The notes: generated by a model from the sequence alone, not told the origin. A stretch of 64,000 nucleotides of DNA from an uncultured Candidatus Saccharibacteria bacterium (GCA_964642155.1 CAZXNT010000004.1:2040-66039), one strand, 5' to 3'. Counted from the stretch's first letter, positions 1 to 64,000 are shown. Translations and numbers: made by a program.

Positions 1-114
1 TTTAGGTAAAATGTTTATTAAAAATCGTCTCAAATCTTATTTAACGGGGTGCTCAATGTTGTAGATAAATTTATTTCGCTCAACATTGGGTTTCGCTTAT
101 AAATTTATACAACA

Positions 115-1302
115 TTGGCAATGACTATTTTAATTAAAAACACTCAACTTCTTGATGGTACGGGCAGGTCGGCGATAAAAGCCGATGTTTTGATAAAAAA
201 CGATAAAATTTCCGCCATCGGCAATTTCCCGAATTATAAAGCTGATGAAATTATTGACGCGATGGGCGCTTATTTAGCTCCGGGGTTTATTGATATTAAT
301 AATGAAAGCGACCATTCGTTGGAAATTTTTTCTAATGATTATCAGGAAAATATTTTAAAACAAGGAATTACTTCCGTTATCGGCGGACACGGGGGCTTTT
401 CTTTGGCGCCGCTTCTTTACGGCTCTTTGGAAGCGATTAAACCATGGGCGGATATAAGAAAAATTAATGTTGATTGGCATACTTTAACTGAATTTTTAAA
501 GACTTTTAAAACAAGAAAGCTTAATGTGAATTTTGGCACTTTTTTGGGGCATACAACCGTTCGCTTTGATATTATTCACGACGCGCATAAATTAATTTTT
601 CGCGATTTGACTCCAAACGAATCGGCGGTTTTGAATTTTGTTATGGGGAAAAATTTAAAAGCAGGAGCTTTCGGCATTTCCGTCGGTTTTGACCACTCTT
701 TGGCTTCGGAAGTGTCCTATTTTGAAATTAAAAAAATGGCGGAATTGGCCGTTAAAGTCGGCGCGCTTTTAAGTTATAATCTTAAAGACAATAAAGAAGG
801 AATCGTTGATTCCGTTAAAAAAGCGATTTTTTTGGCAAAAGAAACCGGAGTTAAAATTTTGATAAATAATTTTAAACCGTCTCTGGAAGCTTTTAATTTA
901 ATTGAAGAAAATTCCAGCAACGCTGATATTTGTTTTTGCGCGAATCTTGATGATAATTATTCCGGCGAATCGGTTAAAATGTTGCAAAGCGACAAAGCTC
1001 TTATTTCTTCCGGCTTGCCTGCGCAGGCAGGCGGCTTTGGAAAATTTTTGGAATTAGTTGAAAAGGACAAAATTATGACAATTGAAGAAGCAGTTAAAAA
1101 AATAACTTCTTTGCCGGCGGCGAAGCTTAAATTGGATAAAAGGGGAATTGTTCGGGAAGGGTATTTTGCTGATTTGGTTCTTTTCAGAATTGAAAATTCG
1201 GAAATTTCAGATGTTATTATTAACGGTAAAAGAGCGGTGAAAGAAGGGAAATTCCAAAATATTTTAGAGGGGAAGGCGTTGGTAAACGATAAATTTATAT
1301 GA
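115..1302 (+). CDS. Amidohydrolase-family protein (D-aminoacylase/dihydroorotase-like metal-dependent hydrolase)
   Basis: 395 aa ORF; N-terminal DVLIKNDKI...G.IDI.NESDHS pattern typical of amidohydrolase fold; overlaps the ftsW start by 4 nt. Confidence 0.5.
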   Translation: MAMTILIKNTQLLDGTGRSAIKADVLIKNDKISAIGNFPNYKADEIIDAMGAYLAPGFIDINNESDHSLEIFSNDYQENILKQGITSVIGGHGGFSLAPLLYGSLEAIKPWADIRKINVDWHTLTEFLKTFKTRKLNVNFGTFLGHTTVRFDIIHDAHKLIFRDLTPNESAVLNFVMGKNLKAGAFGISVGFDHSLASEVSYFEIKKMAELAVKVGALLSYNLKDNKEGIVDSVKKAIFLAKETGVKILINNFKPSLEAFNLIEENSSNADICFCANLDDNYSGESVKMLQSDKALISSGLPAQAGGFGKFLELVEKDKIMTIEEAVKKITSLPAAKLKLDKRGIVREGYFADLVLFRIENSEISDVIINGKRAVKEGKFQNILEGKALVNDKFI

Positions 1303-2396
1303 GAAAAGGACATCGGCCGGATTATATTTTTATCTCTTGTATTATTATATTGTCGGTTTTTGGCTTAGTGATTCTTTCCAGCGCTTCTTCGGATACGGGA
1401 AAAATAAAATTTAACGACACTTATTATTATCTTAAGCATCAGATAATTTACGGATTAAGTTTGGGCATCGTCGGTTTTTTAATCGCTTCCAATTTTTATT
1501 ATCAAAATTGGAAAAAAATCGCGGTTTACGCCTTACTTATCAATATCGTTCTTTTGCTTTTGGTTTTTACGCCATTGGGTTTTGCCCACAGGGGCGCGAG
1601 CCGTTGGTTGGATATCGGCTTTTTTTCATTTCAGCCGGCGGAGTTTTTAAAAATAACTTTTATCATTTATCTCGCCGCTTGGCTAAGTAACAGGAAATCC
1701 GGCCGCCAAAAAAGTTTTTTAAAAGGTTTTGTGCCGTTTATCGTTATTTCGGGAATTATAGGCGCGTTGGTTTTATTTCAGCCGGCGACAACGATTTTGA
1801 TAATCGTTATGGTTTCGGCTTTAATCGTCTATTTCGCGAGCGGATTAAAAATGTCGCATCTTTTTTTAATCGCGCTGTTGGGAATTCTCGCGCTTGTTTT
1901 CGTGATTTATGCGACTCCTTACCGCTATGAAAGAATTAAAAATTTTTTTATTGAAGATGAAGCTAAGGACGCCACCAGCCGTTATCAAATAAATCGGGCG
2001 CAAGAGGCCATTGGGAGCGGGGGATTATTCGGCGTCGGTTTTGGCAAATCAACCACGAAATTCAAATATCTTCCCGAGCCGATAGGAGATTCAATTTTTG
2101 CCGTGGTTGCGGAAGAATTGGGGTTTACGGGTTCGTTGTTTTTAATTTCCGTTTTCATACTTTTTTTTATAAGAGGAATTTTAATAGCCAAGAAGGCGAG
2201 CGATCAATTCGGGAAATTGGCGGTGATGGGGTTGGTTTCCGCTATTGCGATTCAAACATTTATTCATATCGGAGCCGTTTCCGGATTAGTTCCTTTAACA
2301 GGGGTGCCCTTGCCCTTTATCAGTTACGGCGGTACGGCTTTGGCGGTTTTTTTGACGATGAGCGGGATTATTGTTAATATATCAAAGTACACATGA
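1299..2396 (+). CDS. ftsW: FtsW/RodA/SpoVE family peptidoglycan glycosyltransferase
   Basis: 365 aa polytopic membrane protein; conserved GFGKSTTKFKYLPEPIGDSIFAVVAEELGF block; TGA stop overlaps murG ATG (dcw-type arrangement). Confidence 0.8.
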   Translation: MRKGHRPDYIFISCIIILSVFGLVILSSASSDTGKIKFNDTYYYLKHQIIYGLSLGIVGFLIASNFYYQNWKKIAVYALLINIVLLLLVFTPLGFAHRGASRWLDIGFFSFQPAEFLKITFIIYLAAWLSNRKSGRQKSFLKGFVPFIVISGIIGALVLFQPATTILIIVMVSALIVYFASGLKMSHLFLIALLGILALVFVIYATPYRYERIKNFFIEDEAKDATSRYQINRAQEAIGSGGLFGVGFGKSTTKFKYLPEPIGDSIFAVVAEELGFTGSLFLISVFILFFIRGILIAKKASDQFGKLAVMGLVSAIAIQTFIHIGAVSGLVPLTGVPLPFISYGGTALAVFLTMSGIIVNISKYT

Positions 2397-3565
2397 GAAT
2401 TTTATTCACCGGCGGCGGAACCGGCGGACATATTTATCCGATTTTAGCGGTTGTTGAAGAACTGCAAGCCTTTGCCGCGAAAAGAAACATATATATTGAT
2501 TTGCAATATCTCGGCGCTCCCGGAAATTTTCGCAAACTTTTTGTTTCCAACGGCGTTTCGGTTTCAAAAATATTATCCGCCAAATTACGGCGTTATTTTG
2601 ATTTGCGTAATTTTTTGGATTTTATTCTTTTCCCCATAAGTATTATTCAGGCGTTTTGGAAAGTTTTTTGGATTATGCCGGATGTTTTATTTTCCAAAGG
2701 CGGTCCGGGTTCGTTACCGGTTGTTATTGCCTGCAAATTTTATCAAATTCCCGTGATTGTCCATGATTCTGATTCAACAATCGGTTTAGCTAATAAATTA
2801 GCATTGTCTTTCGCGAGCCGTATTGCCGTTTCTTTTATTTCAACTGCCGAGGAAATTGTCGGAATGCAAAAAAACGCAAAAAAAGCCGAATCTTTTCGCG
2901 CCAAAATAGCGTTTGTCGGCAATCCAATCAGGCCTTCTCTTTTTAAAGGTGATATTATAGACAAACAGATGGCTAAAAAAATGCTTGGTTTTGAGTCGGA
3001 AAAACCCTTGATGCTGATTTTGGGCGGTTCGCAAGGTTCATCTACTATAAACGATTTTATGTTGAATATCGCCGGAGAATTGGTGAAAGATTGGCAAATT
3101 TTTCATCAAACCGGCATTGATAATTTTAACAGCGTTAAAAGTGAACTGGCGGTTGTCTTGAAAGGATTCGGCGAAGAGGAAAAATCACGATATAAAATTA
3201 TTCCTTATTTTGAAAATAATTTAAAAGACGCTTATTCGGCCGCTGATGTGGTAATTTCACGCGCTGGCAGTCTTTCAATTTTTGAAATCGCCACTTTCGG
3301 AAAGCCGTCAATTCTTATCCCTTTAAGCGAGAAAGTTGTGGGGGTTCATCAAATTAGAAACGCTTATGAATATGCGAAAACCGGAGCCGCCGTTGTTATT
3401 GAAGAAGAAAATCTTAAACCCCATATTTTTATGAGTCAATTAAGTAAAATTATCGGCGATGTTGATTTATTGAAAAAAATGTTTGAAGCCGCCCGCGGTT
3501 TTTCAAAACCCGACGCCGCTTCAAAAATCGCTGAAGAAATAATTCGTTTAAGCAATATGGTATAA
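2393..3565 (+). CDS. murG: UDP-N-acetylglucosamine--N-acetylmuramyl-(pentapeptide) pyrophosphoryl-undecaprenol N-acetylglucosamine transferase
   Basis: N-terminal FTGGGTGGHIYPILAV glycine-rich MurG signature; 390 aa; directly follows ftsW. Confidence 0.85.
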   Translation: MRILFTGGGTGGHIYPILAVVEELQAFAAKRNIYIDLQYLGAPGNFRKLFVSNGVSVSKILSAKLRRYFDLRNFLDFILFPISIIQAFWKVFWIMPDVLFSKGGPGSLPVVIACKFYQIPVIVHDSDSTIGLANKLALSFASRIAVSFISTAEEIVGMQKNAKKAESFRAKIAFVGNPIRPSLFKGDIIDKQMAKKMLGFESEKPLMLILGGSQGSSTINDFMLNIAGELVKDWQIFHQTGIDNFNSVKSELAVVLKGFGEEEKSRYKIIPYFENNLKDAYSAADVVISRAGSLSIFEIATFGKPSILIPLSEKVVGVHQIRNAYEYAKTGAAVVIEEENLKPHIFMSQLSKIIGDVDLLKKMFEAARGFSKPDAASKIAEEIIRLSNMV

Positions 3566-3572
3566 TTTAAAA

Positions 3573-4052
3573 ATGAACCCCGTTAGAAGTCTTAAAAAAT
3601 ATTTTTTACAAAAGGAGCCAAAGACGAAAGTCGGCTTCGCCTTTAAGATATTCAATAAAGATAATCAAGTATGGACTTCTAACGGGGTGAATTCATTGAT
3701 TTATCAAAAAAAACAAAAAGGACAAGCGATGCTTTTAGCGGTTCTATTGATTGGCACCAGTGTCTTAGTTATTACTTCTTTATCCGGTTATATGATGTTG
3801 CAAAGAATTAGAATGGGTTTTAATTTTGTTGATTCAACAAGGGCTATTTTTGCGGCTGACGCCGGAGTGGAATGCGAATTTTATAATTCTTTTAAGGGAG
3901 CGAGCGTGGATTGCGATGGTTTGGATTTTTCGGACCCATTAACAAAAGTTCAAACTATTATTGTGGCTGATGACAATGGCGTTCCGCAGTATATAAAATC
4001 AATCGGCACTTCTAATAAATCCAACCGCGCTTTCGTGGCGGAGTTTAAGTAA
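3573..4052 (+). CDS. Hypothetical membrane-anchored protein
   Basis: 159 aa ORF with one predicted TM helix (LLAVLLIGTSVLVITSL); no recognisable family. Confidence 0.35.
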   Translation: MNPVRSLKKYFLQKEPKTKVGFAFKIFNKDNQVWTSNGVNSLIYQKKQKGQAMLLAVLLIGTSVLVITSLSGYMMLQRIRMGFNFVDSTRAIFAADAGVECEFYNSFKGASVDCDGLDFSDPLTKVQTIIVADDNGVPQYIKSIGTSNKSNRAFVAEFK

Positions 4053-4105
4053 TTTTTTTAATTTTTTCTTGATTTTTATAAATAACACGAGTATATTGTT
4101 ATCGC

Positions 4106-4291
4106 GGGGTAGAAGAGTTGTGTCTCACAGTGTCTTTTAGACTCATAATTTTATTTCTATTCTTCGCCGAGATTTTCTGAAAATTTGGAGCATCTCGGCG
4201 GGGTAGAGGAACGGTACCTCGCAGTGTCTTATAGACTCATAATCCCCATTTCTGTTCTTCGCTGAAATTTTCTAAGTTGTTGGAGTATTTC
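4106..4291 (+). repeat. Two tandem degenerate copies (about 93-bp period) of the 5' half of tRNA-fMet, upstream of the intact gene
   Basis: gcggggtagaagag... (4106) and gcggggtagaggaacggtacctcg... (4199) repeat the acceptor/D-arm of the tRNA at 4292, each followed by the ctcataat(cccca) anticodon-loop remnant and diverged filler. Confidence 0.6.
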
Positions 4292-4362
4292 AGCGGGGTA
4301 GAGGAACGGTACCTCGGGGGGCTCATAATCCCCAGGAGCGGGTTCAATTCCCGCCCCCGCAA
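4292..4362 (+). tRNA. tRNA-fMet (CAT), initiator-type
   Basis: Manual cloverleaf: A1xA72 mismatch, D-stem GAGG/CCTC, anticodon loop CTCATAA, G-C rich anticodon stem, T-loop TTCAATT, 3' CCCCGCAAC as in E. coli tRNA-fMet. Confidence 0.75.
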
Positions 4363-4378
4363 CATTTTTAAAATTTTC

Positions 4379-4450
4379 GTCGGCGTAGCTCAGTGGTAGA
4401 GCGAAGGACTCATAAACCTTAGGTCGCAGGTCCGATTCCTGCCGCCGACA
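4379..4450 (+). tRNA. tRNA-Met or tRNA-Ile2 (CAT anticodon, elongator type)
   Basis: Manual fold: acceptor GTCGGCG/CGCCGAC, D-arm GCTC..GAGC, anticodon loop CTCATAA, T-arm GCAGG-TCCGATT-CCTGC. Confidence 0.7.
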
Positions 4451-4459
4451 CTGAAATTA

Positions 4460-4876
4460 ATGCGTAAACATTCCAAAAAATTTATAATTTTTTTATTAAT
4501 AATCATTACGATTGCCGGTTTTTTTTATATTTATTCGGCAATAAAAATGGAAAAAACCTATGCTTTTTTTAAGCCGTTAGAAGTATTGGGAACATTTGAA
4601 AACTTGCCGGTAGTAAAAGCGGCAACGGAATATGGTAAAAAAAGCGTTGACAAAATCGGAGAAAAAATAAAAAATCAAACAAGTGTGATTAATAATTCAG
4701 TTTCCAAAGCAACGGATAATTTTAAAAATAGCGCGTTTGAATTTGCCAAAGAAAACATAAATAGCGGTCTTAACGCCATGGGCAATGTTTTGGGAGTTGA
4801 TGAGAAATTGATTACTACAACCATTATCAGTACAAGTACAGTAAATACAATTAGCAATAAAGAGAATTGTAAATAA
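4460..4876 (+). CDS. Hypothetical N-terminally membrane-anchored protein
   Basis: 138 aa; N-terminal TM helix then polar domain; no family recognised. Confidence 0.35.
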   Translation: MRKHSKKFIIFLLIIITIAGFFYIYSAIKMEKTYAFFKPLEVLGTFENLPVVKAATEYGKKSVDKIGEKIKNQTSVINNSVSKATDNFKNSAFEFAKENINSGLNAMGNVLGVDEKLITTTIISTSTVNTISNKENCK

Positions 4877-4885
4877 TAAATAAAA

Positions 4886-5461
4886 ATGTCTCTGACTTAC
4901 AACGAATTAAAACCCGGAACTTTTATTATTTTTGAAGGACAGCCCTATGAAGTGCTGGAATTTGCGTTTTTGAGAATGCAACAGAGAAAACCGGTAAGCA
5001 AAACGAAATTGAAAAATTTGATAACCGGAAAAGTGAAAGAGCAAACCTTTCATCAAAGCGACATTTTGGAAGAAGCGGAACTTGAAAAGATGCCCTCGCG
5101 TTTTCTTTATGAAAGCAGGGGAGCTTATTGGTTTGACGAAGTCGGCAATCCAAAAAATCGTTTTTCTTTTGATAAAGAAACTTTTGGGGATTCGGTTGAT
5201 TTTTTAAAGCCGAATTTGGAAACAACAGCCGTGAAATTTGAAGGGAAAATCATCAATATAGAATTGCCGATTAAAGTCGCTTATAAGGTTGTGGAAGCTC
5301 CGCCGGCGATTAAAGGAGATACGGCGCAAGGCGGAAACAAGGCCGTGATTATTGAAACCGGCGCGAAAGTAAACACTCCGTTATTTATCAATAGCGGAGA
5401 CGTTGTTTTAGTGAATACTCAAACTGGCGAATATGTAGAGCGCGTTGAAAAAGGATTATAA
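4886..5461 (+). CDS. efp: Translation elongation factor P
   Basis: 191 aa; N-terminal NELKPGTFIIFEGQPYEVLEF and KPG loop typical of EF-P. Confidence 0.85.
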   Translation: MSLTYNELKPGTFIIFEGQPYEVLEFAFLRMQQRKPVSKTKLKNLITGKVKEQTFHQSDILEEAELEKMPSRFLYESRGAYWFDEVGNPKNRFSFDKETFGDSVDFLKPNLETTAVKFEGKIINIELPIKVAYKVVEAPPAIKGDTAQGGNKAVIIETGAKVNTPLFINSGDVVLVNTQTGEYVERVEKGL

Positions 5462-5860
5462 GGCGCAACCGCTTTCCTGTGAAAGTTTTTCAAGTGTTTG
5501 TTCTCCTTCAAATTTTTTGCCCTCAGGGGCTTGCCCTGAGTTTGTCGAAGGGAAAATCCAAGTCGGGTATCCTTCCACTCCTTTATCAATGCATAATTTA
5601 GTATTTTCCGGACATTCAATATAAGGAACATATTGAAATGAATTTCCGAAAAGTTTTTTCTGATTTTGACAATGGACGCACCATTCGGCGCCGTACATCG
5701 TGATATTTTTTTCCGCCAAACATTTGGCGAAATTGTCATATTGGCTTAGCGCGTTATTTTGCGACTTGTCTTTTTTAATCTGTAAAAAAACCAACACCGC
5801 AACAGCGATTATGGCAATAATACCAATACTAATAATAATTTTTGCGCTTTTGTTTAACAT
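5456..5860 (-). CDS. Thioredoxin-fold thiol:disulfide oxidoreductase, membrane-anchored (CxxC)
   Basis: 134 aa; N-terminal TM helix; WCVHC active-site motif; adjacent to CcdA-like gene. Confidence 0.55.
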   Translation of the reverse strand: MLNKSAKIIISIGIIAIIAVAVLVFLQIKKDKSQNNALSQYDNFAKCLAEKNITMYGAEWCVHCQNQKKLFGNSFQYVPYIECPENTKLCIDKGVEGYPTWIFPSTNSGQAPEGKKFEGEQTLEKLSQESGCAL

Positions 5861-5911
5861 ATTATTTTACAAAATAATTGAAGTCAGATTTGTTTTGAAG
5901 AACATCCCGCA

Positions 5912-5960
5912 GCCCCGACGGGCTTGGTCTGACCCCGCAAAGCGGGGGAAGCCGTCGGGG
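5912..5960. terminator. Nested GC-rich hairpin (probable intrinsic terminator downstream of the minus-strand gene 6035..6547)
   Basis: ccccgacgg...ccgtcgggg outer stem enclosing the recurrent ccccgcaaagcggggg hairpin. Confidence 0.45.
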
Positions 5961-6034
5961 CGAGGGCGAAGAAAATTTTATCGCTGGAATAAAATTATTC
6001 TGTTTCTGAAAGGCAAATCTGGCTGAAATAAAAC

Positions 6035-6547
6035 TTATTCATCGCAACAATTCACTAATTTATTTACAATATCTTCCGTTGTCCAGGCCTGCCCCGTATG
6101 CGGGGATTTTTCGTTTTTCACCTCATTTTTTAATTCGGGGATACTGATAAGTTTCAGTCGCAACGCCCAAAACAGTGAGTAAATTTTATACGCTTTGTCA
6201 AAAAAATTTTTAGCCTCTTCTTTTTTGCCGTCAGAATAAAGTTTCGTGCCGACTTCAATCAGGCGCATTGCGGTTGCGAGCAGATGTTTTGCCGCGCACC
6301 AAGTTTCGCCTTCATGCTTATCAATCATTTTCGCGAGCAGTTCTTTGCGCGTTTCCCTGATTTCGTTCATAAAATCAAAATATTCTTCTTTACCTGTTTT
6401 TTTAGCGGTGAAAAAGAAATGCTCTTCCAGACTGATTAAATTCATTATGGCGATGCTTAAATCTTCTTCGGTTGACAAGTCAAACTCGCCGCTTTTTTTA
6501 AGCTCTTGGATTTTTTCTATAAGTTTTTGAAATTTTTGTTCGTCCAT
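6035..6547 (-). CDS. Hypothetical cytoplasmic helical protein
   Basis: 170 aa ORF, charged/helical; no family recognised. Confidence 0.35.
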   Translation of the reverse strand: MDEQKFQKLIEKIQELKKSGEFDLSTEEDLSIAIMNLISLEEHFFFTAKKTGKEEYFDFMNEIRETRKELLAKMIDKHEGETWCAAKHLLATAMRLIEVGTKLYSDGKKEEAKNFFDKAYKIYSLFWALRLKLISIPELKNEVKNEKSPHTGQAWTTEDIVNKLVNCCDE

Positions 6548-6564
6548 ATATTTATTTTAACCGA

Positions 6565-7227
6565 TTATAAAAGAAAAATCACTATGCCTAAAATTATCAT
6601 TGCCAAACTGCTGATATAGCGCATTCCTTTCATATTTTCAGATTTCCATTTTTGGGTTTTTTCCAGAAGCGTTTTATTATTGGCGATTAAAAGTATGATT
6701 ATCAGTGGCAAAATGAAAACCAAATTGTAATAAATCAAATATCCGAGCCCCTTCCAAAAAGTCGCTTGGTCGTGCAAGAGGCCGAGAACCAGCAGATATG
6801 GGCCGCCGGTGCAAGGAAATTCACAAAGCCCGACAAATCCGCCGAGCAGGAAAGCCGTTGGCGCCGAACCTTTTTCCATAAGTTTCGCCATTGTTCTGTG
6901 TGAACCCTGAGGGATTTTCAGTTTAATCGGAAAATTCGGGAAAATCGCGCCGAGCAATTCAATAATTCCCCATATTATAAGAAGAGACGCGCCGACTTTT
7001 CCCATAAAATTAGGGATGTTGAAAATTTGCAAAGTTTGCAGAATTCCGAGGCCGATTAAAATATAAACAATAAAGATGCCGAAAATATAAAGCAGGCCGA
7101 TTTTCAAAATATTCAAACGGTCGCGGCCGAGAGTGAAAAGAAAGGCGATAGTCAGTATTAAAACGGAAAAAGCGCAGGGATTAACGCTGTCAACCAGAGC
7201 GGCGGTTGTGATAATTAGCAAAAGCAT
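6565..7227 (-). CDS. ccdA: Cytochrome c-type biogenesis/thiol-disulfide transporter CcdA (DsbD transmembrane domain family)
   Basis: 220 aa polytopic; conserved VDSVNPCA first-Cys motif and second Cys in CEFPCTGGPYL. Confidence 0.7.
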   Translation of the reverse strand: MLLLIITTAALVDSVNPCAFSVLILTIAFLFTLGRDRLNILKIGLLYIFGIFIVYILIGLGILQTLQIFNIPNFMGKVGASLLIIWGIIELLGAIFPNFPIKLKIPQGSHRTMAKLMEKGSAPTAFLLGGFVGLCEFPCTGGPYLLVLGLLHDQATFWKGLGYLIYYNLVFILPLIIILLIANNKTLLEKTQKWKSENMKGMRYISSLAMIILGIVIFLL

Positions 7228-7294
7228 AATTCTTAATTTTAATTGAGCGAAAACTTGAAGTCAAACGGATTTTTGTTTAGTATAAAAGCGGATT

Positions 7295-7365
7295 GGGCTT
7301 GTAGCTTAGTGGCAGAGCATCCGGTTTGCATCCGGAAGATAGGGGTTCGATTCCCCTCAAGTCCA
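7295..7365 (+). tRNA. tRNA-Ala (TGC)
   Basis: Manual fold: acceptor GGGCTTG/CAAGTCC with G3:U70 Ala identity pair, anticodon loop TTTGCAT. Confidence 0.8.
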
Positions 7366-7538
7366 AAGGAAAGGCGAGAGTTCGACCTGCCCCGTAATGT
7401 CCGCCAGAAGCGGACTATTTCGGGGTTCTCGCTTGGTCCAAAAGGTAGGGTGGGTGAGCGGTTTAAACCGCTGGTCTTGTTCCCGATTTGTATAAAATTT
7501 GTTAGAATTTTATCTACAAATCGCAATCCCGCTTAAAG
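7366..7538. other. Structured, relatively GC-rich spacer between tRNA-Ala and tRNA-Ser (nested hairpins; possible small RNA)
   Basis: gcgagag...ccccg-taatg-tccgc-cagaa-gcgga-ctattt-cgggg...ctctcgc nested stems; gagcggtttaaaccgctg hairpin; overlapping ORFs 7239..7526(-)/7243..7536(+) judged spurious. Confidence 0.3.
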
Positions 7539-7626
7539 CGGAAGGTTGGCAGAGCGGTCTAATGCGCCGCACTTGAAATGCGGTTGAGGAGAAATCCTCT
7601 CGGAGGTTCGAATCCTCCACCTTCCG
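7539..7626 (+). tRNA. tRNA-Ser (TGA)
   Basis: Manual fold: acceptor GGAAGGT/ACCTTCC, 3-bp D-stem, anticodon stem CCGCA/TGCGG loop CTTGAAA, long variable arm, T-arm GGAGG-TTCGAAT-CCTCC. Confidence 0.8.
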
Positions 7627-7629
7627 CTT

Positions 7630-7760
7630 TGTGCGGGAAAAAGCGTTATTGTGAGTTCTCCGCCTACGCGCCTCCTCCGCCGAAGCAACTTCGGCTGCGA
7701 AGGCCGGGCAAAGCTTCGGCGGATTGCTTTTGGTAGTAAAATCAAAGATTTTAACCAAAA
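7630..7760. ncRNA. GC-rich structured region downstream of tRNA-Ser (candidate small ncRNA; identity unknown)
   Basis: Perfect 9-bp stem ccgccgaag/cttcggcgg enclosing GNRA-like loops; GC far above local average; ORFs 7510..7758(-) and 7533..7745(-) judged spurious. Confidence 0.25.
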
Positions 7761-7886
7761 GGGAAGAATCTCACCCCTACCGCCAGCGTCAGTTAGAGAA
7801 ATTTAAACTTTTTTGGTATAATTAAATTGTAGTAAAAATCGCCAAGGCGTTGGGCGTTTTAATTGAGGATTTAATCAAATAAAACT

Positions 7887-8489
7887 ATGAAAGGAATTAT
7901 TTACATAATGACAACAGCCGTTTCTGGGTTGATAAAAATAGGACAAACTGGCACTGGTAATTATCAGGAACGAATGCGTAATCTTGAGGCAAATGGTTAT
8001 TATAATGTTTCCGGTCTGAAGAGATTTTTTGCGATTGAGCTTGAAGATTATAATGATAAAGAAAATCTTTTAAAGGAAATTTTTAACAAACATCGGGTTG
8101 GGGATAGTGAATTATTTGCCCTTGATTATGATTTAGTGCGACAACTTTTGTTATCATTCGAAGGCAAAGTGATATATCCCAAAGATGTAGATAAAGAAAA
8201 GGAATTTGACGAGGTTTCGAAAGCGAGAGAGCAAGGAGTACGGTTTAGTTTTTATAAAAAAGGAATTAAGAACGGAGAAGAAATTGTTTTTATAGCTGAT
8301 AAAGAAATCACTACGAAAGTAGTTGGCGAGCGTGAAGTGGAATATGGTGAACAAATTTGGAAACTTACACCATTAACGTACAAAATATATGAGCAAAAAG
8401 GAGGATTAAATGAGAGTGGCGCATACCAAGGGGCTGCTTATTGGCAATATAAAGGCAAACGACTAAGAGACTTGCCTGATATTAATTAA
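7887..8489 (+). CDS. T5orf172 (GIY-YIG-like) domain protein
   Basis: N-terminal GIIYIM...SGLIKIGQTG...ERMRNLE resembles the T5orf172/MUG113 GIY-YIG-like domain; first gene after the tRNA cluster. Confidence 0.5.
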   Translation: MKGIIYIMTTAVSGLIKIGQTGTGNYQERMRNLEANGYYNVSGLKRFFAIELEDYNDKENLLKEIFNKHRVGDSELFALDYDLVRQLLLSFEGKVIYPKDVDKEKEFDEVSKAREQGVRFSFYKKGIKNGEEIVFIADKEITTKVVGEREVEYGEQIWKLTPLTYKIYEQKGGLNESGAYQGAAYWQYKGKRLRDLPDIN

Positions 8490-8496
8490 ATAAAAT

Positions 8497-8977
8497 TATG
8501 GAACAATACTTAGAATTTGCAAAAAGTTTGGCAAAAGAAGCTGAAGAAATAGCCCTAAGGTATTTTAGTTTTGAAGTTGGAAATATTTGAAAAGAAGACA
8601 ATACGCCATTAACTCAAGCTGACACAGAAATAAAAGATTTGGTAATTAAGAGAATCAATGGAAAATACCCAGAACATAGTATTTATGGAGAAGAAAAAAG
8701 CGAGAGGAAAGAAAATTCAAAATATATTTGGGTTTGCGACCCAATAGATGGAACAATGGCTTTTTCTTGCGGTTTACCTATATTTGTTTTTTCTATAGCC
8801 TTAGTTGATCAATCAAATGGTCTACCTATTTTAGGATTAATAAATGATCCAGTAATGAAAAATCTGTATTGGGGTTATAAAGATGGTGGAGCATATAGAA
8901 ATGGTCAAAAAATATTTGTATCAAAAGATGCTACTCTTTCAAAAAAGGAGAAGATGGACTCACAAAACTACTTTTAG
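8497..8977 (+). pseudogene. Inositol monophosphatase family (SuhB-like) pseudogene: in-frame TGA after codon 29 and C-terminal truncation
   Basis: ATG at 8497 encodes MEQYLEFAKSLAKEAEEIALRYFSFEVGNI-stop-KEDNTPLTQADTEIKDLVIKR...WVCDPIDGT (IMPase metal-binding motif); ends about 120 aa short of a full IMPase. Confidence 0.6.
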
Positions 8978-9006
8978 ATAATATTATTTTTGGAATAGAA
9001 GATGAA

Positions 9007-9315
9007 TTGTTGTTTATATTTTTATACAGCTCACTAGAGGGAAAAAATAAAAATTTACTAAAAACAGATATGGGGGAATTTAAAAAAAGAGACTATATTT
9101 GGCCTTCTGAATCTAAATACCAGAATTATCCCAAAGAACTCAGTGATTTAGAGTATATTAGACATCAAATATACCATCCGAGAAGTAATAAAAATACTCA
9201 CGGAAAAATAGTATTGGAAAATGAGAAAAAACCTGTAGGTAAAAACTATTATACAGAAAAAGAACTAGCAGATGCTATAAAAAAAATGAGTGAGATATTT
9301 GGGGCTAGTAGTTGA
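9007..9315 (+). CDS. Hypothetical protein
   Basis: 102 aa ORF in accessory islet; no family recognised. Confidence 0.3.
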   Translation: MLFIFLYSSLEGKNKNLLKTDMGEFKKRDYIWPSESKYQNYPKELSDLEYIRHQIYHPRSNKNTHGKIVLENEKKPVGKNYYTEKELADAIKKMSEIFGASS

Positions 9316-9387
9316 GCATAGTAAATACGTTATAAAAACCACTTTATCAAAAACCGAAGTTAATAAAAAATTAGGAAAATAAATTTT

Positions 9388-9600
9388 ATGGAAGAAGAAA
9401 AAATTAAAAACATCAAAAAAACAATTATTAATACAATCGTATTTGCAGGATTAGCACACGGCGTGTTTAATGATTTAATTTATCCTGATCAATCAGACGA
9501 TTTTGGTGATTTTGGCGGGAATTATGTTATGAAAAATTCGGATAGTAGTGGCACAGCAGTAGCTTTTAATATAATTCCTTCAATTATAGATATAAATTAA
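9388..9600 (+). CDS. Hypothetical small protein
   Basis: 70 aa ORF; acidic C-terminal half. Confidence 0.25.
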   Translation: MEEEKIKNIKKTIINTIVFAGLAHGVFNDLIYPDQSDDFGDFGGNYVMKNSDSSGTAVAFNIIPSIIDIN

Positions 9601-9739
9601 ACTAACGAAAACGCGGCGCTAATTTAGGGGCTTATGCAAAAATCCGCTTTTGGCGGATTTTTGTTTGTTAATATGATAAAATAAATTTATGAATCCCGCT
9701 TTAATCCCGTCGGCCAACAAAAAAATCAGGCAAATAACT

Positions 9740-9769
9740 CATTGTACAATTCCATAGAATTGTACAATG
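9740..9769. promoter_or_regulatory. Perfect 13-4-13 palindrome cattgtacaattc-cata-gaattgtacaatg (candidate ArsR-family operator)
   Basis: Exact inverted repeat 25 bp upstream of the ArsR-family gene at 9795; same sequence recurs at 18820 and a variant at 10071. Confidence 0.55.
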
Positions 9770-9794
9770 ATAAATTATCCTATAATATTATTAT

Positions 9795-10061
9795 ATGAAA
9801 AGATGGACTGTAATTTTTAGAGCTTTGGCCAATATTAACCGGCTAAAAATAATTAAAATGCTGACCGGTGGCCACAAGATGAATGTCGGCGATATTGCGG
9901 AGGATTTGAATATTTCTTTTAAAGCCACTTCTAACCACCTTGCCATACTTAAAAATCTGGATGTTTTGGATGCGCAAGGCGTTGAGGGGCATGTTTTTTA
10001 TTTTATTAATCCTCAAATGCCCAAAGATTTCCAAAAAATAATTGAGATTACCCTAAAGTAA
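9795..10061 (+). CDS. ArsR/SmtB-family winged-helix transcriptional regulator
   Basis: 88 aa; ALANINRLKIIKML...VGDIAEDLNISFKATSNHLAILKNLDVL HTH. Confidence 0.7.
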   Translation: MKRWTVIFRALANINRLKIIKMLTGGHKMNVGDIAEDLNISFKATSNHLAILKNLDVLDAQGVEGHVFYFINPQMPKDFQKIIEITLK

Positions 10062-10070
10062 TTATATAGT

Positions 10071-10100
10071 CATTGAACAATTCCATAGAATTGTTCAATG
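10071..10100. promoter_or_regulatory. Variant palindrome cattgaacaattc-cata-gaattgttcaatg downstream of the arsR-like gene
   Basis: Same architecture as 9740..9769 with a compensated t-to-a change in each half-site. Confidence 0.5.
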
Positions 10101-10189
10101 GATAATCAATAAAAAAATAGGCGAGTAAATTTATGTCACATAATCTGCCTTTTATATTTTTTTATGATTTTTTATGATATAATATTTTT

Positions 10190-10384
10190 ATGAAGCGTTT
10201 ATATAAAAGTCGCGAGAATAAGGTCTTTTGCGGGGTGATTGGCGGGTTGGGGGAGTATTTCGGCGTTGATGCGGTGATTTTGCGGGTCGGGTATGTTTTA
10301 CTTTCCATCTTTACCGGCATCGTGCCCGGGCTTATAGCGTATTTTGTTATCTGTCTCGTGGTGCCGAAAAAATTAGAGAAATAG
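10190..10384 (+). CDS. PspC-domain membrane protein
   Basis: 64 aa; LYKSRENKVFCGVIGGLGEYFGVD...TM helix matches the PspC domain. Confidence 0.6.
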   Translation: MKRLYKSRENKVFCGVIGGLGEYFGVDAVILRVGYVLLSIFTGIVPGLIAYFVICLVVPKKLEK

Positions 10385-10435
10385 ATTTTAGATTTATTGT
10401 CGGTTGTTTTTCTATTATTCACCTGTTTGTCCATG

Positions 10436-10461
10436 CTCTAATTCGCGCGAATAAGCGAATA
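10436..10461. repeat. Copy 1 of repeated motif ctctaattcgcgcgaataagcgaata (core palindrome attcgcgcgaat)
   Basis: Shares 25+ bp with copies at 10811, 11119 and 18689; ORF 10438..10629(-) that covers it judged spurious. Confidence 0.5.
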
Positions 10462-10519
10462 AGGAAAATCCAGCAACGGCAAAATAAAAAGGTCGAAGAA
10501 ATGGTTAAGAAATAAATTT

Positions 10520-10789
10520 ATGGCAATAATCAAAAAGAAAATTTGGCCGGAATATTTTGAGGCCGTAGTTTCTGGCAGGAAGAAATTTGAGCTCCGCTTG
10601 AATGATTTTGAGATTAATGAAGGCGACACGCTTTTACTTGAAGAATATGATCCAATAAAGAAAGAATATACCGGCAGAAGCGTGGAAAAGAAAGTCGGTT
10701 ATGTTTTTAAATTCAAACCAACTGAACTTCCTTTTTACTCAAAAGAAGATATTGAAAAAAACGGTCTTCAAATAATTTCTCTGGAGTAA
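10520..10789 (+). CDS. DUF3850/ASCH-like small protein
   Basis: 89 aa; IWPEYFEAVVSGRKKFELRLNDFEINEGDTLLLEEY matches the DUF3850 pattern. Confidence 0.5.
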   Translation: MAIIKKKIWPEYFEAVVSGRKKFELRLNDFEINEGDTLLLEEYDPIKKEYTGRSVEKKVGYVFKFKPTELPFYSKEDIEKNGLQIISLE

Positions 10790-10810
10790 TAAAACATTTA
10801 AAGCGAGTTA

Positions 10811-10852
10811 TTCTCTATGCTCTAATTCGCGCGAATAAGCGAATAGATGAAA
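10811..10852. repeat. Copy 2 of repeated motif ttctctatgctctaattcgcgcgaataagcgaatagatgaaa, just upstream of a tataat box and the second arsR-like gene
   Basis: Exact 38-bp identity with copy 3; located 20-60 bp upstream of the 10872 start. Confidence 0.55.
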
Positions 10853-10871
10853 TTCTTGCTATAATTTATTT

Positions 10872-11132
10872 ATGCGTAAATTGGAGAAAATTTTAAAAGC
10901 ATTGGCTAATCGGCGGCGGTTGGCGATTTTGAAATATCTGAAAGAAAACAAAGAAGCGCCGGTAGGGGAAATTACCCACGAAATTGATTTGTCATTTAAA
11001 TCAACATCAAAACATCTTGGCGTTTTGTCGGCGGTGGATATTATTGAAAAAGACCAGCGAAGTTTGCAAATGTTTTATAGATTATCCGATAATCAAGAGT
11101 CGGCGGTTAAACACATTATTTCTATGCTCTAA
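10872..11132 (+). CDS. ArsR/SmtB-family transcriptional regulator (second copy)
   Basis: 86 aa; LKALANRRRLAILKYL...VGEITHEIDLSFKSTSKHLGVL HTH. Confidence 0.65.
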   Translation: MRKLEKILKALANRRRLAILKYLKENKEAPVGEITHEIDLSFKSTSKHLGVLSAVDIIEKDQRSLQMFYRLSDNQESAVKHIISML

Positions 11133-11182
11133 TTCGCGCGAATAAGCGAATAGATGAAAATGACTAATTACTCAACAAAAAA
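11119..11182. repeat. Copy 3 of repeated motif (covers the last 4 codons of arsR-2 through the HAD gene start)
   Basis: tttctatgctctaattcgcgcgaataagcgaatagatgaaaatgactaattactcaacaaaaaa; about 60 bp near-identical to copy 4 at 18689. Confidence 0.55.
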
Positions 11183-11896
11183 ATGAGAACAAAACTGCTT
11201 ACTAAAACATATAAAAGGAAAGTAGCTGTATTTGATATAGACGGAACATTTTTTCGTTCAAGCCTTTTGATTGAACTTGTAGAAGTATTCGTGCAAAAAG
11301 GTATTTTTCCCAGTAAAACAAGTAAAATTTATGAACCAGCATATAAAAAATGGCGTGATAGAAAAGAATCTTACGAAAACTATATTACTTCTGTAATTAA
11401 AGCATTTGATAAAAATATAGATGGTGTTGATTGCGATAAATTCGTAGAAATTGCCGATAAAGTTGCAAGCGTTAATCAAAATCACATTTATCGTTACACG
11501 CGAGATCTCATAAAAGAGTTAAAAGATAAGGATTATTTTATTTTAGCCATATCAAATTCGCCTTGGGGAGTTTTAGAAAAGTTTTGTAAGAAAAATGGCT
11601 TTGATAAAGTTTATGGAAGATTTTATAAAGTTGATGACAACGGAAAATTAACTAATACTGTTGAGCACGAAAAACTAATTTCGGATAAATCTAAAATCTT
11701 GATGCGCGCTATAGAAAAAGAAAACCTGACATTAAAAGGATCTATCGGAGTTGGAGATACTGAATCAGACATTCCGTTTTTAAAAATAGTTGAGAAGCCA
11801 ATTTGTTTTAATCCGAACAAAAAACTCTACGATTACGCTAAAAGCAAGAAATGGAAAATAGTTGTTGAAAGAAAAGATATGATTTATCATATTTAA
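11183..11896 (+). CDS. HAD-superfamily hydrolase, subfamily IB (phosphoserine phosphatase-like)
   Basis: 237 aa; VAVFDIDGTFF motif I and GVGDTESDIPFL motif IV. Confidence 0.65.
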   Translation: MRTKLLTKTYKRKVAVFDIDGTFFRSSLLIELVEVFVQKGIFPSKTSKIYEPAYKKWRDRKESYENYITSVIKAFDKNIDGVDCDKFVEIADKVASVNQNHIYRYTRDLIKELKDKDYFILAISNSPWGVLEKFCKKNGFDKVYGRFYKVDDNGKLTNTVEHEKLISDKSKILMRAIEKENLTLKGSIGVGDTESDIPFLKIVEKPICFNPNKKLYDYAKSKKWKIVVERKDMIYHI

Positions 11897-11922
11897 TACA
11901 GTAAATTAAAAAAGATAAAAAT

Positions 11923-13386
11923 CTACACCTTATCTAAATCTAAAGTCATATCAATCTTAATTTGCTTCACAAATTCTGGCACATGGCTTACAAGAATCAT
12001 TGCGCCGGTATATTTATCTATAGCAGAAGCAATAACAGGGATATGCCTAAAATTAATATGGTTAGTAGGTTCATCAAGAATTAATAATCCCGGTTTTTGA
12101 AGTACGAGACGAGTAAAAGCAACTAATCCTTTTAATCCTTCTGATAAATTTCCAACTTTTGTTTTTAATAATTGCTCGTTAATTAAAAATCCAGACGCAA
12201 TTGAACGAAGTTTTTGCTGAGTCATATCAGAATTATCCTTTATCACTGCTATTAGTGATTCATACACGGTATCTTCAAAATTAAGTGTAGAAAAATCTTG
12301 TCTGTAATAACCAATTTCTATACCAGTAGTAATTAGCTCTCCCTTTAAATCTCCGTGCGCTAATTTTTCAAGCAAAGTGGTTTTTCCAATTCCATTCGCC
12401 CCTGTTAAAAGTAAGCGCTCACCCTTTTTTAAAATAACATTAACTTTTTTATTAACTGATTTATGATTTTTTATGATAGAAACGGATTTTAATTCCAATA
12501 CTTGACCAACTATATCTTCTTGGCACGGAATAAAGAAACTGCGAATTGTTTTATCTTCTTGTCGTTCATCTACTATTTCTTCTTCTAATTCTTCAATTTT
12601 CGCGTTCATTTTTTTTGCTATATTACGCATCTTCCCTCCTTTTTGAGCAAAGAAATTTGCTTGTTCTTTTCTATGTATAATATCTTTTTCAAGCCGTACA
12701 TTTTTCATTCTTTCTCTTTCTAAACGCACCTTAATTTCTTCAACAACATCAAAATAGTTTCCGACATATTGCTCTACTTTATGAGTAAATATATCCAAAT
12801 AAAGAACGCCTTGCGTAAAAGCATTAAGAAAATCAGCATCATGAGAAATAACCACACAAGTTTTTTTATAATCCAAAAGAAATTGCGTTAAATGTTCAAT
12901 GCCAGCTTTATCTAAATTATTAGTCGGTTCGTCTAATAGTAATAAATCAGGGTCTTGAATAAGGGCAGATGCAAGAAGAAGGCGCGCTTGTTGGCCTCCG
13001 GAAAATGACTTAACAATCCTTTCATAAGGGGCATTTAAATTTACAATCTCGCATACAGCATCAATTCGCGGGTCAATGTTGTATATTTTTTCCGTAAAAC
13101 ATTTCTCAAAAAATTCTCGTACAGTTAAATCCATTTGATCGCGGGGGATTACTTGCCGAGCAGTGGCGACTGTAATTTTATCATCAGTATTAATTGCTCC
13201 AGATTCAGGATGTAATATTTTTGTAATAAGTTGAAAAATAGTGCTTTTCCCGGAACCATTTTGACCCATTAAAGTTATTTTTGCTCCGCGACGAATTGAA
13301 AAATCCGCCTCTTGTAAAATAGGTTTATTATGCCCATACCCAAACGACGCCTTATTAAATCTAATTATAACTTCATTTTGCGCCAT
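11923..13386 (-). CDS. ABC-F family ATPase (tandem ABC domains, no transmembrane domain)
   Basis: 487 aa; Walker A GQNGSGKST and GANGIGKTT, signatures LSGGQQARL and LSEGLKGLV, helical linker between the two domains. Confidence 0.8.
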   Translation of the reverse strand: MAQNEVIIRFNKASFGYGHNKPILQEADFSIRRGAKITLMGQNGSGKSTIFQLITKILHPESGAINTDDKITVATARQVIPRDQMDLTVREFFEKCFTEKIYNIDPRIDAVCEIVNLNAPYERIVKSFSGGQQARLLLASALIQDPDLLLLDEPTNNLDKAGIEHLTQFLLDYKKTCVVISHDADFLNAFTQGVLYLDIFTHKVEQYVGNYFDVVEEIKVRLERERMKNVRLEKDIIHRKEQANFFAQKGGKMRNIAKKMNAKIEELEEEIVDERQEDKTIRSFFIPCQEDIVGQVLELKSVSIIKNHKSVNKKVNVILKKGERLLLTGANGIGKTTLLEKLAHGDLKGELITTGIEIGYYRQDFSTLNFEDTVYESLIAVIKDNSDMTQQKLRSIASGFLINEQLLKTKVGNLSEGLKGLVAFTRLVLQKPGLLILDEPTNHINFRHIPVIASAIDKYTGAMILVSHVPEFVKQIKIDMTLDLDKV

Positions 13387-13446
13387 AACATTATAGGATA
13401 ATCTAATTTTAGTAATTTTTCCAGTATTTATAAAGAAATTTATCTT

Positions 13447-14709
13447 TTGTATACTTATATTATTATGAAAAATAATATTTGGGACGTTATTGTTATTGGC
13501 GGTGGACCGGCAGGAATGATTTCAGCTGGAAGATCGGCAGAATTAGGCAGTTCTGTTTTATTACTTGAAAAAAATCCAACACTTGGAAAAAAACTCCTTA
13601 TAACCGGAGGTGGAAGATGTAATCTTACGAATAATAGACCGGATATTCGTAATATGGTCACGCAATATAATGGAAGCGATCAATTTCTTATGTCCGCATT
13701 CTCACAGTTTGATGTTGTAAAAACATTAAGTTTTTTTAATTCTAGGGGAATGAAGATAAAAGAAGAAGCGGGCGGGAGAATTTTTCCAACCTCAGATAAA
13801 TCACAGTCAGTGTTAGATGTACTAGTAAAATATATGAGTAAGGGTGGAGTAGAAATAAAAACAAAAGCAATAGTTTCTGATTTTTCTATTGATAAAAAAA
13901 CTGGATGCGTAGTAATTCAACTTAAAACAGGAACTACTTTAATGGCGAAGTCATGTATTATCGCCACAGGAGGAACATCACATCCAGAAACAGGCTCAAC
14001 GGGAGAAGGTTTTAAATGGCTTAAAAAAATAGGACATACAATTGTAAAAAATAATTTTGCTCTTGTTCCTATTGCGATTAAAGATAAATGGGTAAAAAAT
14101 TTAACCGGAATAACACTAAACGATATTAAACTCACTGTATTGTTAGATGGAAAAAAACAAGATTCTAAAAAAGGAAGGGTACTGTTTACGCATTTTGGAA
14201 TTAGCGGGCCAATGGTATTAAATATGAGTAAAAATATTGGTGAATTATTACCTCGTGGAGAAGTAATTATTATACTGGATTTATTCCCAAAATTTGACCT
14301 CGGCGCTCTTAAAAAAACTTTGCAAAATATTCTTATAACAGAAAGTAATAAAAAATTAAAAAATACTTTAAGCGCAATTATTCCGTCAGCTATTGTTCCA
14401 ATAATACTTACAATGGCTGGAGTAGATGGTGAAACGGCAAATCACAGCATACGGCATGAAGAAAGAAAAAAACTTGTTAACTGTATGAAAGGAATCCCAA
14501 TGCGCGTAGAAGGATTATTGGGCGCGCATAAAGCAATTGTGTCTTCAGGCGGCGTTAAGCTTGAAGAAGTAAATTTTAAAACAATGCAGTCGCGCGTTAC
14601 ACCGCAAATATATCTTGTTGGAGATGTACTTAATATCAATCGTCCATCTGGAGGATACAGTCTGCAATTATGCTGGACAACGGGGTTTGTGGCAGGAAGT
14701 AATGCTTAA
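13447..14709 (+). CDS. FAD-dependent oxidoreductase, HI0933/aminoacetone-oxidase-like family
   Basis: 420 aa; WDVIVIGGGPAGMISA Rossmann motif and GGGRCNLTN signature. Confidence 0.7.
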   Translation: MYTYIIMKNNIWDVIVIGGGPAGMISAGRSAELGSSVLLLEKNPTLGKKLLITGGGRCNLTNNRPDIRNMVTQYNGSDQFLMSAFSQFDVVKTLSFFNSRGMKIKEEAGGRIFPTSDKSQSVLDVLVKYMSKGGVEIKTKAIVSDFSIDKKTGCVVIQLKTGTTLMAKSCIIATGGTSHPETGSTGEGFKWLKKIGHTIVKNNFALVPIAIKDKWVKNLTGITLNDIKLTVLLDGKKQDSKKGRVLFTHFGISGPMVLNMSKNIGELLPRGEVIIILDLFPKFDLGALKKTLQNILITESNKKLKNTLSAIIPSAIVPIILTMAGVDGETANHSIRHEERKKLVNCMKGIPMRVEGLLGAHKAIVSSGGVKLEEVNFKTMQSRVTPQIYLVGDVLNINRPSGGYSLQLCWTTGFVAGSNA

Positions 14710-14730
14710 AATTATGTTAAAATAAATCTT

Positions 14731-15621
14731 ATGAGAACTTATCTTCCTAAACTACTTATATTCATTTCAGGATTCATAATAGTTGCGTCTTTGGGATATG
14801 GCGGCTACCGCTATACTCTTACTGTAAAAGAGCTTAAAGCGACTAAAAACAATCTTGCCTCAACCACGGCAGAGTTTGAGAATAAAGTTAAACAGCTTGA
14901 AACCAATCTTTCTCAAGCTAAAAACGAAAACACAATTCTTACAAATTCACTTGTCGCCGAACAAGATAAAAATAATTTATTTGAGGGGCAGATAAGTTTA
15001 ATTCAAGGCGCCGTCAATATTCTTGAAAAACTTCGCAAAACAGACGAAGAACTTTTGCAAAAATACTCAAAAGTTTATTTTCTCAACGAAAACTATGTGC
15101 CATCCAATCTTGCCGAGATTGATTTAAAATATTTATACAACAAAAGTCAGCTTTTTCAAATACACGCTAATGTTCAACCGTATCTTTATAATTTGTTTGA
15201 AAACGCCTCTTCAAGCGGTATGTCTATGGAAATAATTTCGGCTTATCGATCGTTTGGCGCTCAGACGTCTCTTAAATTAAACTACAAAATGACGTACGGC
15301 TCGGGCGCCAATAAATTTTCGGCAGACCAAGGATATTCAGAGCATCAGCTTGGAACAACCATAGATATTACAACCCCGGATATTGGCGCGTCGTTTACAA
15401 AATTTGAAATAACAACCGCGTATAAATGGCTTACGGAAAACGCGTATAAATACGGCTTTATACTCTCTTATCCCAAACAAAACACGTATTATCGGTTTGA
15501 GCCGTGGCATTGGCGATTTGTTGGCGTTGCTCTGGCCACAAAACTGCGCGACAGTGATAAATATTTTTATAATTTGGACCAACGCGAAATTGATTCTTAT
15601 CTTGTTTCTATTTTTGATTAA
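14731..15621 (+). CDS. D-alanyl-D-alanine carboxypeptidase (peptidase M15B/VanY-like), membrane-anchored with coiled-coil
   Basis: 296 aa; SAYRSFGAQ, SEHQLGTTIDI and EPWHWRF zinc-site motifs of VanY. Confidence 0.7.
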   Translation: MRTYLPKLLIFISGFIIVASLGYGGYRYTLTVKELKATKNNLASTTAEFENKVKQLETNLSQAKNENTILTNSLVAEQDKNNLFEGQISLIQGAVNILEKLRKTDEELLQKYSKVYFLNENYVPSNLAEIDLKYLYNKSQLFQIHANVQPYLYNLFENASSSGMSMEIISAYRSFGAQTSLKLNYKMTYGSGANKFSADQGYSEHQLGTTIDITTPDIGASFTKFEITTAYKWLTENAYKYGFILSYPKQNTYYRFEPWHWRFVGVALATKLRDSDKYFYNLDQREIDSYLVSIFD

Positions 15622-15643
15622 TTTGTTATAATTAATAATATTC

Positions 15644-17167
15644 ATGATAAACATTCTTTCGCCGATTAATATTTTTAAACGAGAACAAAAATTAAAACTT
15701 CTTTTTGTCGCTTCCGAAGCGGCGCCTTTTGTCAAAGTCGGCGGGTTGGGCGAAGTAATGCGTTCTTTACCCGGCGCTCTTCGGACATTAGGCCACGATG
15801 CTCGCGTTTTTCTTCCCAAGTATGCCACTATTGATACTGAAAAATATCCCTTGCGTTTAGAACTTGAAGGTTTGCAGCCGGCGCCTTCCGAGAGAGAAGA
15901 CCCGTACGGTCTTTTTGTTTCCAATGTTTTGAGATACGATAATGATTCGGGCGAAACTATCGCGTATTTTCTTGAAAATTTGGAGTATTACGAAAAACGG
16001 GCGAATGTTTACGGCTACGCCGATGACGCGATAAGATGGGCGCTTCTTTCAAGAGCGGTTCTTGAATTTTTAAAACATTCATCCTGGCGACCGGACGTAA
16101 TTATTGCCGCTGATTGGCAAACCGGCCTTATTCCAAATTATTTTCATACTATTTACAAAAACGACCCTAAACTTTTGCCAATGGCAATTGTTTTTTCCAT
16201 TCATAATCTTTCTTTTCAAGCAATGTTTGACCATCATTTTGTTCCTGAAATGGATTATGATTCAGGGAGAGAAGCAATTCCGGATTTTAACGATTTGAGA
16301 CTCTTAAAACTTAATTTTATGAGACGGGGCATTATGTACGCCGATGTCGTTAATACTGTTTCGCCCACGTATTCACAGGAGATTACTACGCCAGAATATG
16401 GCGAGGGATTGCATGAGCTTTTAAGCGAAAGACGCTCAAGGCTTTCGGGTATTTTAAACGGTATTGATACCGACATTTATAGTCCCGAAACCGATTCTAA
16501 TATCCAATTTCACTATGGCGTAAAAACGTTGGATTTAAAAACGAAAAACAAGTTGGCTCTTCAGCGGGAATTTAATTTACCTGTTCGCGACGATGTTCCG
16601 CTTTTTGGCATTGCTTCAAGATTAACCGACCAAAAGGGATTTGGCTTGCTTATGGATGCGGCAAAACCGCTTTTAGAAAATTTTGACATCCAATTGATTG
16701 TTGTCGGTTCCGGCGAAGGGCATTTTATGACTTTTTTTCAAGAATTGGCGAAAAAATATCCCCAGAAAGTTGGTATTCACTTAAATTATGATGAAATTCT
16801 CGCTCATATGATTTATGCCGGAGCTGACGCGGTTATTATTCCTTCACGTTTTGAGCCGTGCGGCTTGACGCAAATGGAAGCGATGCGTTACGGAACTGTG
16901 CCGATTGTCCGCAAGACTGGCGGTTTGGCGGATAGTGTCGTGGATTATAATCCTACAAATCAAACCGGCACAGGTTTTGTTTTTGAAAAGTTTGACAACC
17001 ACGCTTTTTACGGCGCAATGGTGAGAGCTATTGAGACTTATCGTTATCCTGAATTTTGGCGCGATATTCAAAAACGAGCTATGAAAGCCGATTTTTCGTG
17101 GACCAAATCAGCCAGCGAATACGTTGAATTATTTAAAAAAGCTATGGAATATCATGTATTGGGCTAA
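15644..17167 (+). CDS. glgA: Glycogen/starch synthase (GT5)
   Basis: 507 aa; KVGGLGEV glycine-rich motif near the N-terminus; GT-B C-terminal half. Confidence 0.8.
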   Translation: MINILSPINIFKREQKLKLLFVASEAAPFVKVGGLGEVMRSLPGALRTLGHDARVFLPKYATIDTEKYPLRLELEGLQPAPSEREDPYGLFVSNVLRYDNDSGETIAYFLENLEYYEKRANVYGYADDAIRWALLSRAVLEFLKHSSWRPDVIIAADWQTGLIPNYFHTIYKNDPKLLPMAIVFSIHNLSFQAMFDHHFVPEMDYDSGREAIPDFNDLRLLKLNFMRRGIMYADVVNTVSPTYSQEITTPEYGEGLHELLSERRSRLSGILNGIDTDIYSPETDSNIQFHYGVKTLDLKTKNKLALQREFNLPVRDDVPLFGIASRLTDQKGFGLLMDAAKPLLENFDIQLIVVGSGEGHFMTFFQELAKKYPQKVGIHLNYDEILAHMIYAGADAVIIPSRFEPCGLTQMEAMRYGTVPIVRKTGGLADSVVDYNPTNQTGTGFVFEKFDNHAFYGAMVRAIETYRYPEFWRDIQKRAMKADFSWTKSASEYVELFKKAMEYHVLG

Positions 17168-18668
17168 CTTTTTACATTTTTACCAGCCGGCGGAACAACA
17201 ACAGGATGTTTTAGAAGCAATTGTCGCCCAAAGTTATCGTCCTCTAATTGAAGGAATAAAAAAACATAAAAGAGTTAGTCTTACCTTAAACATAAACGGC
17301 ACTCTTTTTGAGCTTTTAGATAAATATGGTTATAAGGATATTATTGACGGCTTGCGCGAAGCGAGCAGGGAAGGAAGAATTGAATTTACGTCTTCGGTAA
17401 AATATCACGCCCTTTTGCCTTTTTTAAAAGAAGACGAAATCGTCAGACAGATAAAAATGAATGACGAGACCAATAAGTTTTTCTTGGGAGATTTCTATAA
17501 ACCTCAAGGTTTTTTTCCGCCGGAGATGGCTTATAGCGAAACCTGCCTGCCGGCAGGCAAGAACATGCCGGCCTTGATTTCTTCGCTCGGTTTCAAGTGG
17601 ATTATTCTTGATGAAATAGCTTACGATGGTTTTGTCGGACATATTGATTATAAAAAAATTCATAAAATTGCCGGAAGCGATCTTTTGGTTTTTTTCCGCG
17701 AACGTCGTTTAAGCAATCTTATTATGAGCGCCGTTGTCCGATCGCGGGAAACACTACTTGAGGCGATGAAAGAAGATATTTTAAGCGGACGATATTTGGT
17801 AACGGCTATGGATGCGGAAACTTTCGGTCATCATCGGCCTGGTTTGGAAAAAATGCTTTTTGATATTTTTGACGCGCCGGAATTTGAGCTTATCAAAATT
17901 TCTGATATTTCTGACCACTACCGAGAAACAAAAGAAATTTCGCCGGTAAAATCAACTTGGGCTTCGAGCCGAAATGACATTGAAGAAAATACCCAGTTTC
18001 TTTCCTGGTCCGACCCGGAAAATATAATTCACCAATGGCAGTGGAAATTTACCGAGCTTGTTATTAAAGAAATTAACGCCATAAATAAAAACCATCCCCA
18101 TTACAGCTTAGTTAGAAAGAAAACCGACATAGCGCTCTCGAGCGATCACTTTTGGTGGGCTTCGGCTAAACCCTGGTGGAGTTTAGAAATGATTGAGGGC
18201 GGAGCCTATCGTTTGCTTGATACGATAAAACACATCCCCGATGTTTCAAAAGAGATTATTGAAGAAGCTCGCGATTATTATGAAAAGATAATAACCACTG
18301 CTTTCAATTGGCAGCGGACCGGAAAAATCAGGCAAATGATGAAAGAACAAAAATCTATTTTGCGGATTCCTTTTAAAGATAGAACTGTCGGCCGAGGTGG
18401 CGCCGAAGAAGGCGTTTATTGGGCTTTTATTAATATGATGAAGCGGTTGGAAAAAGAAGCGGCAAACAAGGGGGAATATGAAAAAGCGATTTTATGGCGA
18501 GACGCCATTTACAAACTTGAAAACAAACTCGATGTTTACGATACTATAAACGCCATCGACCTTTTACGAGTGGAAATTCCTCATAAAGAAGTTGAAGAAA
18601 CGATCGAAAAATATAAAGACAAGTACCGGCAAATTCGCGGTGGCCAACCGGAACAGCGGGGAACTTAA
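17124..18668 (+). CDS. Glycoside hydrolase family 57 protein (alpha-glucan branching/amylase-like)
   Basis: 514 aa; N-terminal LHFYQPAEQ and catalytic-region MDAETFGHH resemble GH57; immediately follows glgA. Confidence 0.55.
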   Translation: MNYLKKLWNIMYWANFLHFYQPAEQQQDVLEAIVAQSYRPLIEGIKKHKRVSLTLNINGTLFELLDKYGYKDIIDGLREASREGRIEFTSSVKYHALLPFLKEDEIVRQIKMNDETNKFFLGDFYKPQGFFPPEMAYSETCLPAGKNMPALISSLGFKWIILDEIAYDGFVGHIDYKKIHKIAGSDLLVFFRERRLSNLIMSAVVRSRETLLEAMKEDILSGRYLVTAMDAETFGHHRPGLEKMLFDIFDAPEFELIKISDISDHYRETKEISPVKSTWASSRNDIEENTQFLSWSDPENIIHQWQWKFTELVIKEINAINKNHPHYSLVRKKTDIALSSDHFWWASAKPWWSLEMIEGGAYRLLDTIKHIPDVSKEIIEEARDYYEKIITTAFNWQRTGKIRQMMKEQKSILRIPFKDRTVGRGGAEEGVYWAFINMMKRLEKEAANKGEYEKAILWRDAIYKLENKLDVYDTINAIDLLRVEIPHKEVEETIEKYKDKYRQIRGGQPEQRGT

Positions 18669-18688
18669 TTTGGAAAAGGCAAACGTTA

Positions 18689-18750
18689 TTGTCTCATCTC
18701 TAATTCGCGCGAATAGGCGAATAGATGAAAATGACTAACTACTCAACAAA
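18689..18750. repeat. Copy 4 of repeated motif, including a degraded arsR-2 3'-end-like stretch
   Basis: ttgtctcatctctaattcgcgcgaataggcgaatagatgaaaatgactaactactcaacaaa; followed by an imperfect hairpin and the 18814 palindrome. Confidence 0.55.
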
Positions 18751-18813
18751 CCCCAGTAGTAGAACGCAAGGCGTTCACTACGGGGCGAGAAAATTAGGCG
18801 ATAAATTAGGTTA

Positions 18814-18855
18814 TAAACTCATTGTACAATTCCATAGAATTGTACAATGAGTTTA
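18814..18855. promoter_or_regulatory. Extended 42-bp palindrome aaactcattgtacaattccatagaattgtacaatgagttt (third copy of the ArsR-type operator)
   Basis: Identical core to 9740..9769; lies about 180 bp upstream of the 19037-20978 operon. Confidence 0.55.
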
Positions 18856-19036
18856 TCCTGTCTGTTAAATTACACACCGCTTGCTATGGGGTAGGTAAAC
18901 TACGAGGCAGGCAAATTTATGAGAAAGTTAAATCAGGTAAAATTTGAGAAAATCGTGGGAGAGGGAATAAAAGCAATCCCGGAGTGGTAAAAGTTATCCA
19001 CAGGGATATTCGGCAATTTATGGTATAATTTAATTA

Positions 19037-19312
19037 ATGAGTAAAAACTTAAAAATTATAATAATTTTAGCAATAATCATTATTTTATCTCTAACCGGAT
19101 TTTTCGTTTGGAAGAAATTTTATCAAAAATCGCAAACCGAAAAAACAATAGAAAAAGCGGGCGAGGCCGCGGAAATTATCACCGAGAGCGCCACTCAGGG
19201 GGTTTTGCCTTTAATAAATTCCACGGCTAATCCTTATGAAAATGTTTCGGAAACCAATCCGGTTGAGAAGGCCAATCCCTTTAAAAATATAAAAACTAAC
19301 CCATTTGAGTAA
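19037..19312 (+). CDS. Small secreted/anchored hypothetical protein
   Basis: 91 aa; N-terminal hydrophobic helix; overlaps the next gene by 8 nt. Confidence 0.35.
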   Translation: MSKNLKIIIILAIIIILSLTGFFVWKKFYQKSQTEKTIEKAGEAAEIITESATQGVLPLINSTANPYENVSETNPVEKANPFKNIKTNPFE

Positions 19313-20978
19313 AAATAATATGAAAAATAAAAAACAATCTTTATTTTTATCGCTGGTGATTTTAATTTTTGGATTATCGGTGTCCGGCAGCATAATTTTT
19401 GCGCAAAATGATTTATCGGATAATAATATCCAATATCCGATAGTCGAGCTTGGCAGTTGTGAAAATAAAAATGATTGTAAAAAATATTGCGATAATTCGC
19501 AGAATTTTGACGCGTGCATCACTTTTGCCGAAAAAAATAATTTAATGCCGAAAGGAGAAATTGAAATCGCCAAAAAATTTATGGCAGGTGGCGTTAAAGG
19601 TCCGGGCGGGTGCGGGAATAAAAATGAATGCGAAACGTATTGCGACAATATTGATAAAATAAACGAATGTGTTTCTTTTGCCGAGAAAAATAATATTTTA
19701 CCGCCGAAAGAATTAGAAGAAGCCAAAAAAATAAAAGCGGCCATAGAAAAGGGAATTAAACCGCCGGCGTGCGGAAGCAAAAAGTCCTGCGATGTTTATT
19801 GCAGCCAATCCGAACATATGGAGGAATGTATTAGCTTTGCCGAAGTCGCCGGATTCATTCCGCCGAAAGAATTAGATGAAGCCAAAAAAGTTTTAGCAGC
19901 CGTTAAAAAAGGCATTAAGCCGCCGGCTTGCCGTGGAAAAGAGGAATGCGATATTTATTGTTCCGAAGAAAGTCATTTTGACGAGTGTATAGTTTTTGCC
20001 GAAGCTGCCGGTTTTATGCGGCCTGAAGAAGTGGAAATGGCGCGTAAAACAAAAGGCAAGGGTCCGGGTGGATGCAGAGGCAGAGAGGAATGCGACGCTT
20101 TTTGTCAAAGTGAATCAAATATGGAAATTTGCGCCAACTTTGCTTTGGAACACGGCTTAATGAAGCCGGAAGAAGTGAAAATGATGAGAAAGACCGGCGG
20201 TAAAAGTCCGGGTAATTGTAGAGGCAAAGAAAAATGCGAAAATTTTTGTAATAATTCAGATAATCAGGAAACTTGTTTTAATTTCGCCAAAGAACATAAT
20301 TTGATTCCTCAGGGAGAAATGGAAAAAATGAAGGAAGGAATGGGACAAATGAAAGAAAATTTTCGGATGGCGTCGCCGGAAATAAGCGAGTGTCTTAAAT
20401 CAAACGTTGGCGAAGAAGTTTTAAATAAAATACAAAGCGGGACATTTGCGCCACCGCGCGAACTTGGCGAAAAAATGAAAAATTGTTTTGAGAATTTCGC
20501 GCCTCAACGTCTTGATATTCCTCAACAACGTCTCGAGATGCCTTCTTTTGAGGGCGAGGGACAAAATTTTGAGAAAAGATTTGAAGGAACAATAGAAGAA
20601 TTAAAGAGAATGCCTCCTGCGGAAATGTTGTCACCGAATGGATTTATACCGTCTGATTATCGCCCAGAAGGCGCAATAGAGGGCAGAATGCCTCTTAATG
20701 AGTATATGAAACCGCCCGAAGGGGGAGGGTATATTCCGCAAATGTTTAAGCAGAACGAAGAAACGCGTCAATTTCAGCAATATCCATTGCAATATCAGCA
20801 AATGATGCCGCCATCTCAAGAAATACGGCAAATGATTCCGCCGCAAGAAATACAACAGATGCCGTTTCAACAAGTTCCGCAGAATATGCAGCAAACTCCG
20901 CCACTTCCTTCATCAATGAATAATCAAAAGCCGTTTGCTCAAATTCTTTATTTCTTTACCCGCTTATTAGGAAGATAA
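19305..20978 (+). CDS. Secreted cysteine-rich repeat protein (7 x 4-Cys modules, Q/P-rich C-terminus)
   Basis: 557 aa; signal peptide; seven about 40-aa repeats C-x5-6-C-x3-C-x7-9-C-x2-FA...P (28 Cys); low-complexity Q/P/M tail. Confidence 0.6.
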   Translation: MSKNNMKNKKQSLFLSLVILIFGLSVSGSIIFAQNDLSDNNIQYPIVELGSCENKNDCKKYCDNSQNFDACITFAEKNNLMPKGEIEIAKKFMAGGVKGPGGCGNKNECETYCDNIDKINECVSFAEKNNILPPKELEEAKKIKAAIEKGIKPPACGSKKSCDVYCSQSEHMEECISFAEVAGFIPPKELDEAKKVLAAVKKGIKPPACRGKEECDIYCSEESHFDECIVFAEAAGFMRPEEVEMARKTKGKGPGGCRGREECDAFCQSESNMEICANFALEHGLMKPEEVKMMRKTGGKSPGNCRGKEKCENFCNNSDNQETCFNFAKEHNLIPQGEMEKMKEGMGQMKENFRMASPEISECLKSNVGEEVLNKIQSGTFAPPRELGEKMKNCFENFAPQRLDIPQQRLEMPSFEGEGQNFEKRFEGTIEELKRMPPAEMLSPNGFIPSDYRPEGAIEGRMPLNEYMKPPEGGGYIPQMFKQNEETRQFQQYPLQYQQMMPPSQEIRQMIPPQEIQQMPFQQVPQNMQQTPPLPSSMNNQKPFAQILYFFTRLLGR

Positions 20979-21135
20979 TAAAACTTAAATCGGAGAAAAA
21001 ATCAGGGAAAATCGCTTGCCACGAGTTCTATACCCAAACAACATTCTTACAAACTTGAAAATGTTTAAATTAAGATATTTTTTTGGTAAAATTTAAAAAA
21101 GGTCGAAATTAATACAAAATTAATATTAAAAAAAT

Positions 21136-21390
21136 ATGATCAACACTAAGCATTTACTAAAAGTATCGTCAGCGTGGGTAAGTATTGTTTATATTATTTG
21201 TTATGTTGGGGTGGCGATTTATCCGCCAGTTCGGAATTTATTTATGAAATACGCGTTGCACGCAAATGTTTCCTTTCAATCTGATTTTTTAAGTTTCGGA
21301 TATTTTATTTTCGGATTGATTATTTGGAATATTGTTGCGATTGTCGGTATTTGGCTTTTTGCGGTTTTGTTTAATAGGATAAGGCAATAG
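21136..21390 (+). CDS. Hypothetical 2-TM membrane protein
   Basis: 84 aa, two hydrophobic helices. Confidence 0.3.
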   Translation: MINTKHLLKVSSAWVSIVYIICYVGVAIYPPVRNLFMKYALHANVSFQSDFLSFGYFIFGLIIWNIVAIVGIWLFAVLFNRIRQ

Positions 21391-21474
21391 AAATAAAAAA
21401 GGGTTAGCATCGCGCTAAACCCTTTTATTTTATAAGAGGTTTTGGGAAAATTTAATTTGTGATATAATAAAATC

Positions 21475-21813
21475 ATGAATAATTTCGAAAAAAATATAAT
21501 TGAAAATATAAATATAGGCGATATTGTCAGACAAGTGGCTATAGATAGAATTTGGCTCATTCGCGAATTAAATGAAAGAATGGAGGAAGAAATTAATAAA
21601 AATAAAGATGCTGACAAAGATGTTATTTTTGAGAAAATTAAAAGAGCATTTGCTGCGAATTTAAAATTCGCGGTTGAAAAAAAGATAATAGAAAGTGAGG
21701 GCGTTGACGAGAATGAAAAAGATTCTATTTTAAAATTTCGCGAAAAATATCCGCTTGAAGAAATAGAAAAGGAAATTTACGATAAAGCGGAAGAATTTTT
21801 AAAACCTTTATAA
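21475..21813 (+). CDS. Hypothetical acidic protein
   Basis: 112 aa, E/K-rich. Confidence 0.3.
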   Translation: MNNFEKNIIENINIGDIVRQVAIDRIWLIRELNERMEEEINKNKDADKDVIFEKIKRAFAANLKFAVEKKIIESEGVDENEKDSILKFREKYPLEEIEKEIYDKAEEFLKPL

Positions 21814-21820
21814 AATTTAT

Positions 21821-22507
21821 ATGGATATTAAACAAACAGTTGATAATAATTGGCCACGCGCTTTGCGCGTTACTGCCACAGTTTTCGTTCTTTTTATTTT
21901 ACAGCATTATTTCCGCCGCTTCGGACAGCCGATTGAAAAAATATATTTCACCGTTCTTTTCGCTTCCATTGCTCTTACGGGTTTAACAATGATTACCACA
22001 AGTTATCTTATAGGTCCGTTGGCGCGGCTTTGGCCCGCGAAATGGGAAAGATATCGCGATATGCGGAAACAATTCGGTTTGATAGGGTTAGCGTTTGTCG
22101 TATTCCATATATTTATGGCGCTTGTTGTTTTAACGCCGGTTTATTTCCAAAAATTTTTTTTAGAAACCGGCAGATTATCAAATTTGGGGCAAATTTCCGT
22201 ATTAACGGGAATTTTGGGATTTGTTATTTTTATGATTGTGGCGATAACTTCGCTTCCGTCAGTGGCGGGAAAAATGACGGAACGCGGTTGGTTTTTTATT
22301 CAGCGTTTAGGATTAATCGCGATAATATTTTCTGTTCTTCATTTTATTGTATTCAAATGGCGAGGTTGGTTTAATTGGGATAATTGGAATAATAATATTC
22401 CTCCCGGCACGTTTGTTGTGACGGTTTTTATTATATTGGTGTTTTTAATCCGCGCTGTCGCGTATATTTCAGAACGAAAGAGAAGAGAAGAGGATAGTAT
22501 GGGATAA
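21821..22507 (+). CDS. Ferric-reductase-like transmembrane-domain protein (MsrQ/YedZ-like)
   Basis: 228 aa, about 6 TM helices with conserved His in VFHIFMAL and VLHFIVF. Confidence 0.35.
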   Translation: MDIKQTVDNNWPRALRVTATVFVLFILQHYFRRFGQPIEKIYFTVLFASIALTGLTMITTSYLIGPLARLWPAKWERYRDMRKQFGLIGLAFVVFHIFMALVVLTPVYFQKFFLETGRLSNLGQISVLTGILGFVIFMIVAITSLPSVAGKMTERGWFFIQRLGLIAIIFSVLHFIVFKWRGWFNWDNWNNNIPPGTFVVTVFIILVFLIRAVAYISERKRREEDSMG

Positions 22508-22945
22508 TTGCTCTTTAATTATAATTATGGTAAGATATGCGTAATGAAATTGGCTGGGAAATTGAAAATTGGCTTGGATAAAAAGTTTCAAAAGGTGCTA
22601 AAAACGCCCGCGAGCTTTGATTTTTTCGTGGCAGTCCACGATTTTATTGAATATATTGAATCTCATTCTTCTCTTTTGGATAATCTTTCATCCCGCACAA
22701 AACTCAACAGGGAATTGAATATTCCCAAGAAATACGGCTATTTAAAACAAATTTATCAAGGATTGGAAGATGCCGACAGTAAATCCAATGTTGATTTGGG
22801 GCATACGAGGTATACGGTGATTTTGGAATTAAATAAAATCAAAAATAAAGATGTTTCGGAAAGCAATTCGTTTTGGAAAAAGCGCGAATTAATCAGAAGG
22901 CTTGCGGGAGAAATTTATAATAGATTAAATCCGGATTCCATATAA
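22508..22945 (+). CDS. Hypothetical protein
   Basis: 145 aa ORF; no family recognised. Confidence 0.3.
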   Translation: MLFNYNYGKICVMKLAGKLKIGLDKKFQKVLKTPASFDFFVAVHDFIEYIESHSSLLDNLSSRTKLNRELNIPKKYGYLKQIYQGLEDADSKSNVDLGHTRYTVILELNKIKNKDVSESNSFWKKRELIRRLAGEIYNRLNPDSI

Positions 22946-22975
22946 TAAATCCTTCGACTTTACTCATGGTAAATA

Positions 22976-23006
22976 AAAATACCCCCGCTAAGTAGGGGTA
23001 TTTTTA
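22976..23006. terminator. Bidirectional intrinsic terminator hairpin
   Basis: aaaaataccccc-gctaagta-gggggtattttt between convergent genes 22508..22945(+) and cspA(-). Confidence 0.6.
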
Positions 23007-23015
23007 TTTCGGCGT

Positions 23016-23216
23016 TTAAGCGCGCGATACGTTTTTAGCGCTCGGGCCCTTGTCGCCTTCAACGACTTCAAAGGTAACGGCATCGCCAACTTTGAGTTCT
23101 TCAAATGTCACTCCGTTTAATTCGTTAACATGAAAGAAAAGATCTTTTGCTTCGCCTTCGCGGGCGATAAATCCAAATCCTCTGTCTTCTCTGAGTGTTT
23201 TTATAGTTCCGTTCAT
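23016..23216 (-). CDS. cspA: Cold-shock protein
   Basis: 66 aa; GTIKTLREDRGFGFI and DLFFHVNEL RNP motifs. Confidence 0.85.
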   Translation of the reverse strand: MNGTIKTLREDRGFGFIAREGEAKDLFFHVNELNGVTFEELKVGDAVTFEVVEGDKGPSAKNVSRA

Positions 23217-23322
23217 AGTGTTTATTTTTTTATCCAGAAATTCGACTATATTTCTTATGCTTAAATAGCATTGGGTAATTATATATTAAATAATATGATT
23301 TTGTCAAATGAGATGGAATGCA

Positions 23323-24033
23323 TCAGCCCAATTTTCTAAAAAATTCTTTCAGTTCCTCTCCTTGGATTTCCTTGTATTGGCCGGGCTTTAAATCGTCGAG
23401 TTTTATATTCATAATTCGTATTCTTTCCAAATCCAAAACATTATATCTAAACACTTCGCACATTCGCCTAATCTGCCGTTTTTTACCTTCGGTTAAGATA
23501 ATCCGGAAAGATTTTTTTCCGGTTTGTTCGGCAAAACATTTTTTTGTGTAAAAATCTTCAAGTCGCATGCCCGAGCTTATGCGTTTTATAAAATTCGGCG
23601 ACAGGGGGCGGTCAACTTCCACAAGATATTCTTTTTCATGTTCGTATTTCGGATTAAGCAGTTTGTCCGTGATGCGGCCGTCGTTGGTTAAAATCATCAA
23701 TCCGTAAGAATCCTTATCTAGCCGTCCAAGCGGAAAAAGACGAGTTTTGAATTTCAAGGTTCCTTTTATGTCTTTTTGCCCTTTTGTTGAGGCGTGAGTT
23801 TCTATGCCGATTGGTTTGTTATACGCCAAATAAACGCGCTGTTTTTGCGAATTTTTGGCTTGGGCTCTTAATTTAACTTCGTCTTTTTCATAAACCTTGT
23901 CGCCGAGCTTAGCAATTTTGCCGTTAATTTTAATTTGTTTTTGCTTTATAAAATTGTCGGCTTGCCGGCGGCTACAATAATTTTTCAGCGCCAGATAGCG
24001 ATTGATTCTTATGGGATAAATAATTTCCGTCAT
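23323..24033 (-). CDS. rRNA pseudouridine synthase, RsuA/RluB family
   Basis: 236 aa; S4 domain RINRYLA...CSRRQAD and catalytic GRLDKDSYGLMILTNDG. Confidence 0.8.
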   Translation of the reverse strand: MTEIIYPIRINRYLALKNYCSRRQADNFIKQKQIKINGKIAKLGDKVYEKDEVKLRAQAKNSQKQRVYLAYNKPIGIETHASTKGQKDIKGTLKFKTRLFPLGRLDKDSYGLMILTNDGRITDKLLNPKYEHEKEYLVEVDRPLSPNFIKRISSGMRLEDFYTKKCFAEQTGKKSFRIILTEGKKRQIRRMCEVFRYNVLDLERIRIMNIKLDDLKPGQYKEIQGEELKEFFRKLG

Positions 24034-24073
24034 ATATGGATTTTACCATATTTTGGATGTATAATTCATCTTT

Positions 24074-24829
24074 ATGCCCGAATATTACAATTCTAAAAGA
24101 ACAAAAGGCCTTTACGAGCCGGATTCAAGCGAGCCGTTCAAATTAAGCCGTTCCAAATTGGAAATGTTTTTGGAATGTCCGCGGTGTTTTTATTTGGACC
24201 GCCGTTTGGGCGTGGGACGGCCACCCGGATATCCTTTTAGTCTAAACAACGCGGTGGACACTTTATTAAAAAAAGAATTTGACATTCATCGGGCGAAAAA
24301 TCAAAAACATCCGTTAATTGAAAAATACGGAGTGGACGCCGTTCCGGTTGCTCATAAAAATCTTGATTTATGGCGGCATAATTTCACCGGCGTACAATAT
24401 CTTTATGAGCCGACCAATTTATTGATTACCGGCGCGATTGACGATTTGTGGCAGAATTCAAAAGGAGAATATATTGTTGTTGATTATAAGGCGACGAGCA
24501 AAAATGAAAAAATAGAAGCATTGGACAAGGCGTGGCAGGACGGTTATAAAAGGCAGATGGAAATTTATCAGTGGCTTTTGCGTAAAAACGGATTTAAAGT
24601 TTCCGACACCGGATATTTTGTTTATTGCAACGGCATCACGGACAAAAAAGCGTTTGACGCTAAACTTGAATTTGAAATTACGCTTATTGCTTATAAAGGT
24701 GACGACTCGTGGGTGGAGAATGTTATTTTGGAGGCGCATAAATGTTTGAACGGCGATAAAATTCCCGAAGCCGGCGATAGTTGCGACTATTGTTCTTATA
24801 TTACGGCGGTGAATGGTGAGATGAAATAA
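24074..24829 (+). CDS. PD-(D/E)XK nuclease with Cys clusters (Cas4/RecB-nuclease-like)
   Basis: 251 aa; CPRCFYLD N-terminal C-x2-C, IDDLWQN...EYIVVDYK D/ExK core, C-terminal CDYCSY; no CRISPR array nearby. Confidence 0.5.
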   Translation: MPEYYNSKRTKGLYEPDSSEPFKLSRSKLEMFLECPRCFYLDRRLGVGRPPGYPFSLNNAVDTLLKKEFDIHRAKNQKHPLIEKYGVDAVPVAHKNLDLWRHNFTGVQYLYEPTNLLITGAIDDLWQNSKGEYIVVDYKATSKNEKIEALDKAWQDGYKRQMEIYQWLLRKNGFKVSDTGYFVYCNGITDKKAFDAKLEFEITLIAYKGDDSWVENVILEAHKCLNGDKIPEAGDSCDYCSYITAVNGEMK

Positions 24830-24846
24830 TATGATACAATAAATTT

Positions 24847-25263
24847 ATGAATTGGATTGTTTATGCTTTATTATCGGCTGTTTTCGCGGCGTTGGTTGCC
24901 GTGTTCGGCAAGATTGGGTTGAAGGGATTGGATTCAACGCTTGCCACCACCATCCGTTCAATCGTAATGGCGGTTTTTCTCGTGGCAGTTTCTTTTTCAC
25001 TCGGTAAATTTGCTTTTCTCGGCGCTTTTACCAGCAAGGCGGTTATTTTTATTATTCTTTCCGGAATCGCCGGCGCCCTTTCGTGGCTTTTTTATTTTTT
25101 TGCTATTAAATTAGGAACCGTTTCCGGCGTTGTGGCGATTGACAGAACGAGCGTCATATTCGCGTTTATTCTGGCAATGTTGTTTTTGGGCGAAGTTTTT
25201 ACTTGGCAAAAAGCTATCGGCGCGACGCTAGTGGCAATCGGCGCGATTTTAATGGCATTATAA
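24847..25263 (+). CDS. EamA-like small DMT-superfamily transporter
   Basis: 138 aa, 4 TM helices, EamA-type pattern. Confidence 0.55.
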   Translation: MNWIVYALLSAVFAALVAVFGKIGLKGLDSTLATTIRSIVMAVFLVAVSFSLGKFAFLGAFTSKAVIFIILSGIAGALSWLFYFFAIKLGTVSGVVAIDRTSVIFAFILAMLFLGEVFTWQKAIGATLVAIGAILMAL

Positions 25264-25296
25264 GATTTAGGATTTATGATTTAGGATTTAAAAATT

Positions 25297-27942
25297 ATGA
25301 CTAACTGGCATACAAAAACTCCAACCGAAATATTTGAAATTTTAAGAACCAACGAACGAGGTTTAAATAAAGAAGAAGTTGGTTCACGGCTGAAAGAATA
25401 CGGATTAAATAAACTGCCGGAAGCGAAAATTGACAATCCGGCGATTATTTTCCTGCGTCAATTTCAAAGTCCGCTGATTTACATTCTTTTTGCCGCCAGT
25501 TTGGCAATTTTTTATTTGAAAGATTTTATTGATGGTTTGATTATTTTAGCAGTGCTTCTTTTCAACGCTATTGTCGGCGCTTTACAGGAAGGAAAGGCGC
25601 AAAATACGCTTTTGGCGCTTAAAAATTTTATTAAAACCGATGCTGAAGTTTTAAGGGACGGCAAGGAAATTATTGTTCCGGACAGTGAATTGGTTCCCGG
25701 AGACATTATTCTCTTGCAGGAAGGGGAAAAAATACCGGCTGACGCCAGAGTTCTGGTTTCTAATAATCTTAAAATAGACCAGGCGTCTTTAACAGGAGAA
25801 TCAATTCCAGTTTATAAAACGCCGGAAGAACTTCATCGTGGAGATTTGGTCGTCATTGACCAAAAAAACATAGTTTTTAAAGGCACTTATATCGCGGCCG
25901 GGAACGGACAAGCGGTTGTTGTTGCCACTGGTTTAGATACCACCATTGGGAAAATCAGTCAGAAAATCGCGCTTATTGATACGGAAATACCGCTTAAAAA
26001 AGATATCCGCCAGCTTTCGCGGTTGATAATTATAGTGGTTGCCATTATTGGAATTATTTTGTTTTTCAGCGGAATTTTTTCCGGAAAATCTTTAATTGAA
26101 ATGTTTAAAGTTGTTGTCGCGATTTCGGTTTCTATTATTCCCGAAGGCTTGCCGATTGTCATTACGCTTGTTTTAGCCACCGGCGTTTGGCGTATGGCAA
26201 AACAAAACGCCTTAGTTAAAAAACTTCAGGCAGTTGAGGCCTTGGGTCAGGTAAAAATAATCGCGGTTGATAAAACAGGAACTATTACAAAAAACGAATT
26301 AGTTGTCCAAAAAGTTTTTACAAATGGCAAAATATTTGAAGTCAGGGGAGTCGGTTACGAACCAAAAGGTGAAATTTATTTTGAAAATCAATTGATTTCT
26401 CCGCCGGATTTTGAAGATTTAATTTTCTCCGGGAAAATCGCTTCTTTTTGCGCCAACGCGCGAGTTTTTTATTCCGAAGAAAATAAAAATTACAAAGTAA
26501 TTGGTGATCCGACCGAAGCCGCTCTTTTGGTTTTTAGCCAAAAAATAGGTTTCCAGAAAGAAATTATTGACGCGCAACATTCATTAATTAAAGAAATTCC
26601 TTTTGATTACAAAAATAAATATCACGCGGCAATCAGAAAAGTTGATGATAATAATTTTTTGACCGTTGTCGGAGCACCTGAATCGGTTATTCCGTTTTGC
26701 GGGCTTTCTAAAAAAGAAAATGAAGAATTGGAGTCTGTCTTGAATAAGATGCTGGAACAAGGATTACGGGTTTTGGCGTTCGCTTATAATCGCAGAGTTT
26801 CCGAAGATGTTGATTCCGAAAAAATGCCCAAACTTTCTTTTGGCGGTTTTTTTGGGATAAAAGACGGTTTGCGGCCGGAAGCCAAAGAGGCGATAAAAAG
26901 AGTCAAAGATGCCGGAATTAGAGTGATAATGATAACCGGCGACAATAAAATAACGGCGAGGGCTCTTGCCAAAGAAGCTGGAATTTATGCGGAAGGCGAT
27001 GGAATTTTAACGGACAAAGATTTAGACGCGCTTTCCGAAGAAGAATTGGCGAAAAAACTTCCGGAAATTTCCGTTTTTGCCCGCGTAACTCCGGAACACA
27101 AATTAAAAATTATTGAAGCCTATAAAAAAAGAAAAGAAATAATCGCGATGACCGGAGACGGCGTCAATGACGCGCCATCGCTCGTTGCCGCCGATTTAGG
27201 AATCGGGATGGGTAAAATCGGCACAGAAGTGGCGAAAGAAGTGGCGGACATCGTGCTTTTGGACGATAATTTTGAAACAATTGTTTCCGCGATTGAAGAG
27301 GGGAGAAGTATATATAAAACGATTAAAAAAGCCATTTTATATCTTTTTTCAACAAGTTTGGGCGAGGTTTTAACTATTAGCATCGCTCTTTTTTCCGGCT
27401 ATCCTTTGCCGCTTTTAGCCGGTCAAATTATTTGGTTGAATTTTGTCACCGATGGTTTTTTAACCGTAGCTTTGGCAATGGAACCGAAAGAAAAAGGATT
27501 GCTTAGAAAAAATTGGAAAAAGAAAGGGAAATATATGGTTGATATGCTGATGGCTCAAAGAATGTTTGTGATGGCGTTACCAATGAGCATCGGCGCGTTT
27601 TTTGTTTTTCAAAAATATCTTGATTTTGATTTAATAAAAGCAATGACTATGTCTTTAACCACTCTGGCGATTTTTCAATGGCTGAACGCTTGGAATTGCC
27701 GTTCGGAAGACAAATCAATTTTTAGAATGAATATTTTTTCCAATAAATGGCTGATGGGAGCCACATTTATCGTTGTTTCGCTCCAGCTTCTGGCGGTTTA
27801 CAATCCGATAATGCAAAAAATTTTACACACCGTTCCCTTGGATATTTCTGATTGGTTATTCGCGCTCGGCATTGCTTCTTCCATTATTGTAATAGAAGAA
27901 ATAAGAAAATTAATTTACAATAAACTAAGTTTTAATGTTTAA
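25297..27942 (+). CDS. P-type cation-transporting ATPase (type IIA, Ca2+/Mg2+-like)
   Basis: 881 aa; DKTGTIT phosphorylation motif, TGDGVNDAP hinge, 10 predicted TM helices. Confidence 0.85.
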   Translation: MTNWHTKTPTEIFEILRTNERGLNKEEVGSRLKEYGLNKLPEAKIDNPAIIFLRQFQSPLIYILFAASLAIFYLKDFIDGLIILAVLLFNAIVGALQEGKAQNTLLALKNFIKTDAEVLRDGKEIIVPDSELVPGDIILLQEGEKIPADARVLVSNNLKIDQASLTGESIPVYKTPEELHRGDLVVIDQKNIVFKGTYIAAGNGQAVVVATGLDTTIGKISQKIALIDTEIPLKKDIRQLSRLIIIVVAIIGIILFFSGIFSGKSLIEMFKVVVAISVSIIPEGLPIVITLVLATGVWRMAKQNALVKKLQAVEALGQVKIIAVDKTGTITKNELVVQKVFTNGKIFEVRGVGYEPKGEIYFENQLISPPDFEDLIFSGKIASFCANARVFYSEENKNYKVIGDPTEAALLVFSQKIGFQKEIIDAQHSLIKEIPFDYKNKYHAAIRKVDDNNFLTVVGAPESVIPFCGLSKKENEELESVLNKMLEQGLRVLAFAYNRRVSEDVDSEKMPKLSFGGFFGIKDGLRPEAKEAIKRVKDAGIRVIMITGDNKITARALAKEAGIYAEGDGILTDKDLDALSEEELAKKLPEISVFARVTPEHKLKIIEAYKKRKEIIAMTGDGVNDAPSLVAADLGIGMGKIGTEVAKEVADIVLLDDNFETIVSAIEEGRSIYKTIKKAILYLFSTSLGEVLTISIALFSGYPLPLLAGQIIWLNFVTDGFLTVALAMEPKEKGLLRKNWKKKGKYMVDMLMAQRMFVMALPMSIGAFFVFQKYLDFDLIKAMTMSLTTLAIFQWLNAWNCRSEDKSIFRMNIFSNKWLMGATFIVVSLQLLAVYNPIMQKILHTVPLDISDWLFALGIASSIIVIEEIRKLIYNKLSFNV

Positions 27943-28019
27943 ACAAAAATATTGACAGAATTATTAATTTGTGTATTATTAAAATAGTTTTTAAAAAATA
28001 ATAAAAGGGGGGCAAAATT

Positions 28020-28331
28020 ATGTTTGGAGAATCAGCATTAGATAGAATATATCGGGTTAATAACATTGTTTTTCGGGTTTTAGATATTGAGCCATATCCT
28101 AGAAATAAGGTCAGTAAGCAATATTTAGAAATCTTTAATTTTCCAGCGGGTGTGCTTATAGCAGTTCTTTACCGTGGGATACTTATTCCCAATATTACGT
28201 TTACAGGTGGCGTAGTGCGGCTTATGAAAGTCAAAATTATTAATGGCGATGTTTATAATAATCCCAAAGCCATTAGTGAGGTCTTGGGCGTGGAAAAGGC
28301 GATGTGTTCATACGACCTTATAAGATACTAA
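28020..28331 (+). CDS. Hypothetical protein
   Basis: 103 aa ORF; no family recognised. Confidence 0.3.
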   Translation: MFGESALDRIYRVNNIVFRVLDIEPYPRNKVSKQYLEIFNFPAGVLIAVLYRGILIPNITFTGGVVRLMKVKIINGDVYNNPKAISEVLGVEKAMCSYDLIRY

Positions 28332-28423
28332 ATTAACAAAGTAATATGGTTGTACTAGGGGCGCTTGTATTCACAGGAGCCTCTTTTATTTTTTTTAAGC
28401 GTAAAAAATGATAAGATTAAATT

Positions 28424-29386
28424 ATGAAAAATTCATTTGAACAACCAACTTTAAAAAATTCAGAAGAACAAGACGTTTGTGAACACGGAAACCCGAAGGG
28501 TTTGTGTGAGGTTTGTGATGAGAAAAATAAAGTAGAAATCAAAAATGAAAAAATAGACTACAGTAATCAACTTCATTTAAAAAAAATATTAGAAAATCCA
28601 CAAGAGCCGATTGATTTTAAAAATTGCGGAGTCCATGAATTTAGAAAAATAATTTTTGGTACAAATTCTCGTTTTAGAGAAAGAGATGGGCGGGCGTTGC
28701 TTAATAGTTTTGGGACCAAAAAAGGGATTACGGAAAACATGATTGCTTTGCTGAATTTTGCCGGAATCGAAAGAGAGTATCTTGATTATAATAATACACT
28801 TCATTTAAAGGAAATATTGGGAAAATCCAAGGAAAATATTAATTTAAATATATGCGGAGTTAAAGAATTTAGAAAAATGGTTTTTGGTACCGGTTCCCGT
28901 TTCAAAGAAATAAATGGATATGTATTGCTTGATAATTTCGGAACCAAAAAACAAGATACGGAAAACATGATTGATTTGCTTAATTTTGCCGGAATAGAAC
29001 ATGAAAATGAAAAAACGGGGGATAAAAAAGAAGAAGTTTTAAAACAATCTCTTGAAAATTTTGTTCAAGAAATATCAAATGCGGAAACTCAAGATAAAAT
29101 GGCAAAAAAAATCCGGGAAATTATGGAACTTCTACCGGAAAATGCCTGTGATATATTGCTTAAATATCATCCGGAATACAAAGGACTTAATATTGGTTAT
29201 GTAAAAAGCGTAATCGCGGATTATTTGGGCGATTTTCTTTTAATCAGGAAACTATGGGAGATTAAGGATGTTGAAATAACAAAAGAACTTTTTTCCGAAG
29301 AACAATTTGCGGAAGCATTATTTTTGAAATTTAAGGATGCTAGCTTCAATTTTTTCCAAAGAGAAAAAAAACTAATCCGGAAATAA
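28424..29386 (+). CDS. Hypothetical protein with two tandem about 95-aa internal repeats; first gene of the SNF2 operon
   Basis: 320 aa; NTLHLKEILG..ICGVKEFRKMVFGTGSRFKE..GYVLLDNFGTKKQDTENMIDLLNFAGIE repeats residues 45-140. Confidence 0.4.
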   Translation: MKNSFEQPTLKNSEEQDVCEHGNPKGLCEVCDEKNKVEIKNEKIDYSNQLHLKKILENPQEPIDFKNCGVHEFRKIIFGTNSRFRERDGRALLNSFGTKKGITENMIALLNFAGIEREYLDYNNTLHLKEILGKSKENINLNICGVKEFRKMVFGTGSRFKEINGYVLLDNFGTKKQDTENMIDLLNFAGIEHENEKTGDKKEEVLKQSLENFVQEISNAETQDKMAKKIREIMELLPENACDILLKYHPEYKGLNIGYVKSVIADYLGDFLLIRKLWEIKDVEITKELFSEEQFAEALFLKFKDASFNFFQREKKLIRK

Positions 29387-29397
29387 AAGAGCATGAT

Positions 29398-30348
29398 TTG
29401 ATAATGAAATATTTTGAGAACGCAGAACTTTTACAAGCGATAATTAAAATTCCCGAACTGCAGAAAACAATAGAAAAACTTAAAGAATATTATGAAGATA
29501 TTTTTAAATGGGCGAATAAGAAACCGGATAATATTGTGGATATTTTAGGAGAAGGGCGAACTTTTCCGGATATTAATCAATTGGTTAATATTAAAGAAAT
29601 TGTTGATAATGGCAAAATGCTTATTGCCGATGAAATGGGATTAGGTAAAAGCGCTTCAGCTATTCTATTTAAAGAATATTTAAAATTAAAGTGCGCTGTT
29701 ATTGTAGTGCCGAGCAATGTTGAAGATGTGTGGAAAAATTATTTGTCGGATAAAATAGGCGACAAAGGGGAACAAAAAGGCTATTTTAAAACAGGTTTAG
29801 CTCCAAAAGTTTTAATAATTGAGAATAAAAAGGATTTAGAAAAATTAAAAACAGAGGTTTTTGATTATATTTTGATTTCTCAGGAAAAAATATCAAGTGA
29901 GCATTATTTAGAAGCGTTGGAAGGCATTGATTTTGACATGTTAATCATAGATGAGGTGCATAAATTGAAAAACATAGAAGAGGGCATCCGTTCAGAAAAT
30001 ACCATAAAATTAGCTAAAAAAATTCAGGGTAAAGATAAATATTTAGCTATGCTTTCTGGCACTCCGATGCCCAATAAGGTAAAGGATTTAGCTATTATTC
30101 TTAAATTGCTTTATCCGGGGAAATATAAAAATATAAACGATAAAGAATTAATTAATCGTATAATTTACGGCGATATGGCTGGTTTGCGGCAGGAACTTTT
30201 TTCACGCATGCAGATGAAGGAAGTTGCTTCCAGTATTGAAATTCCTCCATTTTTACCCGAAGACGTGCGAGTTGAATTATCCAATAAAGAGAAAGAAGTT
30301 TATCAAATTCTTTTAGAAGAAGACGAATTGACTGCTTCGGAAAAATAA
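29398..30348 (+). CDS. SNF2-family helicase, N-terminal ATPase lobe (interrupted by a frameshift at a poly-A tract)
   Basis: 316 aa; motif I LIADEMGLGKSASAIL, motif II LIIDEVHKLKN, motif III LSGTPMPNKVKDL; stop created at the A5 run 30340-30345. Confidence 0.65.
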   Translation: MIMKYFENAELLQAIIKIPELQKTIEKLKEYYEDIFKWANKKPDNIVDILGEGRTFPDINQLVNIKEIVDNGKMLIADEMGLGKSASAILFKEYLKLKCAVIVVPSNVEDVWKNYLSDKIGDKGEQKGYFKTGLAPKVLIIENKKDLEKLKTEVFDYILISQEKISSEHYLEALEGIDFDMLIIDEVHKLKNIEEGIRSENTIKLAKKIQGKDKYLAMLSGTPMPNKVKDLAIILKLLYPGKYKNINDKELINRIIYGDMAGLRQELFSRMQMKEVASSIEIPPFLPEDVRVELSNKEKEVYQILLEEDELTASEK

Positions 30349-30383
30349 TTATTCTTCGACAATTTTTACTTAATCCTCAGCTT

Positions 30384-32120
30384 TTGGGAGTAGAGCCTGG
30401 ATTTGAGGGTTCTAAAGTTAAAAAATTAAGAGAAATTTTAGCTGAAGATTTAAAAATTAAAAATAGAATTATTATTTGGGTGAATAGCTATATCGATGGC
30501 GTAATTCGTCCAGAGATGGAAGAAAGCGGAAAAGTTATAACAGAAGACATTATTAGTAAATTAAAATTGCCCAAAGATATAGTATGGACAATTCACGGCG
30601 AAGACAAAAATAGAAAAAAATATCGTGAAGAATTACAAAAGCGATTTAATAGCGGCGGCGCCGGGAAAATGGTTCTTTTTGTCAGCGGCAATACGGTTGA
30701 TGTCGGCGTGGATTTTTCTGGAGCGGAAGAAATAATTCACTATAATGAACCGTGGAGTAAATATGATAAAAAGCAACAAGATAAGCGCGCTCATAGAGTA
30801 GGATTAAAGAGGCCATTAATTGCGAAAACGCTTATTACTCGCGGAACAATTGAAGAAGGAATTAGAAGATATATTGATGCCAAAGAGAAGGCGATTGAAA
30901 AACTTTTACGTGGCTTGGAAAGGACGGAGGCGGAAAATAAAATGCTCAAAAAAGACGCCAATAGTTGGAAAAAAGATATTGAAGCGGATATAAATCTTGC
31001 GGAAGATTATAATAATGAATCGAAAAAATTAATGCTTCATTTTGGAGCGGGATGGGAAGCGGGTGAAGAATATTTTAAAAATATGCCGGAAGAAGAAAAA
31101 GAAAGTTATGCCAGTTTATATAGAAAAAACAGACGGCTTTCCTATCAAGGGAATAATGCACGTGTCAGTATTTCTTTATTGGAGAAAATGATTGCCGAAC
31201 AAAGAAAAAATAATGTGCGATTAAGAATTTTAGATATTGCTTCTGGTCCGGAGATGTTGAAAAGATGCGCTAGAGAAGATTTGCGCAATCAAATTTATAG
31301 TATGGACATAAATGAAAAGCATTTTGAAGATGTTGTTGATACTAAAAGAATTTTTAGAAAAAGTTATTTAAATTTACCGGTAAGAAGCGGTTCGGCGGAT
31401 TATTATAATATTGGATTTGCCTTTCATCAAACTAAACCGTTTAGGTTTTATAAAAAAAATTATGAAAAACTTCAAGTTTTATCAGAAATGAATCGGGTTT
31501 TGAAAGTTGGCGGTCGAGCGATAATTAGTGAAATTCATAATGTAGAATTTATAAATCTTAAAAAATTTGAAGAATTAATAGTAAGATTGGGCATGAAGGT
31601 AGTTAAAGAATATAGCGGTGAAGTAAATGGGGGCGAAAATTACAGAGCGCATTTTTTAATTTTGGAAAAAGTGAGAGAAATAGAAGAATATGGAAGTGAT
31701 ACATTTAGATTAAGCGATGAAGAAAAGAAAAATAGAATTAAAAAATTGAGCGATAAACTTGGGAAAGAATTGCTCTCGGGTTTGGAAATAGGAAAGCTTC
31801 CTAAGGGAGTAAGCCATCTTAACGATCAACGACGCATGATTAATAATTTTGAATTAAATGGCAAAAATATTCAAGTAGTTTTTATAGAAGAAGACAGGAA
31901 ATTATTTGTAGAAGAAAAGAAATCTATTCAAGACGGCGAAGCGCTTAAGAAAAAATTTGGCGGAAGAATTGATGATATACCATTATTTGAAATACATAAG
32001 ATTGGTTTTAAAAGAAAATTAAAGAATCCTAATTTAATGTATAGAATTATTGAAAATGGCGGAGTAATTGTGATTAGGGGTGATAAGAAAAAAAGGAATT
32101 ATTCTAAAAGAAATGAATGA
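30384..32120 (+). CDS. SNF2-family helicase C-terminal lobe fused to a class I SAM-dependent methyltransferase-like domain (frame -1 continuation of 29398..30348)
   Basis: Open frame continues upstream to 30339 (..KIIILRQFLLNPQLL..); helicase-C motif VI KRAHRVGLKRP; MTase motif I ILDIASGPEMLKR and post-I VLKVGGRAIISE. Confidence 0.6.
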   Translation: MGVEPGFEGSKVKKLREILAEDLKIKNRIIIWVNSYIDGVIRPEMEESGKVITEDIISKLKLPKDIVWTIHGEDKNRKKYREELQKRFNSGGAGKMVLFVSGNTVDVGVDFSGAEEIIHYNEPWSKYDKKQQDKRAHRVGLKRPLIAKTLITRGTIEEGIRRYIDAKEKAIEKLLRGLERTEAENKMLKKDANSWKKDIEADINLAEDYNNESKKLMLHFGAGWEAGEEYFKNMPEEEKESYASLYRKNRRLSYQGNNARVSISLLEKMIAEQRKNNVRLRILDIASGPEMLKRCAREDLRNQIYSMDINEKHFEDVVDTKRIFRKSYLNLPVRSGSADYYNIGFAFHQTKPFRFYKKNYEKLQVLSEMNRVLKVGGRAIISEIHNVEFINLKKFEELIVRLGMKVVKEYSGEVNGGENYRAHFLILEKVREIEEYGSDTFRLSDEEKKNRIKKLSDKLGKELLSGLEIGKLPKGVSHLNDQRRMINNFELNGKNIQVVFIEEDRKLFVEEKKSIQDGEALKKKFGGRIDDIPLFEIHKIGFKRKLKNPNLMYRIIENGGVIVIRGDKKKRNYSKRNE

Positions 32121-32833
32121 AATCAAGCGATGTTAAAAAAGCTTTACGAAAAGTGGCGGATAAAAAGAAAGCGATAATTCTCGCGAGGTTTTTTAAAACC
32201 GGAAAAGACGATTACGGCGAGGGCGATGTTTTTATCGGCGTTGTTGTTCCGCGACAAAGGAAAATCGCCGCAAAATTCGCCGAGCTTCCGCTTAAAGAAA
32301 TTAAAAAACTTTTAAAAAGCAAAATTCACGAGGAGCGTCTCACGGGATTGATTATTCTGGTTAACCAATACAAAGCAAGCTTAAAAGCTGACAAGCTGAA
32401 AAGTTTACAAGACGAAATTTTCCGTTTTTATGTAAAAAATATTTCTAGCGTCAATAATTGGGATTTGGTTGATTTATCCTGCCGCGATATTATCGGCGAA
32501 CATTTAATTTTATGGTCGCGAAAAATTCTTTATCAATTCGCAAAATCGCGGAATATGTGGAAACGCAGAATCGCGATTGTTTCCACTTGGGCGTTTATTC
32601 GTAGAAATGATTTTAAAGATACTTTGTGGCTTGCAGAAATTTTTTTTAATGATAAGCACGATTTAATCCATAAAGCGGCTGGTTGGATGCTTCGCGAGGT
32701 TGGCAAAAAAAATGAATGCATTTTACGGCAGTTTCTTGATAAAAACGCCTCAAAAATGCCGCGCGTGATGTTGCGTTACAGTATTGAACGCTTGCCGGAA
32801 GATATTCGGGGAAAATACTTGCGTATGATATAA
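32117..32833 (+). CDS. DNA alkylation repair enzyme family (AlkD/AlkC-like HEAT-repeat glycosylase)
   Basis: 238 aa; FFKTGKDDYGEGDVFIGVVVPRQRKIA and WDLVD motifs of the DNA_alkylation family; 4-nt overlap with upstream SNF2-MTase ORF. Confidence 0.7.
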   Translation: MKSSDVKKALRKVADKKKAIILARFFKTGKDDYGEGDVFIGVVVPRQRKIAAKFAELPLKEIKKLLKSKIHEERLTGLIILVNQYKASLKADKLKSLQDEIFRFYVKNISSVNNWDLVDLSCRDIIGEHLILWSRKILYQFAKSRNMWKRRIAIVSTWAFIRRNDFKDTLWLAEIFFNDKHDLIHKAAGWMLREVGKKNECILRQFLDKNASKMPRVMLRYSIERLPEDIRGKYLRMI

Positions 32834-32840
32834 TATCCAG

Positions 32841-33137
32841 ATGGTTAAAAACATAAGCGCGGAAGAATTGTGCGAATCTATTAAAACTAAAAAAGACGGT
32901 ATTGAGATGATAGATGTTCGTCAGCCGGAAGAATACGCGGAATCGCATATTGAAAGAGCAAAATTGATTCCCTTGGGCGAATTATCGGAACGAATAAATG
33001 AAATAAATTGGAATAGGGAAGTTGTTTTTATGTGCCGAAGCGGAGTCAGAAGCGCTATGGCAGCCAATATCGCGGCCTCATTGGGCAAAGATGTTAGTAA
33101 TCTTGAAGGCGGAATTTTAGCTTGGCAAAAATTATGA
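32841..33137 (+). CDS. Rhodanese-like single-domain sulfurtransferase
   Basis: 98 aa; active-site loop CRSGVRS. Confidence 0.75.
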   Translation: MVKNISAEELCESIKTKKDGIEMIDVRQPEEYAESHIERAKLIPLGELSERINEINWNREVVFMCRSGVRSAMAANIAASLGKDVSNLEGGILAWQKL

Positions 33138-33155
33138 TAATATAGTATAATTATT

Positions 33156-33752
33156 ATGAATATGTTTGGAATCCAATTTAATCTTAAAAAATTCGGTATC
33201 GGACTGGCGATTATTATTGTCTTTAATTTATTTGTTAATTACGGCATTAATACTTTTTATAAATTGCCGAAGTACGAGGATTTTTGTAATCCTGAAAGGT
33301 TAAAGCAATCTTTAAACACAAGAGAAAGCTGTGAAGTTGTCGGCGGATTATGGACGGAGAACGTCGGTTATGAAACAAAGCGCCTTTACGCGCCGGCTTC
33401 TGAATTAACGCCTGCGGAAAAACCGATTCCAGTGGTGGAAATTCAAAATCAACAGCTGTCCGGCTGGTGCGACCAAGATTTCTCTTGTAGAAAAGATTTT
33501 GAGAAAATTGATAATATTTATCGGAGGAATGTTTTTGTGGTGTGGGTTGTTGTCGGCATAGCGGCAATTGTCGCGAGTTTCTTCATAGGCGCCGTTCAAA
33601 TGCTTTCCACGAGTTTTATGTTTTCCGGACTTTTGGCTTTAATTATTGGCACGATTCAATATTGGTCCGCAATGCAGGATTATCTAAGATTTATAATTTT
33701 GGGCATTGCGCTTGGTATTTTGATTTATTTGGCGTATAAAAAGTTAAAGTAA
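33156..33752 (+). CDS. Hypothetical membrane protein
   Basis: 198 aa; N- and C-terminal TM helices. Confidence 0.35.
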   Translation: MNMFGIQFNLKKFGIGLAIIIVFNLFVNYGINTFYKLPKYEDFCNPERLKQSLNTRESCEVVGGLWTENVGYETKRLYAPASELTPAEKPIPVVEIQNQQLSGWCDQDFSCRKDFEKIDNIYRRNVFVVWVVVGIAAIVASFFIGAVQMLSTSFMFSGLLALIIGTIQYWSAMQDYLRFIILGIALGILIYLAYKKLK

Positions 33753-33769
33753 AGGTCGGTGAAGTAATC

Positions 33770-33853
33770 GCTAATAATGCGAATCAATTTTAAATAATGC
33801 TAATAAACTATTCGCATTATTTGCTAAAAATTAGCATTATTCGCGAACACTAT
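33770..33853. promoter_or_regulatory. Cluster of AATAATGCGAAT / ATTCGCATTATT inverted motifs upstream of gene 33855
   Basis: taatcgctaataatgcgaat ... attcgcattatt ... attagcattattcgcgaa; near-identical 19-mer taatcgcgaataatgcgaat upstream of rplU at 46121. Confidence 0.4.
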
Positions 33854-33854
33854 T

Positions 33855-34106
33855 ATGAAGGAAGAAAAACCAATCGGCAAAATCACTCATTATTATGACC
33901 ATATCGGCGTGGCGATTATCAAATTCAATAAAGCGGTTAAAAAAGGGGAAATGATTACTATTAGGGGCGCTCACACGGATTTTACCCAAAAGATTGATTC
34001 AATACAGTATGACCATAAAGATATAAATGAAGCGAAAAAGGGGCAGGAAGTAGGAATCAAGGTGAAAGAAAAAGTTCATGATACTGATAAAATTTACGCC
34101 GCTTAA
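33855..34106 (+). CDS. Hypothetical small beta-barrel protein
   Basis: 83 aa ORF; no confident family. Confidence 0.3.
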   Translation: MKEEKPIGKITHYYDHIGVAIIKFNKAVKKGEMITIRGAHTDFTQKIDSIQYDHKDINEAKKGQEVGIKVKEKVHDTDKIYAA

Positions 34107-34119
34107 TATAATTTAAAAT

Positions 34120-34917
34120 ATGGAAAAAATTAAAAATTATTTAAATATCGCGATTATTATCGTTTTGTTTATTTTTGCTTTCTCGGCGATGTCGTATGTG
34201 GGCAGTTATTCAAAATCAATTCAACCGTCGTCTTTCAGAAGTTTTTCAGCCAACGGCGAGGGAAAAATTACGGCGATTCCGGATATTGCCCAGTTTACTT
34301 TTAGCGTGATAACGGAGGGTGACAAGGGTATTGCCGGATTGCAAAAAGAAAATATCAATAAGATAAATAAGATAATCAGTTTTATAAAATCAAATGGGGT
34401 TGAAGATAAAGATATTAAAACTCTAAATTACAATTTAGAGCCGCGATATCAACGATATGGTTGTGGTCTTTATGAACAATACCAAGCGGAAAAAAGTGGA
34501 GAACTAAATCCGTGTCCGCCGGCCGAAATTGTCGGCTATACGATTACTCAAACGGTTTCCGTAAAAATAAGGAATTTTGAAAAGATAGGGGATATTATGG
34601 CGGGAGTCGTTCAAAATGGCGCCAATTCTGTTTCGCAATTGTCTTTTGCGATAGACGACCCGTCTTCCATTCAAGATAAAGCGCGGGAGGAAGCGATTGG
34701 AAAAGCCAAGGCGCGGGCGAAATTGATTGCCAAAGCGGGCGGATTTGATGTCGGGAAATTGCTTTCAATTGATGAAAATAATTATCCTGTTCCGGTTTAT
34801 GGATATGGTATTGGCGGCGGAATGGAAAAATCAGTGGCATTGTCGGCATCGCCGCAAATAGAACCCGGTTCTCAAGAAATCACGGTAAATGTGATTTTGC
34901 GGTATGAGATAGAATAA
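34120..34917 (+). CDS. SIMPL-domain (DUF541) secreted/periplasmic protein
   Basis: 265 aa; signal/anchor then SANGEGKITAIPDIAQFTFSV SIMPL pattern. Confidence 0.5.
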   Translation: MEKIKNYLNIAIIIVLFIFAFSAMSYVGSYSKSIQPSSFRSFSANGEGKITAIPDIAQFTFSVITEGDKGIAGLQKENINKINKIISFIKSNGVEDKDIKTLNYNLEPRYQRYGCGLYEQYQAEKSGELNPCPPAEIVGYTITQTVSVKIRNFEKIGDIMAGVVQNGANSVSQLSFAIDDPSSIQDKAREEAIGKAKARAKLIAKAGGFDVGKLLSIDENNYPVPVYGYGIGGGMEKSVALSASPQIEPGSQEITVNVILRYEIE

Positions 34918-35066
34918 CGCCATCAGCAAGAAAGAAATATTTTCTTCAACCCGCTCACACCCCGCTAAGCGGGGCTGCGCTTCCGTTTAGGTTTCAGAAA
35001 AATATTTTTTCTTGCTTTTTAATATGAGGTTAGTGGCGAGAAAAGATTTTTTTTGATATAATATTA

Positions 35067-35759
35067 TTGTTTATGCAAATACTTTCAGTTAAAAATCTTA
35101 GTATTGAAATTAACAGAATTAAAATTCTTGAAGATATTAATTTTGAAATCAATAAGGGAGACGTGCTGGCGATTATCGGACCGAATGGAGCCGGTAAAAC
35201 AATACTTTTAAGAGCATTGCTTGATTTGGGGGATTATAGCGGTGAAATTAAGTGGGTTCCGGAAATTAAAGTCGGTTATGTTCCGCAAAGAATGGATATT
35301 GAAACCGATATTCCGCTTACGGTAAGGGAATTTTTTTATTTGCGCGATGCGGAAATAAACGAAGTAAAAATCAAAGAAGCGCTTGCTTTTGTCCATCTTG
35401 ACGAAAAAATTTTAAATTCCGGATTTGGCGAAATTTCCGTTGGTCAAAGACAGCGCGTTTTGGTTGCTTGGGCGGTTGTTGCTAAACCCGATGTTTTGCT
35501 TTTTGACGAACCAACAGCGGATGTGGATATCGTCGGCCAGAAATCAATTTACGAGATGCTTCATAAATTGCAACACGATTTGAATCTCACCGTAATTTTA
35601 GTTTCGCACGACCTTAATATTGTTTATAAATACGCCGATAAAGTCATCTGTCTTAATAAGAAAAAAATTTGCGAAGGCACGCCGAATGAAATATTAAATA
35701 CCGAAAGACTGCTTGAAATTTACGGAGGGGAAAAAGCCTTTTATCATCATCAGCACTAA
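35067..35759 (+). CDS. znuC: Metal (Zn/Mn) ABC transporter ATP-binding protein
   Basis: 230 aa; GPNGAGKT Walker A, LLFDEPT Walker B, ZnuC-like length. Confidence 0.7.
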   Translation: MFMQILSVKNLSIEINRIKILEDINFEINKGDVLAIIGPNGAGKTILLRALLDLGDYSGEIKWVPEIKVGYVPQRMDIETDIPLTVREFFYLRDAEINEVKIKEALAFVHLDEKILNSGFGEISVGQRQRVLVAWAVVAKPDVLLFDEPTADVDIVGQKSIYEMLHKLQHDLNLTVILVSHDLNIVYKYADKVICLNKKKICEGTPNEILNTERLLEIYGGEKAFYHHQH

Positions 35760-35762
35760 ATC

Positions 35763-35908
35763 CCTCACCCTTTAAAGATTTAAAATAATAAAATTTGAAG
35801 AGCGAGAGATTTATGTAAAAAATAAAATCTATAAAATAACATAATAACTTTAATAAATTATTTGTAAATTTCTTATGAAATTTACAAATAGATCTTTAAA
35901 GGGTGAGG
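35763..35908. repeat. Intergenic element bounded by perfect 18-bp inverted repeats (ccctcaccctttaaagat / atctttaaagggtgaggg) with internal 11-bp palindrome
   Basis: Lies between znuC stop and znuB start; inner ttgtaaatttc-ttatg-aaatttacaa palindrome; AT-rich core. Confidence 0.5.
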
Positions 35909-35909
35909 G

Positions 35910-36683
35910 ATGGATATAAATTTATTACAACCTATTTTAACAGCCGCTTTTGTCGCCGCCGCCGCGAGTTTAGTCGGTTCTTTCGCGATTTTAAAAAGAA
36001 TGGCTTTAGTCGGCGACGCTATGAGTCATGTCGCTTTGCCGGGGATAGCCATTGCCTTGCTTCTTAATCTTAATCCGTTTTTAGGAGCTATTGTTTTTTT
36101 AGCCGTGGCGATTGTCGGAATTTGGTTTATTCAATATCGCAGTAATTTGTCAATTGAGACGACTGTGGGCGTGTTTTTTACCGCTAGTTTGGCATTGGGA
36201 GCGTTAATCGCGCCGGAACACGAGCTTTTAGAGGCCTTATTGGGCAATATCACTGATTTAAGCTGGCAGGAATCTTTAGTCTCAATTATTTTATCCATTG
36301 TTTTAATTGCCGTTATTTTACGGTTAAGAAAAAAATTAGCGCTTAGCATGGTTTCATCGGAAATGGCTCATTCTATCGGCATAAAAAATAAGAGACTGGA
36401 ATTTATTTATTTGATGATTTTTGCCTTGGTGGTTTCTTTGGGCATACGTTTTGTCGGCGCTCTTTTAATGGGTTCGCTGGTTATTATCCCGGCTGCTTCG
36501 GCGAAAAATATCGCTAAGAGTTTAAATTATTTTATGGGATTAAGCGTGATTTTCGGAGTTTTGGCGGCTGCGGCGGGAATTTATTTTTCATCAATCTATA
36601 ATCTTACACCCGGTCCCATTTTTATAATTATCAGCGTCGCTATTTTTATTGTTTCTTTGGTAATAAGAGGCAGTCGTAGATAA
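35910..36683 (+). CDS. znuB: Metal ABC transporter permease (ABC-3 family)
   Basis: 257 aa; 8 TM helices; ABC-3 permease pattern. Confidence 0.7.
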   Translation: MDINLLQPILTAAFVAAAASLVGSFAILKRMALVGDAMSHVALPGIAIALLLNLNPFLGAIVFLAVAIVGIWFIQYRSNLSIETTVGVFFTASLALGALIAPEHELLEALLGNITDLSWQESLVSIILSIVLIAVILRLRKKLALSMVSSEMAHSIGIKNKRLEFIYLMIFALVVSLGIRFVGALLMGSLVIIPAASAKNIAKSLNYFMGLSVIFGVLAAAAGIYFSSIYNLTPGPIFIIISVAIFIVSLVIRGSRR

Positions 36684-36839
36684 ATCCAATATAAAACCAC
36701 TCTTTAAAGATGGGTTTTGCGCCATTATTAAAATACATCCCAGTAAATTTTTCAATGAAAAATGATTGAAAAATTTACTGCTTTAGCGATAAATTCTTTT
36801 ATTAAAATTTAAGAAAAAAGAAAGACGCCGTACCCGAAG

Positions 36840-37130
36840 GTCGTGCGCCTGATGACTAGAGAGAAGAGAAAGAAACATGTTAGATTGGCTCGAAGACATA
36901 GGTCGGTGCTCGCTGACTGAAGCAACAGCCTCCAGTCATTGAGTCTTTGAAGAGCATACGCCACCTCTCTTTGCTCGGGTCGCTGTGTCGAATCAACGCG
37001 AACTCGGTTGTCTCTCCGGGATAGAGCTTGAGACTTTCGATCTCAATCTCCTGTGTAGGCTGATGCCCGCCAGTCCCGACGCGACAAACGATGGCTTCGT
37101 CGATCACTTCTCCATTTTCGAGGATTTTAA
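36840..37130. other. GC-anomalous (about 50% GC) about 290-bp segment with no convincing gene (foreign fragment or structured RNA)
   Basis: Sharp compositional shift versus about 33% GC flanks; only short overlapping ORFs (36880..37107 -, 36985..37368 +). Confidence 0.3.
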
Positions 37131-37133
37131 CTT

Positions 37134-37499
37134 TTATTCCTTTACCGAAACCATTATCACGGAAATAAGAGGTTTATCTAATTGCCACCAAACTACAATC
37201 GCAGATAAAGCGGCGATCAAAATAGCAGTGTCGCTTTTTGTTATATTTTTTGTTCCATACTTTAGTGAGAATAAAAAGACGGCAATAACAAAAAGTGTTC
37301 CAACTGTTAAATTAAGCGCACCCCAACCACCGCCACCATACCAAATCCCCAAAACCGCAGTTCCTTGAGTGATTGCCCATATTAGCCAAGTATAGGCGTG
37401 CGGTTTGGTTTTTAATAAAAAAGTATCTCTCAAATACGGAAAGAAGGCGGCAACTCCGATAATCGTGGCAATTATGGTAAGAATTATTTTTGTATCCAT
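37134..37499 (-). CDS. Hypothetical 4-TM membrane protein
   Basis: 121 aa, hydrophobic with GGGGWG motif. Confidence 0.35.
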   Translation of the reverse strand: MDTKIILTIIATIIGVAAFFPYLRDTFLLKTKPHAYTWLIWAITQGTAVLGIWYGGGGWGALNLTVGTLFVIAVFLFSLKYGTKNITKSDTAILIAALSAIVVWWQLDKPLISVIMVSVKE

Positions 37500-37501
37500 A
37501 A

Positions 37502-37822
37502 TTAATTTTCTATTGGATAAATATCAAAAGCAACTTCCTCGTATGGATGGATTGCTTTTACTTTTTCAATAACGTTTTTCAAAATTTCTCGTGGCACAAT
37601 TACTTCAATTCTTTCTTCTTCGACAGCTTCGTGTTTTCCGGATTCACCAATAGTGGGGTTTGTTTTTTCATTTCCACGAAAACGGCCAGTGCCGCGAGAA
37701 GAAAAAGAGCAAAAGTCATAGTTTCCAATTTTGCCAGCTCCGACTTCGCCAAGAGCTTGACGCACCGCGTCAGCGTGAAAAATCGGGACAAAGATAACAA
37801 TTTTTACATTTTTAGTTTCCAT
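37502..37822 (-). CDS. NIF3/YqfO C-terminal-like (CutA/PII-like fold) small protein
   Basis: 106 aa; GAGKIGNYDFCSFSSRGTGRFRG...AIHPYEEVAFDIYPI resembles the C-terminal domain of NIF3-family proteins. Confidence 0.4.
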   Translation of the reverse strand: METKNVKIVIFVPIFHADAVRQALGEVGAGKIGNYDFCSFSSRGTGRFRGNEKTNPTIGESGKHEAVEEERIEVIVPREILKNVIEKVKAIHPYEEVAFDIYPIEN

Positions 37823-38017
37823 ACTTATTTCAAAAACTTGTCCATTGAGATACCAGTTTTCTTTTCCAAGTCTTTTCCGGTGGCCTCTATTTCCTCGTCA
37901 TTCATTTTTCTTTCATTGATTCCATGTTCGTAAATAATTACTTCAATAGCTCATCAACCGAAACATCAAGCGCATTGGCGATTTTTTTCAAATCGTATTT
38001 AATATAACTTTTATTAT

Positions 38018-38280
38018 GTGCTGTAATTATACACTTTGCGCGAACCTTTTTCGAGCGGAAAGACCAATGACTTCGCACGCTCCGCGTGAGTGGTGGCTCT
38101 GACCAAAATCGTACGCGCGGAGCGCGTGGTGAAGCGAACTCTGCGCGCCTCGTCCGCTCCCTTCGGTCGCGGGAGCAAAAACCAAAAATTTTCCTTCCTT
38201 TCTTTTAGATTCTCGGCGGGGGGTGTGGGGGGAGCCGACAAAAAATGGAAAGGAAATTTTTGGTTTTGCTTCGCCACTAC
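38018..38280. repeat. IR1-L: left copy of an about 265-bp inverted repeat
   Basis: Near-identical reverse complement at 40616..40881; internal 22-bp hairpin flanking a G6-TGT-G6 run; ORFs 38014..38277(-) and 38090..38299(+) are artefacts of the repeat. Confidence 0.85.
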
Positions 38281-38566
38281 AGACTACGAAATGAACTAAT
38301 TCTATTTTATCACTTTAGGTGATACCTTGTCGCTCATTTCTCCGTCCTTGCGGCGAGACGAGGTGCCTCCTCTAGGTGTTTGGTGGATTTATCTGCTCTT
38401 GTAAAAGCGGAGGTCAGGCTTCCACAGAAGAGTTTTATCGCCGTTCTGTTGGTGTGTTGATGCCTGACCTCAATAGACTTTCTCCTTTTCATTATTAACG
38501 TAATCATTTGAAATATGACCCCCGTATGAGATGCTCCCCTCGCTCACCAAAATAAATAACGGCTTC

Positions 38567-40324
38567 CTATCGCTCGGGGGCATATTTTTTACATTTTTTA
38601 TATTCATTGTATTTATCATGAGCATCTGGTCTGCTACCATAGTCAATATTCCATTTTATCGATGGGTCAGATACAAAAGTAGCTGAATCAATTCCTTCAA
38701 TTATAAAAATTGCTGATTTTTGCCATTCATATTCTTTACCATAACAATATAGATGGTCCTTGTCAGCCGTATAAAGATCATTAATAACCCTGAATGTTTT
38801 CGGGTCAGCATCAATTTTCGTTAATGTACAACCTTCATAACAAAGAACGGCATATACACCGCGATTATCCTTAGCATATCTATCTGATAGTGCCTCAAAA
38901 TACCTTGTATCTGACCCACTAAGGGTGTCACCGAAACCACTGAAATACACTCTTCTATTATCTCTAGCAAAACTATCATTAATCACCGTGAAGGAATCGT
39001 GGTCAGCTCCGTCTAACATTTCCGCACGACTGCCGCTATATGGATCATAGTCAAAACGATAAATATTTTTTTCATCTTCAGCATAAATACTACCGAGTAT
39101 TTTGAACGTATTTCTTGTTGAAACACCCAAGGGGCAAAATCTTTCATCAGAAAGACTGCCATACTCAATACCATTTACTGAGTTTTTTATTGCCCAGTAT
39201 TCATTCAATTTAGTTACGCCGTCACTAGGGCGAGTAGGAACACAATCTCGGTTGAAGCTGGTGGTCGTAGCTAATTTAATACTCCTTATCACTTTATCAA
39301 GTTCATCTGCAAGTTTTCTCCCGTATTTCAAAGACATTGTTTCGAAACGAAATATAATAATTTTATCTTGTATCTTTACGTAGAATGAAAAAGTGCCGAA
39401 CATCTCGGATGGTTGATGGGTTAGCGTATAAGATAAACCACTATCAGTTCTTGATTCTTTACATTTTAGTTCAAAATAAAAATCAATAATCTGAACAGCA
39501 TTGTCACAATTCAAATCATCCGCTTTTATGTTTTTTATGCTTGAATCAAGATTGGAAAAGTGCTTCAAAAAGTCTGAGGAAGTGGAAGCTGAAAATATAT
39601 AAACTCTGCCTGCTCCACCAAATTCAGGCAGGTCTGAAGGTATAAGGTAGAGAATAGCTCCCGAATTCGAGGGTTCAAATTTATTTTCTCTTAATCCCCA
39701 ATCTGCCGGGTATACAAAAGAAAATCCTAATATTGTATTTTTATACAACTTGGGGGTGGCGTTTGCAGTCGCCACTGCTTGCGGTCCGTTCGATCTTGTT
39801 GGAGTTTGAAATCGCTCAACTTCGCCTTTCAGTTCGGCAATTTGTTTCGTCGCTTCCTCTTGGCCTTTCTTGCTTGCTTCAATTGCTTGCGTGATTGCCT
39901 CTTTTGCCTCATCGGGGACCTTAATTAAAATGGTGGCTAACACATCTTGATTTCTTGAGTTGTTGTCTGCAATCGAGTTGAGCAAAGTTTCCGCCTGTCC
40001 TTTGTCTTTAACTTCTTTTGATTTTTCTGTCGCTAACGCAATATTGCTTTCATAATTGGCGATAGCCGTTTTAACCCCGTCCGGATTCTTTTCTTCCGCA
40101 ATGGCTTCTATTTCAGCTAAACGCTCATCAGCATAACCTAACGCTTTCTTGGCTTTGCTTTCAGAATCAAAAGTGAAGAAAAGACCTATATTTTCAAAAG
40201 CGGTGTCAAAGAAATAGAAAAAACTTCCTGGCTTAACGCCCGCATTTGTAGCCGCGGACACTTGCACTGGTACAACAAAAGCAAGTGAGATAAGGAGTAC
40301 CGACAGTGTGGTTAGTTTTTTCAT
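38567..40324 (-). CDS. Secreted protein with N-terminal DUF5667-like helical domain and C-terminal DKNYY-type repeats
   Basis: 585 aa; signal peptide; KPGSFFYFFDTAFENI block; repeated YAKDNRGVY / YTADKDHLY / ARDNRRVYF motifs. Confidence 0.5.
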   Translation of the reverse strand: MKKLTTLSVLLISLAFVVPVQVSAATNAGVKPGSFFYFFDTAFENIGLFFTFDSESKAKKALGYADERLAEIEAIAEEKNPDGVKTAIANYESNIALATEKSKEVKDKGQAETLLNSIADNNSRNQDVLATILIKVPDEAKEAITQAIEASKKGQEEATKQIAELKGEVERFQTPTRSNGPQAVATANATPKLYKNTILGFSFVYPADWGLRENKFEPSNSGAILYLIPSDLPEFGGAGRVYIFSASTSSDFLKHFSNLDSSIKNIKADDLNCDNAVQIIDFYFELKCKESRTDSGLSYTLTHQPSEMFGTFSFYVKIQDKIIIFRFETMSLKYGRKLADELDKVIRSIKLATTTSFNRDCVPTRPSDGVTKLNEYWAIKNSVNGIEYGSLSDERFCPLGVSTRNTFKILGSIYAEDEKNIYRFDYDPYSGSRAEMLDGADHDSFTVINDSFARDNRRVYFSGFGDTLSGSDTRYFEALSDRYAKDNRGVYAVLCYEGCTLTKIDADPKTFRVINDLYTADKDHLYCYGKEYEWQKSAIFIIEGIDSATFVSDPSIKWNIDYGSRPDAHDKYNEYKKCKKYAPER

Positions 40325-40328
40325 ATCT

Positions 40329-40550
40329 CTATTTTATAAAATAGTTAATATCTTTACTGTACATTTTCGCAAAGGTCTGAAGTTCAACAACATCAACCCT
40401 CTGCTGTCCCGATTCTACATTAGAAATATGCGATTGCGGACGCTTCAATTTCTTTGCAACCTGAACCTGTGTCAATCCCGCCTCCTCCCGAGCTTTCCGT
40501 AATCGCTCGACAAAATAAGCATATTCCTTTGTTCTTATTGACCTAGTCAT
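40329..40550 (-). CDS. XRE-family helix-turn-helix transcriptional regulator
   Basis: 73 aa; LRKAREEAGLTQVQVAKKL...SHISNVESG HTH_XRE; 4 nt upstream of the 585-aa gene. Confidence 0.7.
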   Translation of the reverse strand: MTRSIRTKEYAYFVERLRKAREEAGLTQVQVAKKLKRPQSHISNVESGQQRVDVVELQTFAKMYSKDINYFIK

Positions 40551-40615
40551 ATATTACCATTGTCTATCTAAAGATTCAATATCCAAAGTTTAGATACTGT
40601 GGTAAACTGAATTTG

Positions 40616-40881
40616 GTAGCGGCGAAGCAAAACCAAAAATTTCCTTTCCATTTTTTGTCGGCTCCCCCCACACCCCCCGCCGAGAATCTAAAAGAAAGGA
40701 AGGAAAATTTTTGGTTTTTGCTCCCGCGACCGAAGGGAGCGGACGAGGCGCGCAGAGTTCGCTTCACCACGCGCTCCGCGCGTACGATTTTGGTCAGAGC
40801 CACCACTCACGCGGAGCGTGCGAAGTCATTGGTCTTTCCGCTCGAAAAAGGTTCGCGCAAAGTGTATAATTACAGCACCAT
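40616..40881. repeat. IR1-R: right (inverted) copy of the about 265-bp repeat
   Basis: Reverse complement of 38018..38280 with one indel at the outer end; ORFs 40576..40806(-) and 40613..40975(+) mirror the artefactual ORFs in IR1-L. Confidence 0.85.
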
Positions 40882-40972
40882 AAGTAACTTGTTCGGAAAT
40901 GACTGCTCCGCGCGGCGAGTACGCCGCGCTCCGCAGGGCAAAATCCGCTTTTGTTTTCGCCGTGAAATCCCA
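40875..40972. repeat. IR2-L: left copy of a 98-bp inverted repeat (overlaps the end of IR1-R by about 7 bp)
   Basis: gcaccataagtaacttgttcggaaatgactgctccgcgcggcgagtacgcc...gtgaaatccca; reverse complement at 42426..42523 with one mismatch. Confidence 0.85.
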
Positions 40973-40988
40973 TAATTCGCCCCAGCGT

Positions 40989-42662
40989 ATGGAAACAACT
41001 CAAACCAAAACTAAATGCGTTCTCTACGCTCGCAAGAGCACCGAGGAGGACGACAAGCAAGTGATGAGCATAGACGCTCAACTTTTTGAGCTGAAAGAAT
41101 ATGCTCGTAGAGAACGCATTGAAATCGTAAAAGTATTTACGGAAGCGAAAAGCGCAAAGAAGCCCGGGCGAGACCAATTCGCCAAAATGATTGCGTATAT
41201 TGAAAGTTCTAGTGAACCGCTTGGTATTTTGGCATGGCACCCAGACCGTCTCGCCCGTAATTCTGTTGATGGCGGAAAAATTATCTATCTCATAGACATC
41301 AACAGAATTGCTTCTTTGCGCTTTCCGCAGTTTTGGTTTGAGCCAACTCCGCAAGGGAAATTCATGTTGCAAGTGGCGTTCGGACAAAGCAAGTATTTCT
41401 CGGATAACTTAGTGGAAAATGTGAAGCGCGGTATCCGCCAAAAACTCCGCCGTGGCGAATGGCTGACGCTCGCTCCTTTGGGATATGTGAATAATTACAA
41501 AACGCGGAACATTGACCCTCACCCTACATATTCCAAAGTTATCAAGCGAGCGTTTGAGGAATACGCCACCGGAAAATATACCCTTGTCGGTTTAGCGGAG
41601 TTTTTGGCGGAGCATAGCATTGTCCAAAAGAAAGGAACGTCACTTGCCAAAGTTTCCGTCGTGAAAATGCTCACGAACAGGGCATATTTGGGATTTGTAA
41701 AATTTCATGGCGAATATCACGACGGAAACTTTGAGCCGATTCTTTCCCCGACACTGTTTGAAGCAGTGCAGAAGGTTTTGAAATCCAAGCAACGACCGCG
41801 CAAACAAAAGGAGAGGTATGATTTTCCATTTACGCAGTTTGCGCGGTGCGGCGAGTGCGGCAATATGATCACGGCGCAATATGCCACTAACCGCTTCGGC
41901 ACTCGCTATACTTACTATCGTTGCACCAAGAAAAGCGGAAAGTGTAGCCAGCCGTATATTGCCGCTGACGCGCTCGCCGCTCAAGCGCAAAGACTGCTTC
42001 AATCAGTGTCGCTCCCTCTCGAAGAAATTGCGATTATGGAAAAGCAGATAAACGTATGGAAAAACGAGTCAATTTCTTTGAGAGGAGAAGTTGCCCAAAA
42101 TCTGAAATCCAAGCTTTCCGAGGCGCAGGAGAAGCTAGACCGGCTTGTGTCGCTCTATCTCGACCAAGATATCGAGCGCGACCTGTATCTCACTCGCAAA
42201 GACGCTCTCCTGCGCCAAAAAGCGAAGTTGGAGGAAAGTTTGGGAGATTTTGGGCAACAAGGAAAGAATCGGCTCGAACCCTTGTGGAGTTTCGTTTTGT
42301 CCTTGAAAGAAGCGGAAAAAGTAGCGCAAACAAAAAATTACGCCGAATGGCGCAACTTTTTCCGTTCTCTCGGCTCTAACCCCGAAATCAAGGACAAAAC
42401 GCTTTCAATCAATTGGGGCGAACTCTGGGATTTCACGGCGAAAACAAAAGCGGATTTTGCCCTGCGGAGCGCGGCGCACTCGCCGCGCGGAGCAGTCATT
42501 TCCGAACAAGTTACTTATGGTGCCCGGGGTGGGATTCGAACCCACAAACCTTTTGGGTCAAGGATTTTAAGTCCTCTGCGTAAACCGTTCCGCCACCCGG
42601 GCATATTTAAATTTCGAGGCCTGAGGCGGAATCGAACCGCCGTTATACCCAGCACCTCTTGA
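40989..42662 (+). CDS. Large serine recombinase (resolvase/invertase catalytic domain + recombinase domain + zinc ribbon)
   Basis: Start METTQTKTKCVLYARKSTEEDD (catalytic Ser), LAWHPDRLARN, zinc ribbon CGECGN...YYRCTKKSGKC; about 47% GC; ORF has no stop before 42662 and reads through IR2-R and two tRNA genes, so the true C-terminus is uncertain. Confidence 0.8.
   Translation: METTQTKTKCVLYARKSTEEDDKQVMSIDAQLFELKEYARRERIEIVKVFTEAKSAKKPGRDQFAKMIAYIESSSEPLGILAWHPDRLARNSVDGGKIIYLIDINRIASLRFPQFWFEPTPQGKFMLQVAFGQSKYFSDNLVENVKRGIRQKLRRGEWLTLAPLGYVNNYKTRNIDPHPTYSKVIKRAFEEYATGKYTLVGLAEFLAEHSIVQKKGTSLAKVSVVKMLTNRAYLGFVKFHGEYHDGNFEPILSPTLFEAVQKVLKSKQRPRKQKERYDFPFTQFARCGECGNMITAQYATNRFGTRYTYYRCTKKSGKCSQPYIAADALAAQAQRLLQSVSLPLEEIAIMEKQINVWKNESISLRGEVAQNLKSKLSEAQEKLDRLVSLYLDQDIERDLYLTRKDALLRQKAKLEESLGDFGQQGKNRLEPLWSFVLSLKEAEKVAQTKNYAEWRNFFRSLGSNPEIKDKTLSINWGELWDFTAKTKADFALRSAAHSPRGAVISEQVTYGARGGIRTHKPFGSRILSPLRKPFRHPGIFKFRGLRRNRTAVIPSTS
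42426..42523. repeat. IR2-R: right copy of the 98-bp inverted repeat, ending exactly at the 3' end of tRNA-Leu(TAA)
   Basis: tgggatttcacggcg...aagttacttatggtgc; the terminal tggtgc is the reverse complement of the tRNA discriminator+CCA. Confidence 0.85.
42521..42602 (-). tRNA. tRNA-Leu (TAA)
   Basis: Manual fold on minus strand: acceptor GCCCGGG/CCCGGGC, anticodon loop CTTAAAA, long variable arm, T-arm GTGGG-TTCGAAT-CCCAC, encoded CCA. Confidence 0.8.
42603..42661 (-). other. Truncated tRNA-like fragment (acceptor + T-arm only) between tRNA-Cys and tRNA-Leu
   Basis: minus strand cgaggcc-tcaagaggtgctgggtataac-ggcgg-ttcgatt-ccgcc-tca-ggcctcg; lacks D and anticodon arms. Confidence 0.4.
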
Positions 42663-42733
42663 GGCCTCGGGGAGAATCGAACTCCCGTATAAGAGTTTTG
42701 CAGACTCTCGCCTTACCACTTGGCTACGAGGCC
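42662..42733 (-). tRNA. tRNA-Cys (GCA)
   Basis: Manual fold: acceptor GGCCTCG/CGAGGCC, 3-bp D-stem, anticodon stem AGAGT/ACTCT loop CTGCAAA, T-arm GGGAG-TTCGATT-CTCCC. Confidence 0.8.
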
Positions 42734-42970
42734 ATATTTTCTTTTTAGTAATTCTTTTTGTTGATGGTTTTTAAGAAATTTTTCATATTTCATAGCTTCA
42801 CTTCTTGAGTTGCGTTCATAATATTCAAGTAATTTCCATGGGCGATACGCTTTTGTTGATTTTACTTTTCCTTGATTATGTAAAATAATTCTTTTTTCAA
42901 GATTTGCCGTACTGCCAATATAGATATCATTATTTTTATCGCTTTTCAAGACATAAATATAGTAATTCAT
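42713..42970 (-). CDS. GIY-YIG nuclease-family protein (free-standing homing-endonuclease-like)
   Basis: Probable start MNYYIYVLKSDKNNDIYIGSTANLEKRIILHNQG (GIY-YIG core); stop codon lies inside the D-loop of tRNA-Cys; ORF-track start 43036 is likely an upstream over-extension. Confidence 0.65.
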   Translation of the reverse strand: MNYYIYVLKSDKNNDIYIGSTANLEKRIILHNQGKVKSTKAYRPWKLLEYYERNSRSEAMKYEKFLKNHQQKELLKRKYGLVAKW

Positions 42971-42974
42971 AAGA

Positions 42975-43043
42975 GTTTTGTCTGGCTTCGCCAGATCTCG
43001 CGTAGCGAGACAGACCCTCGCTTTACCACTTAGCAACCAGGCC
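42975..43043 (-). pseudogene. Divergent 5' half of a tRNA-Cys-like gene carrying a 30-nt twin-hairpin insertion in the anticodon loop; 3' half replaced by the GIY-YIG ORF
   Basis: minus strand ggcctggttgctaagtggtaaagcgagggtctg + tctcgctacgcgaga|tctggcgaagccaga + caaaactcttATG; acceptor 5' strand does not pair with the downstream tRNA-Cys 3' strand. Confidence 0.5.
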
Positions 43044-43087
43044 GTTGCTTAATCAATTTTAAGGTTTATAAAACTTAATTGTCAAAC

Positions 43088-44551
43088 TTACTGCCACATC
43101 AAGCGGTCGCCGGCAATAATAAAAATATCGGATTCAAATATAAGTCCGCATTCTTCATTAAGCAAAACTTCGTTGACTTCCTGTTTGTATTTTTTAAGGC
43201 TGGTTATTTTACCGAAGCCGATTTCATTATTTTCGCGCGTTATTTTCAGCTGATTGTTATTTTTAATTTTTCCCCCAATAACTTTCCCTCCAATTAATTG
43301 TTTTTTTCCTTTTTGGCTGAAAATTTTCAAAATTTCCAATTCTCCTTGAAGTGGGGGAGTTTCCAATAATTTTATTTCTTTTTGTATTATTTCAATTAAT
43401 TCGTAAATTATTTCCGAAGAAATTATTTTCACATTTTGCGCTTTTGCCAAATTTTCGGCGATTTTATTCGTTTTGACGCGAAAACCGGTAATAATGGCGT
43501 TGCTTGAGAACGCGCTTTTAATGTCGCCATCCGTTATCTCTCCAATGGATTCGTTTAAAACGTTAATTTTCACGTTTTCGCTTTTGAGCGTTTTGATTAT
43601 TTCGGACAAAGTTTCAAGCGAGCCGGAAACATCGGCTTTTAAAATTAAATTTAATTCCGGTAATCTATCCTTATTTGAAGCGATAAATTGGGTTGATGGT
43701 TTTTCTGATTCTGTTTGAATTTCCATCAAATCAATATTCCCACTGGTGAATTCTTCGCCTATTTGCGGCAATGTTTCAAATCCTAAAATTATTGCCGGTG
43801 AAGAAGGGGAGAGCGTGTCCGATTTTTCGCCTAAAAAATTTTCAAGATTTTTTATTTTTCCGCAAGCGCTGGCAGTGGCGATTCTGTCGTTGGTTTTCAA
43901 AATGCCGTTTTTAACGATGGCCGAGACGATTATTCCGCTTCGGCTGTCGGCTTTGGTCTCAATAATTATGCCGTTGGCGTTTTCATCGGGATTATAAGTT
44001 AAATTTTCCATTTCCGCGGCAAGTAAAATTAAATCAAGCAATTCATTGACGCCTTGGCCGGTCTTGGCTGAAATCGCTTGCCAGCTTATATTGCCGCCGT
44101 ATCCTTCAAGTAAAACTCCATTCGTCATTAAATCATTTTTTGTTTTTTCAATGTCGGCGTTCGGCTTGTCTATTTTATTGATGGCGACCACAAAAGGAGT
44201 TTTTGTTTCTTTAATAATTTCAATTGATTCTTTGGTTTGCGGTTTTACGCCGTCTTCGGCCGCTATCACTAAAATCGCTAGATCCGCCACTTTTGCTCCG
44301 CGGCCGCGCATTTTTGAAAACGCTTCGTGCCCCGGAGTATCTATAAAAGTGATTTTTTTGCCATTGTGTTCAATTTCATATGCGCCGATTGATTGAGTAA
44401 TGCCGCCGGCTTCTTTGGCAATAATGTTTGTTTTGCGTATAAAATCAAGCAAACTGGTTTTGCCGTGATCAACGTGCCCCATCACTACCACAATCGGCGG
44501 ACGAGAAAACGAATTTTCAATTATCTTTTTTTGGTTATTATTTTTTTCCAT
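43088..44551 (-). CDS. infB: Translation initiation factor IF-2 (short form)
   Basis: 487 aa; G-domain VVVMGHVDHGKTSLLD, DTPGHEAF, NKID; C-terminal beta-barrels. Confidence 0.85.
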   Translation of the reverse strand: MEKNNNQKKIIENSFSRPPIVVVMGHVDHGKTSLLDFIRKTNIIAKEAGGITQSIGAYEIEHNGKKITFIDTPGHEAFSKMRGRGAKVADLAILVIAAEDGVKPQTKESIEIIKETKTPFVVAINKIDKPNADIEKTKNDLMTNGVLLEGYGGNISWQAISAKTGQGVNELLDLILLAAEMENLTYNPDENANGIIIETKADSRSGIIVSAIVKNGILKTNDRIATASACGKIKNLENFLGEKSDTLSPSSPAIILGFETLPQIGEEFTSGNIDLMEIQTESEKPSTQFIASNKDRLPELNLILKADVSGSLETLSEIIKTLKSENVKINVLNESIGEITDGDIKSAFSSNAIITGFRVKTNKIAENLAKAQNVKIISSEIIYELIEIIQKEIKLLETPPLQGELEILKIFSQKGKKQLIGGKVIGGKIKNNNQLKITRENNEIGFGKITSLKKYKQEVNEVLLNEECGLIFESDIFIIAGDRLMWQ

Positions 44552-44649
44552 CGCAATTCAAAGATTAACAGAAAAATCTTGTGAATACAAGGATTTTAAT
44601 AATAATTCTTGATTATTAATTCATTATTCATTATTCTTAGTAAGGGAAT

Positions 44650-44736
44650 GGAGGCGTGGCTGAGCGGTTGAAAGCAGCATCCTGCTAAGATGTTAGGGGA
44701 GCAATCCCCTCGAAGGTTCGAATCCTTCCGCCTCCG
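44650..44736 (+). tRNA. tRNA-Ser (GCT)
   Basis: Manual fold: acceptor GGAGGCG/CGCCTCC, anticodon stem GCATC/GATGT loop CTGCTAA, long variable arm, T-arm GAAGG-TTCGAAT-CCTTC. Confidence 0.7.
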
Positions 44737-44763
44737 CCTTCGCCCGCCATAGCGGGCTTCGGC

Positions 44764-44827
44764 GGACACAGTCCGCCAGAGCTTTAGCGACGGCTGGACA
44801 CAGTCCGCAAGAAGTTTGCGACGGCGG
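44764..44827. repeat. Two tandem 32-bp GC-rich repeats each containing a ggac-aca-gtcc hairpin, preceded by a gcccgc-cata-gcgggc hairpin
   Basis: ggacacagtccgccagagctttagcgacggct / ggacacagtccgcaagaagtttgcgacggcgg; directly downstream of tRNA-Ser, upstream of a GIY-YIG gene. Confidence 0.55.
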
Positions 44828-44839
44828 GATGATTAAGTT

Positions 44840-45076
44840 ATGTATATAGTTTATATTTTAAAATGTATTGATGGAAAATCATATACTGGTTGTACAGAAA
44901 ATTTAGAAGAAAGATTAAAACGACATAATAATGGTTATGTTCCAGCAACTGAAAATCATCGCCCTGTTAAACTTATAACACACATTGTGTTTAGTGATAA
45001 ATATAAAGCGTTTGAATTTGAAAAATATTTAAAATCTGGTTCTGGACGAGCATTTTTAAATAAACATTTATATTAG
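44840..45076 (+). CDS. GIY-YIG nuclease family protein (YhbQ-like)
   Basis: 78 aa; MYIVYILKCIDGKSYTGCTENLEERLKRHNNG matches the GIY-YIG core. Confidence 0.7.
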   Translation: MYIVYILKCIDGKSYTGCTENLEERLKRHNNGYVPATENHRPVKLITHIVFSDKYKAFEFEKYLKSGSGRAFLNKHLY

Positions 45077-45102
45077 AAATAAATTTTTAAAATATTATCA
45101 CC

Positions 45103-45678
45103 ATGTCGATAATTGATTTAAGAAATAAAAAACCAATAAAATATTCTGAGAAAAAGAGTGAAGGCGGAAGAGGACGGGAGAAATCCGATGAAATAATCTG
45201 GCAGATTCCGGAATATGAATACCGGCCCAAAGACGTTTCTTGGTATTGGATAAGTTTGATTGCCACAATTATTTTATTTGCTTTCGCGATTTGGCAAGAA
45301 AATTTTTTATTCGCTATTTTTGTAGTGATTGCTTTTTTTGCGTTAAATTATTTAACCAATCGTTTTCCGCCCATTTGGGAAATTAAAATGAATGGAAAGG
45401 GGATATTTATCGGATTACCTAATAGCAAGAATAAAAAATTTTATTCTATTGAAAACATTGAAATTTTTGACATTCACTCTGAAATTTACGAAGATGATAA
45501 AGAGCCGGAATATAAAAAATTAATACTCAAGTTTAAGTCAAAAATGACGCCATATTTGAAAATCAATATTTATTCAAAAGATGAATTAAGAATCAAGGAA
45601 TTTCTTTTGGAATTTGCGCCGCAAGAAGAAATTTCCAAATCCTTGGTTGATTCGCTTTCTGAATTAATAGGATTTTAA
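45103..45678 (+). CDS. Hypothetical 2-TM membrane protein
   Basis: 191 aa ORF; no family recognised. Confidence 0.35.
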   Translation: MSIIDLRNKKPIKYSEKKSEGGRGREKSDEIIWQIPEYEYRPKDVSWYWISLIATIILFAFAIWQENFLFAIFVVIAFFALNYLTNRFPPIWEIKMNGKGIFIGLPNSKNKKFYSIENIEIFDIHSEIYEDDKEPEYKKLILKFKSKMTPYLKINIYSKDELRIKEFLLEFAPQEEISKSLVDSLSELIGF

Positions 45679-45680
45679 CC

Positions 45681-45751
45681 GCCCTCATCGTTCAACGGAT
45701 AGGACATTAGATTGCGGATCTGAAGATTGAGGTTCGATTCCTCATGAGGGC
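45681..45751 (+). tRNA. tRNA-Arg (anticodon read as GCG; needs confirmation)
   Basis: Manual fold: acceptor GCCCTCA/TGAGGGC, D-arm GTTC..GGAC, anticodon stem TTAGA/TCTGA loop TTGCGGA, 4-nt variable loop, T-arm TGAGG-TTCGATT-CCTCA. Confidence 0.55.
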
Positions 45752-45772
45752 ATAAGGAAAGATAGTAAATAT

Positions 45773-46117
45773 ATGATTTTTTTTCACGTTTTAAAAGATA
45801 AATATTTAAGAGTGGTTTTTGTTTTGAATTTTTTGATTTTGTTTTTTTTGTCTTTAGTATCTTTTGTAAAATTAGCCGATATTTCTTCTCCTTTGATTAT
45901 TCATTTTGACGTTTATGAAGGAATTGATTTTTTTGGCGGTAAAATGGAAATTTTCGGAATTTTATTTTCCGCTTTTGTTATGATTTTAATAAATTTTTTC
46001 TTAGCAGATTTTCTTTACCATCGTCAGCGTTTTCTTTCATATATATTCAGTTTTGGAAGTTTGTGGATAACAATCTTGATTTTAATATCAATGGGTGTTA
46101 TTATTTCAATTAATTAA
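45773..46117 (+). CDS. Hypothetical 3-TM membrane protein
   Basis: 114 aa hydrophobic ORF. Confidence 0.3.
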   Translation: MIFFHVLKDKYLRVVFVLNFLILFFLSLVSFVKLADISSPLIIHFDVYEGIDFFGGKMEIFGILFSAFVMILINFFLADFLYHRQRFLSYIFSFGSLWITILILISMGVIISIN

Positions 46118-46178
46118 GAAATAATCGCGAATAATGCGAATTTTAAGTAAATAATGCAAATAAATAAAATTTAAGATT

Positions 46179-46481
46179 ATGAAATTTTCAATTATACAAA
46201 CAGGCGGTAAGCAGTATAAAATATCGTCTGGACAAAAATTAAAAGTGGAAAAACTGGAAGCCGAAGCTGGCACTAGCTTTATTTTTGACAAGGTTTTACT
46301 CGTGGCTGACGGCGAAAACGTTAAAATCGGAACGCCTTACGTGGAGGGCGCCAAAGTTAAAGCTAAGGTTTTAAATCAAGGGAGAGATAAAAAGAAAATC
46401 GTTTTTAAATATCATTCCAAAACTCGTTATCGCAAGAAGAAAGGCCATCGGCAGTCTTTTACGGAAGTAGAAACTATATAA
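46179..46481 (+). CDS. rplU: 50S ribosomal protein L21
   Basis: 100 aa; MKFSIIQTGGKQYKISSGQ...VLLVADG L21 pattern. Confidence 0.85.
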   Translation: MKFSIIQTGGKQYKISSGQKLKVEKLEAEAGTSFIFDKVLLVADGENVKIGTPYVEGAKVKAKVLNQGRDKKKIVFKYHSKTRYRKKKGHRQSFTEVETI

Positions 46482-46484
46482 AAA

Positions 46485-47702
46485 ATGAAAATGAAAGGTT
46501 TTACCCTCTTAGAACTTCTTGTTGTCATAGGCATATTGGCGATATTGGCATCAGTAGTAATTATAGTTCTAAATCCCGCTGAACTGATTAACTCCTCTAA
46601 GGACGCCAAAAGATTGTCAGAACTCAATACTCTTAATAAAACCCTGGCTTTATACCGTTTTGATAACACCTTGGGTTTTGGTTCGTCTTCATATGTTTAT
46701 CTCTCTATTCCCGACAGTAGTTCTAATTGTTCCAGTTATTCAGGTCTTTCTAATCCTCCTTCGGGATATACTTATATTTGTAAACCAGAATCAGAATATA
46801 GAAAAACAAACGGAACCGGCTGGATTCCCGTTGATTTCAGCAATATTTCCGCCGGAAATCCCTTATCTTCTCTTCCCGTTGACCCCGTCAACAACGAAGA
46901 ATTTCATTTTACTTATATTGTCTCGGGAGAAAATAACGATAATTGGGAACTTAATGCCAAACTCAAATCAGAATCAAAAAAACCTCTTGCCTTAAATGAA
47001 AAAGACGGAGGAGATGATAATAATAGATACGAATTAGGAGCTGTTCTTTCCGTAGTAAGCGCTGGATATCAGGCCACAGTAGCGGCAGAAGCCAATCTTG
47101 TTTCCTATTGGAAGATGGACAATAACTGGTTGGATAGCAAAAGCACAAATAATGGAACTGCTTATGGGGGGGTGACTTTTGGCACAGCCAAATACGGTAC
47201 CTATTCAGGAAGTTTTGACGGGACGGATGATTATGTAAATATGGGCGATCCTGACTCTCTTGATTTTACCACAAACATAACTGTAGAGGCCTGGATTAAA
47301 GAGACTGGTGTTCGTGATCCTAATGGTGTTGGGATCGTAACCAAGCACGATAGTGGTTGGAATGGATATGGCCTTAATTTTACTGATCCAAATAAAATCA
47401 TATTTTTTGTAGATTGGGGTTGGGACGGGAAGGAGGCATCAGCCACATTGGTTAATGACGGACAGTGGCATCATGTGGTTGGGACTTACAACGGGACTAC
47501 AATCAGAATTTTTGTGGATGGCGTTGAAGGGACGCCATACTCGTATTCAAATCCAATACCTCCTAATCCCAGTAATTTTATAATTGGCAATACTGATCTT
47601 CCAGGGCAAGATTTTTTTAACGGCCTTATCGACGAAGTCGCCATTTACAACACCGCTTTGTCGGCGGCGACAATTTCTTCTCATTACGCGGCTGGAATAT
47701 AG
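46485..47702 (+). CDS. Type IV pilin-like protein with C-terminal LamG/concanavalin-like lectin domain
   Basis: 405 aa; prepilin leader MKMKGFTLLELLVVIGILAILASVVI; C-terminal LamG-like block (YVNMGDPDSLDFTTNITVEAWIK, LIDEVAIYNTAL). Confidence 0.65.
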   Translation: MKMKGFTLLELLVVIGILAILASVVIIVLNPAELINSSKDAKRLSELNTLNKTLALYRFDNTLGFGSSSYVYLSIPDSSSNCSSYSGLSNPPSGYTYICKPESEYRKTNGTGWIPVDFSNISAGNPLSSLPVDPVNNEEFHFTYIVSGENNDNWELNAKLKSESKKPLALNEKDGGDDNNRYELGAVLSVVSAGYQATVAAEANLVSYWKMDNNWLDSKSTNNGTAYGGVTFGTAKYGTYSGSFDGTDDYVNMGDPDSLDFTTNITVEAWIKETGVRDPNGVGIVTKHDSGWNGYGLNFTDPNKIIFFVDWGWDGKEASATLVNDGQWHHVVGTYNGTTIRIFVDGVEGTPYSYSNPIPPNPSNFIIGNTDLPGQDFFNGLIDEVAIYNTALSAATISSHYAAGI

Positions 47703-47714
47703 ATAAAAACATTT

Positions 47715-48314
47715 TTAAATTCTTCGTTCCAGCGCCGAAGATAAAGTTTGTTCATCGGCAAATTCTATTTCTCCGCCGGTCGGAATCCCGCGTCCCAAGC
47801 GGGTTATTTTTTTGGCAAAGCCGTTTAATTCTTTGGTGATAATTGAGGCGTTTAAATCGCCGTAAGTCGTGGGGTTAGTGGCGATTATAATTTCTTCGGC
47901 TTGGCCGTTTAATTCTTTATTTATAAAATTTTTAAGATTATTAAGGCGTAATTTTTCTTCGCTTTCTAAAATTCCGTTTTTAGACAATTCGCCAAGAATA
48001 AGATAACGGCCGTTGAATTTTTTCGGCCTTTCAAGAGAAATTAAGTCTGTCTCTTTTTCCACAATCATTATAATGTCTTTTTTGCGGTTGGGATTCTTGC
48101 AAATTTCGCAAAGCGCGTCGGCGTTTGAATGGATAAAAAAACAATTTGAACAAATTTTTAAATTTTTTAATTCATAAATCACTCTGGCAAGCTCTTCCAC
48201 TTTATTTTTTCCGCCACTAATCAATTTAAAAGCCAGCCGCGTTGCTTGGCGCGGTCCAATACCCGGAAGGCCGGAAAAGCTTTCAATAAAATTTTTAATC
48301 TGTTGAGGAAGCAT
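47715..48314 (-). CDS. recR: Recombination protein RecR
   Basis: 199 aa; HhH, C4 zinc finger CSNCF...CEIC, Toprim domain. Confidence 0.85.
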   Translation of the reverse strand: MLPQQIKNFIESFSGLPGIGPRQATRLAFKLISGGKNKVEELARVIYELKNLKICSNCFFIHSNADALCEICKNPNRKKDIIMIVEKETDLISLERPKKFNGRYLILGELSKNGILESEEKLRLNNLKNFINKELNGQAEEIIIATNPTTYGDLNASIITKELNGFAKKITRLGRGIPTGGEIEFADEQTLSSALERRI

Positions 48315-49645
48315 TAGTGCGTTTTATCAATCTGACTGAAGCTCACTTTTTCAGGGTCAAACTTTAATTGCACGGACCCAATCGGCCCGTTTCTGTGTTT
48401 GGCAATAATAATTTCCGCCATATTTTGTTCTTCAAGAGTCGGATTAAGCCTGTCGCGGTCTTTGCGGTAAATAAACATAACGACATCCGCATCTTGTTCC
48501 CACGAACCGGTTTCACGAAGGTCGGAAAGGCGGGGGATTTTAACTTCTCTTTGGTCAACCGCGCGATTCAGCTGGGAAACCGCCAGAATCGGCAGATTAA
48601 GTTCTCTTGCCAGCGCTTTTAATCCATGGCTGATTTCGGTGAATTGCTGAACCATATTTTCCGAATTGGTTCTCGGCATCACCAATTGAACATAATCAAT
48701 TATTATAAGCCCGAGATTTTTATTTTCGGCTTGTAGCCGCCTTGACATAGCCCTTAATTGAAGGATGTTCGGCGACGGCGTATCATCAATAAAAATTTGC
48801 AATTGGGATAATTTATCCAAAGCTTCTTGAATCATTTGGAACTCTATTTCATCGGTAAGACGGCCCGTGCGCAATCTCCACAGAGGGACTCTGGCTTCGG
48901 CGGCGATAAGTCTGTCAACAACTTGTTCGCGGGACATTTCAAGGGAGAATATTGCCACGGCGCTACCGGAAGCCGCCGCGTTGCGGGCCATATCAAGGAC
49001 AAGGGTCGTTTTTCCCACAGACGGTCTGGCGCCCAAAATTATCAAATCGGAATTTTGTAGCCCGGAAAGGTAATGGTCTATTTCATTGAACCCCGTTGTC
49101 ACTCCGCGCAATCTTTTTTCTCCCTGATGTAATTTTTCAATTCTTTCATAAGCGTCTTTAAGTTCGTCTTTTAATAAAACGAAATTTTTAAGGTTTGATT
49201 TTTGAGCGATAGAAAATATTATTTGTTCAATTTCATCAAGTATGCTGTCGGAATCTTTTTGGCTGCCAAAAACTTTTTCGGCTATCTCGCTAGAAGTCGT
49301 GATTAAATCACGCAAAACTTTTTTATCGCGAATAATCTTAGCGTAATGGGCGATATGAGTTGCCGTCGGCACACCGCTGATAAGTTCCGATAAATAAGTT
49401 GAGCCACCGATATCATTTAATTGCTTTTTGTTTTTTAATTTATTGGTAACACTTAATATGTCTATCGGCTCGTTTTTATTAAAAAGTTCATAAATTGAAT
49501 TAAAAATTTTTGAATGGGACGGCTGGTAAAAATCTTCAGACGTTATTAAATCTGCTATCTTTATGATGGCGTTTTTATCAAGCATTAAAGCTCCCAAAAC
49601 GGAGCGTTCAGCTTCTATGTCCTGCGGGGGTAATTTCAGATCCAT
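48314..49645 (-). CDS. dnaB: Replicative DNA helicase DnaB
   Basis: 443 aa; Walker A GARPSVGKTT, DnaB N-terminal domain, RecA-like fold. Confidence 0.85.
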   Translation of the reverse strand: MDLKLPPQDIEAERSVLGALMLDKNAIIKIADLITSEDFYQPSHSKIFNSIYELFNKNEPIDILSVTNKLKNKKQLNDIGGSTYLSELISGVPTATHIAHYAKIIRDKKVLRDLITTSSEIAEKVFGSQKDSDSILDEIEQIIFSIAQKSNLKNFVLLKDELKDAYERIEKLHQGEKRLRGVTTGFNEIDHYLSGLQNSDLIILGARPSVGKTTLVLDMARNAAASGSAVAIFSLEMSREQVVDRLIAAEARVPLWRLRTGRLTDEIEFQMIQEALDKLSQLQIFIDDTPSPNILQLRAMSRRLQAENKNLGLIIIDYVQLVMPRTNSENMVQQFTEISHGLKALARELNLPILAVSQLNRAVDQREVKIPRLSDLRETGSWEQDADVVMFIYRKDRDRLNPTLEEQNMAEIIIAKHRNGPIGSVQLKFDPEKVSFSQIDKTH

Positions 49646-51065
49646 TGGGTGTGTCTTTTATGTTATATCCTAACTTTTCAATTTGTTTCCGCAAGAGGTC
49701 GGCGGGGATAAACTGTTTATTAGCTCTTAATTTCTCGCGTTGAGCCGCCAATCCCTTTATTTTTTGAGGTATTTTTACTGGTTTTATTTTGATGCCGAAA
49801 ATACCCAATTTTTCGTTAATAAATCGGCTCGCGGCTTTGGCTTGAGCGGGATTAATTCGCCATATTTTATCTTGAAGCGAAGCGATTAAATTAAAAATAA
49901 CCGCTAATGCTTTTGGCGTGTTAAAATCATCATCCATCGCCTCGTTAAATTTTTTATCGTATTGTTTGACGTTAATTTTCATTCCTAGTCCCTGTTTACT
50001 AGCGCCTGATGCCTTTTTTAGTTTCCATAAAAATTCTTCTATGGTTTGAATTGAGTTTTGAGCATTAACAGCAAGGTTCTTATTATAATCAACGGGCGAA
50101 CGATAATGATGTGAGAGAATAATAAATCTTAAAATCTCGGGCGGATATTTTTTTAAAAAGTCCCTGATAGTGATAAAATTTCCTAAACTCTTGGACATTT
50201 TTTCTCCGTTAACCAAAAGGAAACCAGTATGGAGCCAGATTTTGACAAAAGGTTTTTTTCCGGAAGCCGCTTCTTGCTGGGCGATTTCCGATTCATGATG
50301 GGGGAATTTCAAATCAATTGCGCCGCCGTGCAAGTCATATTGATGGCCGAAATATTTTTCGCTGATTGCCGTATCCTCAATGTGCCAACCGGGCCGACCC
50401 GAACCCCAAGGCGATAACCATGACGGTTCGCTATTAATCGTTTGTTTCTTTATTTTCGGATTTTTTCGTAGATTCGGATGCGATTCGGATTGTTCGGATT
50501 GCTCTGAAAATTTCCACAAACAAAAATCGCCCTTATTTCTTTTCTCTCTCGTGTCGTCTATTCTTGAAACCGCGTCTTCGGCTTGAGAAATGGTTCTTCT
50601 TGATAATTTTCCGTAGTCATAAAATTTTGAAATGTCGTAATAAATACCATCGCTTATTTCATAAGCAAAGCCCTTTCCCATCAATTTTTTAACTTGGTTT
50701 ACGACTTCTTTTATATGGCCGGTTGCTTTGGCGTATTTATTTACGCTGTCCACGTTCAAAACTTTCATATCTTTCATATATTCTTTTTCAAAATTCACGC
50801 TCAGTTTTTTCCAGGGGATTTTTTTCTCTTTCGCGCGGTTGATTATTTTATCGTCAATATCGGTAATATTTTGAAGATAAAAAATTTTATGCCCTTGGGA
50901 ACGGAGATATTTTACCATAATGTCAAAAGCGATATAAGTTCTGGCGTGGCCGATGTGGGAATAATCGTAAACCGTGGGCCCGCAGACGAATAATTTTAAA
51001 GGGCCTCGGCGAGGAAATTTGAGGATTTCTTTTTTGGCGCTAAATGTGTTGAAGATTTTGAGCAT
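49608..51065 (-). CDS. cysS: Cysteine--tRNA ligase
   Basis: 485 aa; HIGH (HIGHARTY) and KMSKS motifs. Confidence 0.85.
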
Positions 51066-51152
51066 TGATTTGATTATAAAAATTATTCTTCAATTTGTCC
51101 ATATTTAATAAAAAGGGCCCCCATCAATGATGTTGGGGGACCCGTGAGTTGT

Positions 51153-51530
51153 TCAAGTGGCAAACGCAGGATGTCTGGGAAAAGGCGAGGGACAGAATTG
51201 ATAGTTCTCTGCCGCGGGAAGAAATGTCGGTTTGCCCGGTATAAAACCGCTTGGGTTACCCGAATTGTTTTCACATTCCCGAAAGACGAAATGAGTCGCT
51301 CCTTTCGGTATTTTGTAGAAGCGTTTACTTCGTCTTCCACATCCTTCAAAATCAGACGAGTAAGAGGAATTATAGTGGCTGTATCGGCCACTATAAACGC
51401 CGATATGGGTTATTATTGGTAGCGGTTTGTGAGGTGGCAACGTAGTGCTGGGAATGGCGTAAATTTTATGCGGGGCGATTTCTATTTTTTGCGGCAATAC
51501 TTTAATTAACTGAAAATCAGGATTATTCAT
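51153..51530 (-). CDS. Hypothetical protein (locally elevated GC)
   Basis: 125 aa ORF; alternative overlapping ORFs present on both strands; no family recognised. Confidence 0.25.
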   Translation of the reverse strand: MNNPDFQLIKVLPQKIEIAPHKIYAIPSTTLPPHKPLPIITHIGVYSGRYSHYNSSYSSDFEGCGRRSKRFYKIPKGATHFVFRECENNSGNPSGFIPGKPTFLPAAENYQFCPSPFPRHPAFAT

Positions 51531-51675
51531 CTTTACCTCCTTTCTTTTTTGAAGTTATTTATATTTAACGCATTATTAAAAGGTACTGCTTATTAAGATA
51601 ATATATAAATATATTTATGTCAAGACGTTGAATCTATAATCTTGACACTCTAAAATTTTTTAATATAATTATAAA

Positions 51676-52206
51676 ATGTCCGATAATCCAGAAGATAAAA
51701 ATAAAAAAGAAGAAGTTGAGGAAGAGTCGGCTATGGTTGGTGAAACTGATTTGGGAAAATATCAAAAAGAACGCGATGAGTATCTTGATGGTTGGAAACG
51801 GGCGAAAGCGGATTTGATAAATTACAAAAAAGATGAGGCAAAACGTTTTGAAACAATTGCGAAATTTTCTCAGGAAATAATTATCAGGGATTTAATAACG
51901 GTTTTGGATAGTTTTGACCTCGCTTTGGCGGCGCTTGAAAGGGAAAATGGGGCGGAAAATGATTCGGCAAGGCTCACTATAAAAGGAGTTTACCTAATAA
52001 GGACGCAACTGGAAGATATTTTGAAGCAGAACGGATTAGAGAGAGTTATTATTTCCGTTGGCCAACCATTTGACCCGTCTTTGCAGGAAGCGATTGTAAG
52101 CGTTGATTCCGACCAACTAAGCGGGACTATTATTGAAGAAGTGGAAAGAGGATATTTATTACACGGCAAGTTGGTGAGGCCGGCAAGAGTAAAAGTCGCA
52201 AAATAA
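51676..52206 (+). CDS. grpE: Nucleotide exchange factor GrpE
   Basis: 176 aa; coiled-coil then GrpE C-terminal beta-domain; precedes dnaK. Confidence 0.8.
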
Positions 52207-52235
52207 AATTTAAATTATTATTAATATATAAAATT

Positions 52236-54095
52236 ATGAAAATATTAGGCATAGATTTAGGAACAACAAATTCAGCGATGGCGGTTATTGAAGCCGGTGA
52301 GCCGAAAATTTTAGAAAATCATGAGGGCAATCGTACTACGCCGTCAGTGGCTTCATTAAGCAAAACCAATGAACGATTAGTCGGTCTTTTGGCTAAACGC
52401 CAGTCGGTCGTTAATCCAAAGAACACGATTTCTTCAGTAAAGCGTCTTATCGGCAGAAATTTTGACGACCAAGAAGTCCAAAAAGATAAAGCATGGTTTC
52501 CTTTTGATATTCAAAAATCTTCAACTGGCGGTGTTGAAGTTAAGATGGGTGATAAATGGTATAAACCCGAAGAAATTTCCGCTATGGTACTCGCGAAATT
52601 AAAAGCCGATGCTGAAGCGAAATTGGGAGAAAAAATTGAAGAAGCGGTAATTACCGTGCCGGCTTATTTTGACGATTCTCAAAGACAAGCTACGAAAAAT
52701 GCCGGAGAAATTGCTGGTCTTAAAGTTCGCAGAATTATCAATGAACCGACAGCCGCAGCTTTGGCTTACGGTTTAAATCGCCAGAAAAACGAAAAAATCG
52801 TCGTCTATGATTTCGGCGGCGGAACTTTTGATATTTCAATTTTGGAAGTCGGCGACGATGTCGTGGAAGTTAAAGGAACGGGCGGCGACACTCATCTTGG
52901 CGGAGACGATTTTGACAAGAAAATAATTGAATTTTTAGTCGGGGAATACAAAAAACAGGAAGGGATTGATATTTCCAAAGACCCATTGGCGCTTCAACGG
53001 TTGAAAGAGGCGGCCGAGCGCGCCAAACATGAACTTTCAACGGCGTTTGATACGGAAATTAATTTGCCGTATATCACTTCCGACGCATCCGGACCGAAAC
53101 ATTTTGTTATAAAAATGACACGCGCCAAACTTGAAGAGCTTGTCAGCGAAGATATTAAACGTTCAATTGATTTGACAAAAAAAGCCGTGGAGGAAGCGGG
53201 ATTAAAAATTTCCGATATTAATGAAATTGTGCTTGTGGGCGGACAAACAAGAATGCCGGCCATTCAGGAGGCGGTTAAAAAATTATTCAATAAAGAACCG
53301 CATAAAGGAATTAATCCCGATGAAGTTGTGGCGGCCGGAGCTGCGGTGCAAGCCGGAATTTTCCAAGGCGATGTTAAAGATATTCTTCTTCTTGATGTAA
53401 CGCCGCTTAGTTTAGGAATTGAAACTTTTGGCGGAGTTTTCACGCCTCTTATAGAAAAAAATACGACTATTCCAACTTCAAAATCACAAGTGTTTTCAAC
53501 TGCGGCGGATAGTCAAACTTCGGTTGAGATTCATATTTTACAAGGAGAAAGGTCAATGGCAGCCGATAATAAAACATTGGGTAGATTTATATTAGATGGC
53601 ATTCCGCCGTCGCCGCGCGGTATTCCGCAAATTGAAGTGATTTTTGACATTGATGCCAATGGAATTTTAAGCGTTTCCGCCAAAGATAAAGCCACTAGTA
53701 AAACTCAAACAGTCCGCATAGAAGCTTCAACACAGCTCTCAAAAGATGAAATAGAAAAGCTTAAACAAGAGGCCGTGGCGCACGCGGAAGAAGATAAAAA
53801 GAAAAAAGAATTAGTTGAAACGAAAAATATCGCCGAACAAGCCGTTTATATGGCGGAAAAATCATTAAACGAAGCCGGCGATAAAGTTTCGCAGGAAATT
53901 AAAGACGCTATTAACGCAAAAATTACTGATTTGAAATCCGTTAAAGACGGACAGGATATTGAAGCGATAAAATCAAAAACAGCGGAACTTTCAGCCGAAC
54001 TTCAAAAAATAGGCGCGGCGCTCTATAATAAACAGGAGGATAATAAACAAGAGGATAAAAAAGATGATGGAGAACAACAGCAGCAAAATAGTTAG
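52236..54095 (+). CDS. dnaK: Molecular chaperone DnaK (Hsp70)
   Basis: 619 aa; [26 protein letters not shown] Hsp70 signatures. Confidence 0.9.
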
Positions 54096-55068
54096 CGATT
54101 CGGTGGATGTTGACAGGTCAATACTTAAAATCGCCGTTTTGGCGGTTTTTAGCGTTGTTTCTCTTTCCGCTTTCGGATATTTTTTTAAATTGTTTTTTCA
54201 AAGCGGCGAAGAAAAACTTCTTTTAATATCAGGATTATCTGCAATTATTTTTCTGATATTTTTTACACTGCAAACTTTATTTATTAAAAGTTTAAAAATC
54301 AGTTCTTTGATGATTTTTTTGAGTTGTGTCGGATTAGCAGCCGTTTTTTACGACATTGCAAATTCCGCTATATTAATAGGAATCGCGTTGGTTTTTCTGG
54401 CATTATTTTTCAGCAACCTTAATGGCGTCAGAGAATTAAGAAATTCTCTTAAAATAAGTTTTTGGAAAATAAATAAAACTGTTTTACCTAAAGCGATTGC
54501 AGCAATATTTTTATTTATAAGCATAATTTATATTTACGGCGGTTCAAAGACAAATGGAGAATTTTTTATTTCCCAGCAAAATTTTGAGAAAATAGTTTTG
54601 TCGCCTTCAATGATTATGGTACAGAGATTTTATCCTGAAATTAATACATCGCTGACCATCAACGAATTAGCCGTTAATTTAGCCAAGAAACAGATAGGGG
54701 AAAGTTCTGAATTAAATGTTCTGCCATTAACAGTGAAAAAAACAATGGTTAATCAGGCAGCTGCTGAATTAGAAAAACAAATTGCCGGATTTTTAAGCAT
54801 TTCCAAATCTGCCGGCAAAAAGTCAACGATTAGCGAGGCGATTTATGAAGCATTAAAAAATAAATTTAACACTTTTCCGGAAAATATTAAATCTTTGATT
54901 TTAATCGGTGTTGTTTTGACTATTTTCTTGACTCTTGAAGTTTTAGCCTTGCCAATTCGTTTGATAATTTCTTTTTTGGCGTTTATAGTTTATGAAATTC
55001 TTTTGGCATTCGGCTTCGCGAATATAGAATTGGAAGGAAAAAGCAAGGAAATAATAATATTAAAATAG
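54064..55068 (+). CDS. Hypothetical polytopic membrane protein inserted between dnaK and dnaJ
   Basis: 334 aa, 6-8 TM helices. Confidence 0.4.
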
Positions 55069-55072
55069 AAAG

Positions 55073-56191
55073 ATGTCTGATTATTACAAAATTCTCGGTA
55101 TAAATAAGGGAGCGTCGGATGAAGAAATCAAGAAAGCTTTCAGGAAATTGGCGCATCAGTATCATCCGGACAAAAAAGGCGGCGATGAAAAAAAATTCAA
55201 AGAAATAGCGGCAGCTTACGCGATTTTGTCGGATAAAAATAAACGCGAACAGTATGATAAATACGGCAGGGTTTTTGATGGACAGCAATCTAACGGAGGC
55301 GCCGGGCCCTTTGGTTCCGGTTTTGGCTTTTCTGCCGGAGGCGGACCAGCCTCTGGCTTTGAATTTGACCCGTCGGCTTTCAATGATTTCACTGACCTGG
55401 GAGATATTTTCAGCGCATTTTTTGAAGGAATAGGGGTTAGACAAAAAAGACGCACTTATCATCGCGGGGCGGATATTGAAATTATTCAGGAAATAACGCT
55501 TGAAGAAGCGTTTTACGGAGTTAAAAAAGAATTAAAATACAATATTGCCGTTGGTTGCGTCAAATGCGGCGGTAAGGGATATGACCAAAAAGAAGGTTTT
55601 GAAAAATGTTCTGTTTGCGGCGGCAGTGGGGAAATAAAAGAAGCGAGAAATACTTTTTTCGGCAATTTTTCCCAGATTAAACAATGTAAAGAATGTTTTG
55701 GTAGCGGGCAAATTCCAAAAAAATCTTGTGTTGAATGCCGTGGCAAAGGCATAATTTCCGGCAATCGCGACATCAAAGTAGAAATATTGTCCGGAGTTAT
55801 GGATAGCCAATTTATAAAAATAACCGGCGCCGGCGAAGCCGGAGAGCGAGGAGCCGGAACAGGAGATCTTTATGTCAGGATAAAAATCAAACCGCATTCT
55901 GTTTTTAGCAGGCGCGGGAATGATTTGTTTATCAGAAAAGAAGTAAAATTGATTGATATTTTTTTGGGAGAAAAAATTGAAATACCGATGATTTCCGGAG
56001 AAAAAATCAGCGTTGAAATTCCTGAAAATTTTGACTTGAAAAACGATTTAATCGTTCCGAAACAGGGAATGCCGATTTTCAGTTCGTCCAATCGAGGTAA
56101 TTTAGTCGTTGAATTTAAAATCAAAACCCCTAAAAAACCAAACGCTAAGGCAAAAAAAATTCTGGACGATTTTAAAAAAGAAATTGACTGA
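55073..56191 (+). CDS. dnaJ: Molecular chaperone DnaJ
   Basis: 372 aa; J-domain with HPD, G/F region, four CxxCxGxG zinc-finger repeats. Confidence 0.85.
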
Positions 56192-56202
56192 ATAATAAAA
56201 AC

Positions 56203-56240
56203 GCCCCGCAAAGCGGGGTTTACCACTAAGCTATGGGAGC
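56203..56240. terminator. Bidirectional terminator hairpin ccccgcaaagcgggg fused to a tRNA-Lys 5'-half-like fragment
   Basis: plus strand aaaaacgccccgcaaagcggggttt; minus strand reads gctcccatagcttagtggtaaa-ccccgctttgcgggg-cgttttt (first 22 nt = 5' end of tRNA-Lys at 56738). Confidence 0.5.
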
Positions 56241-56245
56241 GGCAC

Positions 56246-56533
56246 TTAGATTTCTTTTGTCGCATTATGCCACGCTTTAAGAGCTTCGCTGGATTTTTTT
56301 ATAGCCTCATCCATTAAAGAAGCGTATTTCTTAAATATAATCCTTCCTTCTTCTGTTTTATCCGGCGCACTAATAAGAATTTTATTAATTTCTTTCGCTA
56401 TTGTATCTACTTCGCTCATTGCGGCTTGCCATTCTTTATATTTTTGGCCCCCTAAATTTTCTTGAGCCGAACTTTTTTCTTTATTGGGTTGTTCACTCAT
56501 AATTTTGATAATTATTATTTTATGCTCCCACAA
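56246..56533 (-). CDS. Hypothetical protein
   Basis: 95 aa ORF. Confidence 0.3.
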   Translation of the reverse strand: MWEHKIIIIKIMSEQPNKEKSSAQENLGGQKYKEWQAAMSEVDTIAKEINKILISAPDKTEEGRIIFKKYASLMDEAIKKSSEALKAWHNATKEI

Positions 56534-56610
56534 GGAATCAGTCCCTGGGTTCTAGCTGTGCTCGTCCTGCTTCGCAAGACTGCGCTCAGAGAACCCTTCG
56601 ATTCCTTGTA
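56523..56610. other. Structured element: long hairpin (acaaggaatc ... gattccttgt) carrying a tRNA-Lys 3'-end-like fragment
   Basis: minus strand ...gattccttgtgggagca matches T-stem 3' + acceptor 3' of tRNA-Lys; 10-bp terminal inverted repeat; GC-rich internal stems. Confidence 0.4.
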
Positions 56611-56667
56611 AAAATACAATAAAATATAAATATCAAAATAAATTTAATATTTATATTTTATATTTTG

Positions 56668-56738
56668 TGCTCCCACAAGGAATCGAACCTTGATCAATTG
56701 CTTAAAAGGCAACTGCTTTACCACTAAGCTATGGGAGC
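56668..56738 (-). tRNA. tRNA-Lys (TTT)
   Basis: Manual fold: acceptor GCTCCCA/TGGGAGC, D-arm GCTT..AAGC, anticodon stem GTTGC/GCAAT loop CTTTTAA, T-arm CAAGG-TTCGATT-CCTTG. Confidence 0.8.
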
Positions 56739-56879
56739 GTATTTTATTAGTTCTTTAATATTATAACCTCCTTTTTCAATATTGGAAGTTGAGCCAATAT
56801 AATTTTTTTTATATCTATCACTTTTTATAATATAAGCATAATACTTCATAAGTCAATTAAATCCATGTAATTGACTTAA

Positions 56880-57060
56880 AAGTCCCGCAAAGCGGGGTTT
56901 ACCACTAAGCCCCGTTTCACGGGACCCCGTTTTGCGGGGCTATAGGAGCGTGTGCCCAGGGGGAGAGTCGAACTCCCATGCCTTGCGGCACGCGATTTTG
57001 CCTGCCCCGTACCGAGCTTTGCTCTGGCGCGGGGAGTCATGCGCGCCCCGCACTAAATTT
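56880..57060 (-). other. Composite of tRNA-derived fragments and GC hairpins; a complete tRNA could not be folded by eye
   Basis: minus strand: T-arm gggag-ttcgact-ctccc + cctgggca with GNRA-capped variable-arm-like stem, then gctcctatagc[hairpin insert]ttagtggtaaa-ccccgctttgcggga-ctttt (tRNA-Lys 5' half split by an insert). Confidence 0.35.
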
Positions 57061-57067
57061 TGTTTTG

Positions 57068-57151
57068 TGGCCAGGGAGGGATTTGAACCCTCACGCCCTT
57101 GCGAGCAATGGATTTTGAGTCCATATTGTCTGCCAATTCCAACACCTGGCC
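57068..57151 (-). tRNA. tRNA-Leu (CAA)
   Basis: Manual fold: acceptor GGCCAGG/CCTGGCC, anticodon stem ATGGA/TCCAT loop CTCAAAA, long variable arm, T-arm GAGGG-TTCAAAT-CCCTC. Confidence 0.8.
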
Positions 57152-57194
57152 ATTTATTTAATTATTAAGAAACAAAATTAGTGCGGGGTAAATC

Positions 57195-57232
57195 TGCCTC
57201 CGCCAGCTGGCGGACCGCCACCCGGGCATAAA
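57195..57232 (-). other. tRNA-Leu(TAA) 5'-end-like fragment fused to a ccgccagctggcgg palindromic hairpin
   Basis: minus strand atgcccgggtggcgg (identical to 5' end of tRNA-Leu at 42602) + tccgccagctggcgga hairpin. Confidence 0.4.
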
Positions 57233-57298
57233 TAATTAAAAATAACTGGGCATAACTTAGTTATTGATAATATCAAAATTTTATTTTATAGTAAAGAT

Positions 57299-58339
57299 AT
57301 GGAAGAAAATAATCAATCTCACTTGTCCGCCGAAGCTTTAGCGAAGGCGGGAAATCAAGATTCGTCCCATGACGAGCCGCCTTTTATGCTGCCGTTGACT
57401 GATACGGAAAAATACCATCAACTTGCTCCGCAAATTCAACCGCAGCCGCAGCCAGAACCGCAACCACAACCGCAAATAAATATAAATGATAAAAAATCGT
57501 TTGTTAACAACGCGATTTTTCATATTGAAATAGAAAAAATAAAACCCAATCCTTTCCAACCGCGCAAAACATTTGACGAAGAATCATTAAAAGAACTGGC
57601 AACGTCAATCAGGGAATTCGGCGTTATTCAGCCGATAGTCATCACAAAAATAGAACATGAAATTGAAAATGGAACGCAAGTTGAATATCAGCTTATTGCC
57701 GGAGAAAGGAGATTAATGGCGTCAAAATTAATCGGCCTTGAACGTATACCGGCGATTATTAAAAGAATTGCGCAAGGCGATGGAGCTGTGCAAATGGAAA
57801 TGGCGATTGTGGAGAATCTTCAACGCTCCAGCCTTAATCCCATTGAAACAGCCAGAGCTTATGCCAAACTCCAAGACCAATTCGGATTAACTCAAAGAGA
57901 AATCGCCGCTAAACTTGGTAAAAGCCGCGAAACAATCGCCAACGCGGTCCGGCTTTTGAATTTACCGACGGAAATCCAAGACGCGCTGGCAGACGAAAAA
58001 ATAAACGAAAGCCAAGGAAGATTGCTTTTAACTGTTGATGATTTGGCTCAACAAATTGCGGCCTTCCGGGACTTATTGTCCAATAATTTAAGCGTTCGGG
58101 AATTAAAGAATAAAATTAGGAGAATAACGACTCCAATTGAAGAAAAAACGGAATTATTCGCTGAAAACGCCGCTGTTGACCCGGAAATAAACGATATGCA
58201 GGAAAAATTAATGGAACTTCTCGGCGCTCCGGTAAAAATAGATCCGCCAGTCGGCGGATCCGGCAAAGGAAAAATCGTCATTCAATTCTTTTCTTCTGAA
58301 GAAATTAAAGGAATAATTAATAAGCTGACAAACCAATAA
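57299..58339 (+). CDS. parB: ParB/Spo0J-family chromosome partitioning protein (N-terminal PQ-repeat extension)
   Basis: 346 aa; ParB box IQPIVI...AGERRLMASKLIGL...IPAII; HTH GLTQREIAAKLGKSRETIANAVRLLNLP; PQPQPEPQPQ repeat. Confidence 0.8.
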   Translation: MEENNQSHLSAEALAKAGNQDSSHDEPPFMLPLTDTEKYHQLAPQIQPQPQPEPQPQPQININDKKSFVNNAIFHIEIEKIKPNPFQPRKTFDEESLKELATSIREFGVIQPIVITKIEHEIENGTQVEYQLIAGERRLMASKLIGLERIPAIIKRIAQGDGAVQMEMAIVENLQRSSLNPIETARAYAKLQDQFGLTQREIAAKLGKSRETIANAVRLLNLPTEIQDALADEKINESQGRLLLTVDDLAQQIAAFRDLLSNNLSVRELKNKIRRITTPIEEKTELFAENAAVDPEINDMQEKLMELLGAPVKIDPPVGGSGKGKIVIQFFSSEEIKGIINKLTNQ

Positions 58340-58357
58340 GCTTAAAAGCTGAAAAGT

Positions 58358-60067
58358 TTAAATAATTTTATAGCCGATTTCTTTAATCTCTTTTATCTTT
58401 TTCAATTTTAAAATCAGTTTCTCCGCTTTTTCTTTATTTATTTCGCAATGAATTTTAATTATTGACTGCCCTCTAATGTCGGTAGTGTTGATATTTTGAA
58501 TATTTATATGGCTTCTGGATATTATTGATGAAATATTTTTTATTAAACCTATTTTATCTTCCGCGGTTATTTTGAATTCAACGACATCGGGTTTTTTCTG
58601 CATAAAACTCGGCGTGTTTTTTAACGCCGCTTTAATCCTTTTTTTCGCCATTGGCGTCTTGGCAAATTCAAGCCACGATTGCGATGGCTTCTTGCTTTTT
58701 TGCGTTAAAATTTCAATTAAATCTCCCGATTGTAATTGGTAATCAAGGGGCGCTATCTTGCCGTTGATTCTAACTCCAACGCATTGATTGCCTATGTCGG
58801 TATGAATTACATAAGCAAAATCAACGGGCGTGGCTCCGGCTGGCAAATCAATCACTTCACCTTTTGGGGTAATGGCAAAAATTCTGTCCTTAAGAAAATC
58901 AATTTTTAATGATTGCAAAAATTCTTCCGAGCCTGCTGTTTCTTTTTGCCATTCTTTCAGCTGGTTAATCCAAAACAGTTCTTTTTTCTCGGCGAATATC
59001 GCTTTATTTTTTTGATAGGCTTTACTTCCTTTTGACTGAGCGTAAGCCCAATAAGCGGCAATGCCGTTTTCCGCTTGTTCATGCATTTCAGATGTTCTTA
59101 TTTGAAATTCTGTTGGTCTGTTATTAACGCAAAAAACCGTAGTATGAAGAGAGCGATAGCCGTTCGGTTTCGGCATAGCGATGTAATCCTTGATTTTTCC
59201 GGGCATCGGCGGCCAAAGCTGGTGAATAATGCCTAAAACCGCATAACAATCTTCAACTGTTTTTAAAATAATTCTTAAAGCCATTAAATCGTAAATTTGT
59301 TCTAAATTCATATTCGTTCGGAATAATTTTTTATACAAACTGCTGTATTTTTTGGCGCGAAAATCTATTTTAATGGGCTCAATTTTATGTTTTTCAAGCG
59401 TTTGCTCAATAATTATTTTTACTTTTTCCAGATATTTTTGGCGTTCTTCATAGCGTTCTTTAATATTTTCCAAAAGCCATTTATGTTCTTGCGGATGAAG
59501 ATAGGGGAAAGCTAAATCTTCCAGCTCACCTGCTAAATTTGCCATTCCTAAACGATAGGCGATTGGCGCGTAAATTTCCGAAGTTTCCAAGGCGATTCGT
59601 TTTTGTTTTTGCGGCGGTAAAACAGAAAGCGTTTTTATATTATGCAATCTGTCCGCCAGTTTAATAAATATAACTCGTAAATCCTGACTTAAAGCCAAAA
59701 TCATTTTACGGATATTTTCTGACTGTAAATTAGTTTCATTGTCATCTTGCTGGCGATATTTTATGCGTCCGAGTTTTGTAACGCCATCCACTAAAAAGGC
59801 GATATCTTCTCCAAATTGTTTTTTGATTTCTTCAAGTGAAATTTTTGTATCTTCAACAACGTCATGAAGCAAACCAGCGGCAATTGTCGTCGCATCCATT
59901 TGCCATTCGGATAATTTAAGGGCGGTTTGATAACAATGAGTGAAATAAACTTCTCCAGATCTTCTTTTTTGTCCTTGATGCGCCGCCTTGGCAAAATCAA
60001 AAGCGCGCCTAATAAGTTGCGCTTCTTCTGGCGTAAAAGATTTTTTTATTAAATCCTTGACATCCAT
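58358..60067 (-). CDS. Bifunctional (p)ppGpp synthetase/hydrolase, RelA/SpoT family
   Basis: 569 aa; HD domain HDVVEDT, synthetase block with EFQIRT, TGS and ACT-like C-terminal domains. Confidence 0.85.
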   Translation of the reverse strand: MDVKDLIKKSFTPEEAQLIRRAFDFAKAAHQGQKRRSGEVYFTHCYQTALKLSEWQMDATTIAAGLLHDVVEDTKISLEEIKKQFGEDIAFLVDGVTKLGRIKYRQQDDNETNLQSENIRKMILALSQDLRVIFIKLADRLHNIKTLSVLPPQKQKRIALETSEIYAPIAYRLGMANLAGELEDLAFPYLHPQEHKWLLENIKERYEERQKYLEKVKIIIEQTLEKHKIEPIKIDFRAKKYSSLYKKLFRTNMNLEQIYDLMALRIILKTVEDCYAVLGIIHQLWPPMPGKIKDYIAMPKPNGYRSLHTTVFCVNNRPTEFQIRTSEMHEQAENGIAAYWAYAQSKGSKAYQKNKAIFAEKKELFWINQLKEWQKETAGSEEFLQSLKIDFLKDRIFAITPKGEVIDLPAGATPVDFAYVIHTDIGNQCVGVRINGKIAPLDYQLQSGDLIEILTQKSKKPSQSWLEFAKTPMAKKRIKAALKNTPSFMQKKPDVVEFKITAEDKIGLIKNISSIISRSHINIQNINTTDIRGQSIIKIHCEINKEKAEKLILKLKKIKEIKEIGYKII

Positions 60068-60113
60068 AATGATTATAGTTTAACATATTTACAGAACTTA
60101 TCAATAAATTTAT

Positions 60114-60296
60114 ATGGAGGTGTTTATGTCTAAAGTACAAGACTTTAGTGGTGAAACATGTGAAAATAACGCCGTAGATTATATTTGCACTGAATGTAAA
60201 TATATTCTTAAAAACGGCGAATTAATGGCAAGAGAGATATGCCCTGAATGTAAAGCCATTAATCCCTTTATTATTTTTAATAAATGGCATCATTAA
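60114..60296 (+). CDS. Small zinc-ribbon protein
   Basis: 60 aa; CTEC...CPEC. Confidence 0.3.
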   Translation: MEVFMSKVQDFSGETCENNAVDYICTECKYILKNGELMAREICPECKAINPFIIFNKWHH

Positions 60297-60706
60297 CTAA
60301 TACAGGGTGTAGCGTCAAGGTGACGCATTGCGCAATAACGCAAATAAGCGCCGGCTTCCGAACGGCCGCCATAACTAAAATTTTAAAGGAGGTGTTTATG
60401 ACAGAAAAAGGATTATGTCATAGCAGATTAGAAGAAAAAAATTTTCCCTTTGATAATTTTCTTGACCCTATTCGGCATACGGATAAAAATTATATATCCA
60501 AAAAGCCGTATTTTCCATTAGCAATAGAAAGTAATGATTACAAATGTAAGGGGTGTGACAATATAATTGTCGCCGACCCGCGCGATTTACCTCACCATTG
60601 CTCCGAATGTGGAGCAGAATATTCATATATGTTAGTCCCAGCTTCTAATGAGAGCACAGAGGATATTATTAATATTGACGGCGATTTATATGCCGGCGAA
60701 AATTAA
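60284..60706 (+). CDS. Small zinc-ribbon protein
   Basis: 140 aa; CKGC...CSEC. Confidence 0.3.
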   Translation: MASLTNTGCSVKVTHCAITQISAGFRTAAITKILKEVFMTEKGLCHSRLEEKNFPFDNFLDPIRHTDKNYISKKPYFPLAIESNDYKCKGCDNIIVADPRDLPHHCSECGAEYSYMLVPASNESTEDIINIDGDLYAGEN

Positions 60707-60754
60707 ATTAAGTTATCCAATTATGAAAGTCCCATGCAACGGTATGGGGCTTTT

Positions 60755-63010
60755 TTATTTTTTAAGCGGATTATAATTCTTACAATTTTTATTAGAGCAA
60801 CGTTCCGGTATGGTTTTAGTTCCTTGCATCATTAATCCCGCGCAAGCGGAACAAATATTGCCGGTTGGCCGTGATTTCATAATAAATTTACAGTTCGGAT
60901 AATTGGAGCAGGAATAAAAAGGCCCAAATCTGCCGCGGCGTTCTACAACTTCGCCCGCCATAGCTTTAGCGGAGGCGGGTAAGCCCTTCTCACATTCCGG
61001 GCATTTAACGCCGGTTTTTCGGCGATTTTCTTCTTCAGCGCTGGTTTTTATAAATTTACATTTCGGATAATTAGAACAAGCCACAAATTTGCCAAATCTG
61101 CCTTCGCGCTCTATAAGTTTTCCCGCCTTCGCTAAAGCTTCGGCGGGCAAGCCTTCTTTACATCTCGGGCAAATTTCGCCTGTTTCTTTCGGCTCTTCCA
61201 TTATTGAACCGTCAATTTTGCGCGCGCCGGAACATTCCGGAAATTTCGCGCAGCTTAAAAATTTTCCGTTGCGCGACAATTTTATAACCATTGAGCCCTT
61301 GCAAACAGGACATTTGTATTTTTTATCCGCTTCGCCAAGATTAGTCAGTTTTTCAGTTGTTTTATCTTTTAATTTTACTTCTTTTGAAAACGGTTTGTAA
61401 AAATCGCCGAGCATTTTTTCATATTTTCTTTTTCCTTCGGCTATTTCATCAAGTTCGTTTTCCATTTCTGCGGTGAAAGAATCGCTGATGTATTTGGCAA
61501 AATTTTTTTCAAGAAAAGAACTGACAACATCTCCTGTATCAGTGGGGTGTAAAGTTTTTCCTTCTTTTGAAACATAACCTCGTTCTTGAATTGTTCTGAT
61601 AATTGTCGCATAAGTACTGGGTCTGCCAATTTCCCGTTTTTCAAGCTCTTTAATCAACCCCGCCTCAGTATATCTTGATGGCGGTTCGGTTTGTTTACCT
61701 TCGCTTTCAATGTTAATAAGTTTTAATTTTTCATCTTTATTGATTTTCGGTAATTCCACATCTTCACCTCGCGCCGCGGGGTCAGCCGCTAACCAACCGT
61801 TAAAAAGCACGATACTGCCGGTTGTTGAAAAATTCGGAATCGTTTCTAATTCCTGAATAATATTTGCCGATATTTTTGTTCTTAAAATCTTTGCGTCCGC
61901 CATTTGAGAAGCAATTGTTCTCTGCCAAATAAGCTGATAGAGTTTTTTTTGTTCATCTGCCGCGCCCGCTGATTTTTGGCTGAAATTAGTCGGCCTTATC
62001 GCTTCATGGGCCTCCTGAGCTGTTTTGCTTTTGGAAAAATAAGTCCGCGGTTCAACGTACTCTTTGCCGTATTGTTTTTCTATTGTCGCGTAAATTTGTG
62101 GCAAAGCTTCTTTGCTGACATTTACGCTGTCAGTTCTCATATAAGTGATTAGCCCTTGTTCGTATAATTTTTGCGCAATGGACATTGTGCGCGAAGGGGA
62201 ATAACCCAACCGCGAGCTGGCTGTCTGTTGAAGCGTTGAAGTGATAAACGGCGGCCGTGGCGAACGTTTAATTTCAGTTTGGCTTATATTTGTTATTTTC
62301 CACAAATTTTTTTTACCTGTTTCAATGATGCGTTTGGTCTCTTTTTCGTTTTTCGGCTGTTCGTCGCAAATCAAAATAATTTTATCATTTTTTTCTGTTT
62401 CAAATTCACCGCTTATTACCCAATAATTCTCGGGAATAAAAGCGCGAATTTCACGTTCACGCTCCATTATAATGCGCAAAGCGGGGGATTGAACCCTGCC
62501 CGCCGACAATCCGTAACGGACTTTTTTCCATATCAGACCGCTTAAATCGTATCCGACTAATCTGTCTAAAACTCGCCGCGCTTCCTGCGCTCTTACCAGA
62601 TTCATATCAATGTCGCGCGGATGTTTCATCGCTTCTTCTATGGCTGATTTGGTGATTTCATGAAAAACAACGCGCTGAAATTTAGGATTTAGAATTTTGG
62701 ATTTAGGATTTCCGAAGCCCAAAGCTTCTGTAATGTGCCAGGCGATAGCTTCTCCTTCGCGGTCCGGATCGGTGGCTAATATAATCTCTTTGGCTTTTTG
62801 GGCAAGATTTTTTATTTCAGAAATAATCTTTTCCTTTCCGGGTAAAATTTCATAATGTGGCGTAAAACCGGCCGGAATATCAATGGCTTTTTTATTATTT
62901 TTCGGTAAATCACGAATATGCCCCACGCTGGCGCAAACGACATAATCACCTTCAAGATATTTGGAAATTGTTTTTGTTTTTGTCGGAGACTCTACAATAA
63001 TTAGGTTCAT
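60755..63010 (-). CDS. topA: DNA topoisomerase I with multiple C-terminal zinc ribbons
   Basis: 751 aa; Toprim MNLIIVESPTKTKTISKYL, catalytic Tyr region, four C4 zinc-ribbon repeats. Confidence 0.9.
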   Translation of the reverse strand: MNLIIVESPTKTKTISKYLEGDYVVCASVGHIRDLPKNNKKAIDIPAGFTPHYEILPGKEKIISEIKNLAQKAKEIILATDPDREGEAIAWHITEALGFGNPKSKILNPKFQRVVFHEITKSAIEEAMKHPRDIDMNLVRAQEARRVLDRLVGYDLSGLIWKKVRYGLSAGRVQSPALRIIMEREREIRAFIPENYWVISGEFETEKNDKIILICDEQPKNEKETKRIIETGKKNLWKITNISQTEIKRSPRPPFITSTLQQTASSRLGYSPSRTMSIAQKLYEQGLITYMRTDSVNVSKEALPQIYATIEKQYGKEYVEPRTYFSKSKTAQEAHEAIRPTNFSQKSAGAADEQKKLYQLIWQRTIASQMADAKILRTKISANIIQELETIPNFSTTGSIVLFNGWLAADPAARGEDVELPKINKDEKLKLINIESEGKQTEPPSRYTEAGLIKELEKREIGRPSTYATIIRTIQERGYVSKEGKTLHPTDTGDVVSSFLEKNFAKYISDSFTAEMENELDEIAEGKRKYEKMLGDFYKPFSKEVKLKDKTTEKLTNLGEADKKYKCPVCKGSMVIKLSRNGKFLSCAKFPECSGARKIDGSIMEEPKETGEICPRCKEGLPAEALAKAGKLIEREGRFGKFVACSNYPKCKFIKTSAEEENRRKTGVKCPECEKGLPASAKAMAGEVVERRGRFGPFYSCSNYPNCKFIMKSRPTGNICSACAGLMMQGTKTIPERCSNKNCKNYNPLKK

Positions 63011-63894
63011 AGTGTATATCCGTTTCCCGTTTCTTTTATTATTCCATCAATTATTAAAAAGGCAACGGATTGATTGGCGATATGCGGTTCAAGTTTAGTT
63101 ATTTTTATAATTTCGTCAATGGTAAGCGCCTCACCGGTTTCTTGAATCGCTTTAATAATCAATAATTGATTTTTATCGGTAATATTTTTTAATTTTAAAT
63201 TGTCATTTTTATTTTTGATTTTTAAATTTTGATTTAAATTGAGATCTTCAAAAATGTCTTCTATTGATGCGACCAACCGCGCCCCGTCTCTCATTAATTG
63301 ATGCGAACCGCGATAATTTGGATTATCAATAGAACCGGGAACAACAAGAACTTCCCGGCCTTGTTCGGCTGCCAATCGCGCGGTAACAAGCGAACCGGAA
63401 CGTTCCGGAGCTTCAATAACAATAGTGGCGATACTTAAACCACTCACAATGCGATTACGTTCAAGAAAATTGCCTTTAAACGCTTCTGTCCCCGCGGGAT
63501 ATTCCGAAATAATCGCGCCGCCGAGTTCTATAATTTTTTTCGCCAAATTTTCATTTTGCGCCGGATAAATCTTATCCAATCCGTTCGCTAAAACAGCAAT
63601 TGTTTTTCCGCCGGCTAAAACCGCGCCTTCGTGAGCCGCCGTATCAATCCCCATAGCAAGGCCGCTTACTACAATAACTCCCAATTCCGTTAATTTCCGT
63701 GCCAATTCTTTGGCAAACCTGCGGCCCGCGGCGCCGGCTTTTCGCGTGCCAACAATGGCGATTTTGGAAATTTCATCATTCGGTAATTCTCCCATTAAAT
63801 AAAACATTTTTGGCGCTCCGGAAATCTCTTTAAGCAAAGAAGGGTATTCGGCATCCGTGATTTTCACAGTGTTGATTTTAAGATTTTTTTGCAT
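63007..63894 (-). CDS. dprA: DNA processing protein DprA (Smf)
   Basis: 295 aa; Rossmann-like AIVGTRKAGAAGRRFAKELARKL...GLAMGIDTAAH; 4-nt overlap with topA. Confidence 0.85.
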   Translation of the reverse strand: MQKNLKINTVKITDAEYPSLLKEISGAPKMFYLMGELPNDEISKIAIVGTRKAGAAGRRFAKELARKLTELGVIVVSGLAMGIDTAAHEGAVLAGGKTIAVLANGLDKIYPAQNENLAKKIIELGGAIISEYPAGTEAFKGNFLERNRIVSGLSIATIVIEAPERSGSLVTARLAAEQGREVLVVPGSIDNPNYRGSHQLMRDGARLVASIEDIFEDLNLNQNLKIKNKNDNLKLKNITDKNQLLIIKAIQETGEALTIDEIIKITKLEPHIANQSVAFLIIDGIIKETGNGYTL

Positions 63895-64000
63895 TATTAT
63901 AATTATATGAAAAAACAGTTAATTTTAACAGCGGGCTTGGGAGCGCTGATAATTTTAATTTTAGGCGCGGTTCTAATTATATTAAGAGCGGATATTTTAA

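Follow-up and report, generated by a model that had tools for sequence, protein, structure and literature searches.

Fragmented tRNA genes and GC-rich mini-palindromes between dnaJ and parB of a Saccharibacteria genome: probable parts and remnants of small GIY-YIG nuclease-tRNA cassettes

Rickettsia palindromic elements (RPEs) and repeats of the REP/BIME type are palindromic insertions, some of which tolerate coding sequence. In the tRNA gene cluster of phage T4, SegB is a free-standing GIY-YIG homing endonuclease with a 27-bp recognition site that includes conserved tRNA-gene sequence, and it promotes the inheritance of itself and of the neighbouring tRNA genes (PMC2330249). Prokaryotic Slx1-like/UPF0213 proteins, such as BH0048 (1zg2) and EF2693 (1ywl), are regarded as vertically inherited, repair-type enzymes (PMC1564403). 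Disrupted tRNA genes are known from Archaea and red algae, where they are spliced at bulge-helix-bulge motifs by the splicing endonuclease (PMC4390854, PMC3293823), and homing-endonuclease-bearing insertions have been reported in rRNA genes of CPR bacteria (PMC11270868). Literature searches turned up no description of GIY-YIG/tRNA cassettes or of anticodon-loop palindromes in CPR bacteria, which does not by itself prove novelty.

We analysed a 64,000-nucleotide stretch of DNA (the window) from an uncultured Candidatus Saccharibacteria bacterium; positions are counted from its first letter. The original prediction placed tRNA 5' fragments followed by GC-rich hairpins around the tRNA-Lys/tRNA-Leu locus, and the existence of these modules is confirmed, with all four elements present and all on the minus strand. 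Chance matches are excluded, CCCCGCNNNGCGGGG having 6 matches against 0.03 expected, and two independent assemblies (L005 and L006) carry the locus at 100% identity. The fragments do not stand alone: a resident tRNA-Leu(CAA), now in two halves, accounts for the Leu pieces, and the Lys pieces are cassette borders. We hold with moderate confidence that the modules derive from small cassettes, as structural components or as products of their decay, and that these cassettes invaded a resident tRNA-Leu(CAA)-tRNA-Lys(UUU) pair between dnaJ and parB. This confidence covers the reading as a whole, with the presumed selfish, homing-like spread included.

Pieces of the resident tRNA-Leu(CAA) and tRNA-Lys(UUU) genes

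The outer Leu 5' piece (57227 to 57215, minus strand), GCCCGGGTGGCGG, is an exact 13-mer holding the 5' strands of the acceptor and D-stems. It equals the first 13 nt of tRNA-Leu(TAA), a gene 15 kb away that was originally taken as its source, and the match alone is marginal (E=0.059). The actual source is a disrupted tRNA-Leu(CAA) whose remainder runs from 57045 to 56953; the 5' end pairs with the acceptor 3' strand at 56960-56954. In the outer D-loop, reading of the sequence revealed a perfect 16-nt palindrome, TCCGCCAGCTGGCGGA (57199-57214, minus strand), followed by the loop remainder GGCAGA (57193-57198, minus strand), which aligns to GGCAGA of the Leu(CAA) gene of relative L210. Between the D-loop and the D-stem 3' strand lies a 147-nt insert (57046-57192, minus strand), delimited by repeat search and DNA fold (-34.1 kcal/mol, z=-6.3). 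Within it, an inverted repeat of about 19 bp (CCCCGCACTAATTTTGTTT / AAAACAAAATTTAGTGCGGGG) surrounds an intact foreign tRNA-Leu(CAA) (57151-57068; Rfam 54.6 bits) that shares 60/85 positions with the outer gene. The outer 3' part (56953-57045, minus strand) continues with the D-stem 3' strand, a hairpin insert, CAAAATCGCG, the variable arm, the T-arm and the acceptor 3' strand. Its hairpin insert of 30 nt (57034-57005; fold z=-2.5) lies with CAGG between nt 33 and 34, and the anticodon-stem 5' strand is damaged, reading CATGA in place of CGCGA.

When spliced (57227-57193 plus 57045-56953), the outer gene matches the intact Leu(CAA) of L210 at 76/81 positions, as against 60/83 for the window's Leu(TAA). 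These comparisons were pairwise and used the spliced gene; an unspliced MAFFT alignment had paired the references with the nested gene. The T-arm, GGGAGTTCGACTCTCCC, is identical in the Leu(CAA) genes of L004 and L210, the junction GGGCA-CA-CGCTCC is the same in L004, and Leu(CAA) is uninterrupted in L210. The orthology of the outer pieces to the intact genes of relatives is established. ARAGORN calls the spliced gene tRNA-Leu(caa) despite two anticodon-stem defects, and we mark it as a pseudogene because these two substitutions (CGCGA to CATGA) break the anticodon stem. We conclude that the resident tRNA-Leu(CAA) has degenerated into a pseudogene: palindromes interrupt it, and so does the 147-nt inverted-repeat insert, which brings in a foreign tRNA-Leu(CAA). 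A search for the inverted repeat, CCCCGCACTAAWTTT, found it in the window's own genome only. The insert contains no ORF, and therefore its tie to the nuclease cassettes is by analogy only.

Three pieces derive from tRNA-Lys, as predicted. Module (a) (56198-56241, minus strand), recovered by repeat search, BLAST (E=2e-7) and terminator scan, begins with an exact 23-nt copy of a C plus tRNA-Lys nt 1-22 (56241 to 56219), followed by the hairpin CCCCGCTTTGCGGGG (56218 to 56204) and the T-run CGTTTTT. It probably represents the 5' portion of a hairpin-bearing Lys copy on the right-hand side. Module (b) (56883-56950, minus strand) is the left border of the Lys cassette. Here GCTCCTATAG (56949 to 56940; Lys nt 1-10) and CTTAGTGGTAAA (56909 to 56898; nt 11-22) jointly give Lys nt 1-22 with one substitution, and the halves are separated by two 15-nt hairpins (56939 to 56910). 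Downstream, the hairpin CCCCGCTTTGCGGGA (56897 to 56883) replaces nt 23-31 and is followed by CTTTTAA; in Lys-type copies generally, the hairpin replaces 8 nt of the D and anticodon stems, at nt 23-31. Module (b) has a DNA fold of -20.8 kcal/mol (z=-4.1), is terminator-like in the consensus scan, and can be aligned to the left modules of L210, L087 and L003. Across 33 nt, the junctions of (a) and (b) show 94% identity in the repeat search. A copy of the dnaJ 3' end within (b), suggested by the likeness of (a) and (b) (AGTCAATT), was dropped, as L210 shows the (b) motif to be tRNA-derived (AAGCAATT).

Module (c) (56523-56609, minus strand) consists of an inverted TTCGATTCCTTGT, an inner cGAAg hairpin, GTCTTGCGAAGCAGGAC, and the Lys 3' end, GATTCCTTGTGGGAGCA. 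The exact 17-nt tRNA-Lys 3' end (56539 to 56523; BLAST E=2e-4) closes a long hairpin whose opposite arm repeats the T-loop and T-stem in inverted orientation (BLAST 17-mer and 13-mer matches; DNA fold -20.7 kcal/mol, z=-5.1). This module is a remnant of the right-hand Lys copy, and a 40-nt duplication found by repeat search spans the Lys 3' end plus flank.

Next to module (b) lie an anticodon-loop rest, CTTTTAAG, an AT hairpin and an internally deleted GIY-YIG ORF (together 56724-56882, minus strand), recognised by Pfam and by comparison with the protein of a tRNA-Cys locus in the same window. The ORF (56849-56724) has 41 aa and ends at a TAG in the D-loop of the intact tRNA-Lys. It retains only the first 26 residues of the nuclease, matches Pfam GIY-YIG with its N-terminal 25 residues (E=0.0045, under the curated cut-off), and is 58% identical over 26 aa to the full-length Cys-locus protein; full-length counterparts occupy the equivalent position in L210 and L087. 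The cassette's intact tRNA-Lys(UUU) (56667-56738, minus strand; ARAGORN; Rfam 77.7 bits) is identical over 71 nt to that of L004. Between modules (c) and (a), the ORF list holds an 84-aa ORF (56246-56500, minus strand) that is an annotated gene in L005. It had no Pfam match above cut-off, none in PHROGs or PADLOC, and no similarity to the ORF at the equivalent position in L098. The Lys cassette of the window is thus a decayed one, with its nuclease ORF down to 41 aa and its right-hand copy broken into (c) and (a). A single insertion does not account for the order (c), 84-aa ORF, (a), which weighs against the cassette reading.

The Rfam scan covered 55500-58000 at E ≤ 10. Along with ARAGORN, it scored only the two nested genes (77.7 and 54.6 bits) and no fragment, even at that threshold; there is no tRNA-like fold, since the fragments represent 5' ends that have neither a partner for the acceptor strand nor a T-arm. 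Other Rfam matches at E ≤ 10 (plant miRNA, plastid UTR and sRNA families) were discarded as chance or antisense-tRNA matches. An ARAGORN fold of joined Lys (b) and (c) was also discounted, as the missing segments had been supplied from the real gene. It is likely that, across 56198-57227, the two nested genes alone count as functional tRNAs and that the rest, the 84-aa ORF excepted, is remnant DNA. The intact tRNAs nested between the fragments had been overlooked originally, as had equivalents at tRNA-Cys and tRNA-Met.

The original prediction also offered the modules as RNase P-processable, tRNA-like 3' ends serving as mRNA terminators. Module (a) does follow the 84-aa ORF directly after its stop codon. 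Its hairpin, situated where a minus-strand transcription unit ends and 13 nt from the stop codon of dnaJ, scores together with the T-run as a terminator. The terminator consensus scan matched 56218 to 56204 (tail CGTTTTTATT) and 56896 to 56884 (tail ACTTTTAAGT), and a hairpin after Lys(1-22) with UUUU would be expected to behave as an intrinsic terminator. Such a hairpin and T-run suffice by themselves for an ordinary intrinsic-terminator signal, whereas the 22-nt 5' fragments have no acceptor-stem partner to offer RNase P and the remaining modules lie away from mRNA 3' ends. We therefore give processing by RNase P hardly any credence. Promoter-like sites at the locus showed no enrichment over shuffles (5 vs 3.3 ± 2.2).

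Empty, full and decayed sites, and the design across Patescibacteria

Relatives with 74-88% ParB identity were compared at the dnaJ-parB site. The site is empty in L004, which has intact Leu(CAA)-CA-Lys(UUU) with the junction found at window positions 56975 to 56940, and L098, likewise empty, has no fragments at the orthologous site. L209 carries the fragment and hairpins with the ORF absent, L210/L211 carry a full Lys cassette in conserved dnaJ-parB synteny, and the window, with its truncated ORF, belongs to the same series. An intact Lys cassette with the same borders is present in L087/L105. In L210 and L087 the intact order is Lys(1-22), hairpin, GIY-YIG ORF, functional tRNA-Lys and a hairpin-bearing Lys copy. 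Even with an identical ParB protein, L002 and L003 differ upstream of parB. Presence and absence at an orthologous site are therefore established. In an unbiased sample, about 5/47 tRNA-Lys(UUU) genes carried the cassette, and all 7 GIY-YIG matches lay <150 nt from a tRNA. The first metagenome pattern for the ORF-tRNA-Lys junction, TAYGCTCCCATAGCTTAGTGG, gave 0 matches; a looser D-loop pattern gave matches. Several contigs in this analysis end upstream of parB or within tRNA-derived repeats.

These comparisons bear on the proposal that a tRNA 5' end with its hairpin makes up, on its own, a small mobile or recombinogenic element that copies itself around the locus. The likeness of the (a) and (b) junctions fits this proposal, as do mini-palindromes at unrelated sites, including coding sequence, with a patchy distribution in ParB homologues. 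Sites do vary among relatives, and a nuclease gene travels along, so a mobile origin in the broad sense is partly supported; the unit, though, is not a small element made from tRNA ends. The 5' fragment with its hairpin is the left border of a larger cassette, was seen only at the cognate tRNA locus, and in intact relatives always borders a cassette. Elsewhere in the 64 kb there is no copy of a Lys or Leu module, and 40 nt encode nothing capable of moving it. We regard a self-mobile module as improbable.

The same window holds an intact sister cassette at tRNA-Cys (42616-43043, minus strand; Pfam GIY-YIG 1.6e-16). It starts with outer tRNA-Cys nt 1-33, after which a pair of 15-nt palindromes (43010-42981) separates anticodon nt 34 from nt 35; CAAAACTCTTAT comes next. 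An 85-aa GIY-YIG ORF (42970-42713) then overlaps an intact tRNA-Cys (42733-42661), and the 3' part of the outer Cys gene (42660-42616) comes last. ARAGORN folds the two outer halves, once spliced, as tRNA-Cys(gca). An equivalent structure is present at the tRNA-Met locus (4104-4291), and the anatomy of the cassettes is established.

Given these foldable halves, the outer Leu, Lys and Cys genes might be functional multi-intron or split genes, with the hairpin inserts and the nested cassette being cut out of the transcript to yield additional functional tRNAs. In silico removal restores cloverleafs with matching acceptor strands for outer Cys and outer Leu, and the insert positions (34|35 and the D-loop) are fixed across genomes. 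The inserts, however, are 15-34-nt hairpins, and the Rfam scan of 55500-58000 at E ≤ 10 found no group I or other intron family. Most Cys loci lack a recognisable outer 3' half, an intact gene for the same isoacceptor is always adjacent, and the outer Leu carries stem-breaking substitutions. Excision at the Lys locus cannot restore a tRNA because the hairpin replaces part of the D and anticodon stems. Functional splicing is, in our judgement, highly improbable.

Tests against GTDB genomes gave a recurrent layout, and in Patescibacteria (CPR bacteria) tRNA genes repeatedly show this design of nuclease ORF plus tRNA cassette. At 76/80 nuclease loci (73 with tRNA-Cys, 3 with tRNA-Ser), the tRNA start lies between -17 and +27 nt relative to where the protein match ends, a recurrence that we consider established; at 56/76 the match reaches the tRNA 5' end or beyond, and the nuclease C-termini GLVAKW* are translated tRNA-Cys sequence. 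An upstream copy of tRNA nt 1-33 is evident from a median local score of 29.5 vs 13 for the control, and the ORF is usually preceded by tRNA nt 1-34 and two perfect 15-nt palindromes. Upstream ORFs accompany at least three isoacceptor types (Cys, Ser and Lys).

The recurrence also speaks against scars of tRNA-targeting integrative elements, in which the fragments would be att-site duplications. tRNA genes are classic integration sites that are left with partial tRNA duplicates, the locus has the 40-nt duplication of the Lys 3' end plus flank, and a gene for a large serine recombinase, with 121-nt inverted repeats on both sides, adjoins tRNA-Leu(TAA) at 40.9-42.5 kb. That recombinase, the nearest, is nevertheless 14 kb distant. 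Less than 0.7 kb separates the repeats, the intervening DNA is integrase-free, and its ORFs are the 41-aa GIY-YIG remnant and the 84-aa ORF. The duplicates are mostly 5' rather than 3' parts, and palindromes at fixed tRNA positions within the copies are foreign to att duplications. We consider integrase scars very unlikely.

A vertically inherited operon deserves more weight, although it too is unlikely. Here a useful host GIY-YIG gene, serving for instance DNA repair or the metabolism of tRNA or other RNA, would be conserved and co-transcribed with its tRNA, the upstream copy would be a cis-regulatory or processing leader, and the window's fragments would be a degenerating copy. The Cys version occupies the same Cys-Leu(TAA) context in more than 70 loci from many Patescibacteria lineages, which old vertical inheritance of a useful operon fits equally well and which weighs against mobility. 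Active-site residues of the nuclease are conserved, the hairpin stems covary strongly, and a reported fusion of an Slx1-like domain to TrmH hints at RNA metabolism (PMC1564403). Against the operon stand the empty, full and decayed states at one orthologous site in relatives with 74-88% ParB identity, the low occupancy of tRNA-Lys(UUU) genes, the truncation or loss of the ORF in the window and L209, and the versions at several isoacceptor types. Hairpins without G-U pairs or one-sided changes would also be odd for a selected RNA structure.

Mini-palindromes and the nuclease

In 33 loci, an insert of 30-31 nt separates tRNA nt 34 from nt 35. Among inserts of 30 nt, 99.5% of cells are paired, 8/12 pairs show two-sided changes, and there are no one-sided changes and no G-U pairs. 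The density of perfect 15-nt hairpins is 12.3 per kb in the region upstream of the ORF, 5.2 per kb past the tRNA and 0.14 per kb elsewhere. Both palindrome enrichment and perfect pairing are therefore established features. The 16-mer TCCGCCAGCTGGCGGA of the outer Leu D-loop also forms the Lys-module hairpin in L210 and L003 and occurs in frame in the parB and topA genes, where the palindrome encodes DPPAGG of ParB and is patchily present among ParB homologues. Since palindromes lie in unrelated places, including parB in frame, they may be an independent phenomenon that accumulates in dead DNA.

The stand-alone ORF of about 85 aa is, by sequence similarity, assigned to the prokaryotic Slx1/UPF0213 type of GIY-YIG proteins. 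Besides the Cys-locus protein, the Ser-locus protein matches Pfam PF01541 (2.1e-15), and the catalytic residues Y6, Y17, R27 and E63 are invariant in 42 homologues. At 78-87 aa the proteins comprise the catalytic domain alone, with a separate DNA-binding domain absent. The closest solved structures are UPF0213 protein BH0048 (1zg2, E=8.3e-7, residues 1-71) and EF2693 (1ywl, E=5e-3), with SLX1 chains ranking next. Only the N-terminal ~35 residues matched the NCBIfam model for group I intron endonucleases, under its cut-off, and PADLOC gave weak partial matches only, the best being the generic 'HEase' model (8e-6, L087 protein). On the cassette reading, a 107-aa version of the gene would be an annotation artefact, its ORF call having run through tRNA pieces. 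In viral contigs we found two weak partial GIY-YIG matches only and no inner tRNA-Leu; a phage origin is unsupported on this account.

Some observations weigh against homing. Unlike characterised GIY-YIG homing endonucleases, the nuclease has no DNA-binding domain. Its closest structural relatives are repair-type, structure-specific nucleases. In addition, the inner tRNA retains the sequence that a tRNA-targeting enzyme should cut, which leaves the immunity of the carrier allele unaccounted for.

Proposed spread and comparison with known systems

We infer that the cassettes are selfish and spread by nuclease-initiated, homology-directed (homing-like) copying into cognate tRNA genes; among mechanisms, a selfish, homing-like cassette is the one we favour as most likely. 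The intact design, observed in relatives and at the tRNA-Cys locus of the window, begins with a copy of the target tRNA's first ~22-34 nt, whose anticodon arm is wrecked by one or two perfect GC-rich mini-palindromes. A few further tRNA-derived bases precede an ORF of ~85 aa for the GIY-YIG protein. This ORF abuts or overlaps a fully functional tRNA gene for the same isoacceptor, and a second partial tRNA copy with a hairpin often follows. The putative nuclease would start the copying of the cassette into cognate tRNA genes, with the tRNA-derived pieces as homology arms or else as target duplications. Because the sole good tRNA sits between hairpin-poisoned repeats, deletion by repeat recombination would be lethal, and the cassette would therefore stay in place.

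A bolder version, which we advance only tentatively, is that the cassettes form an unrecognised selfish class: an Slx1-like GIY-YIG gene head-to-tail with a captured tRNA, flanked by palindrome-'poisoned' target pieces. The palindromes would be DNA substrates of the structure-specific nuclease and themselves mobile, even into parB in frame, and a host unable to delete the cassette would be addicted to it through essential-gene capture.

If the cassette reading holds, it would account for fragment-littered tRNA loci in tiny genomes and for broken metagenome assemblies. It would caution annotators that ORF calls through tRNA pieces are artefacts and place the large, uncharacterised family of bacterial Slx1/UPF0213 proteins in a context linked to function. 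It would also offer a compact system (80-aa nuclease, 15-nt palindromes, tRNA target) in which to test homing without a DNA-binding domain, as well as 'addiction' via essential-tRNA capture and the origin of coding-sequence mini-palindromes.

Among known systems, SegB is likewise an intron-less GIY-YIG gene between tRNA genes and patchy among relatives. SegB is much larger and phage-encoded, whereas the cassette's putative nuclease is an Slx1/UPF0213-type catalytic domain of ~80 aa on a bacterial chromosome; in the cassettes, moreover, the ORF runs into the tRNA, and the target tRNA is partly duplicated with perfect mini-palindromes. Slx1-like/UPF0213 proteins share the minimal single-domain size and are the best sequence matches among solved structures, but unlike the cassette nuclease they have no reported tie to tRNA genes, gene fragments or palindromes. 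As in tRNA-targeting integrative elements, the insert is bounded by partial tRNA duplicates and one functional tRNA is left; unlike them, the cassettes have no integrase, mainly 5' duplicates, a size of 0.3-0.7 kb and palindrome-interrupted copies. RPEs and REP/BIME repeats are similarly GC-rich palindromes in intergenic DNA, RNA genes and, in frame, protein genes; compared with RPEs, the units here are far shorter (15-16 nt) and lie in cassettes at fixed tRNA positions, usually paired. The disrupted tRNA genes of Archaea and red algae also have D-loop and anticodon-loop interruptions for which mobile elements have been proposed as the cause (PMC4390854, PMC3293823), but the genes described here show no sign of splicing, and a separate intact gene supplies the function. 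Finally, the rRNA insertions of CPR bacteria (PMC11270868) concern the same bacterial group and likewise essential RNA genes invaded by nuclease-encoding DNA, but the cassettes target tRNA genes instead, and each carries a tRNA gene as a replacement.

Anatomy of the tRNA-Lys/tRNA-Leu locus

The fragments all lie on the minus strand at 56198-57227, flanked by dnaJ (55073-56191) and parB (57299-58339), both on the plus strand. ARAGORN and Rfam recognize two genuine tRNAs there, tRNA-Lys(UUU) (56738->56667; 77.7 bits) and a tRNA-Leu(CAA) (57151->57068; 54.6 bits) nested within pieces of an interrupted "outer" copy. We found four modules of tRNA fragment and hairpin. Module (a) (56241->56219) is a 23-nt exact copy of the base preceding tRNA-Lys and nt 1-22 (repeat search; BLAST E=2e-7), followed by CCCCGCTTTGCGGGG and a T-run. 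Module (b) (56949->56883) repeats this Lys 5' part and carries two 15-nt hairpins, in the D-stem and D-loop; CCCCGCTTTGCGGGA and CTTTTAA come next. In module (c) (56609->56523), a long hairpin closes with 17 nt that match the Lys 3' end exactly. Module (d) (57227->57215) is GCCCGGGTGGCGG, after which comes the palindrome TCCGCCAGCTGGCGGA. Because an independent assembly (L005) has an identical locus and a third (L006) agrees over the portion covered, the locus is not an assembly artefact. The hairpin motif has 6 matches versus 0.03 expected, far above chance, and the fragment and hairpin modules of the original prediction are thus borne out. In tRNA-Lys, a GC hairpin before the anticodon loop CUUUUAA forms a terminator-like signal. 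That the fragments themselves are tRNA-like terminators processed by RNase P is extremely improbable, because they have no tRNA-like fold.

The stretch 57045->56953, downstream of the nested tRNA-Leu, has a D-stem 3' strand and CAAAATCGCG as well as a long variable arm and a T-arm; its acceptor 3' strand pairs with module (d). With the inserts removed, ARAGORN calls the outer pieces tRNA-Leu(caa). This spliced gene is identical to the intact tRNA-Leu(CAA) of a relative, L210, at 76/81 positions, to the nested Leu(CAA) at 60/85, and to tRNA-Leu(TAA), 15 kb away, at only 60/83, and we conclude that the earlier derivation of the Leu piece from tRNA-Leu(TAA) was wrong. Another relative, L004 (ParB 88% identical), has an intact Leu(CAA)-CA-Lys(UUU) pair with a junction exactly as at 56975->56940, which by sequence comparison marks the outer pieces as the ancestral genes at their original site.

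Three inserts interrupt the outer Leu. A 16-nt palindrome lies in the D-loop and a 30-nt hairpin at anticodon position 33|34; the third insert, 147 nt long, has a ~19-bp inverted repeat and brings in the foreign Leu(CAA) but no ORF (DNA fold z=-6.3). Two substitutions also break the anticodon stem of the outer Leu, which is a pseudogene. Splicing of the outer genes at the RNA level is most unlikely, given these stem-breaking substitutions, a Lys hairpin that replaces 8 nt, and an intact isoacceptor copy that always adjoins.

In L004, otherwise empty of the cassette, part of the tRNA-Leu(CAA) 3' end including CCA recurs in inverted orientation at 1-40, ~120 nt downstream of tRNA-Lys and at the contig end. 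The contigs of several relatives end upstream of parB or within these tRNA-derived repeats, suggesting that the repeats fragment assemblies.

A nuclease remnant and an intact cassette at tRNA-Cys

A 41-aa ORF (56849->56724) terminates at a TAG within the tRNA-Lys D-loop. Judged by its sequence, it is a GIY-YIG nuclease remnant: it matches Pfam GIY-YIG at E=0.0045, under the curated cut-off, and over 26 aa shares 58% identity with a full-length 85-aa homologue (42970->42713, minus strand; Pfam 1.6e-16) elsewhere in the window, at the tRNA-Cys locus. A complete nested cassette occupies 42616-43043 there (minus strand). In order, it comprises outer tRNA-Cys nt 1-33, a pair of 15-nt palindromes placed precisely between nt 34 and 35 of the anticodon, CAAAACTCTTAT, the GIY-YIG ORF, an intact tRNA-Cys whose first ~20 nt the ORF overlaps, and the 3' part of the outer Cys, whose acceptor strand matches the outer 5' end and not the inner one. 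Spliced in silico, the outer halves fold as tRNA-Cys. In public data the locus has a 107-aa ORF call (P0122), an artefact of reading across the tRNA fragment and palindromes.

Other parts of the window hold related features. Directly before the real tRNA-Met (4292-4363), its 5' half is partly copied twice in tandem (4104-4291, plus strand; ~94 nt per copy), with exact matches to nt 2-25 (4198-4221), 31-43 (4236-4248) and 2-11 (4104-4113); the copies contain no ORF and may be another decayed cassette. At 44739-45076 (plus strand), several GC-rich hairpins separate tRNA-Ser(GCT) from a third GIY-YIG gene ~100 nt downstream (78 aa, 35% identical, of a different subfamily), an order also seen at tRNA-Ala (L155) and tRNA-Lys CUU (L111). 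At 40875-42523, a large serine recombinase gene (Resolvase, Recombinase and Zn-ribbon domains) has 121-nt inverted repeats (93%) on both sides, its right arm adjoining the tRNA-Leu(TAA) 3' end, and may mark an invertible or integrated element.

Recurrence and site polymorphism

The nuclease has 244 detectable homologues, almost all of ~85 aa; those with names belong to Patescibacteria. The C-terminal residues of the homologues (…KKY-GLVAKW*) come from translation of tRNA-Cys sequence. We surveyed 80 loci from GTDB species representatives. Relative to where the protein match ends, a tRNA (73 Cys, 3 Ser) begins at -17 to +27 nt in 76/80, and the match extends to the tRNA 5' end or past it in 56/76. 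Most loci have a copy of tRNA nt 1-33/34 upstream of the ORF, often identical to the inner gene, followed by an insert (30-31 nt long at 33 loci and made up of three to four hairpins at others), the remaining anticodon loop and then ATG. Reading the duplicates as integrase att scars is improbable, as they are mainly 5' parts and there is no integrase.

Each 30-nt insert consists of two hairpins, TCxxxC-TNC-GxxxGA and TCxxxC-GNA-GxxxGA in form. In a set of 18 distinct sequences, pairing holds in 99.5% of cells, versus only 15-52% in register-shifted controls; changes are both-sided in 8/12 pairs and one-sided in none. Perfect 15-nt hairpins reach 12.3 per kb in the 120 nt upstream of the ORF and 5.2 per kb in the 150 nt after the inner tRNA, versus 0.14 per kb elsewhere in the same loci. 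Because the hairpins lack G-U pairs, a constraint at the DNA level is suggested.

The 16-nt palindrome TCCGCC-AGYY-GGCGGA also occurs in frame in protein genes, encoding D-P-P-A/V-G-G, at 58243-58258 (parB), at L001 1014-1029 and 3878-3893, and at L196 1536-1551. ParB homologues read VKI-DPPAGG-SG or VKIEK----SG in a patchy pattern, and the mini-palindrome therefore acts as an indel in coding sequence.

Intact Lys cassettes were recovered by a metagenome scan and ParB-guided look-ups. L210/L211 (ParB 74% identical), with the dnaJ-parB synteny of the window, have an intact Leu(CAA), Lys(1-22) with TCCGCCAGCTGGCGGA and CTTTTAAGCAATT, an 87-aa GIY-YIG ORF, an intact Lys(UUU), a 5'-truncated Lys with a hairpin in place of nt 23-31, and a terminator. 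Two further loci (L087/L105) share this layout, but their hairpin-bearing Lys is full-length. Modules (a) and (b) align to these cassette borders. Because modules are confined to cognate loci, where they form cassette borders, independent mobility of the module is unlikely.

At the dnaJ-parB site, L004 and L098 have no cassette and L209 has a fragment and hairpins with no ORF; L002 and L003 share an identical ParB protein with different DNA upstream of parB. In an unbiased sample of 88 loci, a cassette occurs at only ~5/47 tRNA-Lys(UUU) genes, and 7/7 GIY-YIG matches lie within 150 nt of a tRNA. We conclude that these states form a presence/absence and decay series. The window is a late stage, with a truncated ORF and the right-hand copy broken into (c) and (a); between these lies an unrelated 84-aa ORF (56246-56500, minus strand), which has no detectable family and is absent at the equivalent position in L210, L209, L098 and L004. 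A vertically inherited operon with a tRNA-like leader would fit the very conserved Cys-Leu(TAA) position equally well, but close relatives show empty, full and decayed states, and we hold it to be a minor possibility.

In the relative L003, a 175-aa ORF (99-626, minus strand) between tRNA-Leu(CAA) and the Lys fragment and hairpin module matches DUF1706 (1e-7), has weak similarity to the LAGLIDADG-like N-terminus of WhiA, and may be a second nuclease type at this site.

A model for spread and its nearest relatives

Among solved structures, the nuclease is closest by sequence to BH0048 and EF2693, two bacterial UPF0213 proteins, and after them to the structure-specific endonuclease SLX1; such proteins form the "prokaryotic Slx1" group with a minimal GIY-YIG domain (PMC1564403). 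Homing-endonuclease matches in NCBIfam and PHROGs are weak. We found no membership in defence systems, and the nuclease is essentially absent from viral contigs.

The anatomy is observed, as are the intact orthologues of the outer pieces in relatives, the recurrent design, the enrichment and pairing of the palindromes, and the polymorphism at the orthologous site. Beyond these observations we favor, with some confidence, the reading that the cassettes are selfish and spread into cognate tRNA genes by nuclease-initiated, homology-directed copying. On this reading, the duplicated tRNA pieces would serve as homology arms or represent target duplications. More speculatively, the palindromes could inactivate the duplicated copies; deletion by repeat recombination would then be lethal because the sole good tRNA lies between "poisoned" repeats. 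Equally speculatively, the palindromes may perhaps be substrates of a structure-specific nuclease, and an RNase P cut at the inner tRNA could remove the ORF stop codon and so limit expression.

The proposed spread resembles that of T4 SegB, which recognizes tRNA-gene sequence and drives inheritance of its own tRNA region (PMC2330249). Unlike characterised GIY-YIG homing enzymes, the cassette nuclease has no DNA-binding domain. In the full-text literature that we searched, we found no description of GIY-YIG/tRNA cassettes or anticodon-loop palindromes in CPR bacteria. The nearest known systems are free-standing homing endonucleases such as SegB, tRNA-targeting integrative elements, mini-palindromic repeats, and endonuclease-bearing insertions in CPR rRNA genes. 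We regard the cassette as a free-standing nuclease cassette, a known kind, with several unusual features.
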